This document shows positions 1 to 41,249 of a stretch of DNA of 41,249 nt, piece after piece. How positions within the stretch are numbered: the stretch's first letter is position 1; the number at the start of each line of letters is the position of its first letter. A program made the translations under genes and the position numbers. Source of the DNA: an uncultured Candidatus Poseidoniales archaeon (lineage in GTDB: Archaea; Thermoplasmatota; Poseidoniia; Poseidoniales; Thalassarchaeaceae); assembly GCA_964645485.1 (NCBI GenBank), contig CAZXZO010000001.1, positions 90,812 to 132,060 of the forward strand, given 5' to 3'. Below the pieces are notes generated by a model that did no database searches, had not been told where the DNA came from, and saw only the letters and a program-made list of their open reading frames with translations.

Positions 1-114
1 TGGAGAATGGATATTGATGTTGAAGGAGACAACATTGAGACTGAAACATTCCTGACTATTGAGTATGAGCCGTTAGAAACAGATATTCCAGCGCCACCTG
101 TTGGCGAAGAGTAA
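1..114 (+). CDS. 3' end of a truncated CDS, unknown acidic protein (...PAPPVGEE*)
   Basis: Frame 1 is open from base 1 to TAA at 112-114; translation WRMDIDVEGDNIETETFLTIEYEPLETDIPAPPVGEE looks protein-like. Confidence 0.6.
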   Translation, partial: WRMDIDVEGDNIETETFLTIEYEPLETDIPAPPVGEE

Positions 115-375
115 TTGGTGAATGTTGATAATAGCCGAAATCAACTTTAAATTGTTGATTGAAAGGGATTTGCGCGAACTTAATTGACGAAGGAAAAGAA
201 GAAATTAGCGTTCAGTTTCACTTTTTAGTGAATCAGAACTGAAAGTGAACAATTTTGATTTTGGCTGTTAATGGGTGATTTCGAAAGGCCAATCACTTTC
301 AACCGGGTTAACTCCCTCGATAATTGGTTGATATACCCCTGCCATCAAAGGTCGGTCCAAGAAGGAGTTGAGATA

Positions 376-1416
376 ATGGCTGCAAAAAAGAAAGAAGAAA
401 TTGATGAAGAAGAATTGAAGGTGGACGACGTTCCCCTAGATGAAGAGGAGGACACGGTGGTGGTAGAGGTTCCAGAAGATGAGCCAACGCTTGATGACCT
501 ACCAGGTGTGGGTCCCGCGACCGCGGAGAAGTTGAGAGAGGCTGGATTCGATGACATGCTAGCAATTGCAGTCATGTCGCCAAGTGCTCTAGCAGATGCT
601 GCTGAACTTGGTGAAGCAGTTTCGGCAAAAATCATTGCTGGTGCTAAGAAATTAGCAAATATCGGTGGATTTTTGAGTGGAAACGCATTGCTTGAAAAGC
701 GTAGTGAAGTTCTAAAATTAACTTCTGGAAGCGTGGCCGTAGACGAATTATTTGGTGGTGGTTTTGAAACCCAGGCAATTTGTGAAGTGTACGGTGAATT
801 CGGTTCAGGAAAGACCCAAATTGGTCACCAGTTAGCAGTCAATGCTACAATGCCAATTTCCGAAGGTGGTCTTGGTGGAGAGGTTTTCTACATTGACACA
901 GAAGACACATTCAGACCAGAGAGAATTTCTCAGATGGCACGTGGAAATGGATTGGATCCAGAAATGGTCCTTGAGAGAATTCATGTGGCTCGCGCATACA
1001 ATTCAGCACATCAGATGCTGTTGGTTGATGAAATCAAGAGAATGGCTAAGAACATCGAGGTAAAGATGGTTATTGTTGATTCATTGACAAGTCATTTCAG
1101 GGCCGAATTCCTTGGCCGAGGTAAACTCGCTGAGCGCCAACAGAAATTGAATAAGCATCTGAAGGAACTCAAACAATTAGCTGATGTTAGTAATGCATTA
1201 GTCTTGGTCACCAACCAGGTTCATTCCAAGCCGGATGCAATGTGGGGCGACCCAACAAAGCCAATCGGTGGCCATATTGTTGGCCACGCTAGCACATTCC
1301 GTCTATACCTACGCAAATCAAAGGGTGGTCGAAGAATTGGAAGGTTAGTCGATTCACCGAACTTGCCAGAGGGCGAAGCAGTGTTCATGGTTACAGGCGA
1401 AGGAATCAGAGATTGA
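376..1416 (+). CDS. radA: DNA repair and recombination protein RadA
   Basis: HhH N-domain ([13 protein letters not shown]), Walker [21 protein letters not shown], Walker B VIVDS, VTNQV, GGHIVGH. GGAG-type SD precedes ATG376, preferred over the ORF-track start at 271. Confidence 0.97.
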
Positions 1417-1470
1417 ACCAAAATTATCCCTTTGAGATATAGAATACTCTCTGAGTGAAAAACATTCTAG

Positions 1471-1914
1471 TTAGACTAAAGATTTGCGTATTGTCCGTTC
1501 TACCGAATGTACTCCGTTGACTATCGCGGCAAAGAAAAACATCCAGGATAAACCTGAGAGAGCGTTGGCAAGACTTAATTCAAGATTGGATAAAAGCCAG
1601 CCTGAGATTATCCAACTTACTAGTCCGAGGATTAGCAAGATGATTGAAATTTCAATACTCGGTACTGGTGTGTTCATTCCAAAAATCCTCTCATCACTAT
1701 GAACCGTTTCTTGTTGGAGGAGATTTTGACTAATTTGGTTCTGACTCTCGGAACCTTTTTTTGCAATCTCCTTTGCCTCTTCAAGTATTTGGCCAGCCTC
1801 TTTCAACCTTAAATCAGCAATTGCTCTATCATCCCAGCCTGCGATTCGATATTGGTCATCAGTAATGGTACTTTGCTGATAAACTTCTTCAGAAGGTCTT
1901 CCTTTCATTAGCAT
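1471..1914 (-). CDS. Hypothetical membrane protein with two C-terminal TM helices
   Basis: 147-aa ORF fills the gap and has two hydrophobic segments (ISIILLILGLVSWIISGWLL; LSGLSWMFFFAAIV). Confidence 0.65.
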   Translation of the reverse strand: MLMKGRPSEEVYQQSTITDDQYRIAGWDDRAIADLRLKEAGQILEEAKEIAKKGSESQNQISQNLLQQETVHSDERIFGMNTPVPSIEISIILLILGLVSWIISGWLLSNLELSLANALSGLSWMFFFAAIVNGVHSVERTIRKSLV

Positions 1915-2047
1915 GAAGAGAATAAAGACAGTTTATATTTGTAATTTACCTTTTATGTTCCCAAATTAGATTTTAGTTATGTCAAAATAATCGGTAGCTT
2001 CCACTTCTTTCAATGGGAAATTCCATTGAATATATCATCAACTTGGT

Positions 2048-2290
2048 TCAAGCAACTGAATGTGGACCGTTTGGCAATTTGTAGTCAGCACGACTCCATT
2101 TTGCACACTTCCATGTGGCTAATGCCTGATCTTTGGCCACCTTCATCTCATCAGTTGAAGGATGCTCAGGATTGACTTTCGAAACATAGCATGGTAGGCA
2201 AAACCTTTCACCATTCAAATCTAGAAAATGTCCGTTTGCATTTGGGGAGCCACAAGTGGCACATATTCGGTATCCATGAAATCGGCTCAT
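2048..2290 (-). CDS. Small C4 zinc-finger protein
   Basis: 80 aa with CATC...FCLPC (CxxC-x17-CxxC); co-oriented downstream of cgi121. Confidence 0.6.
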   Translation of the reverse strand: MSRFHGYRICATCGSPNANGHFLDLNGERFCLPCYVSKVNPEHPSTDEMKVAKDQALATWKCAKWSRADYKLPNGPHSVA

Positions 2291-2356
2291 GCAATTAATG
2301 TGGGAAGGTCATCGCTCTATGAACCCAACGGATTAGCAGACTTCTTTGATTGAAGA

Positions 2357-2917
2357 TTAATCAATATCAGTTAGCGAGAGTTGCATCATTAGGAATTCTT
2401 CAATTGTTTTCCCTGAATCCTTCGGGTCAAATTCAATTTGGAGTCGATTAATTGTGTCCTCACATGGCGAAGGCCGTCCAGCATAATATTCAGCGTCTAA
2501 CCAACTCATCAATTCGTACGCATCTGTATCATGTGCACCATTATCAGAACTGATCATGGTATTTTCAATATTTTCAGACCATTCTGGCAGCCTAATTAGC
2601 CATGCTTTTTCATCGCCATTTTGAATCCCAGCGCGTTTGAATGCTACACTCATTTGATGAGTCCCGGCAAGTAATCGCATAAATTCACCATCTAAAGAAA
2701 CGCTAACCATTTTTTTGGCTAACACTCTCTCTCTGAGGGCAAGCCAAACACTCCACAAATGTCTTTCAGATACAGGTGTTGGATGGCCTAACAACAACCA
2801 GCGTTCATCTTTGCGTTTTTGTAATAGAATTGCGGCAACAAGTCTCGGGTCAGAAACTGGTTCTTGAAATTTGATTGACCAAGCGGTGAACCAAGGTGGT
2901 GCTGCCTCTGCCATCAA
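2357..2917 (-). CDS. cgi121: KEOPS complex subunit Cgi121-like protein
   Basis: SLDGEFMRLLAGTHQMSVAFKRAGI matches the Cgi121 E-x-L-x-x-x-x-G-x-x-Q-I-x-x-A pattern; lies directly after hel308. Confidence 0.75.
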   Translation of the reverse strand: MMAEAAPPWFTAWSIKFQEPVSDPRLVAAILLQKRKDERWLLLGHPTPVSERHLWSVWLALRERVLAKKMVSVSLDGEFMRLLAGTHQMSVAFKRAGIQNGDEKAWLIRLPEWSENIENTMISSDNGAHDTDAYELMSWLDAEYYAGRPSPCEDTINRLQIEFDPKDSGKTIEEFLMMQLSLTDID

Positions 2918-2943
2918 ACTACCGTTGGTGGCTATCCATCATA

Positions 2944-5514
2944 TCATCTGCGGCGAGCAGTTCCTCTAACTTTACTAGCCTGCTCAATGATTCCATCCAC
3001 TAATTGTAGACTCCATCCACGCTCATCTGCTAAATTTTGTCTATCTTTTTCAGTTAACTCAAGGACATCGTCTATTGTTCTTACACCCAACTTTGCAAAT
3101 CGGCGTGCTCTGATTCGGCCGACACCACGGATTGCGACTAATTCAAGCAGATCTGGCTTGCATCCGTTTGAAATCCGTAAACTCAATTCGTCTAATAGCC
3201 GGATTAATTGTTTCCTCGGCTGTTCTAATAAATCATCATCGCCTTCATCATACCTAGTTATTTCTCGGCCTGCATAAAGCAGCCAATCGGCTAGTTCTAT
3301 TCGTAATCGTAGATCACCAGGGGCGACTCCAAAATTCATCTCAATATCCCGACTACTAAGTTCATCAATCCATGCTTCCAACGCTGCAGCACACTTGACG
3401 TGCACAAGTGGGTCTAAATCTAATTTGGATTGCATTAGAATATCTCGGCTGACCAATTCGTGAAATTCTCCTGATATCATTCGTCGTTGTAATCGCTCAC
3501 CTTCTGCCACCCGTGGCCACAACACCATGAAATCTGGTACCGTAGAAATCAGATGAAGTAGGCTATAAGGTGAAAGTGTCAACTCGTCGTCAAGTCCAGC
3601 AATTATCTCACATGCTTTTCGTAATCCAACTTGTAAGACATGACCAGAAAGTGGGTCTAGGTAGAGTCTGGCAACTCTTTCTCCAAACGGGGTTGCTCTG
3701 TACGTCATAGCCTCTTGTTCGGGTAAAACCGGCTCGAAACGATTGCTCCTAACAATATCAGATGCTGACTTGAAACCCATTACCGCAGGTCCTTTCCTCT
3801 TAGTCCGTGGGGCTTCTTTTGCTCTCTTATCAATAGTCACACCTGTAGTTGCGGAGGCGGCACTAGCCCAAGGAGGTAAGGTATCATCCCAATCCTCCTG
3901 TGCCTCGGTTTGGCGTACATTTTTTGCCTCATTATCATTTTTTTGCTGACGACTTGATTCAATGTTTGCCGCCAACTTTTCATCTATCCCCATTCTTTCA
4001 ACCATACCATGGTCACATAGCCAATCAACAATTCCGTCAATGTTGTCAGCGAGGCTTTCTGATGGGACATCAGTAGCTAGAAATGTATGACTAAAGAATT
4101 CACCAAGAGAAAATCGATTGTATTTTCCACCGGTTGCAATTGCCGACAGAACATGCATCCTCATCGGCGATTCTAAGTGTAGTTTTGAGACAATATCTTC
4201 CGGCTCTGATTCGAAGTATATTTCTGACATCGTATCTGCATCAAGTATATTTTTACAGCGAATCCACGCTTCTCCATAATCATCAAATTTTGGTCTCCCA
4301 GCACGTCCCATCATCTGTTGAACCTCCATCGTTGAAAGCAATTGACTTCCATTTCCATCCCACCGGCGAAGGTCGCGGATTAGGACCCGGCGGGCTGGCA
4401 GATTTACCCCTGCAGCCAATGTCGGAGTAGCACTTATGCAAACTAAGTCTCCACGTTTGAAAGATTGTTCGATTAATTTTCGTTGCTTAGGTGTCAAACC
4501 TGCATGATGGAAGGCAACTCCTCCACTGAGACAGTCCGCAAGAATATCGCCAGTCTGGGAACCTTCGGTACTTGTTCTTGACTTCTCTGCCAAGTTTTGC
4601 CAAATTTTCAGTGATTTTTCGTCGTTATTTTTGGTAGCATTAGCCTTCATTCGTTTCGCTAAATCTTTGGCTACAGATTGAGCCGATTTTCTTGTTGAGA
4701 CAAAGCACAATAGTTGACCATCATCTTTGATAGTGTCACAAAGGGCAGCCCAAACTTGGTTCGATTTCGGCCCTTCAAGAAATTTTGGAGGTGGTAGTGG
4801 CACATCTTTTGCTCCGCCACAGATTTCTTTTCTAACTTCAACTTGTAAATCCGCTAAAGTTGCATAGCGTAGTGGTACAGGCCGCCAATTTGAAACAACT
4901 AGTTTCGCCTTTAGCCAATCAGCCACTTCTTGCGCATTTCCAACAGTTGCGGACAGAGCAACAATTTGTGCATCGGGTTTCTCATGCATGATTCGTGCTA
5001 GATTGATCTCCAAAGTAGGGCCTCTTCCTACCTCATTTACAAGATGGATTTCATCGGCTATCACGATGCTTACTTTATCAAGAAAGTTATTCCGATTGCG
5101 GAGTAGTGAATCAAATTTTTCAGATGTACAAACAATAATGTCAGCATCATCAATCTTGCGATTTTCAGAACTTCTGTCACCGATACCGATTCCAACTGTT
5201 AGGTTGAGTGGCTCGGCAAGTTCTTCCATTTCAGTTACTTTTTCACTCGCTAGAGCCTTCAGTGGGACGATGTAAATTGCTCTGCTACCCGGTTCAGTTT
5301 CAATCAATTTTTTGAAAATCGCCAACTGCGCTACCAGTGTTTTCCCACTTGCAGTTGGCGCTGCTAACAGCAGATTTTCACCGGCTAATACTGGTGGTAA
5401 CGCATCTATTTGAGGTGGATGGAAAGTGGTGATACCCCAGGTATCAGAGAGGAACTCAACCAACTTCTTTGGCAAGCCGAATTGAGAGGGAGAACCACTC
5501 GATTCCTTCGCCAT
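2944..5514 (-). CDS. hel308: Ski2-like SF2 helicase Hel308
   Basis: Q motif (FHPPQ), APTASGKT, VPLKALASEK, DEIH, SAT, AFHHAGL, TPTLAAGVNLPA, QMMGRAGRP, RLYLDP, C-terminal HhH (IRGVGRIRARR). Confidence 0.95.
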   Translation of the reverse strand: MAKESSGSPSQFGLPKKLVEFLSDTWGITTFHPPQIDALPPVLAGENLLLAAPTASGKTLVAQLAIFKKLIETEPGSRAIYIVPLKALASEKVTEMEELAEPLNLTVGIGIGDRSSENRKIDDADIIVCTSEKFDSLLRNRNNFLDKVSIVIADEIHLVNEVGRGPTLEINLARIMHEKPDAQIVALSATVGNAQEVADWLKAKLVVSNWRPVPLRYATLADLQVEVRKEICGGAKDVPLPPPKFLEGPKSNQVWAALCDTIKDDGQLLCFVSTRKSAQSVAKDLAKRMKANATKNNDEKSLKIWQNLAEKSRTSTEGSQTGDILADCLSGGVAFHHAGLTPKQRKLIEQSFKRGDLVCISATPTLAAGVNLPARRVLIRDLRRWDGNGSQLLSTMEVQQMMGRAGRPKFDDYGEAWIRCKNILDADTMSEIYFESEPEDIVSKLHLESPMRMHVLSAIATGGKYNRFSLGEFFSHTFLATDVPSESLADNIDGIVDWLCDHGMVERMGIDEKLAANIESSRQQKNDNEAKNVRQTEAQEDWDDTLPPWASAASATTGVTIDKRAKEAPRTKRKGPAVMGFKSASDIVRSNRFEPVLPEQEAMTYRATPFGERVARLYLDPLSGHVLQVGLRKACEIIAGLDDELTLSPYSLLHLISTVPDFMVLWPRVAEGERLQRRMISGEFHELVSRDILMQSKLDLDPLVHVKCAAALEAWIDELSSRDIEMNFGVAPGDLRLRIELADWLLYAGREITRYDEGDDDLLEQPRKQLIRLLDELSLRISNGCKPDLLELVAIRGVGRIRARRFAKLGVRTIDDVLELTEKDRQNLADERGWSLQLVDGIIEQASKVRGTARRR

Positions 5515-5733
5515 GCAAGCAAGTCTGCAATCTAAGGTTCAATAGGATAGCGATGAAAAATCATTTTTCTAAGCAACAAATTACCAATCTAAAATAGTTA
5601 TTAGGAAGCACAAAACTGCAGATTGATTCCATTACAATTGGCACGATGACAAACATAAATCTACTAGATTCAGCCAAAATATCACTTGGTTAAGTGGATA
5701 GTTTGAAGGGCTAATGTGCATCGTGTCAAAACG

Positions 5734-6375
5734 ATGACAGAGGACGGGCCGACACTAGATGACCTCGCTGATGAGAGAGATGTCAACGACTGGCTAGAGA
5801 TGTTTTGGGGTTCTTTGTTGATAGTAATCGGACTCAACCAACTGATGCATCCGGGTACACTTTTCGCGCCGGCAACTATGCAATGGCTTGGTTCAGGAGT
5901 TATCGCACTGGGTATAGCATGGGTTGGCCACGGGTTGAAAGACATGGCAGTGAAGGAGATACGCACCTCACTTGGCGTTCGATACCCGGTCTCAAAAAGA
6001 GTGGTGGATTACGGTTTAATTCGAGATGTCCTTTTGCACCCTGACCAGTACGGTACTTTTCTGCTTGAGGCTTACCACCGGGCGTTCGAAGATGGTGTTC
6101 TAACAGAGGATGAGCATGATGAATTGACTCTATTGTCTGCTGCTTTAGATATTCCACCAAGACAAGCCGCAAGGATTGCTACTCGAGCAGCAATTAATGC
6201 CGCGGTTGAAGATGGCAAAGTCACAGCGGCAGAATTAGCATTGATTGAAGGGGCTATGGAATCAGCAAACTTGAGCGAAGAGGACCGTGTCAAAATCCGC
6301 GATGCTCTTGAAGATGGCATTATTGATGATGAAGAGAAGAAAATGCTGGATGAAATCTTAGGTAGTATAGATTGA
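5734..6375 (+). CDS. Membrane protein with two N-terminal TM helices and a TerB-like helical domain
   Basis: Two hydrophobic segments, then three EDG-x4-E helical repeats (EDGVLTEDE, EDGKVTAAE, EDGIIDDEE). ATG5734 chosen over GTG5716. Confidence 0.7.
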   Translation: MTEDGPTLDDLADERDVNDWLEMFWGSLLIVIGLNQLMHPGTLFAPATMQWLGSGVIALGIAWVGHGLKDMAVKEIRTSLGVRYPVSKRVVDYGLIRDVLLHPDQYGTFLLEAYHRAFEDGVLTEDEHDELTLLSAALDIPPRQAARIATRAAINAAVEDGKVTAAELALIEGAMESANLSEEDRVKIRDALEDGIIDDEEKKMLDEILGSID

Positions 6376-6393
6376 ACTTTAGGAATTGCATCA

Positions 6394-6580
6394 CTTTTGT
6401 AAATTGGTGTTGGTTGCGAAAATCAGAGATTTTCTTTGGCAAGTTTTTCAGCCGCTTTTGTAAAATGATGTTGGTTGCGAAAATCAGAGATAATCTTTGG
6501 CGTATTCTTCAGCCGCTTTTGTAAAATGATATTGGTTGCGAAAATCAGAGATATTCCTTGGCAAGTTTTTCAGCCGCTTT
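6394..6580. repeat. Tandem repeat, 61-bp unit, about 3 copies
   Basis: Units start at 6394, 6455 and 6516 (cttttgtaaa...ttggttgcgaaaatcagagat...ttcagccg); the third overlaps the 3' end of CDS 6545..8536. Confidence 0.95.
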
Positions 6581-8536
6581 CACCCTGTAATATTCAATTG
6601 CTGCAGCAAAAATCAGCAGGCTGATTCCACAAGTAATCCATATTTTCTCATTGGAAACCAATCCCGCGGCAACTGTAATTCCTTCAACTTGTGGAATGCT
6701 ATTGGAATCGAAGTTATCGCTAGACCTCCAACTAATTTCCATTCCATCAATGCCACAATCACAATATGAAATGGTCAATAAATCAGGATATAGTTCCTCT
6801 TGGATGGTTAACCAATCAGATGAGGAAATTGAGTCAGGACGAGTTGACCAAATTGGTTCGGTTGCTGAACCTGCTGGTTGGGATGAAATCATTTTCCAAT
6901 CTATGTGTACTAATTCCCCAGCAGGTTTCTCATCTACTACAAGTAAGGCCTCCAACATCAATAAGTCAAGCGTAAGGGAACGGCCTGCCTGTAGTATGAA
7001 TTTCACCTCATCAGTAGCACCCATTGGATGATTGCTGACCCAGCCAAAAACATGGCTATCTAGTCTGATGTTTTCCATCTCCTCAGTGTGAATTTGCCAT
7101 CTACCATCACCTGTAGGGTGAATTCCTGTAATATGCATTCTAAGTGATAGGGTTTCACCGGATTCCAAGCCAAAGAAACCCGATGCCGCAATCGCATTAG
7201 ATTCAGATTCCCCAGCATCATCAACTGCCGCCATGCGCTTTTCCAATACCTCATCAAGAGTCATTTCACCAGCAAGAGGAGCCTCTCCGGTCATACCAAC
7301 TAAGGGCGAAGCGACTCCACCGATAATCAACAAAAACAATGCAACTGGAAGGATATAGCGCTTTGACCACGGGTTATTACTAGGAATCCTGTAGGCCAAA
7401 AATCCAGCAATCGTTGCAATTAAGCCAATCGACAATATCAATCCATGTGGAGCAATAGTCTGAGAGGTGTTTTCTACGTCTCCGACCCAAGCCTCACCTG
7501 CTAACCAATTTGCATCTCCAGAGAATTGTGTGGGTGATGAACTGCCCAACCCTTTTTGAGATAGTCTAGCGAACCATGAATATTCTTGGAAGTGGTTATT
7601 TTCACCCGACCAGCAAGCGAGATAACTGCCTTCAGGTGGTTCCTCATAGTAAATTTCGGTGATTTGTTGACCTGCTTCAAAAGTAGTTTTCACGGCCGGA
7701 TTTCTCGGTGTTTTTCCTCCCTCCCTAATTAACTCGGGTGGGGTGTGAGGTTGCTCAATTTCGAGGGGTACCGATGTCCAATAAATGACTAATGTCATGG
7801 TCTTCAGATGGTCTGGAAGTTGAAAACGATAGCAATCTTGGTCGGCGTCTAAAAGTGCACCTTTTGATAGCACCTCTACGTCCTCTACGATAACTGGATT
7901 ACTCGCACTACTGGGTTCATCCACATTGGCTGAAGAAATGTCTACACTCCACTCTATGGGGATGATAATTCTTGATTCACCACGCAGGTATAATTCCCAA
8001 GTTAGCGGTTGTGTAATTTCAAATGAAATGGACATCCCAACCCCATCATTTGGCCTAACTAATCTGCCACGAGAGAGGTCTAGTTCAGCATCTTGTAAAT
8101 TGTAAGTTCCGACTTTTGGTGAAGTCGGACTTCCTCCTTCAAGGGTCCAACTATTGCTACTTGGCCCAGCCCAAAATTCAATCATTAGGTCTGGAGCATT
8201 CACTCCCGCAGAATCCTCACGGATGCGAAAATCAATCACTAACTCATCTATCATAGTCGGTAGTAACGCGAGTTGATTTTGCTCTGGATTCATGATAAAT
8301 TCAATTTTCACCATCTTTGGTGATAGCGGAGATGCAGAATCCTCTTGGCGAGACATAACATCAACCCCAATTTCAGAGTTGTCAAGTAAGCAACTTGAAT
8401 CCGATAAACAAGCTAGGTTTAGTGTGGTGGTTGATTGGGATAGTTCTGCTGTTGTGGTTGGAGATAAAAAACCAAGAATTAGAACGAGGAGAATACTGGT
8501 TGCAAAGCGGCTCTTTGCATAAGCAGGCTTCACCAT
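6545..8536 (-). CDS. Large secreted/membrane protein of unknown function
   Basis: 664-aa ORF with N-terminal signal-like segment, a central TM pair, a C-terminal TM and beta-rich soluble regions; ATG8536. Confidence 0.85.
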   Translation of the reverse strand: MVKPAYAKSRFATSILLVLILGFLSPTTTAELSQSTTTLNLACLSDSSCLLDNSEIGVDVMSRQEDSASPLSPKMVKIEFIMNPEQNQLALLPTMIDELVIDFRIREDSAGVNAPDLMIEFWAGPSSNSWTLEGGSPTSPKVGTYNLQDAELDLSRGRLVRPNDGVGMSISFEITQPLTWELYLRGESRIIIPIEWSVDISSANVDEPSSASNPVIVEDVEVLSKGALLDADQDCYRFQLPDHLKTMTLVIYWTSVPLEIEQPHTPPELIREGGKTPRNPAVKTTFEAGQQITEIYYEEPPEGSYLACWSGENNHFQEYSWFARLSQKGLGSSSPTQFSGDANWLAGEAWVGDVENTSQTIAPHGLILSIGLIATIAGFLAYRIPSNNPWSKRYILPVALFLLIIGGVASPLVGMTGEAPLAGEMTLDEVLEKRMAAVDDAGESESNAIAASGFFGLESGETLSLRMHITGIHPTGDGRWQIHTEEMENIRLDSHVFGWVSNHPMGATDEVKFILQAGRSLTLDLLMLEALLVVDEKPAGELVHIDWKMISSQPAGSATEPIWSTRPDSISSSDWLTIQEELYPDLLTISYCDCGIDGMEISWRSSDNFDSNSIPQVEGITVAAGLVSNEKIWITCGISLLIFAAAIEYYRVKAAEKLAKEYL

Positions 8537-8598
8537 CAAACAGATTGGAGTCTCGTCGTAGTAATGAACAATGTTCTAAATCGTTCATAAAATTAGTA

Positions 8599-9126
8599 TT
8601 AATTTGCACTCAAAGCACAATCAACTAATTTTACCTTGCAATTGCGACAAAGGTAGCGACCAGCAGAGCGCACTGAACGTTCAGTTTGCCAATTGCAAGT
8701 AGGGCATTTCCAAGCAAATTTTGCATTACGCTTTCGCAAGTGGGCTGCAAAATCAAAACCCATTTGTTTTGCATCTTTGTTTGGCCATTGGGCCTCTAAA
8801 TACCTGAATTGTTTGTCGTGTCCTCCGTGACCTAGAGCGTGAAGAAACTCATGAAACATTAAAAATTCAGCATATTCCAACCATTCCTCTTTGAGGGATT
8901 CAGGGTGTAGAGCAACCTCTCTAACATCTGTTGGGCAAAGGTTTACGTCGCGCTTGTCAACTCCTTTTTTGAAGCGGCAAACGCCGTGGAGTCTTGTTGC
9001 ATTTCTCCGCAATCTTCCCAAAGGTACTGTTGCCAATGGCTGTAGGTTTTTTTCATTTAGAGATTCCATTGTTGACATGATTCCCACCACCCGAAATCGC
9101 AAGAATTCGAGTGATGTTTCGACCAA
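8599..9126 (-). CDS. SprT-like / M48-like zinc metallopeptidase with C-terminal Zn ribbon
   Basis: HEFLH...GHDKQF (HExxH plus third His), followed by CPTC...CRNC. TTG start lies 6 nt after the upstream stop; start uncertain. Confidence 0.8.
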   Translation of the reverse strand: MVETSLEFLRFRVVGIMSTMESLNEKNLQPLATVPLGRLRRNATRLHGVCRFKKGVDKRDVNLCPTDVREVALHPESLKEEWLEYAEFLMFHEFLHALGHGGHDKQFRYLEAQWPNKDAKQMGFDFAAHLRKRNAKFAWKCPTCNWQTERSVRSAGRYLCRNCKVKLVDCALSAN

Positions 9127-9132
9127 AATGCT

Positions 9133-9606
9133 TCAACTCCATCGATGATATGCTGGATGCCCCTCGGTAACAGCCACGAACAACCCCTTTCCTTTGGCGC
9201 AGAGTTTTCCTTCAGCGTGTAATTCCATCTCAATATGTGCTCGGTCGGTCGAGAGTTCAGTGACTTTTGCAGTTACGTGGAGTGGTACATTAACAGGGGT
9301 AGGGCGTCGAAGTTGAACCGAATAAGATGCAGTCACAGTGCAAGGTGGCTCACTGTCTCCGTGTTCATCCATTAACGCGATTGCCGCAGTCCAATTTCCG
9401 TGACAATCTAGTAAGGTGCCAATTATTCCACCATTTACCATGCCAGGGAATGCTTGATGTTCATCTGAAGTTGTGAACCACAATTCTAACCCCTCTTCAG
9501 TTCGAGTTGAATTGATCTTCAATCCTTGTGGATTGGCAGGTCCACAACCAAAACAGATTGATGAGGGTGCAAATTCTCTCTGAACTCCTATCTCTTCGTC
9601 AGCCAT
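9133..9606 (-). CDS. PaaI-family hotdog-fold thioesterase
   Basis: CFGCGPANPQGL, HQAFPGMVNGGIIGTLLD, VTASYSVQLRRPTP. Start is 9606 or 9633. Confidence 0.88.
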   Translation of the reverse strand: MADEEIGVQREFAPSSICFGCGPANPQGLKINSTRTEEGLELWFTTSDEHQAFPGMVNGGIIGTLLDCHGNWTAAIALMDEHGDSEPPCTVTASYSVQLRRPTPVNVPLHVTAKVTELSTDRAHIEMELHAEGKLCAKGKGLFVAVTEGHPAYHRWS

Positions 9607-9756
9607 CACCTTGCCGCTAAGCCGGCCACCCATCTTTTTTGCCCTATTTCAGGGTGGGAATACGCCATATTGTTGAGATTATTAGCGGCGGCTTTTTGTT
9701 TAATCACCATCAGCAACATTTAGCGGAGTCGCTACTGCTTGGATGGGTGAGGTCTA

Positions 9757-11466
9757 TTGCCTACAAAAGATGACTCTGATTCTACTGATGTTGATGCTAC
9801 CAAAAAGGTGGCCGAAAAGGTGGTTATTGCTAAAGAAAAAGCCGAAGTGAATTCGAAATCAACGATTTCTAACAGTAGTAGCAAGACTACATCAAAGCCC
9901 AAGGCAAAGCAATCGAAGAAAGTACAATCTGATGCCAAAAAGAAGACCACTACCAAGGCTAAATCAACAAAGAAAGCACAATCTGATTCCAAAAAGAAGA
10001 CCACTACTAAGGCTAAATCAACAAAGAAAGCACAATCTGATGCCAAAAAGAAGACCACTACTAAGGCTAAATCAACAAAGAAAGCACAATCTGATTCCAA
10101 AAAGAAGCCCTCTGTTAAGGCTAAACCCAAGTCAAAAGCATCTAAGAAACAAAAAGCAACGCTCAAAGTTAGCAATCAAATCCCAAAAGAGCGTCGCGCT
10201 ACTATTGAAAAGTCACTATCCAAAGCTAAGAAAAGAAAACGCCAAGAATGGGACCGCGCAAAAGGTGCAAAACAGCATCGTATTGCAAATAAGAGAGTCA
10301 AACCGGGTACAATTCGCAGAATTTCTATGCCTCTTTTGGATGTAAATCTGGGAGAGAGTTGGGATACTCCAATCACAGTCATTCATGGTGCTCGCCCTGG
10401 GCCAGTAGTAACAATCACCGGGGCAATTCACGGAGATGAGTTAGTAGGTCCACTTGCTTGTTCTATGCTCTGTCAAGAATCAATGACAGGGCCTAGTCGC
10501 GCGTTAGACCCAACTGCGATGGCTGGAACAATTCGAATTGTTCCAGTACTAAATCCTCCCGGATTTAGGAGGCATAATCGATATTTCCCGGATGGACGCG
10601 ACCTTAATCGTCAATTTCCGGGCACTGTTGAGGGCAATACTACCAGCAGAGTTGCTGACAAAATTTGGGAAAATCTGGTCATCTCAACTGATTACTTACT
10701 CGACCTTCATTCAGCAGCGAGAGGGAGAACAAATTTACCCCAAGTAAGAGCAAATCTGGCCCATCCTGAGAGCAATAGGGTTGCAAGGGCATTCGGTGTT
10801 GAAGTGGTCCTTGATTCGAAAGGTCCCAGAGGCACACTTAGGCGAAATGCCACAGAAGAAGGAATTGGTGCAATCACTTACGAAGGTGGTGGTGCTACGT
10901 TGACCGACCACGAAGCAGTGAAGGTGGCAGTGTATGGTGTACTCAATGTTCTTCGCTCATTGAAGGTAATTCCTGGTTACCCAAACCGTCCTCGATTCCG
11001 TTTACTTGCTTCGGGTTCAACATGGATTCGCTCGGAAGAAGGTGGGCTTGTTGACATGTTTGTTCAATCCGGTGCATTTGTTGAAAAGGGGGATATTATT
11101 GGTCGAATAGTTGACCCACATAAACCGGGAATGAGTGCTGATATTTTGTCTCCTGAACGTGGACTTTTGATTTGTTCCGCAACAAATCCGTTTGTAACGG
11201 CTGGTACTCCTGTAGGTCATTTGCTGCCAATTTCAAGAGGTGTGAGATTAGTAAAAAGTCAGCTTGATGATAAAAATCGGCTGATTGTTAGTGGAAGCGT
11301 TGCTGACCCGCCTTGGCGTGAAGAATACGAAGTGGATGAAATATCAATCAGTGGTGAATGGCAAGGCGGAGATGTTGACTCAGAATGGCAAAAAGATTGG
11401 ATCCAAGATAGTGGCCAATTGGTCCCCAGTTCAGCAGAAGAAGAGGATGCTGAAGAAGAATTCTGA
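9757..11466 (+). CDS. Succinylglutamate desuccinylase/aspartoacylase (AstE/AspA, M14-like) family protein with Lys-rich N-terminal extension
   Basis: GAIHGDE, RDLNRQFPG, LLDLH and TYEGG motifs plus a C-terminal barrel-sandwich part. TTG start follows SD GGGTGAGG at 9745-9752. Confidence 0.9.
   Translation: MPTKDDSDSTDVDATKKVAEKVVIAKEKAEVNSKSTISNSSSKTTSKPKAKQSKKVQSDAKKKTTTKAKSTKKAQSDSKKKTTTKAKSTKKAQSDAKKKTTTKAKSTKKAQSDSKKKPSVKAKPKSKASKKQKATLKVSNQIPKERRATIEKSLSKAKKRKRQEWDRAKGAKQHRIANKRVKPGTIRRISMPLLDVNLGESWDTPITVIHGARPGPVVTITGAIHGDELVGPLACSMLCQESMTGPSRALDPTAMAGTIRIVPVLNPPGFRRHNRYFPDGRDLNRQFPGTVEGNTTSRVADKIWENLVISTDYLLDLHSAARGRTNLPQVRANLAHPESNRVARAFGVEVVLDSKGPRGTLRRNATEEGIGAITYEGGGATLTDHEAVKVAVYGVLNVLRSLKVIPGYPNRPRFRLLASGSTWIRSEEGGLVDMFVQSGAFVEKGDIIGRIVDPHKPGMSADILSPERGLLICSATNPFVTAGTPVGHLLPISRGVRLVKSQLDDKNRLIVSGSVADPPWREEYEVDEISISGEWQGGDVDSEWQKDWIQDSGQLVPSSAEEEDAEEEF
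9916..10124 (+). repeat. Coding tandem repeat, 54 bp (18 aa, KKAQSD[A/S]KKKTTTKAKST), about 3.9 copies
   Basis: Near-identical units start at 9916, 9970, 10024 and 10078. Confidence 0.95.
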
Positions 11467-11556
11467 ATGTAGCCATTAGAATTGCAATGCAATATTGAAT
11501 ATTTTTGCCGTATGATTTGAATAGGTCCACGTATTTCGGTAAGGTGAGGTGCGAAC

Positions 11557-11871
11557 ATGGAAGAGGTCGGGTGGACTCCTGCGGAGGATTCAATTTTGGA
11601 ATCCCAGGTAGAAAGTAAGTTAGCAGATATCATTGAAGGGGATTCATTGGAAAACCTTCGGAAAAAATCAGATTCAAGCCAAACAACAGAAGAAATTGCA
11701 AAAGCGACAAGGTCTGCTAAAGGTGATAGACGATTAGATACAACTCCTGCAGAACACGCCCATGCTGAGCAGTTAACTGATGTTGTAAGTTGGGTTCTTG
11801 TTGGAATTGCAGTAGTTGTCGTTCTAGCCGGCGCTGCCGCCTCTATTTTGTTTGGAACTTCAATAATTTGA
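11557..11871 (+). CDS. Small protein with C-terminal TM anchor
   Basis: Strong SD AAGGTGAGGTG before ATG; C-terminal hydrophobic helix VVSWVLVGIAVVVVLAGAAASILF. Confidence 0.8.
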   Translation: MEEVGWTPAEDSILESQVESKLADIIEGDSLENLRKKSDSSQTTEEIAKATRSAKGDRRLDTTPAEHAHAEQLTDVVSWVLVGIAVVVVLAGAAASILFGTSII

Positions 11872-11878
11872 AGATTTT

Positions 11879-14800
11879 TTACCGGTATATCTCAGGTAAA
11901 GTTGGTGTTGGTAGACGCCTTTGTGGTGGTTTTCTACGAGTAACCATTGTGAATAGAATGAGGACCCCAAGAATGACTGCCAAACCAATCACAATTCCAT
12001 TAGAAATTGTTGGGCCACCTACTCCAAGTTCGCCAGTTTCATTATTTGTGATAGATTGATTATTTTCATCATTATTTCCCTCACTTGGTATGGCTTCTGG
12101 TGGTGGATTCCACACTTCAAAGAACAGTGTTGAACTAAGTTCAACCACATCGTTCCCGTCTGTTAGAGTGAAAGTTACAACCCATGGGCCAACTGTCTCA
12201 TTGTGTCTAGGGCAAAGTACCTGCTCCATAGTTGAGAAGCCTAGTGGTTCAGAACAATCTATTGGTTGGGTAGCATAGGTTAGCCCTTCATTGGTAGAAT
12301 CGATAATGTATTCACCAACAATTACAGTCTGCGTTCCATCAGGCCAAGTCATAGTCCAGTTGACTTCTGAATTGTTCAGAAGGTCAGGGATGGTGAATGA
12401 CACGTCTTCAAACCAGACCAGCATCACAAACTTCTGATATGAACTATTCAATACAGAACTAGTGTTGTTTTGAGATATTGATGGGTGAACAGTCCATTGA
12501 GTATGAGCCGAGTGGTTGACACCATTGTCAATTTCATCATCACAATCATCGTCAATCCAATTCCAAGTTTCATTGGCGTCCGGTGCGCGCGTCGAGTCAT
12601 TGTCATCACAGTCATCAAACCAGCGGAAGCCATCCCCATCATTGTCTAAGTCAGGCACCAAAGGGTCAGTGTGAGTCACTAATAGTTCATCACCATCGAA
12701 CAAGCCATCACGGTCTGTATCGTTGTGGAATGGGTCGGTGCCAATCAGGTTGAACTCATCCAAGTCAAACAGCCTATCTCCATCGCTGTCAAGCCCGTAG
12801 AAATCCTCATCAATTAAATCATCACAATCGTTGTCAAATCCATCCAAAAGTTCGGGGTTGCCCGGGAAAAGTGAAGCATTTGTATCATTACAATCAGCAA
12901 ACCAATACCAGCCATCGGCGTCGGTATCATTATCGAAAAATAGTGGGTCACTGCTCCAATTTAGCACTTCGTCACCATCAGAAAGCCCATCTCCATCGGT
13001 GTCCCAAAAAAAGTAACCGGTGTTGTAAAAGTGATATTCTGACCAGTCACTAAGTCCGTCATTATCAGTGTCAGATTCGTTGAATCCTTCATCAATGAAA
13101 CCGTCACAATCATTGTCGCGGTTATCCAATTCTTCGGGTGCTCCGGGGAAAACCCACCAGTCATCTTCGTCGCAATCCTCGAACCAATACCAGCCGTCAG
13201 CATCGATGTCATTATCGTAGAATAATGGGTCGGAAAAAGAGGTGTAAACTTCGTATCCGTCTGACATTCCGTCACCATCAGTGTCGTTGTTAAGAGGGTC
13301 AGTTCCGTTGACAAAAACCTCCACCCCGTCAAGTAGACCATCCCCATCACTGTCAGGGTTGAGTGGGTCTGTGGAGTAGTTCAAAACCTCCAAGCCGTCG
13401 TTGAGGAAGTCATCATCTGTATCGTTGTCAAATGGGTCGGTGCTGTAATTGTTAGTTTCAGCATCATCAAGCAGTCCATCCAAATCGCTGTCACGGCTAA
13501 GTTCTGTTCCGTGGAGAATTAATTGCCAATCTTCGAAAGTTCCAGAAGTGCCACTATCCTTGTCTTCCACACTAATTGTCCAATTACCAACACTGCCTTC
13601 ATCCCAAAAGTGGACCGAAGAGAACATCCAATTATTGTAATCGTTGCCATTGTCACTGTGCTCGGTAGCGAGGACAGATTCTGTGCCGCTAGGTGAAGTC
13701 AATTTGATTTCAAGGTCACCGCGATTGTTGTGATCAATATCAACAACCACCTCAACAGATTCAAGCAGTAAGTCTTGATTTATCGAAAGAGTATCTGTGA
13801 CATCTATGCCGGTAGCATCTGGAATGGCCGAATTTAGAACTTGTAGTCCACTAGTATAGTTACTTTCGTTTTCCACTGTCGTCCAGTTTTCAGCCAAAGC
13901 CACTGCAGCGCCAGCATCAATCACGCCAAATCCGTATTTGTGGCTGACGTCATGTCCCGCACCGTTGACATTCCATGACCAATCATTTGCATCGTTAACA
14001 CGTGCTGAGTTGACTAAAACGTGCTGTACATCTCTCCAAGTGAGGTTAGAGTTTGCCTCCAACATGAGTGCGATAACTCCCGAAACAAGAGGTGTTGCGG
14101 AGGATGTACCACCGAAATTATCGTTGTAATCATTGTTTGTGTAGCCAGCCGAACCTTCGATATCGGTGGTCGTAATGCCTTCCCCATCTCCATCGGATGG
14201 AGCAGCAACTAGGATGTTATCACCCGGTTCAGAATACCATGCGTTGTCTCCGTAATGAGTGGTGGCGGCTACAGCAATTGTGAAGCGACTATTCGCGTAG
14301 CCATCATAGTTTGAGTCATCATCATTGTTCAGACCGTTTCCAGCAGCCCATGTGATGATGTTGCCAAGTCCTGAGCGTCCTTGGTAGACATCTGCTTCAA
14401 ACGCCGCCATCATCAAGGGACCAGGCGCTTCTAATGTGTATCCATTATCGCTAGGTCCCCATGAATTTGAGTAGATGTCAATTGATTGTCTCATATGACT
14501 GAGTGCATTCGCTTCTTTGGTGTCAGAAAGACTGCACGAAATCAACTGTAAACCAGCAAGACCGGCTTGTGGTGCCGCTCCTGAAACTCCGAGGCTGTTG
14601 TTTCCGACTGCAGCGGCTACGCCGGCTGCTGATGTACCATGTCCGTCCCAGTTTGAAGGATTTGGATTGCCATCATTGCCACAATAATCGTAGTCAAGTG
14701 TACTTTCATAGTAATCATCCAAATCAGGATGGTCCCAATCAAGACCGTCATCAACGATTCCGATTACAACTCCAAATCCGGTGTAATTATCCCAAACTGC

Positions 14801-15310
14801 TGTGATATTGACATCTTCACCAGTTGTTCCACTAGTTTGTCCGGTATTCTGTAAATGCCATTGGTCAGAGAATTTGGTATCATTAGGAATTAATTTTTTT
14901 GAAGCATTCCATTCAACCAATGGATAAGCGACTTCAATCACACCATCAGCCTGTAATTTAGCAAACTTATCCACTGCATCTTTGCCCGCATCTGCATCTA
15001 CAATCCATGTGTTGGGCAGGTCTGGTGTAGCCTCCCCCAAGGGTGTTTGACTTACCACAACCCATTGTTCAACTGTAGCCAATTCAGTTTCAGAATATTG
15101 AGATAAATCGCTTACACGCGCAAAAGCCGCCCTTACTGCAGGAGAAAATCCCTGTACGATGGAATCTTCATCACCCATTGGACCAAAAACACCCAAAATT
15201 GGAGTATCTTGTTTTTCTAACCCCTTCTCAATTGTGGAGAGTGAATCACCAAGTACTATCGGTGAGAGAATTGAAACAAGCAGCAAGCCAACGACCAGCG
15301 TATTTCGCAT
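11879..15310 (-). CDS. Kexin/furin-like S8 serine protease with P-domain, Ca-binding repeats and C-terminal TM
   Basis: Signal peptide; triad IVDDG, HGT, GTSSATP; oxyanion AAGNG; SNSWGP; P-domain (HNNRGDLEIKLTSPSGT, GNWTISVED); DxDxDGLxD/TDP repeats; three DCDD...PGAxE..D..DNDCDG motifs; TM followed by RRK. Confidence 0.93.
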   Translation of the reverse strand: MRNTLVVGLLLVSILSPIVLGDSLSTIEKGLEKQDTPILGVFGPMGDEDSIVQGFSPAVRAAFARVSDLSQYSETELATVEQWVVVSQTPLGEATPDLPNTWIVDADAGKDAVDKFAKLQADGVIEVAYPLVEWNASKKLIPNDTKFSDQWHLQNTGQTSGTTGEDVNITAVWDNYTGFGVVIGIVDDGLDWDHPDLDDYYESTLDYDYCGNDGNPNPSNWDGHGTSAAGVAAAVGNNSLGVSGAAPQAGLAGLQLISCSLSDTKEANALSHMRQSIDIYSNSWGPSDNGYTLEAPGPLMMAAFEADVYQGRSGLGNIITWAAGNGLNNDDDSNYDGYANSRFTIAVAATTHYGDNAWYSEPGDNILVAAPSDGDGEGITTTDIEGSAGYTNNDYNDNFGGTSSATPLVSGVIALMLEANSNLTWRDVQHVLVNSARVNDANDWSWNVNGAGHDVSHKYGFGVIDAGAAVALAENWTTVENESNYTSGLQVLNSAIPDATGIDVTDTLSINQDLLLESVEVVVDIDHNNRGDLEIKLTSPSGTESVLATEHSDNGNDYNNWMFSSVHFWDEGSVGNWTISVEDKDSGTSGTFEDWQLILHGTELSRDSDLDGLLDDAETNNYSTDPFDNDTDDDFLNDGLEVLNYSTDPLNPDSDGDGLLDGVEVFVNGTDPLNNDTDGDGMSDGYEVYTSFSDPLFYDNDIDADGWYWFEDCDEDDWWVFPGAPEELDNRDNDCDGFIDEGFNESDTDNDGLSDWSEYHFYNTGYFFWDTDGDGLSDGDEVLNWSSDPLFFDNDTDADGWYWFADCNDTNASLFPGNPELLDGFDNDCDDLIDEDFYGLDSDGDRLFDLDEFNLIGTDPFHNDTDRDGLFDGDELLVTHTDPLVPDLDNDGDGFRWFDDCDDNDSTRAPDANETWNWIDDDCDDEIDNGVNHSAHTQWTVHPSISQNNTSSVLNSSYQKFVMLVWFEDVSFTIPDLLNNSEVNWTMTWPDGTQTVIVGEYIIDSTNEGLTYATQPIDCSEPLGFSTMEQVLCPRHNETVGPWVVTFTLTDGNDVVELSSTLFFEVWNPPPEAIPSEGNNDENNQSITNNETGELGVGGPTISNGIVIGLAVILGVLILFTMVTRRKPPQRRLPTPTLPEIYR

Positions 15311-15356
15311 AGCCGGGTGGCCCCCACGGTGCCAATTAGCACTATCCCTTACATTC

Positions 15357-18326
15357 TCAAGGATTGGTTTGCCGATTATCGTAGTAAACGTGCACCGTTT
15401 CGGTTTCTTTTACACCATCACGGTCCCAATCATAACTGTCAGCAACTGCAACCAATGCATGTGTCTCTTGACGTTGAGGGGTGTCCCAAGTTTCGTACAC
15501 CACCAAAGTTGTGTTTTCGTATTGGGCGATTCCACTAGTTGATACATTTCCTTCCACTTGAACTATGTGATAGTAATACTCATGCTGTAAATCTCCAGCC
15601 ATTGTTGTGTTACGTGTGTGGATTGTGACGTCATTATTCGTCCACTCGATATTCCCATCTGCATCATCGTCAGAACGGAAAGATTCTGCTCCAACATAGA
15701 TGGTCCTTTCGTAGTGCCCATCTCCATTGAAATCTCTGCCATGCCAAACATTTGCATTCGTCCATTCTGTATCCCAAAGTCCGTCGCTGTTGTTATCCCA
15801 GTGTACTTGAATAATTTCAACAGCGTGCACTGCATTGATGTCACCATTACTGTTGAAATCCCATAGTTGTAAAATCCAAGTAGCAGTGGTTTCAGAGTTC
15901 CAGCCGTTTGGTTGCTCGTCTTGTTTTTGTGCATAGACTCTGATTGCTGCGTAGTAGTCAAGATTGCCGTCATCATTCCAATCTCTTGCTTCAGCCCCTG
16001 CTGCCGTCTCATTGTAGAAGTCCCAGTTTCCGTCATCATCCAAGTCTGTTGCCTCGGAAGAGTGGGTCAAAAACCAGGTGTGGTCTGCATTTCCATCAGC
16101 ATCCCAATCTTTGACAGTAGTTGCATAGAAAAATTTCTGCAATGTTTCAGGGTTTCCATCACCATCTGCATCGTCCTCACGTTCCATGCCAAGGGCCATC
16201 ACAACTTTGTCTTCTTGTCCGTCAAAGTTTCGGTCAATTATGCCAACACCAAGCCAGCCTGCATTACGAGTGTCAACGATTCCATCTGAGTTGTTGTCAA
16301 ATTGCTCTTCACCAAATTGTGCGGCTCGCAAGTCATCAACATGCCCGTCCCAATTCCTGTCTTTTGCGTGTACCACTTGGCCCCAATTTGCTGTGTGGTT
16401 TACGTTGCCATCACCATCCATATCTAAACTGATTGAAGTCATAATTAGCATGATTGCTTCTTCAGGTGTGCCATCATCGTTGGCGTCTACTGCGGCAACA
16501 ATTCCGTAAACAAAGTGAGTCCCTTCAATCGTGCCGTCTCCAGTCAAATCGACTTTACGAATTACTGCTCCAGCGAGTAAGACTCGCTCTGGATTTCCAT
16601 CTTCATCAACGTCAACACCAGCGGCAGCAACCAAGTAAGTATTCTCATCAACTATGGTTCCATTTGTCCAAGTTACAACTAATATGTGAAGTGCTTCAAG
16701 AACTTCAGGTGTGCCATTATCGTTCATGTCTGTGGCGTTGAGTGCTTCAATTTCATAAACTGAAATGTCTGGAATCCCATCTGAATCACGGTCAGCCGTA
16801 CAATATCTCGCTCGGTATAGGACGGCTCTCTCTGGATTTCCATCATTATTGGCATCAAGCCACATAACTGCTGTAGCGCGGTGGCAAGTTGATTCATTGA
16901 CTCCATCCCCATCCAAATCATCCATGAATGATTCATTCCACCAAACCGCGTGAGTATTGTTGATTGCGTCTTCGTAGTGTTCGGCCTCAAGCGCAGAGTC
17001 TTCACCAGCCGAATCCATCTCGTCCCCGGTATCATCGAATAAATCGTCCATGATTTCACCCTGTCCACTAAGGTTTTCATCAGGAATTTCTGTAGCAGTC
17101 TCATTTTCACTCACATGCGCATCGGTGTCCGTTAGTGGGTCATGAGAGGATTTTCCACTTCTTCCTCCACCCGTGGTGTAGTTCGATTCGGCCACCTGAG
17201 TAACCCCATCTTCATCCTTGGTTTGCCAACTATCAATGTTCCCTTCATCGTGATTTGCGTCTCCATCCCCATCGGGGTCAAAGTCAGATTCCCAGTCGTA
17301 TCCATCTTCTGATTCAGCAGGTTCTGCATCATCCACAGTGCCGTCAGAATCCTCATCGATTTCATCTTCAACAGCGCCATCATCTGGAAGGTTATCTTGA
17401 TAATACTCATAGAAGTCACTTTCAGTTAGTTCTTCAATTACTTCCACTGTGGTTGTCCAAGTGGTTTGCTCCCTTTGTGAATCCTCTGCAATCACCGTAA
17501 TTTCATAGACTCCTGCTTCTGAGTAGGAGTGGTTTTGACTGTCAGTTTGAAGGACATCAATTATCCCGTCACCCCATTGGATAATTTGGGTAATATGCCC
17601 ACCTTCTGGGTCAGAGGTAGTGAGGAAAACTGCAATCTCCTCTTCGACTAAAACGATTAGAGAACCATCACTTTCAGGTTCAACTCTAACATCCAATAAT
17701 GGAGCCAAATTTGTCGCAATCAAAATGGTGGATTCTGCGGTTCCAGTAGTGCCATTTACATCAGTCGCTGAAGCAATTATGGTGAAACTCCCGGCTGTGT
17801 CCCATGAATGGTTTCCAGTGGTCTCTGTGGAGGTTGTGCCGTCACCAAAATCAATCAAATATGTTAGTGCATCTCCATTGCCGTCGGTAGCTGAAAATGA
17901 GTAGTCAACTGAACTGTTCGCATACGAAATGCTCTGTACTGTCAAACTAACTTCTGGCACCTCATTTGGTTCTAGACTTGTGAATCTTACTTCCTTTGAA
18001 ATTGAGTTGCCATTCGCATCAGTCACGAGTACTGAAACAGTGTGGGTAATCGCTGTTAAACCGCTGAGTGATAGGCTATTCGAGGATTCACTCAAAGCGG
18101 CTCCATCCAGAGACCATGCGTATGTGTAGGGTGCTTCTCCACCCAAAACATGCACTGATACAACCTTCCCATCAACAGCCCCATCACTGGGCTCTTGAGT
18201 TACCATTGTTGCAGTGAGGGGATCAGCCTCAACTACATCTTCTCCACCGATACATCCAGCCAAGACTGACAATAACATCATCGTTATCATCAACCCGCTG
18301 GCAGCAATTTTTCTGGTCGTCAACAT
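15357..18326 (-). CDS. Large acidic lipoprotein with Ig/PKD-like domains and a long DxDxDG-repeat domain
   Basis: Lipobox LAGC; PKD motifs FGDG...HSWDTAG and WGDG...HSYSEAG; acidic linker; about 21 D-x-[DN]-x-[DN]-G motifs at roughly 21-aa spacing; SD AAGGTGG. Confidence 0.88.
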   Translation of the reverse strand: MLTTRKIAASGLMITMMLLSVLAGCIGGEDVVEADPLTATMVTQEPSDGAVDGKVVSVHVLGGEAPYTYAWSLDGAALSESSNSLSLSGLTAITHTVSVLVTDANGNSISKEVRFTSLEPNEVPEVSLTVQSISYANSSVDYSFSATDGNGDALTYLIDFGDGTTSTETTGNHSWDTAGSFTIIASATDVNGTTGTAESTILIATNLAPLLDVRVEPESDGSLIVLVEEEIAVFLTTSDPEGGHITQIIQWGDGIIDVLQTDSQNHSYSEAGVYEITVIAEDSQREQTTWTTTVEVIEELTESDFYEYYQDNLPDDGAVEDEIDEDSDGTVDDAEPAESEDGYDWESDFDPDGDGDANHDEGNIDSWQTKDEDGVTQVAESNYTTGGGRSGKSSHDPLTDTDAHVSENETATEIPDENLSGQGEIMDDLFDDTGDEMDSAGEDSALEAEHYEDAINNTHAVWWNESFMDDLDGDGVNESTCHRATAVMWLDANNDGNPERAVLYRARYCTADRDSDGIPDISVYEIEALNATDMNDNGTPEVLEALHILVVTWTNGTIVDENTYLVAAAGVDVDEDGNPERVLLAGAVIRKVDLTGDGTIEGTHFVYGIVAAVDANDDGTPEEAIMLIMTSISLDMDGDGNVNHTANWGQVVHAKDRNWDGHVDDLRAAQFGEEQFDNNSDGIVDTRNAGWLGVGIIDRNFDGQEDKVVMALGMEREDDADGDGNPETLQKFFYATTVKDWDADGNADHTWFLTHSSEATDLDDDGNWDFYNETAAGAEARDWNDDGNLDYYAAIRVYAQKQDEQPNGWNSETTATWILQLWDFNSNGDINAVHAVEIIQVHWDNNSDGLWDTEWTNANVWHGRDFNGDGHYERTIYVGAESFRSDDDADGNIEWTNNDVTIHTRNTTMAGDLQHEYYYHIVQVEGNVSTSGIAQYENTTLVVYETWDTPQRQETHALVAVADSYDWDRDGVKETETVHVYYDNRQTNP

Positions 18327-18408
18327 TCATTCCACCTTGATTTCCCATTTATATCTAATAAATAAATATAATTCCTCCAGCAATTCACCCATTTGTTGGT
18401 GAAATTGA

Positions 18409-18425
18409 AGCCTCCGTAGGAGGCT
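18409..18425 (-). terminator. Hairpin AGCCTCC-gta-GGAGGCT downstream of the LeuA-family gene
   Basis: Perfect 7-bp inverted repeat about 30 nt past the stop at 18458; a second imperfect hairpin lies at 18381-18407. Confidence 0.5.
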
Positions 18426-18457
18426 ATTTGCCGTCATATTTTAGGATTGAAATTCTC

Positions 18458-19711
18458 TTAGGATTGAAATTCAGTGATTGCCGAATGGACCTCTTCATCA
18501 TCCATCAATCGGCGCTGACTCTTTGCTACTTCAAACAGATGAGCCACCAAATCATCATTCACATCGTAACCATTTTTCCCTAACCAATGAGTGATGTTTG
18601 AACGACCAGACATATGGCCAATTCGAATTACTTGTTCTAGCCCGAAATCGTTGGCTGGGACTCCAGAATAAACTCGGTCAGCCAACCAGTGGTCACCTTT
18701 CTTCATCGCTTTGATGACTGCTGATGCGTGGACTCCAGTCCCAGTCTCAAAAGCATCAGCACCAAACACTGGATAATTACGCGGCAAGGCGACTTCAACG
18801 TATTCATGCGCCTTGCGCATGTATTCATTGAGTAAAGTCAAATCATTATCTATAACACCCATCAAACTCAGGTTCACCAAAGTCTGGTCAAGTGGAGCAT
18901 TTCCTGCGCGTTCTCCCACACCAAGAGCAGTTCCATGAATCACATCAGCGCCCGCCTCAACTGCGGCCAAATTGTTGGCAACCCCCAAACCTCGGTCTTG
19001 ATGGCCGTGCCAGTTAACCTCGATATCCCTTCTTTTGACCCCAGCATCGGGAATTACCTCATCTTGAATGAAGCCCAGCAACTGAGTCACACCGTTAGGA
19101 GTAACATGTCCACAAGTGTCACAAACGCAGATACGGTCTGCACCTAATTCGATTGCTCGAGTGTAAACTTGCTTGATTTCATCTGGTTTTGAGCGGGTTG
19201 TATCTTCTGTCACAAACATAACTGGAATATCGTTGTCAACAGCAAATGTGACCGCCTTTTCAGCAGTTGATAGAATCTTATCCATTGTCCAATTCTCCGC
19301 GAATTGACGAATCGGTGAAGTTCCAAGGAACGCACTCGCCTGAATCTGCATCTCGTGTTTTGCTTGCAAATCGACAAGCGGTTCAATATCACCAATCATC
19401 GTGCGAACCGCGCAACCCGGTCGGATTTGGAAATCATTCTCGCTTATTTCACTCAACATCGCATCAATGTGGTCAATGTGAAAAGGTCCTGCACCAGGCA
19501 ACCCAAGGTCTACTTTTTGCACTCCAAGTTTTTCCATGAAATTGAGTAACTCAATTTTTTGTTCAATAGTTGGATTTCTAGCGCTTGGACTCTGTAGTCC
19601 GTCGCGCAGAGTTTCATCATCAAACCATACCCCATGTGGATGATTTGATGGATTTCTTTCAAAATCGTAGTCAACGATATTCCAATCGTAAACAAGGTCA
19701 CTTTCCTGCAT
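18458..19711 (-). CDS. LeuA-family DRE-TIM acyltransferase (isopropylmalate/homocitrate/citramalate synthase-like) without regulatory domain
   Basis: DETLRDGLQS, CDTCG, HGHQDRGLGVANNLAAVEAGA, GVGERAGNA, HASA, GHMSGRSN. Substrate cannot be determined by eye. Confidence 0.88.
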   Translation of the reverse strand: MQESDLVYDWNIVDYDFERNPSNHPHGVWFDDETLRDGLQSPSARNPTIEQKIELLNFMEKLGVQKVDLGLPGAGPFHIDHIDAMLSEISENDFQIRPGCAVRTMIGDIEPLVDLQAKHEMQIQASAFLGTSPIRQFAENWTMDKILSTAEKAVTFAVDNDIPVMFVTEDTTRSKPDEIKQVYTRAIELGADRICVCDTCGHVTPNGVTQLLGFIQDEVIPDAGVKRRDIEVNWHGHQDRGLGVANNLAAVEAGADVIHGTALGVGERAGNAPLDQTLVNLSLMGVIDNDLTLLNEYMRKAHEYVEVALPRNYPVFGADAFETGTGVHASAVIKAMKKGDHWLADRVYSGVPANDFGLEQVIRIGHMSGRSNITHWLGKNGYDVNDDLVAHLFEVAKSQRRLMDDEEVHSAITEFQS

Positions 19712-19866
19712 CGTAAATCACTCTCAGTGGTCGCCCGCTTGCGCCCGCAGGCGCGCAGAGGCACTCCTTTGGTAAAGACTCAACGACTGAATTAATGGCC
19801 CTTATTGGTCTGATGAATTCCACCTAAGGAGTAATTCCGATCAAAATCCAGCAACCCCTCAAGGAA

Positions 19867-21009
19867 TTATTCCGCAATAGATGGGGTTGGTTCGGAATCC
19901 GATATTTTCATATTTTTTGGGTCATTTTTCCAGCGTTTGTAGACTTCAAGGATTGCAACTCCTGCAAGTGCTATCAAGCCAACATAAAATGATGCAACTA
20001 CCATTACCATCGTTACAAATAGTAGTGCTAAATACTTCATTGAAATCATGAAAGAAGAGAAAGCAGATGGGATTTTTCCCTTTTCATCTCGCGGCTCTCT
20101 GAGGTCTATGTTTAGGACAGATTGGTTATACCAAACACCGAGTAACAAGGCCCAAGCAAAGTAAGTAGTGGAAATTGCCCATCCAGTACTCCACACATCA
20201 TCGCGTGGAAAGCCCCACATTATTGGGTCGATGAACATGGCTGATATTCCGATTAGAAGTGCAGTATAAACGCGCATTTCTGAGATTGTATGTTTACCCC
20301 CCTTGACGGACGGAAGCATTGGCACATTTGCTTCTGAATATTCACGGTCACGGAATAGTGCAAGAGCCCAAAAGTGGGGTGGAGTCCATAAGAAAATGAG
20401 CATAAACATGAGCCATGGTAGTGCTGCCCCGAGGTTCAGGAAGGCTCCGAAATCTAAAGAATGAGACATTGCCAAAGTATCATTTGCGGCCGCCCAACCA
20501 ATTAGTGGAGGAGTTGAACCAGCGATACCTCCGATCACAATATTTTGACTAGTCCTGCGTTTTAGCCAAATTGTGTAAATTATGACATAGAATAATACAC
20601 TGAAAGCAGCCCAGAAAGCAGCAACGGCGTTTGCCATTTCAATCAACCATATTGTACCAAGAATTGCCAAAGATATTCCTAGCAGTAAAGCAGTTCTTGC
20701 AGTTACATTTCCAGATGGAACAGGACGTTCAGCGGTACGCCCCATAAATGGGTCAATGTCAGCATCATACCACATATTGATAGAATTTGCTCCGCCTGCA
20801 GTAAGGAATCCTCCGATGAAAACAACAAAACAAGTCCACAGTGTTGCTACTACATCAAACCCATTGCCGAGATGATATTGAATTAAATCATGTATCAGAA
20901 CTGCACATAATGCCGTCACTTGAAGTAATGAAATTACCACCGGCTTAGTCAATGCAACCAAGGCACCTATGGTGCTGGTGCTGTCAATTTCAGGTGCGGC
21001 CTCAGCCAT
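19867..21009 (-). CDS. ctaB: Protoheme IX farnesyltransferase (heme o synthase)
   Basis: LTKP, NSINMWYDADIDPFMGRTAERPVPSG, YTIWLKRRT.QNIVIGG.AG..PPLIGW, WTPPHFWALAL. Start moved from 21078 to ATG21009. Confidence 0.95.
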   Translation of the reverse strand: MAEAAPEIDSTSTIGALVALTKPVVISLLQVTALCAVLIHDLIQYHLGNGFDVVATLWTCFVVFIGGFLTAGGANSINMWYDADIDPFMGRTAERPVPSGNVTARTALLLGISLAILGTIWLIEMANAVAAFWAAFSVLFYVIIYTIWLKRRTSQNIVIGGIAGSTPPLIGWAAANDTLAMSHSLDFGAFLNLGAALPWLMFMLIFLWTPPHFWALALFRDREYSEANVPMLPSVKGGKHTISEMRVYTALLIGISAMFIDPIMWGFPRDDVWSTGWAISTTYFAWALLLGVWYNQSVLNIDLREPRDEKGKIPSAFSSFMISMKYLALLFVTMVMVVASFYVGLIALAGVAILEVYKRWKNDPKNMKISDSEPTPSIAE

Positions 21010-21046
21010 TAATTGCTGTCGGGCCGCACCCCATCTATGAAACAGC

Positions 21047-22075
21047 CTATTCGTTGAGGTGACAAATAGTGTATCCAATGCCTAACAGGAGAATTACATC
21101 GGTGCCAAAAGATAAGTGGGCTAAAGAAAGGAATTCTGGAAATCCGTTTCCAGCAGCGAGAATAACATAAGAAGCCCCAACAAGGATATTGAGTAAAAAT
21201 GCTAACAAAGCAATTCCAAATGAAATTTGCAGATTTTTTGCTTCACCTTCAAGTCTGTTTTTCAAGTCAAAATATCCCTTTGCCAACCAGATTCCAATTA
21301 CCAACACTGCAACCCTGTGTATCCAGGCCACGAACACGGCAATGTTCCCCATAATATCCGGAATTAGAGACCCTTGACATAATGGCCATCCTTGCCACCA
21401 CCCTACAGAACAGCCTGCGTTGAATGAAACACCTCCCCCAGTTGCGACCCAAACACCCAGTAAGAGTACGGGTAAAGTAGCGAGTGTGAACATACCAAAG
21501 TTTTTCTTTTCTTGTTTGGATATCGAGTTTGAAAGAGTTGCCCATTTTGGAAATTCTCCAATATCTCTTAACCAAATTAACCACCAGTAAAATAACCAAA
21601 TTGTGTAAACAATTGCAAGAAGCAGATGCAGTACTACTGACCAAGAATCATTGTCAAATCTGACAGTAATGGCGCCCATCGCACCTTGTGCAAGGATGAT
21701 AACCAGAGCAGTTTTTGCAGCAAACCAATTCTCATCTGAAAGTTTTTCACGTTTTTTGTAGACCTTGAATAGGCCAACAAGAACCACGGCACCTGAACCC
21801 GTGGCTAGGAATCTGTGAAACCATTCTGTGAATATTTCAAAAGTTGTGTAGCGATGATTTTCTCCGCGCGAGTCAATCTCATCTGGATTTGCCTCGTACC
21901 ATGCTGTTTGGTCAGCTTCACTGACGTCAAATCCAAGGGTACCAAAACAGGTAGGCCAATCTGGGCAAGATTCGCCAGCGTCATTGATTCTAACAAATCC
22001 GCCGGCGAGGATTACAGCCAATGCCATTACTCCAAGCAGTAGTGGGATGTTGCAGGCTCGCAACCAGTTCCCCAT
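21047..22075 (-). CDS. ctaA: Heme A synthase (COX15/CtaA)
   Basis: GESCPDWPTCFG, EWFHR, HLLLA, second-half GC...WPLCQG, WIHR, LAHL; about eight TM helices. Confidence 0.93.
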   Translation of the reverse strand: MGNWLRACNIPLLLGVMALAVILAGGFVRINDAGESCPDWPTCFGTLGFDVSEADQTAWYEANPDEIDSRGENHRYTTFEIFTEWFHRFLATGSGAVVLVGLFKVYKKREKLSDENWFAAKTALVIILAQGAMGAITVRFDNDSWSVVLHLLLAIVYTIWLFYWWLIWLRDIGEFPKWATLSNSISKQEKKNFGMFTLATLPVLLLGVWVATGGGVSFNAGCSVGWWQGWPLCQGSLIPDIMGNIAVFVAWIHRVAVLVIGIWLAKGYFDLKNRLEGEAKNLQISFGIALLAFLLNILVGASYVILAAGNGFPEFLSLAHLSFGTDVILLLGIGYTICHLNE

Positions 22076-22127
22076 GCACACTCGTAATGGTAGCCGCTAT
22101 ATCAACAAACGGCCGCGACCATTACAG

Positions 22128-23135
22128 ATGGCAACAAATCGAATGCTGATTTCTCTCGCCGCGATACTCATTTTTATGTCTCCAATTTTTTCAGTTGGAT
22201 TAGTGTCAACTCCAGTATCAGCAGAAAGTCAGACTGTAGATTTCACTCCAGGTGAAGTAGTAATGGTGTTGACAATGCCAATTTTCAATGGTAGTGGAAA
22301 TTCTAGTGATGCTGAGCAAGCACCACATCTTGTTGAACTCCATACTGCAACTTGGTGTACTCCGTGTCGTAGTGCAGAAGATGAAGTCGATGAATTGGAT
22401 TCATGGTGGCCAGATGTAAGGACCATCTCTTTGCACCCATCACTTGACAGTCCAGACGAGTTAGCAACAAGCGTAAGTTCAGAAGTTTATGAAAAATATA
22501 ATCTTAGTGGATATCCTTCAATTATCGTTGATGGGCACTGGACTTTATTGGGTGATAAACAGGCAACAGACCTCCAACCACTACTGGCTAACCTGTCTGA
22601 GGATAATCTGCCAAGACAAGGTTCTACCAACCTTGGATTCTCGTGGCAAATGGCAGGAGAGAATTTCACATTAAATTGGAATTTAACCTCTCAAATTGAA
22701 GTATATGTTGACTTCTTAATCAGTCAAGATGGGGTAGAATGGCCGGGCACAAGCCAAACTCTTGACAATGTAGTACGTAGTGGTTTGACGAACTTAACAG
22801 GAGAAAGTGAACAGTCATTTTCTCTAAATCAATCAGGTTCAGGCAATCTAACTTTGAATGCGATTGTCAGAGTCTCAGGAGATGTAAAATTAGTTGGGGG
22901 TTCTGAAATCCCCTTGTTCACTGACCTTCCTGATACGTGGAGCGAACCTGAAAGTGTGCGCTCTCTTTCACCCAAATTTATCGCGGCGTTTTCTGTAATC
23001 ATTTTCCTTCTCGCTTTGATTCCTATGCGGCATACAGTTCCGGTGCTTTTCCGTAAGCATCAGCCTATCGGGGGTCAGGAGCAAATTTCTAATCAAGAAC
23101 TGGGTGATAAATCGGCTGTTGACGAGCAAGAGTAA
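22128..23135 (+). CDS. Membrane-anchored thioredoxin-fold protein (WCTPC)
   Basis: N-terminal signal; VELHTATWCTPC; GYPSIIVDG cis-Pro loop; beta-rich second domain; C-terminal TM. ATG22128 avoids overlap with ctaA. Confidence 0.8.
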   Translation: MATNRMLISLAAILIFMSPIFSVGLVSTPVSAESQTVDFTPGEVVMVLTMPIFNGSGNSSDAEQAPHLVELHTATWCTPCRSAEDEVDELDSWWPDVRTISLHPSLDSPDELATSVSSEVYEKYNLSGYPSIIVDGHWTLLGDKQATDLQPLLANLSEDNLPRQGSTNLGFSWQMAGENFTLNWNLTSQIEVYVDFLISQDGVEWPGTSQTLDNVVRSGLTNLTGESEQSFSLNQSGSGNLTLNAIVRVSGDVKLVGGSEIPLFTDLPDTWSEPESVRSLSPKFIAAFSVIIFLLALIPMRHTVPVLFRKHQPIGGQEQISNQELGDKSAVDEQE

Positions 23136-23213
23136 TTGAATTCAAACCCGAATGCCTTATGAAAGAGCGGCTCTCGCCCCATTCTCACAGACGTAGTCTG
23201 TAGGTGATAACCA

Positions 23214-23468
23214 ATGGTAAAACCAATTAGACCACACACCCGCTTTGAAAAGGCAAGAATCATCGGTTCGAGGGCTCTGCAAATCAGCATGGGTGCGCCA
23301 CTTTATGCAACCGAAGAAGAGTTGCGAGTTAACTTCCGAGAAGAGTTAGTCTCACTTTATGGAGTCGATGAAGCCAACATCCGTTTCGTTCTTGACCCGC
23401 TCAAGATTGCAACTTTAGAGTATGAGAAGCACCTCATCCCAATTGATGTAGATCCACACTTGGATTGA
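23214..23468 (+). CDS. rpoK: DNA-directed RNA polymerase subunit K (Rpo6)
   Basis: [21 protein letters not shown] and [10 protein letters not shown]...IPI; SD GTAGGTGAT. Confidence 0.95.
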
Positions 23469-23482
23469 ACGCACAGAGTAGA

Positions 23483-23502
23483 CTGAGCACCTCAGTGCTC
23501 AG
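23483..23502. terminator. Hairpin CTGAGCAC-ctca-GTGCTCAG between convergent rpoK and vapC
   Basis: Perfect 8-bp inverted repeat that overlaps the vapC stop codon. Confidence 0.55.
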
Positions 23503-23894
23503 CGGTGAAACTGAACATTGAGTCCAGTAATTCTCTCAAAGTGGCGGTCTGCTGTCCATAATGTCTGCGTATTGTTGATTGCTGTTGCTGCGATTATGCA
23601 ATCTTCAGGCGAAATCGATTTTCCCTCCTGGATTAACTCAGCTCTAATTTTACCTGCAGTTTGGGCGATTTCTTGACTTACAACATGAACATTTAATTGA
23701 GCCAAATCATTCATCGCGCGGGAAATTTTACTTGGTTGGTATCCGCAAAGGACTAGACCTTGTTCTATTTCCATTACTGAAATCGCTGAAATACTAATTT
23801 GTTGACGTTCAACCAATGCTTCGCCGAACCTGTCAATCGAGTTACTCTCACCGCGTAATACATCGATTAAGAATGAGGTGTCAAGAATTGGCAT
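23499..23894 (-). CDS. vapC: VapC PIN-domain toxin
   Basis: ILDTSFLID, SVMEI, DCIIAATA, LWTADRHFERITGL retain the PIN acidic residues. Confidence 0.92.
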   Translation of the reverse strand: MPILDTSFLIDVLRGESNSIDRFGEALVERQQISISAISVMEIEQGLVLCGYQPSKISRAMNDLAQLNVHVVSQEIAQTAGKIRAELIQEGKSISPEDCIIAATAINNTQTLWTADRHFERITGLNVQFHR

Positions 23895-24144
23895 CTTCTT
23901 CATCACCTTGCATTCTTGCCATCAACTCTTCACTGCGCATTGAAGATTCGTTGCGAGAATCGATGATTTGCTCCTTCATTTTTTCAGCATCATCGTCTGA
24001 AAGAATCCCCGCTAAATCTAGCAGGCTTTTGGGTCTATAATTACAGATTCTGCAAACCACATCTGAAAAACTCTCGCCAGCACTTTTATTGTTGCTCAAG
24101 ACGGAATATGCATCTTCACTCAACCGCACCATTTTTGTGACCAT
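23881..24144 (-). CDS. vapB: VapB-type antitoxin (DUF217-like)
   Basis: TKMVRLSEDAY.L...K..GESFSDVV.R; overlaps the vapC start by 14 bp. Confidence 0.88.
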   Translation of the reverse strand: MVTKMVRLSEDAYSVLSNNKSAGESFSDVVCRICNYRPKSLLDLAGILSDDDAEKMKEQIIDSRNESSMRSEELMARMQGDEEDANS

Positions 24145-24150
24145 CTTCTT

Positions 24151-24184
24151 ACCTGTATACACCTGTATACTTGGCCTTATTTAA
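24151..24184 (-). promoter_or_regulatory. vapBC promoter: TATA box plus tandem GTATAC operator sites
   Basis: ACCTGTATAC x2 at 24151-24170 (palindrome TGTATACA at 24154-24161); minus-strand TTAAATAA at 24177-24184. Confidence 0.65.
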
Positions 24185-24264
24185 CTCCAACGATTATTAA
24201 AATGGATGATTCTTCAATTAATTTAACTAACTCAAATGGCTCAGTTATTGGGCGTTTCAAAAAA

Positions 24265-25443
24265 TTACTCAACTTTGATTAGCATAGCAACAGCATTGCC
24301 GCCACCAAGGCAAATTGTCACAATCCCCTTGCTTCCACCACGTGTTCTTAGGGCGTTGATTAGAGTCATTAGACAACGAGTTCCAGTTGAACCAAGTGGG
24401 TGTCCAATAGCAATAGCGCCACCGTTAACATTGAATTTATCATCAGAAACCCCCAATTCTTTGGCAACTGCACAACTCGCAGCCGCGAATGCTTCGTTGT
24501 GCTCAACAATATCAATGTCAGATATAGCCAGATTATTTCTCTCTAACAGCGTTCTAACCGCTGGAATCGGTGCCGCCATCACATCAGCGGGTGCAAGCCC
24601 AGATGTCGTTTGGTCATCAATGGAGGCTAAAATTTCCCAACCCTCTGACTCCGCTCTATCACGACTGACAACGAGTACCGCTGAAGCACCATCAGAAATC
24701 TGACTCGCATTCCCTGCTGTCACTTGGCCTTCAACATCAAACACAGGTTTCAGTTCACCTAAATTTGTAGCACTTGTAGAACCACGAATTCCTTGGTCAC
24801 TCACTAGTATCATTGGATTTCCATCTCTGTCAACCCCTTCAACAGGAAAAGCCTCCCACTCAAACAACCCATTCTCCCAAGACTGGTGTGCTCGTTGATG
24901 TGAACGAACCGAAAAATTATCAGAATCATCTCTTGAAATGTCAAAATCACAGGCAACTTTCTCGCCTGTATTTCCCATATGTTGGTCGTTATATCCATCC
25001 CATAATCCATCATGCATCATGATGCTTTTCATTTCACCATATTCATCACGTCCTGTCTTTTGGCCAAAATATGGTGAATTTGTCATCGATTCCATTCCAC
25101 CCGCGATTACAACTTCGTATTCACCAGCGCGAATCGCTGAGGCGGCAATCATCACGGCTTTCAGACTTGAGCCGCATACTTTGTTGATGGTTGTACATGG
25201 TGTAGAATTAGGTAGTCCCGCACCAAGTGCAACTTGGCGTGCAGGTGCTTGCCCAGCACCTGCTTGCAGCACCTGTCCAAACAGAACTTCGTCAATAATG
25301 CCGGTGCTTGCATCTATTCCAGCCCGTTCAAGTAATTCTGCCACTGCTAGGGTTCCTAGTTCAGTTGCCGAGTAATTTTTCAAAGCACCTCGAAATTTCC
25401 CAACTGGAGTTCGGGCGACTGCACAGATGACCGGGTCTGCCAT
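24265..25443 (-). CDS. Acetyl-CoA C-acyltransferase (thiolase)
   Basis: NKVCGSSLKA, GGMESM, TAGNASQISDGA, HNEAFA, GHPLGSTG, CLGGG. Confidence 0.95.
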   Translation of the reverse strand: MADPVICAVARTPVGKFRGALKNYSATELGTLAVAELLERAGIDASTGIIDEVLFGQVLQAGAGQAPARQVALGAGLPNSTPCTTINKVCGSSLKAVMIAASAIRAGEYEVVIAGGMESMTNSPYFGQKTGRDEYGEMKSIMMHDGLWDGYNDQHMGNTGEKVACDFDISRDDSDNFSVRSHQRAHQSWENGLFEWEAFPVEGVDRDGNPMILVSDQGIRGSTSATNLGELKPVFDVEGQVTAGNASQISDGASAVLVVSRDRAESEGWEILASIDDQTTSGLAPADVMAAPIPAVRTLLERNNLAISDIDIVEHNEAFAAASCAVAKELGVSDDKFNVNGGAIAIGHPLGSTGTRCLMTLINALRTRGGSKGIVTICLGGGNAVAMLIKVE

Positions 25444-25505
25444 TGAGTAGCACTGCGAGGGTTCGCCCTTTCAATCATACCCTCAATTAGTCAACCCTAG
25501 TTTAG

Positions 25506-26564
25506 TCAAGCAAAACCATAGAATTCAGGGTCTTGTAACTCAGGTAATGATTCTCTCTTGATGAGGAGTGTGCGAACAGCCCAGAGGTCTCCAAATACAC
25601 GATACTGAAGTGTTGCTTCGAGGTAGTCAACTCCGGATGAACCGCCAGTGCCTACTCTGCGCCCAATCAGTCTCTCGACCATGCGTACATGGTGGGTGCG
25701 GAAAAGTACCAGTGATTCCTCAAGTTCCACTAAAGTGTCAATCAAAATTCGTGGCCAAGCAAGGAGAGGAAGTTCTCTGTATGATTCAATGAACAGCAAG
25801 CCTGCTCGGGAGCGGGACACCACTCCATCTGGCTTTAGAAAATCGACTGCAGCAGCATGTGATCCTGAAAATCTCGCGGCTACCGCTTCAATATTGTCAA
25901 CACCATGTTTACTCATTCTAGCAACCGCATCATCGCCGATTTTTTTGTGAATAGCCAAATATTCATCAACAAACTCGCTAACTTTTTCTTCATCGCCAGA
26001 ATCTCCTGCTAGAGAACCTTGAATTGGTGTTCGTAGTAACCAATTTGCCAAAATATCACCAAGTGCAGGCATTTCTGATTCTGCTTCTAGTCTTCTGAGG
26101 ACTTCAGCATCTGTTTCACCACGCTCTGCTAACTTTCTGAAGTGAGCGAGCGGGTCCATGCCTGCAACACGCTGCTTAGTTTCTAGACCTAATAGAAGTT
26201 CAAGTTCCCGCATTTGATAGGACTCAAATCCGGACGCAGTTCCTAATCCATCGCGGAACGCCAAGAAATCTTGAGGAGTAAGGGTCTCCATTATTTTCCA
26301 TTGGTTAGCCATATGGCGGAAAATTTCGGTACATCTCTTGAGGTGATGGACGATTCGCGGTACATCTTCTTCGGGAAGTGTGGTTTGGAGAAGTAGGGCT
26401 CTAGCGGCTCTTAACTCAATAAGAACAAGGCGAAACCAAAGTTCGAAGTTTTGGTGAACAATGACAAAATGTTGCTCGTCATTTGAAAGTTCATTATCAT
26501 CTCCTTGTAGGCTTAACAGTTCGTGGAGGCTGAGATAATCTGCGTAGGTCTTACTTCCGGCCAT
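25506..26564 (-). CDS. kynA: Tryptophan 2,3-dioxygenase
   Basis: TYADYL.L..LLSLQ, HFVIVHQNFELWF, GTASGFES.Q.RELE, RLIG.R.GTGGSSG..YL. Confidence 0.93.
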   Translation of the reverse strand: MAGSKTYADYLSLHELLSLQGDDNELSNDEQHFVIVHQNFELWFRLVLIELRAARALLLQTTLPEEDVPRIVHHLKRCTEIFRHMANQWKIMETLTPQDFLAFRDGLGTASGFESYQMRELELLLGLETKQRVAGMDPLAHFRKLAERGETDAEVLRRLEAESEMPALGDILANWLLRTPIQGSLAGDSGDEEKVSEFVDEYLAIHKKIGDDAVARMSKHGVDNIEAVAARFSGSHAAAVDFLKPDGVVSRSRAGLLFIESYRELPLLAWPRILIDTLVELEESLVLFRTHHVRMVERLIGRRVGTGGSSGVDYLEATLQYRVFGDLWAVRTLLIKRESLPELQDPEFYGFA

Positions 26565-26703
26565 AACTCTCCGTTGGGGCAGAGGTTTAACGAATTGTCG
26601 TTACATAATTTTACTCACGACGTTGGGAAAATACGCAAACTCCACCCACGTTTTGAGCGGTAGAAGCGTTATACTCATTTAGTGGACCTATCAGCCATTC
26701 CTA

Positions 26704-27816
26704 ATGGCAGGTAGCGGCGAGCAGTTGGCGGAGTGGCTTTCCGCGTACAATCCTGATGAGATTACCATCGGTGTAGTCGCATCTCATTCGGCCCTACAAA
26801 TTCTTCACGGCGCTCGTGCTGAGGGTTTCAGAACGCTTGGAATTGCAGTCGGTGAAGGCCGACGAAAGATGTTCAAAGCATTTCCAGGCGCTGAGCCGGA
26901 TGAATGGCTAATGTTAGATGATTATAATCAGATGTTAGACAAAGCAGAATGGTTTAGAGAGCGCAATGTAATCATAATTCCACATGGTTCTTTGGTGGAA
27001 TATCTTGGTCCAGACAATTTCATTGATTTACAAGTTCCAACTTTTGGTAACCGTCGCATCTTGAAGTGGGAAGCCGGTAGAGATACTCAGCGAGAATGGC
27101 TAGAAATGGGTGGCTGCACAATGCCAAAAACCATTGATGACCCGCATGATATTGATGGGCCAGTCATCGTAAAATATGCTGGTGCCAAAGGCGGCAGAGG
27201 GTATTTCGTCGCCAGAAATTTCAGAGATTTCCGGCGAAATGTCGATTTGGAAGAGGATTTCACAATCCAAGAATACATTTTGGGAACTCGCTACTACATG
27301 CAATTTTTCTACGACCCAATTTGCGATGACGGCTATCAAGTTGAAGGCATGATGTCAAGAGAAGGCCAAGAAATAGGACGCCTAGAATTGCTAACAATTG
27401 ACCGGCGCGACGAAGCGAATGTTGACGAGTTCTACAAGTTGGGCTCACTCAGAGACCTACGTGACATGGGTTTGGAACCGTCGTTCGTGGTTACTGGTAA
27501 CGCTGAGGTGGTTTTGCGTGAGTCTCTACTTCCCGAAGCATTCCGTTTAGGTGAAGGAGCGGTTGCTTCATCTCTTGAGTTAGAGGAAGGCGCACGAGGT
27601 ATGATTGGGCCGTTCTGCCTTGAGGCAATCGTAACTGACAAATTAGAATTCAGAGTATTCGAAGTATCTGCTAGAATTGTGGCGGGTAGTAACGTCAGTA
27701 TTGGCGGCTCGCCATACATGAACATTAACGAGGATAACATGAGCGTAGGTCGCCGTATTGCAAGATGCATTCGCAAGGCTGCTGATAAGAATAGATTACA
27801 CGAAATCTTGTCTTAA
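26704..27816 (+). CDS. purP: PurP-family FAICAR synthetase (ATP-grasp)
   Basis: SHSALQILHGA..EGF.T, IPHGS.VEY, VKY.GAKGG.GYF, IQEYILG, GPFCLE, FEVSARIVAG.N. Confidence 0.9.
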   Translation: MAGSGEQLAEWLSAYNPDEITIGVVASHSALQILHGARAEGFRTLGIAVGEGRRKMFKAFPGAEPDEWLMLDDYNQMLDKAEWFRERNVIIIPHGSLVEYLGPDNFIDLQVPTFGNRRILKWEAGRDTQREWLEMGGCTMPKTIDDPHDIDGPVIVKYAGAKGGRGYFVARNFRDFRRNVDLEEDFTIQEYILGTRYYMQFFYDPICDDGYQVEGMMSREGQEIGRLELLTIDRRDEANVDEFYKLGSLRDLRDMGLEPSFVVTGNAEVVLRESLLPEAFRLGEGAVASSLELEEGARGMIGPFCLEAIVTDKLEFRVFEVSARIVAGSNVSIGGSPYMNINEDNMSVGRRIARCIRKAADKNRLHEILS

Positions 27817-27866
27817 CTAGGCCATCTAGGAATTAATCAAACAATCTCGTAAGAGAATGTTTTCAA

Positions 27867-30809
27867 TTATAATTCCCATTTTGATTCTTGTGTTTCTGGG
27901 TTGAAGTAATACATATTTCCTTGCTGGTCATATTGCTCAATCCAATCTCCAGAATCACCTTGGTTTGAATTTGGTGGTAAAGCCCTTTCATTACTAGGTG
28001 GCGGCATTTGGGCCCGTGGTGCTGGTTCAGAGGTTGTTGCAGTTGATTGATATGTTGCTTCATCAAGACCCCATGCAACAGCATCCTGCATTGCCTCATG
28101 GATATCATCTCGATTTAATCCATCATCATTTTTCTTCTTTTTAGAAATTTGTAAAACAGTAATAATGATAATTGCTAGGAATGGGACAATAGCTAAAATC
28201 AAAATTGAACCTATATCACCATTTCCTGCTTTATCAGTAACAGTTGCAAAGAATCCATTCATGTCACTATATCCATCAGAATCTGAGTCAGGACAACCGT
28301 ACCTATCCATAGTGGATGTGCCATAGTTGCTAATACATGAATCAGAGTTGTTTCCAATACCATTGTCTCCATACCCATCTCCATCTATATCACTCCATTG
28401 AGTAGCATCAAGAGGGAACAAATCAGGCATTGTAGTTCCTTCGGGGTTATCTCCAAATCCATCTCCATCAGTATCTTTGCATTGAGTAGGGTCGTTTGGA
28501 TATAGATCAGGATTATTTCCGCTTAAATCATCACCACAATGAGATGTTGATTCAGATTTATTCAATCCATCTCCGTCTTCATCTTCCCATTGTGTTGGGT
28601 CAATAGTAAAGTGATCATAATCGGTACCATCCGCGTTATCCCCATGCCCATCTCCATCAGCGTCATGCCATTGTGTGTCATCGTTGGGGAAAGCATCTGC
28701 AGAACCATCAGGGTGCGCTAACCATCCGCCGTCAGCGTCACTATATCCATCTCCATCAGTATCAGTGCAACCCCATCTGTCTATTGTAGAGGATTGTGTG
28801 CTATCCCCAAACGGACAAGAGTCGCCCTGTGTACCTGCTGAATTATCTCCATGCCCATCTCCATCAGTATCGGAATGTTGGCTAGAATCAAAAGGCCAGA
28901 CATCGGCTCCATCCTCAATGGTCCAATTTGCGTCAGCATCACTATATCCGTCACCATCGGTGTCAAGACATCCAAATCTATCAATTGTGCTTGTCCCCTC
29001 ATCTAAGGGGCAAGCATCGCTTTGAAATGCGCCAGGGATTGCCCAGCCTATATCGTAATCTTGATGATGGAAATATCTAGAGCTTGGACTGAATGAAGTA
29101 TCCCAATCATCTACCCCCTCGTCTGAATTGTCTCCACAATCATCCCATTCGTCATTAACCCAGTTTTGAGGGATGGTGTTGCCGTTATCACAAACATAAT
29201 CTTCGTCTAGAACATCAATGAAATCATTTTCTGCACCCCATGCAGCACATAATAGCACATCCATTCCTTTTTGGCTCGCAGGAAATGCTCCATCATTAAT
29301 TGCAGTTCTAAGTTCATTCATGCAAATAGATGGGTCATATACGTTGGAAGAATCCCCAATCGTTGGATGCATAGCATTGTCTCCAAAACCATCTCCATCC
29401 GAATCAACCCATTGAGTTGAGTCTTGGGGGAAATGATCGGTATCATCTTCAAATCCGTCTCCATCAGAATCAATACATCCAGGGTAATGTTGGAAGTAGT
29501 AATTTGAACCAGCACCAAGAGGGTAAGGGTTATCGTTTCGAGGTGTGTAATCATAATTCAGATGTTCTAAGATTTCTGTTGCTTCTTCAAGTTCTTCTAA
29601 AGTCATTTGTGAATAAATAATATCAGTCAAATCTTTAGCATCTCCGCCATAATGGTCCCACGAAACTACTTCTATCGCTAATGGTCCTACTTCTGATGTC
29701 CCATTCAAAGTTCTATAAAACACCTTGAATGCACTAGTTCCCTCAACTTCTAGACATTGGTCTGAATTATCTCCATAATCGTCACCATCGGTATCATGCC
29801 ATTCCGCCCAATCATACTTGAATGCATCAGCAATTCCAATTGGATGTGCAGGGAATGTAGAATCTGGGTCACTATATCCATCCCAATCAGAATCTGGGCA
29901 ACCATTTCTATCATTGAAACTATATCCCTCAACAAATCTACAGTGGTCTGGATTATTTCCATCAGAGTTATCACCATAACCATCGTCATCTGTGTCATAC
30001 CATTGTGTGTTATCACTGGGAAAGTGATCTCCTTGGTTACCATTTGGGTTGTCTCCATGGCCATCTCCGTCCTCATCTTCCCATTGGGTGTCATCGTTGG
30101 GAAAAGCATCGTCCCCATCACAATGTCCGTCATCATCTGAATCTAGATGTTCTGAACTATCATAGGGGCAATCATCACCATAATCAGACCAGCCGTCACC
30201 ATCATAATCAGGGCAACCATCTCTGTCTTGATATGAATCCCCATCCTCATATTTACAATCATCATCATCATCATCATATCCGTCATAATCGCGATCACGG
30301 TTAGAGTCATCAATAGTTAATGTAATCTTTAACTCTGCTTGGTCATCTCCACCTAATGTGGCTGAATACCCATCATCAATACCTGTAATTTTCAGCTTTC
30401 TATAATCGTTGTTATCTATATGTGTCCATGTATATGAAATCCATGTTGGGGAACCACATGAAGTGTACCCGCCGGAACCAATCCTTCTATCACTCTCCCA
30501 TCCTGTTGAACTATAGCGATATATTTTCGCATATACATTGACATAATCGTGGTCACAGGTATTCTCAATTTTCACATAAACTTCATCACCATAATAGACA
30601 TAAAATTTGAAATAATCATAATGATCTATACCACCTGCTGCAGAATTACAATTATCATCCCAACAAACATAGGACCAAATAATTCCTGGTGAAATTAAGT
30701 CAGCCCCACTTGATGTATCATTTGGTTCAGCCGTAGCTGAAGGAGTTAACAGTATTACAATAATCATTAAACATGATATTTGACAACCAACTCTTAATAT
30801 TCCGCGCAT
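27867..30809 (-). CDS. Single-pass membrane protein with TSP3-type Ca-binding repeats, LDLa-like module and C-terminal WW domain
   Basis: Signal peptide; many DxDxDGxGD...DxFP.D..QW repeats; CDNG..IP..W.ND..DDC.D.SDE; TM followed by KKKK; W-x21-W motif with YYFN at the C-terminus. Confidence 0.88.
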   Translation of the reverse strand: MRGILRVGCQISCLMIIVILLTPSATAEPNDTSSGADLISPGIIWSYVCWDDNCNSAAGGIDHYDYFKFYVYYGDEVYVKIENTCDHDYVNVYAKIYRYSSTGWESDRRIGSGGYTSCGSPTWISYTWTHIDNNDYRKLKITGIDDGYSATLGGDDQAELKITLTIDDSNRDRDYDGYDDDDDDCKYEDGDSYQDRDGCPDYDGDGWSDYGDDCPYDSSEHLDSDDDGHCDGDDAFPNDDTQWEDEDGDGHGDNPNGNQGDHFPSDNTQWYDTDDDGYGDNSDGNNPDHCRFVEGYSFNDRNGCPDSDWDGYSDPDSTFPAHPIGIADAFKYDWAEWHDTDGDDYGDNSDQCLEVEGTSAFKVFYRTLNGTSEVGPLAIEVVSWDHYGGDAKDLTDIIYSQMTLEELEEATEILEHLNYDYTPRNDNPYPLGAGSNYYFQHYPGCIDSDGDGFEDDTDHFPQDSTQWVDSDGDGFGDNAMHPTIGDSSNVYDPSICMNELRTAINDGAFPASQKGMDVLLCAAWGAENDFIDVLDEDYVCDNGNTIPQNWVNDEWDDCGDNSDEGVDDWDTSFSPSSRYFHHQDYDIGWAIPGAFQSDACPLDEGTSTIDRFGCLDTDGDGYSDADANWTIEDGADVWPFDSSQHSDTDGDGHGDNSAGTQGDSCPFGDSTQSSTIDRWGCTDTDGDGYSDADGGWLAHPDGSADAFPNDDTQWHDADGDGHGDNADGTDYDHFTIDPTQWEDEDGDGLNKSESTSHCGDDLSGNNPDLYPNDPTQCKDTDGDGFGDNPEGTTMPDLFPLDATQWSDIDGDGYGDNGIGNNSDSCISNYGTSTMDRYGCPDSDSDGYSDMNGFFATVTDKAGNGDIGSILILAIVPFLAIIIITVLQISKKKKNDDGLNRDDIHEAMQDAVAWGLDEATYQSTATTSEPAPRAQMPPPSNERALPPNSNQGDSGDWIEQYDQQGNMYYFNPETQESKWEL

Positions 30810-30836
30810 AGTTTTATCCGAGATAATATTTTTATT

Positions 30837-32573
30837 TTAATCTTTGTCAACCCATACCTTTCTTTCATCATGCCATTTTTGTATAGGGCCGTCTGCAAAT
30901 TTCCTATAATTAAAGCCGTTATCTGACCAATGTTTTGGCAGTTCTGGTTTTATTGTTTCACTTTCGAATTCATTCCAACTCTTCTCATCATCATTCCATA
31001 TTTGAACGGGGGAGTTTCCCATTTTACGAAAATTATTTCCCTCATCATCTGACCAATGTTTAGGTGGTTCTGGTTTAGTTGATGGTGTAATTTCTGTGGT
31101 GTCTTTATTGAATATATTTTGAAGTAAATTCGGATTTGATCTAACAACTGTGATGGATACAATGGCTATCAGGACAATCAACAATGCGATTGATATTCCA
31201 ATCACTGGGAATTTTGATTCACCACTGGGATTATTATTTGAAATGAATATTGATTTGCAACCGTTTGGTGTTGTTTGTATTCCTAATGGTGTATTTTCAC
31301 AATCATCATTTTCATCAATGACGCCATCATTATCACTGTCAATAAAATCATCACATCCATCAGAAACATTGTCTGAATCTACATCAATTGCATCATCAAA
31401 ACCTGGGCATAAATCAGAATTGTCACCTATTCCATCTCCGTCGGAATCATTACACTCAGAAGGATCATTAGGTAATGAATCAGAATTATTTCCATCCAAA
31501 TTATCTCCACATCCATCACCATCTGAATCAGCCCATTGACTGATATCATTGATGAATGCATCAACATCATCTGTGTATCCATCACCATCTGAATCTAATT
31601 CATATAACCCACAACCATTCTCATCCACACTAACGTTTGTGTTGGTTCTGAGGCAAGAATCATTGTTGTCATCTACACCGTCATTATCATCATCAGGATC
31701 TTCAATACCCCATAATTCATCATTGTCAAAATTAGAATCACAATCTGCACCCCAAATATCCATTACAAAATTGGGATAATCAACAAATGGATTGCGATTG
31801 CCTTGAATCTCAAATATTGCCATATTTCTCTCAAGTTCTCGGCTATCTACTGGGTCATCCACATTCCATTGATACATCGTGCAAAGTTTGCCTAAAGTTC
31901 CCACACCAACAGTCCCGTGTGTGTATCCATTGAACAATGATAAATCAGGTTCATCCAATTCTCCAGAATAGCGAACATCCATGTAAAAAAGAGTTCTAGC
32001 AACATCACCTTTTACCGCATTCGGAGGTTCCCAATAATTATGTGAATAATAGCATTCAGTACATTCTTCATGTTGAATTTCAGCATAATCAAAATCCTTG
32101 TCCCATCTATCATAATTTACTGATTTATCTGTTGGTCTTAAGTTGTGTAAATCAGTTCCCGCAGCCTTTGACCTTTCAGTCCCAAAATCCCCATGAGATC
32201 GTGGCCATACATGTTCTCTATTCCATGAATCATTACTTCTAATGGGGTTCCCATTCCAATCTGAATCATTAGATGGATGTGATCTTCCGGTGTAAAATAA
32301 ATTAATATTATCAGGATTATTGGTAGAATAATCTATTTCTTCAAGATGTTCCCATGTGTCTACATAATATGCTGCAGTATGATTTTTGATAATTTCATGA
32401 AGTTCAAAATGTAACTCGGTATCAGCAACATCTGTTAAATTAACATAGTATCCATCATATTCATTTGAATATGCTGATGTTAGTACTTTAGATTCTAAAT
32501 GTTCTTCAGGCAATAATGCAAAGAGAAATGTAGTGATGAATAAAATTGTTATGAAATATGTAATGGATTTCAA
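30837..32573 (-). CDS. Extracellular Endonuclease I family nuclease with TSP3 repeats and TM anchor
   Basis: WNREHVWPRSHG, DLHNLRP....N, EPP..VKGDVAR.LFYMDVRY, QGNRNPFVDYP. TTG start follows SD GGAGTGA. Confidence 0.9.
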   Translation of the reverse strand: MKSITYFITILFITTFLFALLPEEHLESKVLTSAYSNEYDGYYVNLTDVADTELHFELHEIIKNHTAAYYVDTWEHLEEIDYSTNNPDNINLFYTGRSHPSNDSDWNGNPIRSNDSWNREHVWPRSHGDFGTERSKAAGTDLHNLRPTDKSVNYDRWDKDFDYAEIQHEECTECYYSHNYWEPPNAVKGDVARTLFYMDVRYSGELDEPDLSLFNGYTHGTVGVGTLGKLCTMYQWNVDDPVDSRELERNMAIFEIQGNRNPFVDYPNFVMDIWGADCDSNFDNDELWGIEDPDDDNDGVDDNNDSCLRTNTNVSVDENGCGLYELDSDGDGYTDDVDAFINDISQWADSDGDGCGDNLDGNNSDSLPNDPSECNDSDGDGIGDNSDLCPGFDDAIDVDSDNVSDGCDDFIDSDNDGVIDENDDCENTPLGIQTTPNGCKSIFISNNNPSGESKFPVIGISIALLIVLIAIVSITVVRSNPNLLQNIFNKDTTEITPSTKPEPPKHWSDDEGNNFRKMGNSPVQIWNDDEKSWNEFESETIKPELPKHWSDNGFNYRKFADGPIQKWHDERKVWVDKD

Positions 32574-32619
32574 ATCATCACTCCCTTCATAATTTCAAAT
32601 GGCTGTGGCTTTTTATTTT

Positions 32620-34758
32620 TCATGTTTTTAACAAGTTATGATCTTTGATAATTTGTACATTTCCAGGCGGTAAGGCGGCCAACACATCGTCTTGAACTAG
32701 GCCGGTCGCTTTGGAAATCTTGTTTGCCATCGCTTCTTTTTTGATGGTGCCTGGACCAATTCTTACCCAGCGCTCACACCATTTTGTGACAGCAACATGA
32801 GCGCCAACAAGCGGCAATGGAATTCCGTTGACAACCGCCATACCTAATGTCATCTCCATGGTTAAATCTCGTAACCAATTGCGTTTCCCGCGTACAATCC
32901 ATGCTCCTCGGCCAAGTGCTTCACCGGTTTCAGCAGTCTTGCTAACTTGAGGCGGCTCAACCCAAAACGCAGTCGCCGCCGCCCCTCCGCTTGACCAACC
33001 GCGGCTCCAAACTACTGACATTTCAGCAGCCTCTTTGATGCACTTTTCAGAAAATTCTTCAGTCTCAAATGTTTGAGTTAAACGTAGTGCTGGTACTCCT
33101 TCTGGTAATCCTGGTAATGGGTGTGGGTCTTCCTCTAACCCTTCTTTGAGTTTGAGTGCACACGAGGGCGCACCATGTAAATCAGCATGGAAATACAAAT
33201 CCTCTCTCTTTAGGTATTTGTTCACAACCGCGTCATTTCCCTTGGCATCTTTACCACCCAGAATCAGATGCCCTTCCCCAACTACAGCCCAACGGTGTCT
33301 TTCAATCCACAACTGCTTGCTTCTCTTGGTTGCTTGAAGTTTTCCGGCAGCGTCAGCCTTTGCTCGCTTCTTTTCGGTGCTAGCAATTTTCGCGCGAGTT
33401 TCTTCAATTGCCTTTTTCGCGCCAATCGTCTTGTCTTTTTGTTTTCTTCCAGCATCAAAATATCGCTGTGCGTTTTGGTGCACTGATTCATCAAGATATA
33501 ACTCAATTCTTTGGGCTGGCTCGCCATCTTCATCCGGTAAATATGCCTTCATAGTTCGCTTGGCTGGGTCCAATGATTCTATCCATTCAATGCTCCTGAC
33601 TTTACTGCGGATATTATCCCAACCTTCTGCTTCAATTGCTGATAAAGTTTGAGAAATTAGGGTATCAATATGACCCCAATTATCCTGAATTGAAATGCCG
33701 AGTTGTTGCTGGGATTCACCTTTTGCTTCAAAACCAATGATTGCGCGTTCTTGCTGAGCCAAGCGGCGCTCAAGTGAACTTCCTTCATCCCGATGTTGAC
33801 GCTCATCAATCATTTGTGCTGCTTTTTCTTGTTGGCGTCTTGCCATTGCTGTTGCATCCCAACCACCTTTCCAAGCATCTACTGTTGCTGCTAGTGTGGG
33901 AAATTCGATGGTGAAGTCGTTTTCATTTGCAGGTAACAAAAATGGTAATGCTTCCATAGCTTGCCCATCAAAAATTTGGTCTCGAACGAGTGGATTCCCT
34001 TCTGCTTGTGCCAACGGTACTTCCGCATTACTCGCTAGCACACAGTGACCACCAGCGCCATCATCCAATTTTTCTGTTAGCGAACGAAGGCCACGGATTA
34101 AATCTTCAATTTCATCATCTTCTATGTCCGTTGCCATCCTATCAGCAGAAATTTCCGCAATTTCACAGATTGCTTCTGCATAAGCGCCAGCCAAATTTGC
34201 CCTGCTTGCTAATGTTCTCACAATATCTGCATCACTTTCTGCTAATAACGGCGTCAATTCTTTTGCGGTCAGAGTTCTTGGGTCAATTTGTGCTGGAGGA
34301 AACTCATAGATTTCACCACGCTTCAAAACTCGCTTTGCATATTTTACATTAGTAAGCGGCTGAATAATGACTCCTTCTGAATCTAGAAGCAATACATTTC
34401 CATCGCGAAACATCTCAATTACTAGACTTCGAATTCCATCTCTTGTCTCAAAATCAAGAGTAATGATACGGTCAAAACCGTGTTGTCTTACATCAACAAA
34501 CCGTCCGTTCATCAAGTGTTTTCGAAGAAGCATCGAGAAAGAAGAAGGATTTGGGGGCATTGGTCTGTCGCGTCTTGAGAGATAGATTCTCTTACCACGA
34601 ACCACGACAAGATCAATTTGGGCTTCTTCCTTAGGGTTGAGTCTCAAAACCACCTGTTCCCAATGTGGATGGTACGATTTTCGTGCTCTCGAACCTATGT
34701 ATGGGCGCAGTTCAGAGACAATTCTCGCCACATCAAAACTACTCATTTGCCCCTTCAT
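32620..34758 (-). CDS. rqc2: Rqc2/RqcH (NFACT family) ribosome quality-control protein
   Basis: MSSFDV, FSMLLRKHL, QHGFDRII, EMFRDGNVLL, NAQRYFD..RK.K, GGKDA..ND, FHADLHGAP, VSKTAETGE.L..G.W.VRG.RNW; SD GGAGGTGGTGA. Confidence 0.92.
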   Translation of the reverse strand: MKGQMSSFDVARIVSELRPYIGSRARKSYHPHWEQVVLRLNPKEEAQIDLVVVRGKRIYLSRRDRPMPPNPSSFSMLLRKHLMNGRFVDVRQHGFDRIITLDFETRDGIRSLVIEMFRDGNVLLLDSEGVIIQPLTNVKYAKRVLKRGEIYEFPPAQIDPRTLTAKELTPLLAESDADIVRTLASRANLAGAYAEAICEIAEISADRMATDIEDDEIEDLIRGLRSLTEKLDDGAGGHCVLASNAEVPLAQAEGNPLVRDQIFDGQAMEALPFLLPANENDFTIEFPTLAATVDAWKGGWDATAMARRQQEKAAQMIDERQHRDEGSSLERRLAQQERAIIGFEAKGESQQQLGISIQDNWGHIDTLISQTLSAIEAEGWDNIRSKVRSIEWIESLDPAKRTMKAYLPDEDGEPAQRIELYLDESVHQNAQRYFDAGRKQKDKTIGAKKAIEETRAKIASTEKKRAKADAAGKLQATKRSKQLWIERHRWAVVGEGHLILGGKDAKGNDAVVNKYLKREDLYFHADLHGAPSCALKLKEGLEEDPHPLPGLPEGVPALRLTQTFETEEFSEKCIKEAAEMSVVWSRGWSSGGAAATAFWVEPPQVSKTAETGEALGRGAWIVRGKRNWLRDLTMEMTLGMAVVNGIPLPLVGAHVAVTKWCERWVRIGPGTIKKEAMANKISKATGLVQDDVLAALPPGNVQIIKDHNLLKT

Positions 34759-34890
34759 TTCACCACCTCCCTTCGCTCTTGGCCCTCGCGTGTCAATTAC
34801 CACCCCAGCGCTGACCCTTCATCAAATACCCCATTGATTTGCTATTTTCGACGGCCATAGACTCATAGGCGACTTTACACTCGGATATCC

Positions 34891-35625
34891 ATGGCTGGAA
34901 TCATATTGATGGGCACTGTAATTGTCGTAATTGTATTATTAATGCTAATTTTTTGGATTATTAGTGCATACAACCGTTTGGTAGATTTACGCAATGAAGT
35001 TGAAAATCAATATCAAAATTTGGAGACACAGATAGGTGTTAAAGACCAGAAGATTGCATTTGTTGAGGAAACTGATTTGGCACAATTAGGATTGGAATCT
35101 TCAGTTTATGACAAGATTATTGACGCGCGCAAGCAGTTTGCATCTGCAAAAAGCAGTGGCAACAGAGCCGATATGATGGCTGCAAATGGTCTGCTGGATT
35201 CAGTAATTCCAGATGTACTTGCATTTGCTGAAGACAACCCCGAATTAACCTCCCACCATGTATTGGTGGCAGGTCTTGAAGAGGGTGTTCAAGCAATTGC
35301 AAAGATGGCAAATGAAGTTGAAGAATACAATCAAGCAGCGAAGAATTACAACACTGTTGCCGAGATGTTCCCTACTCTCTTAGTTGCGCGTATGTTTGGA
35401 TTTTCTCGAGCTGACTTGTTTGATATCTATTCTAGAGAACAAGTTGAACAAATGTTCGACCGTAGAGCAAGCCTAGGTAGTTTTGTCGAGTCCAAGCAAT
35501 CTGATGCCGACTTGAGGACTGAGGAATTAAAGGATGAAATCGCGGCAATTGAGGCTGAGACAGAGTTGATGAAGGCCAAAGCAGAACTCGCTGCATTGAA
35601 AGAGAAAATGGCAGAAGATAAGTAA
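34891..35625 (+). CDS. lemA: LemA family protein
   Basis: N-terminal TM, AYNRLVDLRNEVEN, AEDNPEL, YNQAA..YN.....FPT.LVA.MFGF; coiled-coil C-terminal extension. Confidence 0.85.
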   Translation: MAGIILMGTVIVVIVLLMLIFWIISAYNRLVDLRNEVENQYQNLETQIGVKDQKIAFVEETDLAQLGLESSVYDKIIDARKQFASAKSSGNRADMMAANGLLDSVIPDVLAFAEDNPELTSHHVLVAGLEEGVQAIAKMANEVEEYNQAAKNYNTVAEMFPTLLVARMFGFSRADLFDIYSREQVEQMFDRRASLGSFVESKQSDADLRTEELKDEIAAIEAETELMKAKAELAALKEKMAEDK

Positions 35626-37140
35626 TCAAATTGCTGTTACCATCAAGGCAATACTACTGAGAATGAGTAGCGCACTTGGGCCATATTTACTGAGTGTTGA
35701 TGACTTCGCTTTCAATACCGAAAACTCAGTTCCTTTCTGAATAACTGCACGTCGTCGAGGAGCATCTTCACCCACTGCAACTAGTGTGTGATGAACCCTG
35801 CTAGCATTTTCTGAAACAGTTCCTCTTGGTATTTCGTCGTGAGGGCGGCCTTTGATACGCGCCATTGTGTATACTGGGTCACCTAGTTGTAATCCTCTTA
35901 ATGTCCATCTGTGTTTCCTAACATCACCCTTGGTATAGAGGCCATTGCCACCCCTACTTCCAGGTCCATTCTTTTGCCAAAGGTCCTTACCAAAGTTTGA
36001 ATTTTCAAATGTTTGTAGGTCAACAATAATTCCTCCACTACCATCATGCAGTAGGAATGGAGTTGCGTCACCATCCCCACGAATTGACTTCCATTCACAT
36101 TTTGTTTTGGTTTGCCATCTTCCTTCTGAATCTCGATATCTCTCTTGCCAGCAATGGTAAACGCTGTAGTTCCAACTCCACCCAACAAGATTGTCAAAAG
36201 TCCAACTTGAATCACGATAATTGTCAACATGAACGGTTTGCAATGGCTCAAATGATGCAGGTCTAACTTGACCAACCAATTCATTGTGACCTGCATCAAC
36301 AAATTTGACAATTGATGTCACTGTATCCCATGCTTCCATCACTCTCTTATTCTGAAAATATGAAACAATGACGGAAACTGCGCCAATAATTAATCCAACC
36401 ATTAAGAATGGTGTTGTCGCTTGTCTTTCTTCTCCTGGAGAAAAGGAAAGCCAAACCCCAGTGAGAAACATAACTGAGAATGAATGGAACAGAAATCGTG
36501 AGGTGATTTGTGGCGGTGTAGCATTGTACAATGCGCGGTATCGGTGATGGCGTGGGTGCTCACCGAAAATCATTTCTTGTGAGTTCAGAGTATCAGCTTT
36601 TTTGAGTACCTTTTTCATTTGTTCATAGGCTTCTGCTTCGGTAGCAAATCTTCCATCTTCTTCACCATCTGAAAATGTAACCCAGTCATCTCCATCTTCT
36701 TCAACATCTAATTTAGGTCCATCTTGCTCATAGCGTGCAAGAGGGTCAGGTAGCCATGCACCTACTTTTTCATTCCACTCAACCCTATCTAAATGCCATT
36801 CAGCAGGGTCCATCGGCGGCAATGGTGGTATAGACCATGTACCACTTTGGTCGCTATCTGGTAACATATCTGACATCATATTTTTGAATGGGTTTGGGCT
36901 AGCAAAACCAAGAATCAATAATCCAATTGAACCGTAAACCAGAGGTTCTACTTGGAATGAAATAATGCTGGACATTATTCCAAAGCCAAGTGCAAGAGCA
37001 CCAAATCCCCAAATTACCCAAGTCAACATTGAATTTGGCCAAGTCCAACAGAAGTTTTTGGGAAGTAAGGGCTTTTCCTCTTCATCATCAGTATGTGGGC
37101 CAGCAACAATATTTGACAAATTTTCATCTTTGTCTTCCAT
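35626..37140 (-). CDS. Multi-pass membrane protein with GIDE-like domain
   Basis: Four N-terminal/central TMs, then ELVGQV, W..I......PF.L.DGSG.I.VD, GDPVY..AR and a C-terminal TM; adjacent to lemA; SD AAGGAG before ATG37140. Confidence 0.75.
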   Translation of the reverse strand: MEDKDENLSNIVAGPHTDDEEEKPLLPKNFCWTWPNSMLTWVIWGFGALALGFGIMSSIISFQVEPLVYGSIGLLILGFASPNPFKNMMSDMLPDSDQSGTWSIPPLPPMDPAEWHLDRVEWNEKVGAWLPDPLARYEQDGPKLDVEEDGDDWVTFSDGEEDGRFATEAEAYEQMKKVLKKADTLNSQEMIFGEHPRHHRYRALYNATPPQITSRFLFHSFSVMFLTGVWLSFSPGEERQATTPFLMVGLIIGAVSVIVSYFQNKRVMEAWDTVTSIVKFVDAGHNELVGQVRPASFEPLQTVHVDNYRDSSWTFDNLVGWSWNYSVYHCWQERYRDSEGRWQTKTKCEWKSIRGDGDATPFLLHDGSGGIIVDLQTFENSNFGKDLWQKNGPGSRGGNGLYTKGDVRKHRWTLRGLQLGDPVYTMARIKGRPHDEIPRGTVSENASRVHHTLVAVGEDAPRRRAVIQKGTEFSVLKAKSSTLSKYGPSALLILSSIALMVTAI

Positions 37141-37180
37141 TTGCAACCACTCCTTGACCTTTGGTGAACTTCACAATCCT

Positions 37181-38710
37181 TCATGATGTCGCAAGTTTCC
37201 ACGCTGAATTAATTTGTTCAATATCTCCGGCTCTTTGGTGAGCGAGTAGGTGAGATAGGGTTTGGTCAACTTTGAGAATTGGGTGCGCATCAGGTGTGTC
37301 AGCGTAAGCATAGTCAGCAATGAGAGTGATTTCACTAATTCCATTTTTCACCGCATCTAATACCCTAGCATGTCTAGCCCTTCTATGTGTGAGGTACCGG
37401 TTCAGTAGTTTCTCTGGCACGGGGGAAAGTGGGCCATGTGCAGGGAGTAGAATAGGTGGGTTTAAGTCGCGTAATTTCTCAAGACTCGATAGATAATCGC
37501 CCATATCGCCATCACTTGGTGGAACCAAAATTGTACCAACCATAACAGCCATATCTCCTGAAATAATACCAACTTCATTTGATAGACAAATATGTCCAGG
37601 GCAATGTCCGGGTGTCTCTAAAACACTCCATGTTCTTCCACTCAAGGTGAATGTGTCACCATCTTTCAGTACCTTGTCAGTATCACAAGGAGGAATCACT
37701 GTATGGGTTTCTGCTGTTGCCCAAATTGGTGCTTGATAGATTTCTGAAATCCGAGTTAAATCACCAATATGGTCTGGGTGGCGATGGGTGAAAATCGTTG
37801 CAATAACTTTGCTTCCAAGTGACCTTGCTGCCGTAATCCTTCTCTCAAGATATTCGAGTCCATCTTTGGATTTTGCAGCCGGGTCAACGACTACAATGTC
37901 GCCACCCATATCTCCTACAATGTAGCAATTAGTATGGGTGGCAGGTGGAAGCGTATGGGTTGGAAGTGGCACACATTCAACACTGGGTGCAAACTCAATA
38001 CGGTGCTCACCAGTGGGTGGATTTTCAGACATTAGTGATGTAGCCGATTGAATATCATCTCCTGATTTCTCTAGAGATTCAATTATATCGCGAAGAAGAG
38101 TGATTTGAGGCGGCGGAATTCTCATTTCACTATTATTCCAAGCATCTAGTGCTTGTTGTGGAGAAAGCCACCGGAATTCATCAAATTCGCTTCGCCCACT
38201 AGGTAGTTTTGGTTCTGGTGGATTTGGGTCGTGTAGGTGGAAAAAGCGGTTAGTAAACCGCATGGGTGCAAGTGGTGGTGTAGTTCTGATTGAGATTATT
38301 TTGAACCCATTGAAATTTGGAATAATGTCACCATTTTTTACTAAAGTGAGCCAATTTTCACCATTTTCTATTACTTCCTCTCGAACAGATTCTTGGACAA
38401 AATCAATTCCTTGTTGAGTATTTGTCCAGCCAACCTCTTCCACCATTTCCCGCATTAAAGCAGCAAGAGCCGCACCATCTTCATCCGGTGACAATTGAGA
38501 TAATTCTCCAGCAGCATGTTTGTCAAATTTTGACACACCACCTCCGGGAAATGCCCAAAAATCAGGGAATGAAGGCATCTGAGGAACCCTGTGACAAAAT
38601 AGGATTTCAGCACCATTATCGCCATCACGCGTAATCACTAGAGATGCTGAAGGTCGGATTCGTGGGTCTGCCATTTCAGGCATTACGAATCCTTCGGGGA
38701 CGTCACTCAT
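37181..38710 (-). CDS. NUDIX hydrolase / metallo-beta-lactamase fold fusion protein
   Basis: AFPGG...ALMREMVEEVG Nudix box; THRHPDH, TPGHCPGH, SGD and PAHG MBL motifs. ATG38710 follows GAGGGGT. Confidence 0.9.
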   Translation of the reverse strand: MSDVPEGFVMPEMADPRIRPSASLVITRDGDNGAEILFCHRVPQMPSFPDFWAFPGGGVSKFDKHAAGELSQLSPDEDGAALAALMREMVEEVGWTNTQQGIDFVQESVREEVIENGENWLTLVKNGDIIPNFNGFKIISIRTTPPLAPMRFTNRFFHLHDPNPPEPKLPSGRSEFDEFRWLSPQQALDAWNNSEMRIPPPQITLLRDIIESLEKSGDDIQSATSLMSENPPTGEHRIEFAPSVECVPLPTHTLPPATHTNCYIVGDMGGDIVVVDPAAKSKDGLEYLERRITAARSLGSKVIATIFTHRHPDHIGDLTRISEIYQAPIWATAETHTVIPPCDTDKVLKDGDTFTLSGRTWSVLETPGHCPGHICLSNEVGIISGDMAVMVGTILVPPSDGDMGDYLSSLEKLRDLNPPILLPAHGPLSPVPEKLLNRYLTHRRARHARVLDAVKNGISEITLIADYAYADTPDAHPILKVDQTLSHLLAHQRAGDIEQINSAWKLATS

Positions 38711-38763
38711 CGGACATCCCACATACCCCTCGCTTGAAATCTCTTGCACCCGTGGGGGCTGAT

Positions 38764-38922
38764 ATGAGCAGGGCCGACCCAATCGCTCCACTTCTCGAAG
38801 AGGTAGAAAAAGAGCGAAAGAGAAAGGCGATTACGGCACGAATTGGGAGAATTTCGCTAGCATGGTTCATGATACTCCTGATGATTGGTTGGGTTTCAAA
38901 ATACGCTTACCGATTAATCTGA
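38764..38922 (+). CDS. Small 52-aa membrane protein
   Basis: MSRADPIAPLLEEVEKERKRKAITARIGRISLAWFMILLMIGWVSKYAYRLI: charged helix plus one TM; fills a gap divergent from the NUDIX gene. Confidence 0.6.
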   Translation: MSRADPIAPLLEEVEKERKRKAITARIGRISLAWFMILLMIGWVSKYAYRLI

Positions 38923-39035
38923 ACATTAGGGTTAAATTCTAAGATTCACATTCCTCTTCATGTGTTTATCTTCCAGTAAACGAAGGTGATTTTTTCAGGG
39001 TAACATATTTGCCTAAATGCAGAGTCGTTGGTTCT

Positions 39036-40505
39036 ATGCGAGTGAAGGCCTTACTGATGTGCATCTTGATGTCTTCGTTTTCATTATCTGGTTGCTTCGG
39101 TACTGAGGCACCTGTTGAGGTCGTAGAAGACCTCTCTGGCCCCGAAGGAATCTTCGTTACAGGCCCGGATGGTTTGCCTGTTGATGTCGAACCACTTCCA
39201 CTGAATTTCACCTTCAGTAGTGTTGGAGAAGATGCACCAGAACCAAGTATTGGAGTCACATCAAGTGGTTGTGTATTTTTCATTGCTCTTGAGAAAGTTA
39301 TGCGTTCCTGTGATTATGGTGAATCATGGGAGGACGTCGCAGGTCCGATGTGTGCTTTCCAAACCAATGACCCGTGGGGTTGGGTTGATCCAGTTACTGA
39401 CCGGATATTCGCAGTTCAAATGCAAGGTCTTGAGACTTCTTGGATATGCTGGAGTGATGACGATGGTGAATCGTGGTTAGGTAATCCACATGACTCTGGG
39501 ACTACACCAATCAACGACCACATCAAACTGGCAACTGGCCCTTGGACAAGTAATGGCTACGGCATACTTGGTCAAGTCTCTCAATCATTCTATGAAACAG
39601 CAGTCTACTATTGTTACAACAAACTTGCTGGAATCTTTTGCTTCACCAGTTTTGATGGCGGGGCGACATTTGACACAGGTGGGCTAATCTTTGGATTAGC
39701 AACGACCAATGGTGGACTTCACGGTGCGATAACTTCGGCACCAGATGGCACCGTTTATGTGACTCCAAGGGTAGCAACTCCGACTGTAATCGTATCTGAT
39801 GATAACGGATTATCTTGGGTTGACAGAACCATGGGTGAGGATACTGGTACACCTTATCCTAGAAAGAATTCGGAGGTTGCTACTGACAGTGAATCAAATG
39901 CATACCACATTTGGACAGGAGCAGACGAAGGCGTCTATATGTCTAGGAGTACAGATTCAGGCAACTCTTGGGAACAAACCAGCATTCGAATCAGTCCTGT
40001 TGAAGTCATTTCGTCAGTATTTCCACAAGTTGATGCAGGTGACCCTGGAAGGATTGCGATTACTTACCTTGGCAGTGAAAATGCCAGTGAGTTGAATCAA
40101 TCAGACATTGATGGAAATCCATGGGATGGCAATGCTCACTACGCCAACGCCAATGTCAGTTACTATCTCTATGTCACTTACAGTTTGAATGCACTTGATG
40201 AAAACCCTGTTTTCCACACTGTTCGAGCCTCAGCAGATCCGGTGCAAATCGGTAGCATCTGTCTAAACAGTGGTGATTGCCGAGATATCGGAGGCTCAAA
40301 TCGGAACCTGCTTGATTTCAACGATTTGCATATTGACCAAGAGGGTCGAGTTTACATCGCGTTTGCAGATGGTTGCACTGGCGATTGTGCTACTGGAAAC
40401 AACTCTCAGCCAGAAGATTCCCGCAGCAGACTAGGCGTCATGTGCCATCTTGGAAGTGGACCAAGTCTTTACGAATCATTTGGCGATCTTGCAGAACCAA
40501 ACTAG
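39036..40505 (+). CDS. Lipoprotein with BNR/Asp-box repeats (sialidase-like beta-propeller)
   Basis: Lipobox LSGC; Asp-boxes SCDYGESW, SDDDGESW, SFDGGATF, SDDNGLSW, STDSGNSW. Confidence 0.85.
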   Translation: MRVKALLMCILMSSFSLSGCFGTEAPVEVVEDLSGPEGIFVTGPDGLPVDVEPLPLNFTFSSVGEDAPEPSIGVTSSGCVFFIALEKVMRSCDYGESWEDVAGPMCAFQTNDPWGWVDPVTDRIFAVQMQGLETSWICWSDDDGESWLGNPHDSGTTPINDHIKLATGPWTSNGYGILGQVSQSFYETAVYYCYNKLAGIFCFTSFDGGATFDTGGLIFGLATTNGGLHGAITSAPDGTVYVTPRVATPTVIVSDDNGLSWVDRTMGEDTGTPYPRKNSEVATDSESNAYHIWTGADEGVYMSRSTDSGNSWEQTSIRISPVEVISSVFPQVDAGDPGRIAITYLGSENASELNQSDIDGNPWDGNAHYANANVSYYLYVTYSLNALDENPVFHTVRASADPVQIGSICLNSGDCRDIGGSNRNLLDFNDLHIDQEGRVYIAFADGCTGDCATGNNSQPEDSRSRLGVMCHLGSGPSLYESFGDLAEPN

Positions 40506-40506
40506 T

Positions 40507-41004
40507 TCATCGGGCTAGATTATCAATCATAGCATCAATTGTTTCAGGATTCGCTTCTTTATCTCGTCCAGACATGCAAGCGCGGCCAATCACATCTGCT
40601 CCGAGGTAGGAAAATTGTTGTCGCATAGCCATTACGACATGGGCCCCTCCTCCTCCACTATGGGTGGCTAATCCAACTGGTTTTCCGGTACACAAAGTTT
40701 GGAAGTTTTTCCAATCTCTAGATAGCCAAGCAAGAGCGTTATTCAAGGTGGGAGGTATCGAACCATTGTACTCGGGAGCGATTATTACCCAAGCATCAGC
40801 TTCCATCATCTTACTAGACAAGCCAGAGATATCGGGTACTTCTTCGGAGATTTCTGTACGTGCCATAGTAAACATTGGTAGGTCCATTTCAGCCAAATCA
40901 ATAATTTCAGCATCATGACCTTTTTCTGTCGCGGTTGCAACAAAAGTGTCTGCAAGTTCACGGTTTGTGCCGGATGTAGCGGTTATCATCAGAAAGCGAG
41001 CCAT
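40507..41004 (-). CDS. NADPH-dependent FMN reductase (flavodoxin-like)
   Basis: ATSGTN phosphate loop, IAPEYNGSIPPTLNNALAW, GKPVGLATHSGGGG. Confidence 0.9.
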   Translation of the reverse strand: MARFLMITATSGTNRELADTFVATATEKGHDAEIIDLAEMDLPMFTMARTEISEEVPDISGLSSKMMEADAWVIIAPEYNGSIPPTLNNALAWLSRDWKNFQTLCTGKPVGLATHSGGGGAHVVMAMRQQFSYLGADVIGRACMSGRDKEANPETIDAMIDNLAR

Positions 41005-41077
41005 ACAACTGCGAGTGGTATTTTACTCTTGAAGTTGTGTGGAGTTATCAACACTTGAACAACAACGGTGAATGATG

Positions 41078-41249
41078 ATGTGGTAGCCCCTTCTAGATGC
41101 GAATCCTCGAACTAGCGCTTGCAAACAATTGAGTTCGAGGACGCGAAGCATCTTTGATGCTGACGCGCTTTCGAATCTGGAAGTTTAGAAAGCAATGTGG
41201 TAGCCCCTTCTAGATGCGAATCCTCGAACTAGCGCTTGCAAACAATTGA
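41078..41249. repeat. Noncoding direct repeat, 117-bp period, with internal palindromes (truncated by window end)
   Basis: 41078-41132 is identical to 41195-41249 (55 bp); 10-bp inverted repeat at 41104-41113 / 41132-41141. Confidence 0.9.

Follow-up and report, generated by a model that had tools for sequence, protein, structure and literature searches.

What does a long and very regular array of calcium-type DxDxDG loops, placed at the C-terminus of a predicted archaeal lipoprotein, fold into? The gene lies in a contig of an uncultured Candidatus Poseidoniales archaeon (CAZXZO010000001.1), and the window is the whole stretch of 41,249 nucleotides that was analyzed. In the surface ocean, few uncultured microbes are as abundant as the marine group II archaea. 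To our knowledge, the architecture of their cell surface and their means of holding on to particles and polymers are almost entirely uncharacterized.

By the lipobox pattern [LVI][ASTVI][GAS]C the protein is a predicted lipoprotein, as was proposed in a preliminary description of the locus made from the sequence. The residues L-A-G-C25 come after a hydrophobic stretch, and LAGC is retained in the family consensus. No C-terminal anchor was found in the sequence. Behind the signal peptide, Pfam matches PKD_4 (E 1.7e-15) and PKD (E 1.6e-11) cover two stretches, and there are weak Ig-like matches in residues 52-115. The linker that follows contains 55 D+E versus 3 K+R in the 155 residues counted (300-454). 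It has conserved motifs, including more DxDxDG-like sites at 324 and 348-355, and its residues D324, D328, and G355 are invariant. AF2 gives pLDDT mostly below 50 for residues 300-420 and helices at approximately 419-456 with values of 60-78. A role of the linker as a plug of a barrel was considered and is unsupported by these low values, which come from AF2 of residues 300-989. Read outward from the membrane, the probable order is three Ig/PKD domains, the 155-residue polyacidic linker, and the repeat domain. Given the predicted N-terminal lipid anchor, this order would make the repeat domain the exposed, membrane-distal end of the protein.

The preliminary description reported regular strand and DxDxDG repeats in positions 15357-16922 (residues 469-989), and a motif scan bears this out. 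From residue 470 on, 19 stretches match D-x-[DN]-x-[DN]-G strictly in a regular-expression scan; together with DLTGDG at 593 they make 20 loops within residues 470-974 (Table 1). A degenerate NVSTSG at residue 927 comes in addition to them, so that the earlier count of about 21 loops stands as 20 plus one degenerate copy. The proposed unit of about 21 amino acids was accurate: 16 successive spacings are exactly 21 residues. The four example strings quoted were all found (residues 491, 572, 698, and 865). The remaining spacings are 39, 41, 41+39, and 80, and in the AF2 model these are the spots where a tight turn between longer strands replaces a calcium loop. The 9-residue loop consensus is D-x-[DN]-x-D-G-x-x-[DE]. 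After shuffling of the region (n=2000), the mean number of motifs was 1.0 (maximum 6) and the mean number of spacings of 21 was 0.002 (maximum 1). The autocorrelation of D/N peaks at lag 21 (0.44) and lag 42 (0.37). There is no DNA-level tandem repeat, and the repeat units are therefore old and diverged.

Table 1. Features of the lipoprotein gene in window coordinates. All loop rows are based on the motif scan and on conservation over 28 sequences.
Feature	Residues	Coordinates	Strand	Description	Basis
Whole gene		15357..18326	minus	989 aa; predicted lipoprotein: Ig/PKD domains, acidic linker, predicted C-terminal Ca-loop beta-belt	ORF list, translation
Signal peptide		18252..18326	minus	lipobox L-A-G-C25; predicted N-terminal lipid anchor	sequence reading; family consensus
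Three Ig-like/PKD domains	~37-300	17427..18218	minus	membrane-proximal	Pfam
Acidic linker	301-457	16956..17426	minus		composition, conserved motifs, AF2 pLDDT
Beta-belt domain (predicted)	458-986	15369..16955	minus	26 antiparallel strands, 20 Ca-type loops, 5 short turns	AF2, ESM Atlas, ApoB100 match
Ca-type loop 1	470-478	16893..16919	minus	DLDGDGVNE	motif, conservation
Ca-type loop 2	491-499	16830..16856	minus	DANNDGNPE	motif, conservation
Ca-type loop 3	512-520	16767..16793	minus	DRDSDGIPD	motif, conservation
Ca-type loop 4	533-541	16704..16730	minus	DMNDNGTPE	motif, conservation
Ca-type loop 5	572-580	16587..16613	minus	DVDEDGNPE	motif, conservation
Ca-type loop 6	593-601	16524..16550	minus	DLTGDGTIE; Thr at position 3	motif, conservation
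Ca-type loop 7	614-622	16461..16487	minus	DANDDGTPE	motif, conservation
Ca-type loop 8	635-643	16398..16424	minus	DMDGDGNVN; position 9 non-acidic in most homologues	motif, conservation
Ca-type loop 9	656-664	16335..16361	minus	DRNWDGHVD	motif, conservation
Ca-type loop 10	677-685	16272..16298	minus	DNNSDGIVD; best conserved, five positions kept in 28/28	motif, conservation
Ca-type loop 11	698-706	16209..16235	minus	DRNFDGQED	motif, conservation
Ca-type loop 12	719-727	16146..16172	minus	DADGDGNPE	motif, conservation
Ca-type loop 13	740-748	16083..16109	minus	DWDADGNAD	motif, conservation
Ca-type loop 14	761-769	16020..16046	minus	DLDDDGNWD	motif, conservation
Ca-type loop 15	782-790	15957..15983	minus	DWNDDGNLD	motif, conservation
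Ca-type loop 16	823-831	15834..15860	minus	DFNSNGDIN; position 9 non-acidic in most homologues	motif, conservation
Ca-type loop 17	844-852	15771..15797	minus	DNNSDGLWD	motif, conservation
Ca-type loop 18	865-873	15708..15734	minus	DFNGDGHYE	motif, conservation
Ca-type loop 19	886-894	15645..15671	minus	DDDADGNIE; 7-residue connection in the model	motif, conservation
Ca-type loop 20	966-974	15405..15431	minus	DWDRDGVKE; precedes the last strand	motif, conservation

No Pfam family matches residues 460-989 at E up to 1. No NCBIfam model (E up to 0.1) covers the repeat in the C-terminal half or in distant relatives, and phmmer of the domain against all PDB chain sequences returned nothing at E up to 10. 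Judged by these searches, the C-terminal ~530 residues are a repeat domain absent from family catalogues. In literature outside subscription journals, neither work on DxDxDG and beta-sheet repeats nor work on calcium and single-layer sheets was found to describe such a belt.

One family resemblance is to FG-GAP/VCBS beta-propellers. If the domain were a diverged propeller or a stack of propellers, two periods of 21 residues would make up each four-stranded blade of 42 residues, which would carry two calcium loops. This reading is consistent with the weak 42-residue super-period (autocorrelation 0.37), with the alternation of loop flavours, and with the DxDxDG hairpin loop type shared with integrin blades (PMC3192720). 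Distant relatives have weak whole-sequence matches to FG-GAP or FG-GAP_3 (23.5-24.8 bits, with no single stretch passing); the FG-GAP_3 scores are below the 26.9-bit cut-off of that model, and one relative (P0041) reaches 24.8 bits on PF01839, above the 22.1-bit sequence cut-off. Additionally, FG-GAP is found on 13-26% of the members of the nearest language-model clusters. We nevertheless regard a propeller as highly improbable, because Pfam is empty in residues 460-989, the domain has one FG and no GAP motif, and its strands of 12-16 residues exceed the length of blade strands. Moreover, the models of both predictors are belts, and three PDB searches list no propeller in their respective top 50.

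AF2 models the domain with pLDDT 92.7 and pTM 0.77 (at least 91.4 in all five models) as 26 consecutive antiparallel strands, and 20 of the 25 strand connections are 9-residue Ca-type loops, ten per sheet edge. The independent ESM Atlas model of a homologue has the same open belt (TM 0.86, rmsd 3.5 Å over 522 residues). Among solved structures, the beta-belt of ApoB100 scores highest (9coo_A; Z 18.1, rmsd 7.7 Å, 393/423 residues, model residues 22-531); the subsequent entries of the match list have Z of 14 or less. The single-layer sheet of OspA is matched with Z 9.7-10.4 and rmsd 4.4-4.6 Å over 171-173 residues. Closed barrels of 22-26 strands (TonB-dependent receptors, MtrB, LptD) superpose over the full length only at 25-33 Å rmsd, and therefore the model is open. 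The curvature, twist, and edge-to-edge distance of the belt are indirect estimates from these superposition statistics. Foldseek against the PDB gave local similarity only, with TM below 0.1 for teneurin/Rhs shells and 0.12-0.19 for barrels. The idea of an Rhs shell was rejected, as no teneurin/Rhs chain is among the best 50 matches by VIA-align.

These results support the core of what the preliminary description had suggested about the fold. Its view that the loops cap successive hairpins, all within a single uninterrupted antiparallel sheet, agrees with both predictors. It had left the choice between a barrel and a single-layer sheet; the models favour the open single-layer sheet over the closed barrel. 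The suggested pore or binding cavity is unsupported: the best match to ApoB100, the poor superposition of barrels, and the lack of propellers among the matches listed point to an open belt rather than a pore. Its suggestion of a surface scaffold or binding role is kept here as a proposal. The statement that the spacing fits neither TSP3 nor FG-GAP is in line with the absence of a Pfam match to either in residues 460-989. The structure prediction that it had proposed yielded a belt, and the matches listed by the Pfam and PDB searches include no confident match of the domain to an FG-GAP/VCBS propeller.

On the predicted models, we consider it rather probable that the C-terminal domain is an open, calcium-edged single-layer belt that would serve as a distal binding or scaffold platform and not as a pore. 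The same sheet could instead close, either as a 26-strand soluble barrel from one chain or by the joining of strand 1 to strand 26 between chains into a ring, ribbon, or lattice. Calcium would then control assembly, which could yield a cage, a cavity, or an S-layer-like array. In favour of closure, the number of strands is even, as all-antiparallel closure requires, two edge strands are unsatisfied, both faces are semi-hydrophobic and rich in Ala/Gly, and the array length is fixed in all orthologues. The wall of the TamA barrel partly superposes (rmsd 6.7 Å over 154 residues), as does a cluster of TonB-dependent receptors (TM 0.36, 241 residues at 5.2 Å), but for MtrB and LptD, barrels of 26 strands, the rmsd is 25-31 Å. 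AF2 usually closes true barrels, yet its model here is an open belt, in agreement with the ESM Atlas. An accessory, patchily distributed gene is also ill-suited to a core envelope lattice. We thus treat closure as unlikely.

The sheet faces can be compared if a hairpin register is assumed. In this register, both faces are ~50% hydrophobic in the central stripe. The Kyte-Doolittle value averages -0.18 over the whole of one face and +0.17 over the other; for the centre alone, the averages are 0.44 and 0.38. With hairpin-closing pairs assumed, the hydrophobic fraction is 47% versus 54%, and charged residues make up 21% and 14%. The strands contain 20-25% A/G/S. A free single-layer sheet in water would not be expected to have such semi-hydrophobic faces, which hint at burial by oligomerisation, stacking, or closure; a monomer leaves its two edge strands free and unsatisfied. 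A two-copy homodimer prediction, restricted to model residues 1-500, had a score of 0.00 and counts neither way on self-association.

The resemblance to ApoB100 could be taken literally, as an amphipathic belt with one face on lipid, either of the cell's own membrane or of captured lipid particles. ApoB100 is the best solved match, and the strand length (12 versus a mean of 11 residues) and the width of ~4 nm agree with its belt (PMC11839476). We find this reading very unlikely, since the faces lack a clear amphipathic split in the assumed register, anchoring by the N-terminus would hold the belt away from the membrane, the protein carries a strong net negative charge, and phmmer found no sequence relation to PDB chains.

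Another reading is a two-layer beta-solenoid, an enlarged RTX-like roll with 42 residues per turn, adjacent strands in opposite sheets, and calcium in the arcs. The 42-residue super-period and the frequency of small residues in the strands would agree with it. RTX rolls fold calcium-dependently, which is a functional parallel. However, a sandwich requires strongly amphipathic strands with a single core face, which are not seen in the assumed register, and in both predictions strands adjacent in sequence are partners within a single antiparallel sheet. The structural matches listed are all meanders (the belt, barrels, and OspA), with no solenoid among them. We consider a solenoid the least probable of the readings discussed.

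The ligand positions of the loops are selectively conserved. In an alignment of 28 sequences, positions 1, 3, and 5 carry D/N, D/N/S/T, and D/N in 98, 96, and 97% of cells, respectively; position 6 is G in 93% and position 9 is D/E in 87%. The mean consensus frequency is 0.86 at ligand positions versus 0.52 at other loop positions and 0.49 in strands. Position 9 is acidic and there is no conserved Glu at position 12, which indicates a site of the hairpin type rather than of the EF-hand type. Loops 635 and 823 mostly lack the acidic position 9, and therefore the calcium occupancy may be lower than 20. A profile of the 33-residue hairpin unit matches the experimentally proven calcium loops of calmodulin (whole-sequence E 4e-8, summed over loops); this match shows, at the motif level only, a canonical DxDxDG loop.

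The period of 21 residues is retained in all 27 aligned homologues (27/27) and also in distant relatives. In the survey of homologues for repeat number that the preliminary description had proposed, the array length proved fixed in orthologues, with a domain of ~530 aa at 28 to 75% identity. The arrays of distant relatives vary in length, so the repeat is modular. There are ~30 full-length homologues in Poseidoniia. The gene is single-copy in its own genome and patchy in the class (14/151 genomes sampled), and the repeat is scattered patchily through Thermoplasmatota. Gene neighbours are conserved only among close relatives. Together with the patchy distribution, this means that genomic context gives no functional handle. 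A neighbouring S8/kexin-like gene was considered as a protease partner and rejected: it is adjacent only in the same genus and beside a 74%-identical homologue (L004, L007). The remaining loci with 3-kb flanks lack it, as do the surroundings of P0018 and P0028.

In the open belt that we prefer, 26 long strands would run up and down in one continuous, gently curved, open single-layer sheet, which by strand count would measure ~12-13 nm by 4 nm. Two "rails" of ~10 Ca2+ each would clamp the hairpins and replace a hydrophobic core. With a net charge of -79, the chain is very acidic and, in the low-calcium cytoplasm, would stay unfolded and export-competent; in seawater, with ~10 mM Ca2+, the loops would fill and the belt would snap into a rigid platform. 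This platform would bind external material or neighbouring surface proteins as an adhesin, a capture device, or a scaffold, with no channel. That calcium fills the loops, that folding depends on it, and that the belt binds partners or acts as a scaffold are inferences. A bolder version, to which we give little credence, is a self-supporting single-layer sheet whose sole "core" would be the two rails of ~10 Ca2+. Through contacts of its edges or faces, it might also build rings, ribbons, or a lattice under the control of calcium, or enclose particles of hydrophobic or polymeric material in the way that apoB encloses LDL.

The locus presents a large, very regular module without a database entry, apparently displayed at the outer end of an archaeal surface protein. 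If the open belt is correct, calcium clamps at every turn, in place of a hydrophobic core, would provide most of the stability of a 26-strand sheet, which bears on folding principles. Flat scaffolds that calcium switches could be designed after it, and it could be a prokaryotic counterpart of the apoB-type beta-belt. If true, a self-supporting or assembling belt would introduce a new principle, both for protein architecture and for the way in which abundant ocean archaea capture material at their surface.

Among known systems, the loops resemble the calcium site of integrin-alpha/FG-GAP hairpins (PF01839, PF13517), which is of the DxDxDG type and belongs to a four-stranded blade of ~60 residues whose first strand bears FG and whose second bears GAP (PMC3192720). 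In both cases a 9-residue DxDxDG loop joins antiparallel strands, position 9 is acidic, the EF-hand Glu12 is lacking, and calcium has, or in the belt would have, a structural, extracellular role; the FG-GAP site takes ligands from positions 1, 3, 5, and 9 and from the backbone at 7. However, FG-GAP proteins have one loop per ~60-residue blade of a closed 7-bladed propeller, whereas the belt has a period of 21, is predicted to be open, and has one FG, no GAP, and no match to PF01839/PF13517 in residues 460-989. TSP3 repeats (TSP_3/TSP3_bac) have little secondary structure between loops, unlike the belt with its predicted 12-residue strand after every loop. The lipoprotein has no Pfam match to TSP3, though a neighbouring gene matches TSP3_bac in the same kind of scan. 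EF-hands combine a 12-residue loop, a bidentate Glu12, and two flanking helices; the belt loops have strand flanks and an acidic position 9. RTX beta-rolls have Asp/Gly-rich tandem calcium sites at turns, are very acidic, and fold outside the cell at high calcium. This would be a functional parallel only, as RTX has a period of 9 (GGxGxDxUx) in a parallel two-sheet roll and the belt a period of 21 in an antiparallel single layer. The GGxGxDxUx nonapeptide is absent from the lipoprotein, which has no RTX match in Pfam.

Large outer-membrane barrels (TonB-dependent receptors, LptD, MtrB, SprA; Z 10-14) share the next-neighbour antiparallel meander of 22-36 long strands. They are closed and lipid-embedded, with a hydrophobic outer face; the belt has acidic loops at both ends, no hydrophobic girdle, an archaeal host, and a predicted N-terminal lipid anchor. 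Borrelia OspA (6kk9, 3cka, 2fkj, engineered extended forms included) is likewise a lipoprotein with an antiparallel meander and a solvent-exposed single-layer sheet. In OspA the free sheet is a few metal-free strands with 2-residue turns between two globular ends, whereas in the belt the whole domain is sheet and Ca-type loops serve as turns. Compared as a predicted model with a solved structure, the belt shares with ApoB100 (9coo, 9bde) a continuous open next-neighbour antiparallel sheet ~4 nm wide with strands of ~11-12 residues. ApoB100 has 120 strands in an amphipathic belt on a lipid core, with short turns, large inserts, and no calcium loops, whereas the belt described here has 26 strands, regular Ca-type loops along its two edges, and neither a clear hydrophobic face nor a sequence relation to any PDB chain.

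The belt lipoprotein begins with a signal peptide that ends in a lipobox (L-A-G-C25), which is kept in the family consensus. Ig-like/PKD domains extend up to approximately residue 300 (Pfam PKD_4, E 1.7e-15) and are followed by a polyacidic stretch of 155 residues (D+E 55 vs K+R 3) and then by the repeat region, residues 458-986 approximately. Because the lipid anchor is N-terminal, the repeat region represents the membrane-distal end. The acidic linker (residues 301-457) does not drift freely: several of its motifs are conserved across the family, namely an aromatic-rich acidic block with a DxDxDG-like site (approximately 342-370), Gly-Gly-Gly-Arg-Ser, which carries the lone Arg of the linker, DPLTD, and an MDDLF block. 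D324, D328, and G355 are invariant in the family. In an AlphaFold2 run on residues 300-989 the conserved linker was not folded onto the sheet: pLDDT was below 50 for residues 300-420, and helices at approximately 419-456 had pLDDT of 60-78. The linker may fold only with calcium or with a partner.

Coordinates of the belt lipoprotein gene and of other features in the window
Feature	Position	Strand	Remarks
Belt lipoprotein gene	15357..18326	minus	989 codons; repeat region in the 3' half
Acidic linker	16956-17426	minus	residues 301-457 of the belt lipoprotein
S8 subtilase gene	11879-15310	minus	1143 aa; directly downstream of the belt lipoprotein gene, same strand, 46-bp gap
980-aa protein	27867-30809	minus	sole Pfam match is a WW domain, residues 955-979 (extreme C-terminus), E 2.4e-7
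Endonuclease I family protein	30837-32573		adjoins the 980-aa WW-domain protein

The preliminary description of about 21 DxDxDG loops at a spacing of about 21 residues was borne out by the count. From residue 470 onwards there are 20 loops of the form D-x-[DN]-x-D-G-x-x-[DE], including DLTGDG at 593, and 16 of the spacings between consecutive loops are exactly 21 residues. Shuffled versions of the same region contain on average about one motif and essentially never the 21-residue spacing, and the D/N autocorrelation has its maxima at 21 and 42. A survey of homologues had been proposed; it found the period in every one of the 27 aligned homologues, whose identity goes down to 21%, and also in more distant relatives that are built differently at the N-terminus. 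In the alignment of 28 sequences the kind of residue at the presumed ligand positions is conserved to 87-98%, with a consensus frequency of 0.86 vs approximately 0.5 everywhere else, and the loops as such are therefore under selection. No tandem repeat was found at the DNA level in the array, and the array is therefore old.

A Pfam search with residues 460-989 gave no match at E up to 1, although the same library found TSP3_bac, P_proprotein, and Peptidase_S8 in the neighbouring gene; this agrees with the earlier view that the repeat fits neither TSP3 nor FG-GAP. Nothing relevant to the repeat half was found in NCBIfam, and phmmer against every PDB chain gave no match at E up to 10. Distant relatives showed only weak motif matches to FG-GAP and FG-GAP_3, and none of the individual stretches passed. 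When the 20 units were combined into a strand-loop-strand profile of 33 residues, this profile matched the calcium loops of calmodulin (E about 4e-8 for the whole sequence, as the sum for its four loops), which shows that the repeat loop is, at the level of the sequence motif, a canonical DxDxDG calcium loop. It differs from the EF-hand in its flanks. Since Glu is not conserved at position 12 and an acidic residue stands at position 9, the loop is better regarded as a hairpin-type site, as defined for the blades of integrins (PMC3192720), than as an EF-hand. It is quite likely that most of the loops are truly occupied by calcium.

AlphaFold2, run on the 28-sequence alignment, predicted the domain with pLDDT 92.7 and pTM 0.77, five of five models reaching at least 91.4. 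The predicted sheet consists of 26 strands, each 12-16 residues long, connected by 9-residue loops in 20 of the 25 cases and by turns of 2-5 residues in the other five; if the connections are assigned to the two edges in turn, each edge receives ten loops. The spacings of 39, 41, and 80 residues are those where a calcium loop is swapped for a tight turn between longer strands. An ESM Atlas model of a family representative, made by an independent predictor, superposes over 522 residues with TM 0.86 and rmsd 3.5 Å. Thus the proposal of one continuous antiparallel sheet with loop-capped hairpins stands, and we regard such a meander with Ca-type hairpin loops as very probable. By our estimate, its 26 predicted strands would make up a plate measuring about 12-13 by 4 nm.

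The preliminary description had left a choice between a barrel and a single-layer sheet and had suggested a fold search. We searched 48,161 PDB representatives exhaustively with VIA-align and, as a second route, re-aligned Foldseek's top 1000. The VIA-align matches listed were outer-membrane barrels with Z of 8-12, onto which the whole domain superposed at 26-33 Å rmsd (31.4 Å for the 26-strand MtrB, 25.8-26.7 Å for LptD). Among the matches listed after re-alignment, two structures of apolipoprotein B100 rank clearly over all barrels: the beta-belt 9coo_A (Z 18.1, rmsd 7.7 Å, 393 of 423 residues aligned, model residues 22-531) and 9bde_A (Z 15.1). The single-layer sheet of OspA gave a rigid match over approximately 172 residues at rmsd 4.4-4.6 Å. 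No propeller was among the matches listed in the PDB structure searches. The single-layer part of the proposal is therefore favoured over the closed barrel; judging from superposition statistics alone, not from coordinates, we lean towards a predicted belt that is open as a monomer.

We assigned residues to faces by taking a bridge pair to close each loop. On this basis the two faces of the sheet are similar: mean Kyte-Doolittle values are -0.18 vs +0.17, F/W/Y/H content is 18-20% on each, and about half of the central stripe is hydrophobic. Under this register, the likeness of the faces argues against a lipid-facing sheet of the apoB kind and, equally, against a two-layer solenoid, and both are disfavoured. 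A free sheet would have to bury a half-hydrophobic stripe on both faces, and association through edges or faces is a live alternative to the isolated open belt.

The belt gene is single-copy in its own genome (1.94 Mb, 82% complete). Of 151 genomes sampled from the class, 14 have it, as do 11 of the 40 other genomes from its own family. A scan of species-representative genomes yielded 59 loci from Poseidoniaceae, Thalassarchaeaceae, the DHVE2 group (including an Aciduliprofundum MAG), and other Thermoplasmata; one distant cluster from Thermoplasmata MAGs is annotated solely as hypothetical protein. Within the orthologous group the array has a constant length of about 530 aa, and in the wider family the first and last motifs lie between about 260 and about 750 residues apart. 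A different architecture on the same repeat is seen in distant relatives of 450-610 aa (the P0039 cluster from Thermoplasmata MAGs, P0040, P0045, P0052, P0053, and P0059): their 21-residue Ca-loop array is shorter and is combined with a signal or TM segment at the N-terminus and a highly charged C-terminal tail rich in Arg/Lys/Glu or Gly/Arg. Two MGII-type copies come under bacterial titles, L014 (JAOMAZ010000019.1, a Deltaproteobacteria single-cell assembly, 44% identity) and L030 (CAZSAT010000237.1, an Enterobacterales MAG, 31% identity); mis-binning or contamination is a likelier explanation than transfer.

The downstream S8/kexin-like protease has a proprotein-convertase P-domain, bacterial TSP3 repeats, MopE-type metal-binding motifs, and a C-terminal hydrophobic anchor. 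Its adjacency is confined to the closest relatives, i.e., the same genus and one 74%-identical homologue (L004, L007), and no such protease was found beside the homologues P0018 or P0028. In MGIIb orthologues a membrane-anchored HTH protein (348 aa, HTH_HVO_0163_N/MarR-like) lies directly upstream, at L002:6890-7936 and in 27 further loci (e.g., L017-L040) of the 59. No counterpart was found directly upstream in the window; paralogous HTH proteins are encoded elsewhere in the same genome, and in L007 a weakly similar ORF separates the HMGL gene from the lipoprotein gene.

The computed net charge of the chain is -79, or about -39 counting 20 Ca2+. Being so acidic, the chain should stay unfolded at the calcium levels of the cytoplasm and be readily exported. 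Seawater calcium would then fill the loops, each clamping one hairpin, and adjacent loops along one edge would form a rail. The result would be a rigid flat platform that the acidic tether and the three Ig/PKD domains hold off the membrane. Such a plate, distal and rich in aromatic residues, suits a role in binding or as a scaffold and does not suit a pore; we tentatively suggest an adhesin, a capture device, or a protein that organises others at the surface. The occurrence of the gene, patchy and accessory, is more in keeping with surface equipment for particular niches than with a core layer of the envelope.

Pfam, NCBIfam, and the PDB contain no sheet that repeats strictly every 21 residues, has a calcium site at nearly every turn, and bears rails along both edges, and no description was found in the searchable literature outside subscription journals. 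Taken singly, the elements are known: calcium hairpin loops on the one hand, single-layer or belt sheets on the other. The strands of the apoB belt average 11 residues and its width is about 4 nm (PMC11839476), as in the predicted archaeal belt. The calcium-railed belt, whose function we infer, would thus be a new combination of known elements.

Follow-up and report, generated by a model that had tools for sequence, protein, structure and literature searches.

The last 26 residues of a 980-residue archaeal type-I surface protein with a single membrane pass (P0001) are, as judged from profile scores and predicted fold, a genuine WW domain of the eukaryote type, predicted to face the cytoplasm. 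The gene was found in a 41,249-nucleotide stretch of DNA (the window) from an uncultured Candidatus Poseidoniales archaeon (genome G000). WW domains bind proline-rich or phospho-Ser/Thr-Pro peptides. According to a 2025 paper they have so far been characterized exclusively in eukaryotic proteins (PMC12331936), and no mention of an archaeal or prokaryotic WW domain was found in the literature searched. PMT of M. tuberculosis has a WW-like loop that likewise acts at a membrane and reads proline-rich segments (PMC12331936), but this element is extracytoplasmic and resembles WW domains by structure without being a member of PF00397. The gene and the features of its product are as follows.

27867..30809, minus strand: whole gene of P0001, 980-residue type-I surface protein, stop codon included (ORF list and translation).
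30729..30809, minus strand: predicted signal peptide, residues 1-27 (MRGILRVGCQISCLMIIVILLTPSATA before the site, EP after it), read by eye from the sequence.
30270..30728, minus strand: N-terminal non-repeat ectodomain module, residues 28-180, used as search query.
28344..30218, minus strand: Asp-rich calcium-repeat array, TSP3-like, with 13 D-x-D-[GND]-D-G motifs (motif count and composition).
29118..29201, minus strand: weak LDL-receptor class A-like stretch, residues 537-564 (PF00057, 17.3 bits, E=0.0056).
28146..28214, minus strand: single transmembrane helix, residues 866-888 (translation, hydropathy scan, AF2 helix, ortholog conservation).
28131..28142, minus strand: KKKK stop-transfer cluster, residues 890-893 (translation; positive-inside).
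28059..28112, minus strand: conserved juxtamembrane helix, residues 900-917 (DDIHEAMQDAVAWGLDEA; AF2 helix, model residues 41-51).
27960..28031, minus strand: Pro-rich linker, residues 927-950 (SEPAPRAQMPPPSNERALPPNSNQ; translation; AF2 pLDDT 40-51).
27870..27947, minus strand: WW domain, residues 955-980, ending WEL before the stop (PF00397, AF2, Foldseek, VIA, PDB sequence search).

The full-length orthologs P0002-P0008 are 847-980 residues long. The predicted signal peptide has a basic n-region, a hydrophobic core and an A-x-A-type site. The ectodomain is 20% Asp and contains 24 Cys. Its N-terminal module was assigned to no Pfam family in a Pfam search of P0001 and, among 121 genomes of the family, gave matches only in G000, G005 and G011 plus one weak match. 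TSP3 repeats are defined by an HMM match to the calcium-binding D-x-D-x-D-G-x-x-D pattern; neither model (PF02412, PF18884) matched P0001 at E≤10 although the 13 motifs were counted. A TSP3_bac match was observed in the same window for an S8 protease encoded at 11879-15310. Assignment to LDL-receptor class A calls for six Cys and an HMM score over 24.1 bits, a cut-off below which residues 537-564 fell.

Translation of 28131-28214 yielded the transmembrane helix with KKKK (IGSILILAIVPFLAIIIITVLQISKKKK) and translation of 27960-28112 the juxtamembrane helix and Pro-rich linker. The KKKK site reads SKKKK, SRKNK or SRKKK in orthologs, and 87 residues lie beyond it in P0001. The positive-inside rule by itself would place this tail in the cytoplasm. 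A PGF-CTERM/archaeosortase sorting signal, in which the transmembrane helix and basic cluster occupy the extreme C-terminus and are removed on processing, was ruled out by the conserved 87-residue tail with a folded domain that follows. Within the juxtamembrane helix V, A, W and E are unchanged across eight sequences, and the G012 copy has an 11-residue deletion.

Translation of 27870-27947 gave DWIEQYDQQGNMYYFNPETQESKWEL followed by a stop. The previously proposed WW register was correct, with W956, G964, Y967, N970 and W978 at positions 1, 9, 12, 15 and 23, as was the proposed absence of the terminal Pro. A WW signature combines two Trp 20-23 residues apart with a loop-1 Gly, a pair of aromatics plus Asn in strand 2 and Thr/Ser in strand 3; the P0001 C-terminus has W956 and W978 (22 apart), G964, Y967-Y968-F969, N970, T973 and S976, unchanged in eight orthologs. 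PF00397 scored 31.1 bits with the whole protein and 36.4 bits with the tail, both above the gathering threshold of 26.9 bits, and the alignment spanned model positions 4-29 of 31. A six-frame search of the 1.94-Mb assembly returned this domain as the sole match over threshold (37.5 bits, E=7.5e-9), while PF00397 exceeded its cut-off in none of 14 control genomes. The structure predicted with AF2 contained three strands (model residues 98-101, 107-111 and 116-118; pLDDT 83-87), agreeing with the three-stranded antiparallel β-sheet of ∼30 residues that defines the fold. Identification as a WW domain, as originally predicted, was upheld by the profile score, the three predicted strands and the retention of the motif in orthologs. 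Foldseek matches to the predicted structure were nearly all WW domains (rmsd 0.6-1.5 Å over 24-27 residues, E 0.08-0.6), for example WW1 of FBP11 with an rmsd of 1.2 Å over 27 residues and 44% identity, and the best-ranked VIA alignments were almost all WW domains with Z at most 2.8; for a domain so small the significance of such structural matches to a model is low.

The C-terminal Pro of WW domains closes a hydrophobic buckle with the first Trp. P0001 terminates W-E-L-stop in place of W-x-x-P, and its domain may be marginally stable without the buckle Pro. The loss is derived, since the Pro is retained in the deeper orthologs P0007 (WDPP) and G012 (WDTP).

In a PDB sequence search the best match was PRPF40A/FBP11 (1.2e-7), followed by Prp40, WBP4/FBP21 and TCERG1/FBP28, the four ranging from E 1.2e-7 to 1e-4 at 44-46% identity and also fitting best in local structure (rmsd 0.6-1.5 Å). 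These domains share with P0001 three strand-2 aromatics and the pattern W-x8-G-x2-[YF]-Y-[YF]-N-x2-T-x2-S-x-W. They belong to soluble nuclear splicing or transcription factors, in which tandem WW domains are usually combined with FF domains, whereas P0001 is a membrane protein with a single C-terminal WW domain that, unlike theirs, has neither the terminal Pro nor an N-terminal L-P. The WW domains of FBP11/Prp40, FBP21 and FBP28 are of class II/III and read poly-Pro, PPLP or PPR. No class I chain (Nedd4/YAP) was found at E≤1 and Pin1 WW chains appeared at E 0.006-0.7; P0001 itself carries Y-Y-F, with a third aromatic, and lacks the His that marks class I. From these sequence relationships the ligand class of the P0001 domain is most likely II/III.

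Of 199 other species sampled from the same family, 21 had PF00397 matches over the cut-off, patchily distributed and in four architectures; no such match occurred in 201 from the two remaining families of the order or in 364 genomes from other families of the phylum. The other types in the family are an internal WW domain in a ∼770-residue protein (genus g10), an N-terminal WW domain in a 270-residue multipass membrane protein (g6/g12) and a 181-residue WW plus coiled-coil protein (g9). Host proteins and WW positions are unrelated to P0001 in all of these; the g6/g12 domain resembles that of P0001 in having a Pro-rich linker as its membrane tether, being followed directly by PPPDHTQPPQPPMPTP and then the first transmembrane helix. 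The g10 domain is identical to WW1 of human PRPF40A at 16 of 23 positions by eye and ∼48% identical to that of P0001; no homolog of the g10 protein was found in G000 with the query used. The types in the family may stem from one origin followed by shuffling or from several captures.

Among 1.84 billion representatives, the nearest single WW stretches, such as WIEAYDESGNLYYFNTETEESSWDPP, which by eye is ∼65% identical to the G012 copy, sit in tandem-WW proteins from metagenome and MMETSP sequences; the other archaeal types are less close, at 24-39% identity over the aligned block. The tandem-WW proteins show the pattern W.E.YD..GN.YY[FY]N..T.E[ST]SW[ED].P and, in contrast to the single membrane-anchored domain of P0001, are soluble, of low complexity and multi-WW. 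They appear to come from eukaryotic plankton, because one source is an MMETSP transcript and another a 500-kb contig with exon-like ORFs. Nine of the ten closest environmental WW protein clusters carry no informative name. Distribution and best-hit similarity over ∼30 residues suggest that the WW domain was captured from eukaryotic plankton, and it was probably acquired horizontally rather than inherited from an ancestor. A single-protein scan of the genome collection recovered two orthologs only, plus an Anaerolineae contig match over the Pro-rich linker region that was taken as compositional. A viral origin was rejected, no relative having turned up among the viral contigs scanned.

The WW gene is accompanied by that of a surface nuclease (P0009), encoded 27 bp away on the same strand and carrying Asp-rich repeats, a transmembrane helix and a cytoplasmic tail.

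30837..32573, minus strand: upstream gene P0009, surface Endonuclease I (PF04231, E=2.4e-35).
30840..31073, minus strand: tail of the nuclease, a pair of Trp-rich mini-sheets with four strands each, not WW (translation, AF2, Foldseek).

The two genes sit together as an inserted cassette between rqc2 and purP. The pair occurs in five lineages and is conserved in G005, G011, L066 and L067, while in four congeners without the cassette rqc2 and purP directly adjoin; one of the cassette-free congeners is as close to G000 as one of the carriers. The cassette is accessory and co-inherited.

The original prediction had read the ectodomain-transmembrane-WW layout as receptor- or adaptor-like, hinting at transmembrane signaling or cytoplasmic scaffolding. 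The layout itself stood, in a single-pass protein whose eukaryote-type WW domain is predicted to face the cytoplasm. Beyond the architecture nothing supported transmembrane signaling, and no signaling partner, kinase or ligand was found. Cytoplasmic scaffolding or docking would be the most reasonable reading. Specifically, we give about an even chance to a captured eukaryote-type WW domain that is tethered to the membrane, docks on proline-rich partners and clusters surface proteins. The domain, taken from eukaryotic plankton, would hang in the cytoplasm some 60 residues below the membrane, held by the flexible Pro-rich linker, and bind a putative proline-rich segment at the cytoplasmic face. 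Its most plausible ligands would be the poly-Pro/PPLP-type tails of other type-I surface proteins, at least 13 of which in G000 have Pro-rich runs after a C-terminal transmembrane helix (e.g. ...PKPPGPPPPPAGLPPLPRSPPPPPPR), and the WW protein with its co-inherited nuclease would in this way be positioned or clustered with other surface proteins, no signal relay being included. Loci in G000 that encode such Pro-rich tails include C6:8959-13731, C35:1572-4550, C6:39825-40490 and C24:4271-9394. Pro-rich tails probably also occur in relatives without any WW domain, so such tails do not appear to need a WW reader.

Known WW domains read proline-rich segments at membranes in the pairs β-dystroglycan PPxY/dystrophin and ENaC PY/Nedd4. 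There the motif is on the membrane protein and the WW domain on a soluble adaptor, a polarity that is reversed in P0001. An extension of the docking proposal that we consider decidedly speculative has the domain as reader of a eukaryote-style proline-motif network under the archaeal membrane, by which, through docking on the poly-Pro/PPLP tails of a dozen or more other type-I surface proteins in the cell, surface enzymes, first the co-inherited nuclease, would be assembled into functional patches; if true, it would constitute a prokaryotic WW/Pro-motif adaptor system with the polarity reversed and the reader on the membrane protein. Capture and docking would show a prokaryote able to acquire and use an adaptor module that is a hallmark of eukaryotes, in an ectodomain-transmembrane-WW architecture that eukaryotes are not known to use. 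The domain is small and should be easy to express, and its ligand class is predictable.

The strongest rival, although rather unlikely, is that the domain acts in cis or homotypically, binding the linker of its own chain for autoinhibition or compaction, or that of neighboring copies for head-to-tail self-clustering. A proline run (PPP, LPP or SPPPP) indeed stands 8-25 residues upstream of the domain in seven of eight orthologs, and in two other genera the membrane proteins with an N-terminal WW domain, though unrelated, likewise have proline-rich sequence right after the domain. The linker, however, has no PPLP or PPxY core, is fast-evolving (dN 0.10-0.13 vs 0.015 for the WW domain) and is nearly missing in P0008, the ortholog without proline runs, where the WW domain is still kept. 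The AF2 model shows no confident contact for the linker, and a Pro-rich spacer could also simply be a stiff tether.

Docking on proline-rich partners must also be weighed against recognition of a target other than poly-Pro, either phospho-Ser/Thr-Pro as in Pin1 or a generic tail tag sharing the partner of Trp-rich modules, a proposal to which we assign a low probability. Small Trp-rich modules of several types form the cytoplasmic ends of dozens of G000 surface proteins; together with the two in the nuclease these suggest a common tail-module logic in the lineage, and Pin1 chains were among the PDB matches. The best matches are nevertheless class II/III and not Pin1, and the long Arg-containing loop 1 of the Pin1 type is missing from QYDQQGN. 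The Trp-rich modules of these marine archaea occupy the cytoplasmic end of type-I surface proteins as does the P0001 domain, but they are four-stranded and propeller-blade-like with no WW HMM match, whereas P0001 is three-stranded with a WW HMM match and is excluded from that class. The possibility that other Trp-rich tails are hidden WW domains was rejected: an HMM trained on 22 WW domains from the family and run with all filters off matched only P0001, and Pfam at E≤10 found no WW domain in ten Trp-rich tails. The WW tail of P0001 provides an entry point to the role of conserved cytoplasmic tails on the giant surface proteins of these archaea.

It is similarly improbable that the domain is a neutral passenger, a recently gained or decaying appendage without function that was cut before the terminal Pro. 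The gene is accessory and patchy, and the Pro was lost in the sub-lineage of P0001. Against this, 19 of 24 core positions are invariant across eight orthologs, the tails of which are 60-96% identical to that of P0001, and all eight full-length orthologs keep the domain. The core is nearly invariant despite saturated synonymous divergence (dN 0.14 and dS 1.26 between the G000 and G012 domains, dN/dS about 0.1), and the neighboring linker varies freely where the WW domain does not. These substitution patterns indicate that purifying selection maintains the domain in these uncultured marine archaea, which are an abundant group. That it is no WW domain at all, but a Trp-Trp pattern arisen by chance or eukaryotic DNA joined on in a chimeric assembly, is scarcely credible: WW domains are short and consensus-like and the structural scores are individually insignificant, but PF00397 exceeds its curated cut-off with no such match in the control genomes, and the gene lies in the same archaeal neighborhood (rqc2, purP, TDO, thiolase) in independent assemblies.

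The conserved pairing of the nuclease and WW genes led to PEPPKHW and PELPKHW of the nuclease tail being considered as WW ligands. These candidates were dropped, since in the AF2 model K-H-W-S forms the first strand of each four-stranded module and the prolines look to be part of the fold. A complex prediction with the WW tail (A1, residues 36-121) and the nuclease tail (A3) gave a score of 0.14 (mark 0.32) and counts neither way. The nuclease tail belongs to no Pfam family; AF2 predicted two sets of four strands (pLDDT 81-85), which matched β-propeller blades in Foldseek.

The C-terminal module of P0001, the 980-residue surface protein encoded in the window, is a WW domain by all available tests. 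The features of the protein and of the neighboring nuclease gene are as follows.

27867-30809, minus strand: ORF of P0001 (980 aa), with the WW domain at its 3' end
29118-29201, minus strand: LDL-receptor class A-like stretch inside the calcium-repeat array of P0001 (PF00057 17.3 bits, under the cut-off of 24.1)
30837-32573, minus strand: Endonuclease I protein (578 aa; PF04231 E = 2.4e-35), 27 bp upstream of the WW-protein gene on the same strand
30840-31073, minus strand: tail of the nuclease, in which a Trp-rich module of 35 aa occurs twice
27840-32610: extent of the cassette formed by the two genes
P0001 residues 1-27: signal-peptide-like start, followed by a module of 150 aa belonging to no known family
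P0001 residues 866-888: single hydrophobic helix, then KKKK
P0001 tail, 87 aa: short conserved helix, Pro-rich stretch SEPAPRAQMPPPSNERALPPNSNQ, then DWIEQYDQQGNMYYFNPETQESKWEL and the stop

The P0001 ectodomain contains 24 Cys and is 20% Asp, and the calcium-loop motif D-x-D-[GND]-D-G occurs in it 13 times. A precomputed PF00057 match is present in two orthologs. Translation showed that the coordinates, sequence and register originally assigned to the WW domain were all correct. By established topology rules, the combination of a signal peptide, an acidic Cys-rich ectodomain and a positive-inside cluster indicates that the tail is probably cytoplasmic.

PF00397 scored 31.1 bits against full-length P0001 and 36.4 bits against the tail alone (curated cut-off 26.9). 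When the whole 1.94-Mb assembly was searched in six frames, this WW domain alone exceeded the cut-off (37.5 bits, E = 7.5e-9), and none of 14 control genomes contained a match above it. The best PDB sequence matches were PRPF40A/FBP11, yeast Prp40, WBP4/FBP21 and TCERG1/FBP28 (E 1.2e-7 to ~1e-4); Pin1 matched weakly and Nedd4/YAP-type chains were not found at E≤1. The AF2 model of the tail, based on an alignment of eight orthologs, showed the transmembrane helix and the short helix, then a disordered linker, then three strands (pLDDT 83-87). Foldseek matches were nearly all WW domains and fitted very well locally (rmsd 1.2 Å over 27 residues for FBP11 WW1), the structural scores alone not being significant (Foldseek E 0.08-0.6; VIA Z at most 2.8) because the domain has only ~27 residues. 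Thus, the original prediction of a WW domain is supported by the family score, the three predicted strands and a structural match list dominated by WW domains. The sole defining feature missing from P0001 is the C-terminal Pro, the stop coming two residues past the second Trp. Since deeper orthologs retain this residue (WDPP in P0007; WDTP in G012, a congener), the loss is derived; it could reduce the stability of the domain.

Seven full-length relatives of 847-980 aa were found in public data, all seven with a precomputed PF00397 match and with tails 60-96% identical to that of P0001, in which W[IV]EQYDQQGNMYYFN.ETQES.W is nearly invariant. The codon data indicate that the WW domain is under purifying selection. 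Comparison of the source genome G000 with G012 gave dS of 1.26 and dN of 0.14 for the WW codons, and closer genomes gave dN of 0.10-0.13 for the linker versus 0.015 for the WW domain, figures that rest on few codons and are consistent in direction. Overall, the PF00397 match, AF2 strands and ortholog conservation confirm the WW-domain observation as a whole.

The WW family is already known and databases automatically annotate P0001-type proteins. What is new is a selectively maintained, eukaryote-type WW domain in a non-Asgard archaeon, within a reversed ectodomain-TM-WW architecture and carried on a mobile two-gene cassette. WW domains have been characterised in eukaryotes only, according to a 2025 paper (PMC12331936), and none of the literature searched describes a WW domain from archaea or other prokaryotes.

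The nuclease and WW-protein genes are adjacent in the WW-bearing congeners G005 and G011 and in two metagenome contigs, the most divergent ortholog included (compared loci L039-L042, L025, L026, L066 and L067). In four congeners without WW (G001, G016, G003 and G008), purP and rqc2/NFACT are immediate neighbors that converge on each other, with nothing between. At these flanks G016 is no more distant from G000 (purP 96%, NFACT 90.5%) than is the cassette carrier G005 (97% and 89%). Among 121 family genomes, a sample to which the fourth WW-bearing congener G012 does not belong, the N-terminal module of P0001 was found in G000, G005 and G011 only, plus one weak partial match in another genus. 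The G+C content of the nuclease gene is 33-38% versus ~44%. Therefore, the two genes are an accessory indel cassette between rqc2/NFACT and purP. In G011 (L026:8883-12249), the WW-protein gene is separated from purP by two further genes (752 and 353 aa), so cassette carriers themselves differ at this site.

The Endonuclease I protein likewise has Asp-rich repeats, a transmembrane helix and a conserved cytoplasmic tail. The consensus of its tail module, P-E-[PL]-P-K-H-W-S-D..G.N-[FY]-R-K....P-[VI]-Q-.-W.....K.W, is near-invariant in five orthologs and matches no Pfam family. AF2 modeled each copy as a four-stranded mini-sheet (pLDDT 81-85), for which Foldseek returned beta-propeller blades, not WW domains.

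Of 199 other species sampled from the family of G000, 21 had a PF00397 match over the cut-off. No such match was found among the 199 species from the order's second large family, the two of the small family, or the 364 genomes outside the family in a phylum-wide sample; these counts come from incomplete MAGs, in which zero means 'not found' rather than 'absent'. Four unrelated WW architectures occur within the family, that of P0001 being found in 4 of ~21 species of its genus, g1. The others are listed here.

L027-L029, e.g. L029:4105-6429: ~770-aa protein with an internal complete WW, present in each of the 15 species sampled from genus g10, its gene flanked by a DnaG-like gene on one side and a TM-TPR gene on the other
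L013:650-1459 and L017:1399-2211: 270-aa proteins whose N-terminal WW has Tyr in place of the first Trp and is followed by Pro-rich PPPDHTQPPQPPMPTP and several TM helices
L008:1120-1662: 181-aa WW and coiled-coil protein from a G+C-rich genus

By eye, the g10 domain is identical to human PRPF40A WW1 at 16 of 23 positions; the rest of that protein has no family match, and the search of G000 yielded no homolog.

When 1.84 billion representatives were searched with a 40-residue WW query, 679 proteins matched at E≤0.001, headed by proteins carrying up to 47 WW repeats. The closest by best single stretch were tandem-WW, low-complexity proteins sharing W.E.YD..GN.YY[FY]N..T.E[ST]SW[ED].P, among them one MMETSP transcript, one protein from a 500-kb contig that also carries Ank and SLC35 genes and ORF fragments resembling exons, and another from a contig of 65% G+C. 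These stretches are ~65% identical to the P0001 WW, whereas the other WW types of the family are 24-39% identical over the aligned block. Both this closeness and the patchy distribution speak for capture from eukaryotic plankton, perhaps on more than one occasion, a reading based on a ~30-residue domain too short for a resolved tree.

Under the established classification of WW domains, the Y-Y-F triplet, a residue other than His at the class I specificity position, and the nearest relatives (FBP11/Prp40/FBP21/FBP28) predict a poly-Pro/PPLP/PPR-type ligand. A crude ORF scan of G000 revealed at least 13 type-I surface proteins with Pro-rich runs past the C-terminal TM helix, including PKPPGPPPPPAGLPPLPRSPPPPPPR, a threefold repeat of PPPPPGFD, and APPPPMGAAPPPP, so that candidate sequences are plentiful in cytoplasmic tails, the location of the WW itself. 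Based on the predicted ligand and the abundance of such tails, the best-supported reading is that the domain may be a membrane-tethered docking module. The main rival is self-association through the protein's own Pro-rich linker, which is variable among relatives and almost missing in P0008, the most divergent. The transmembrane signalling once proposed from the architecture found no support in the analysis. As a docking module, the WW domain would tie P0001 to Pro-rich tails or to a soluble Pro-rich partner and, via P0001, would probably tie the nuclease to the same targets.

The ORF scan also revealed dozens of type-I surface proteins in G000 with cytoplasmic tails of 40-300 aa containing poly-Pro runs, zinc-ribbon-like CxxC...CxxC pairs or small Trp-rich C-terminal modules, the last falling into four or more sequence types: G[YF]EW[IVL]E...WW[FY]R...W, G.TW[YH]..PDG..W.MQ.DGSF, GLP.GWT.EQW..YG.QWL and GW[TS].[ED]Q[IL]..W. 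Examples outside the window (L043-L058) are C6:8959-13731, C35:1572-4550, C6:39828-45434, C24:4271-9394 and C7:4510-8547, and further ones are C30:9734-12973, C33:14476-16488, C9:35234-39715, C22:15909-19496 and C17:172-5412. No Pfam family describes these modules, and the other Trp-rich tails were rejected as WW domains since none matches a WW HMM. The canonical WW thus takes a position, that of a folded cytoplasmic mini-module on a surface protein, for which the lineage already has native modules. Within the window, an S8/kexin-like type-I protease (11879-15310, minus strand) with a P-domain and MopE-type and bacterial TSP3 repeats ends in a short Pro-containing tail, TRRKPPQRRLPTPTLPEIYR.
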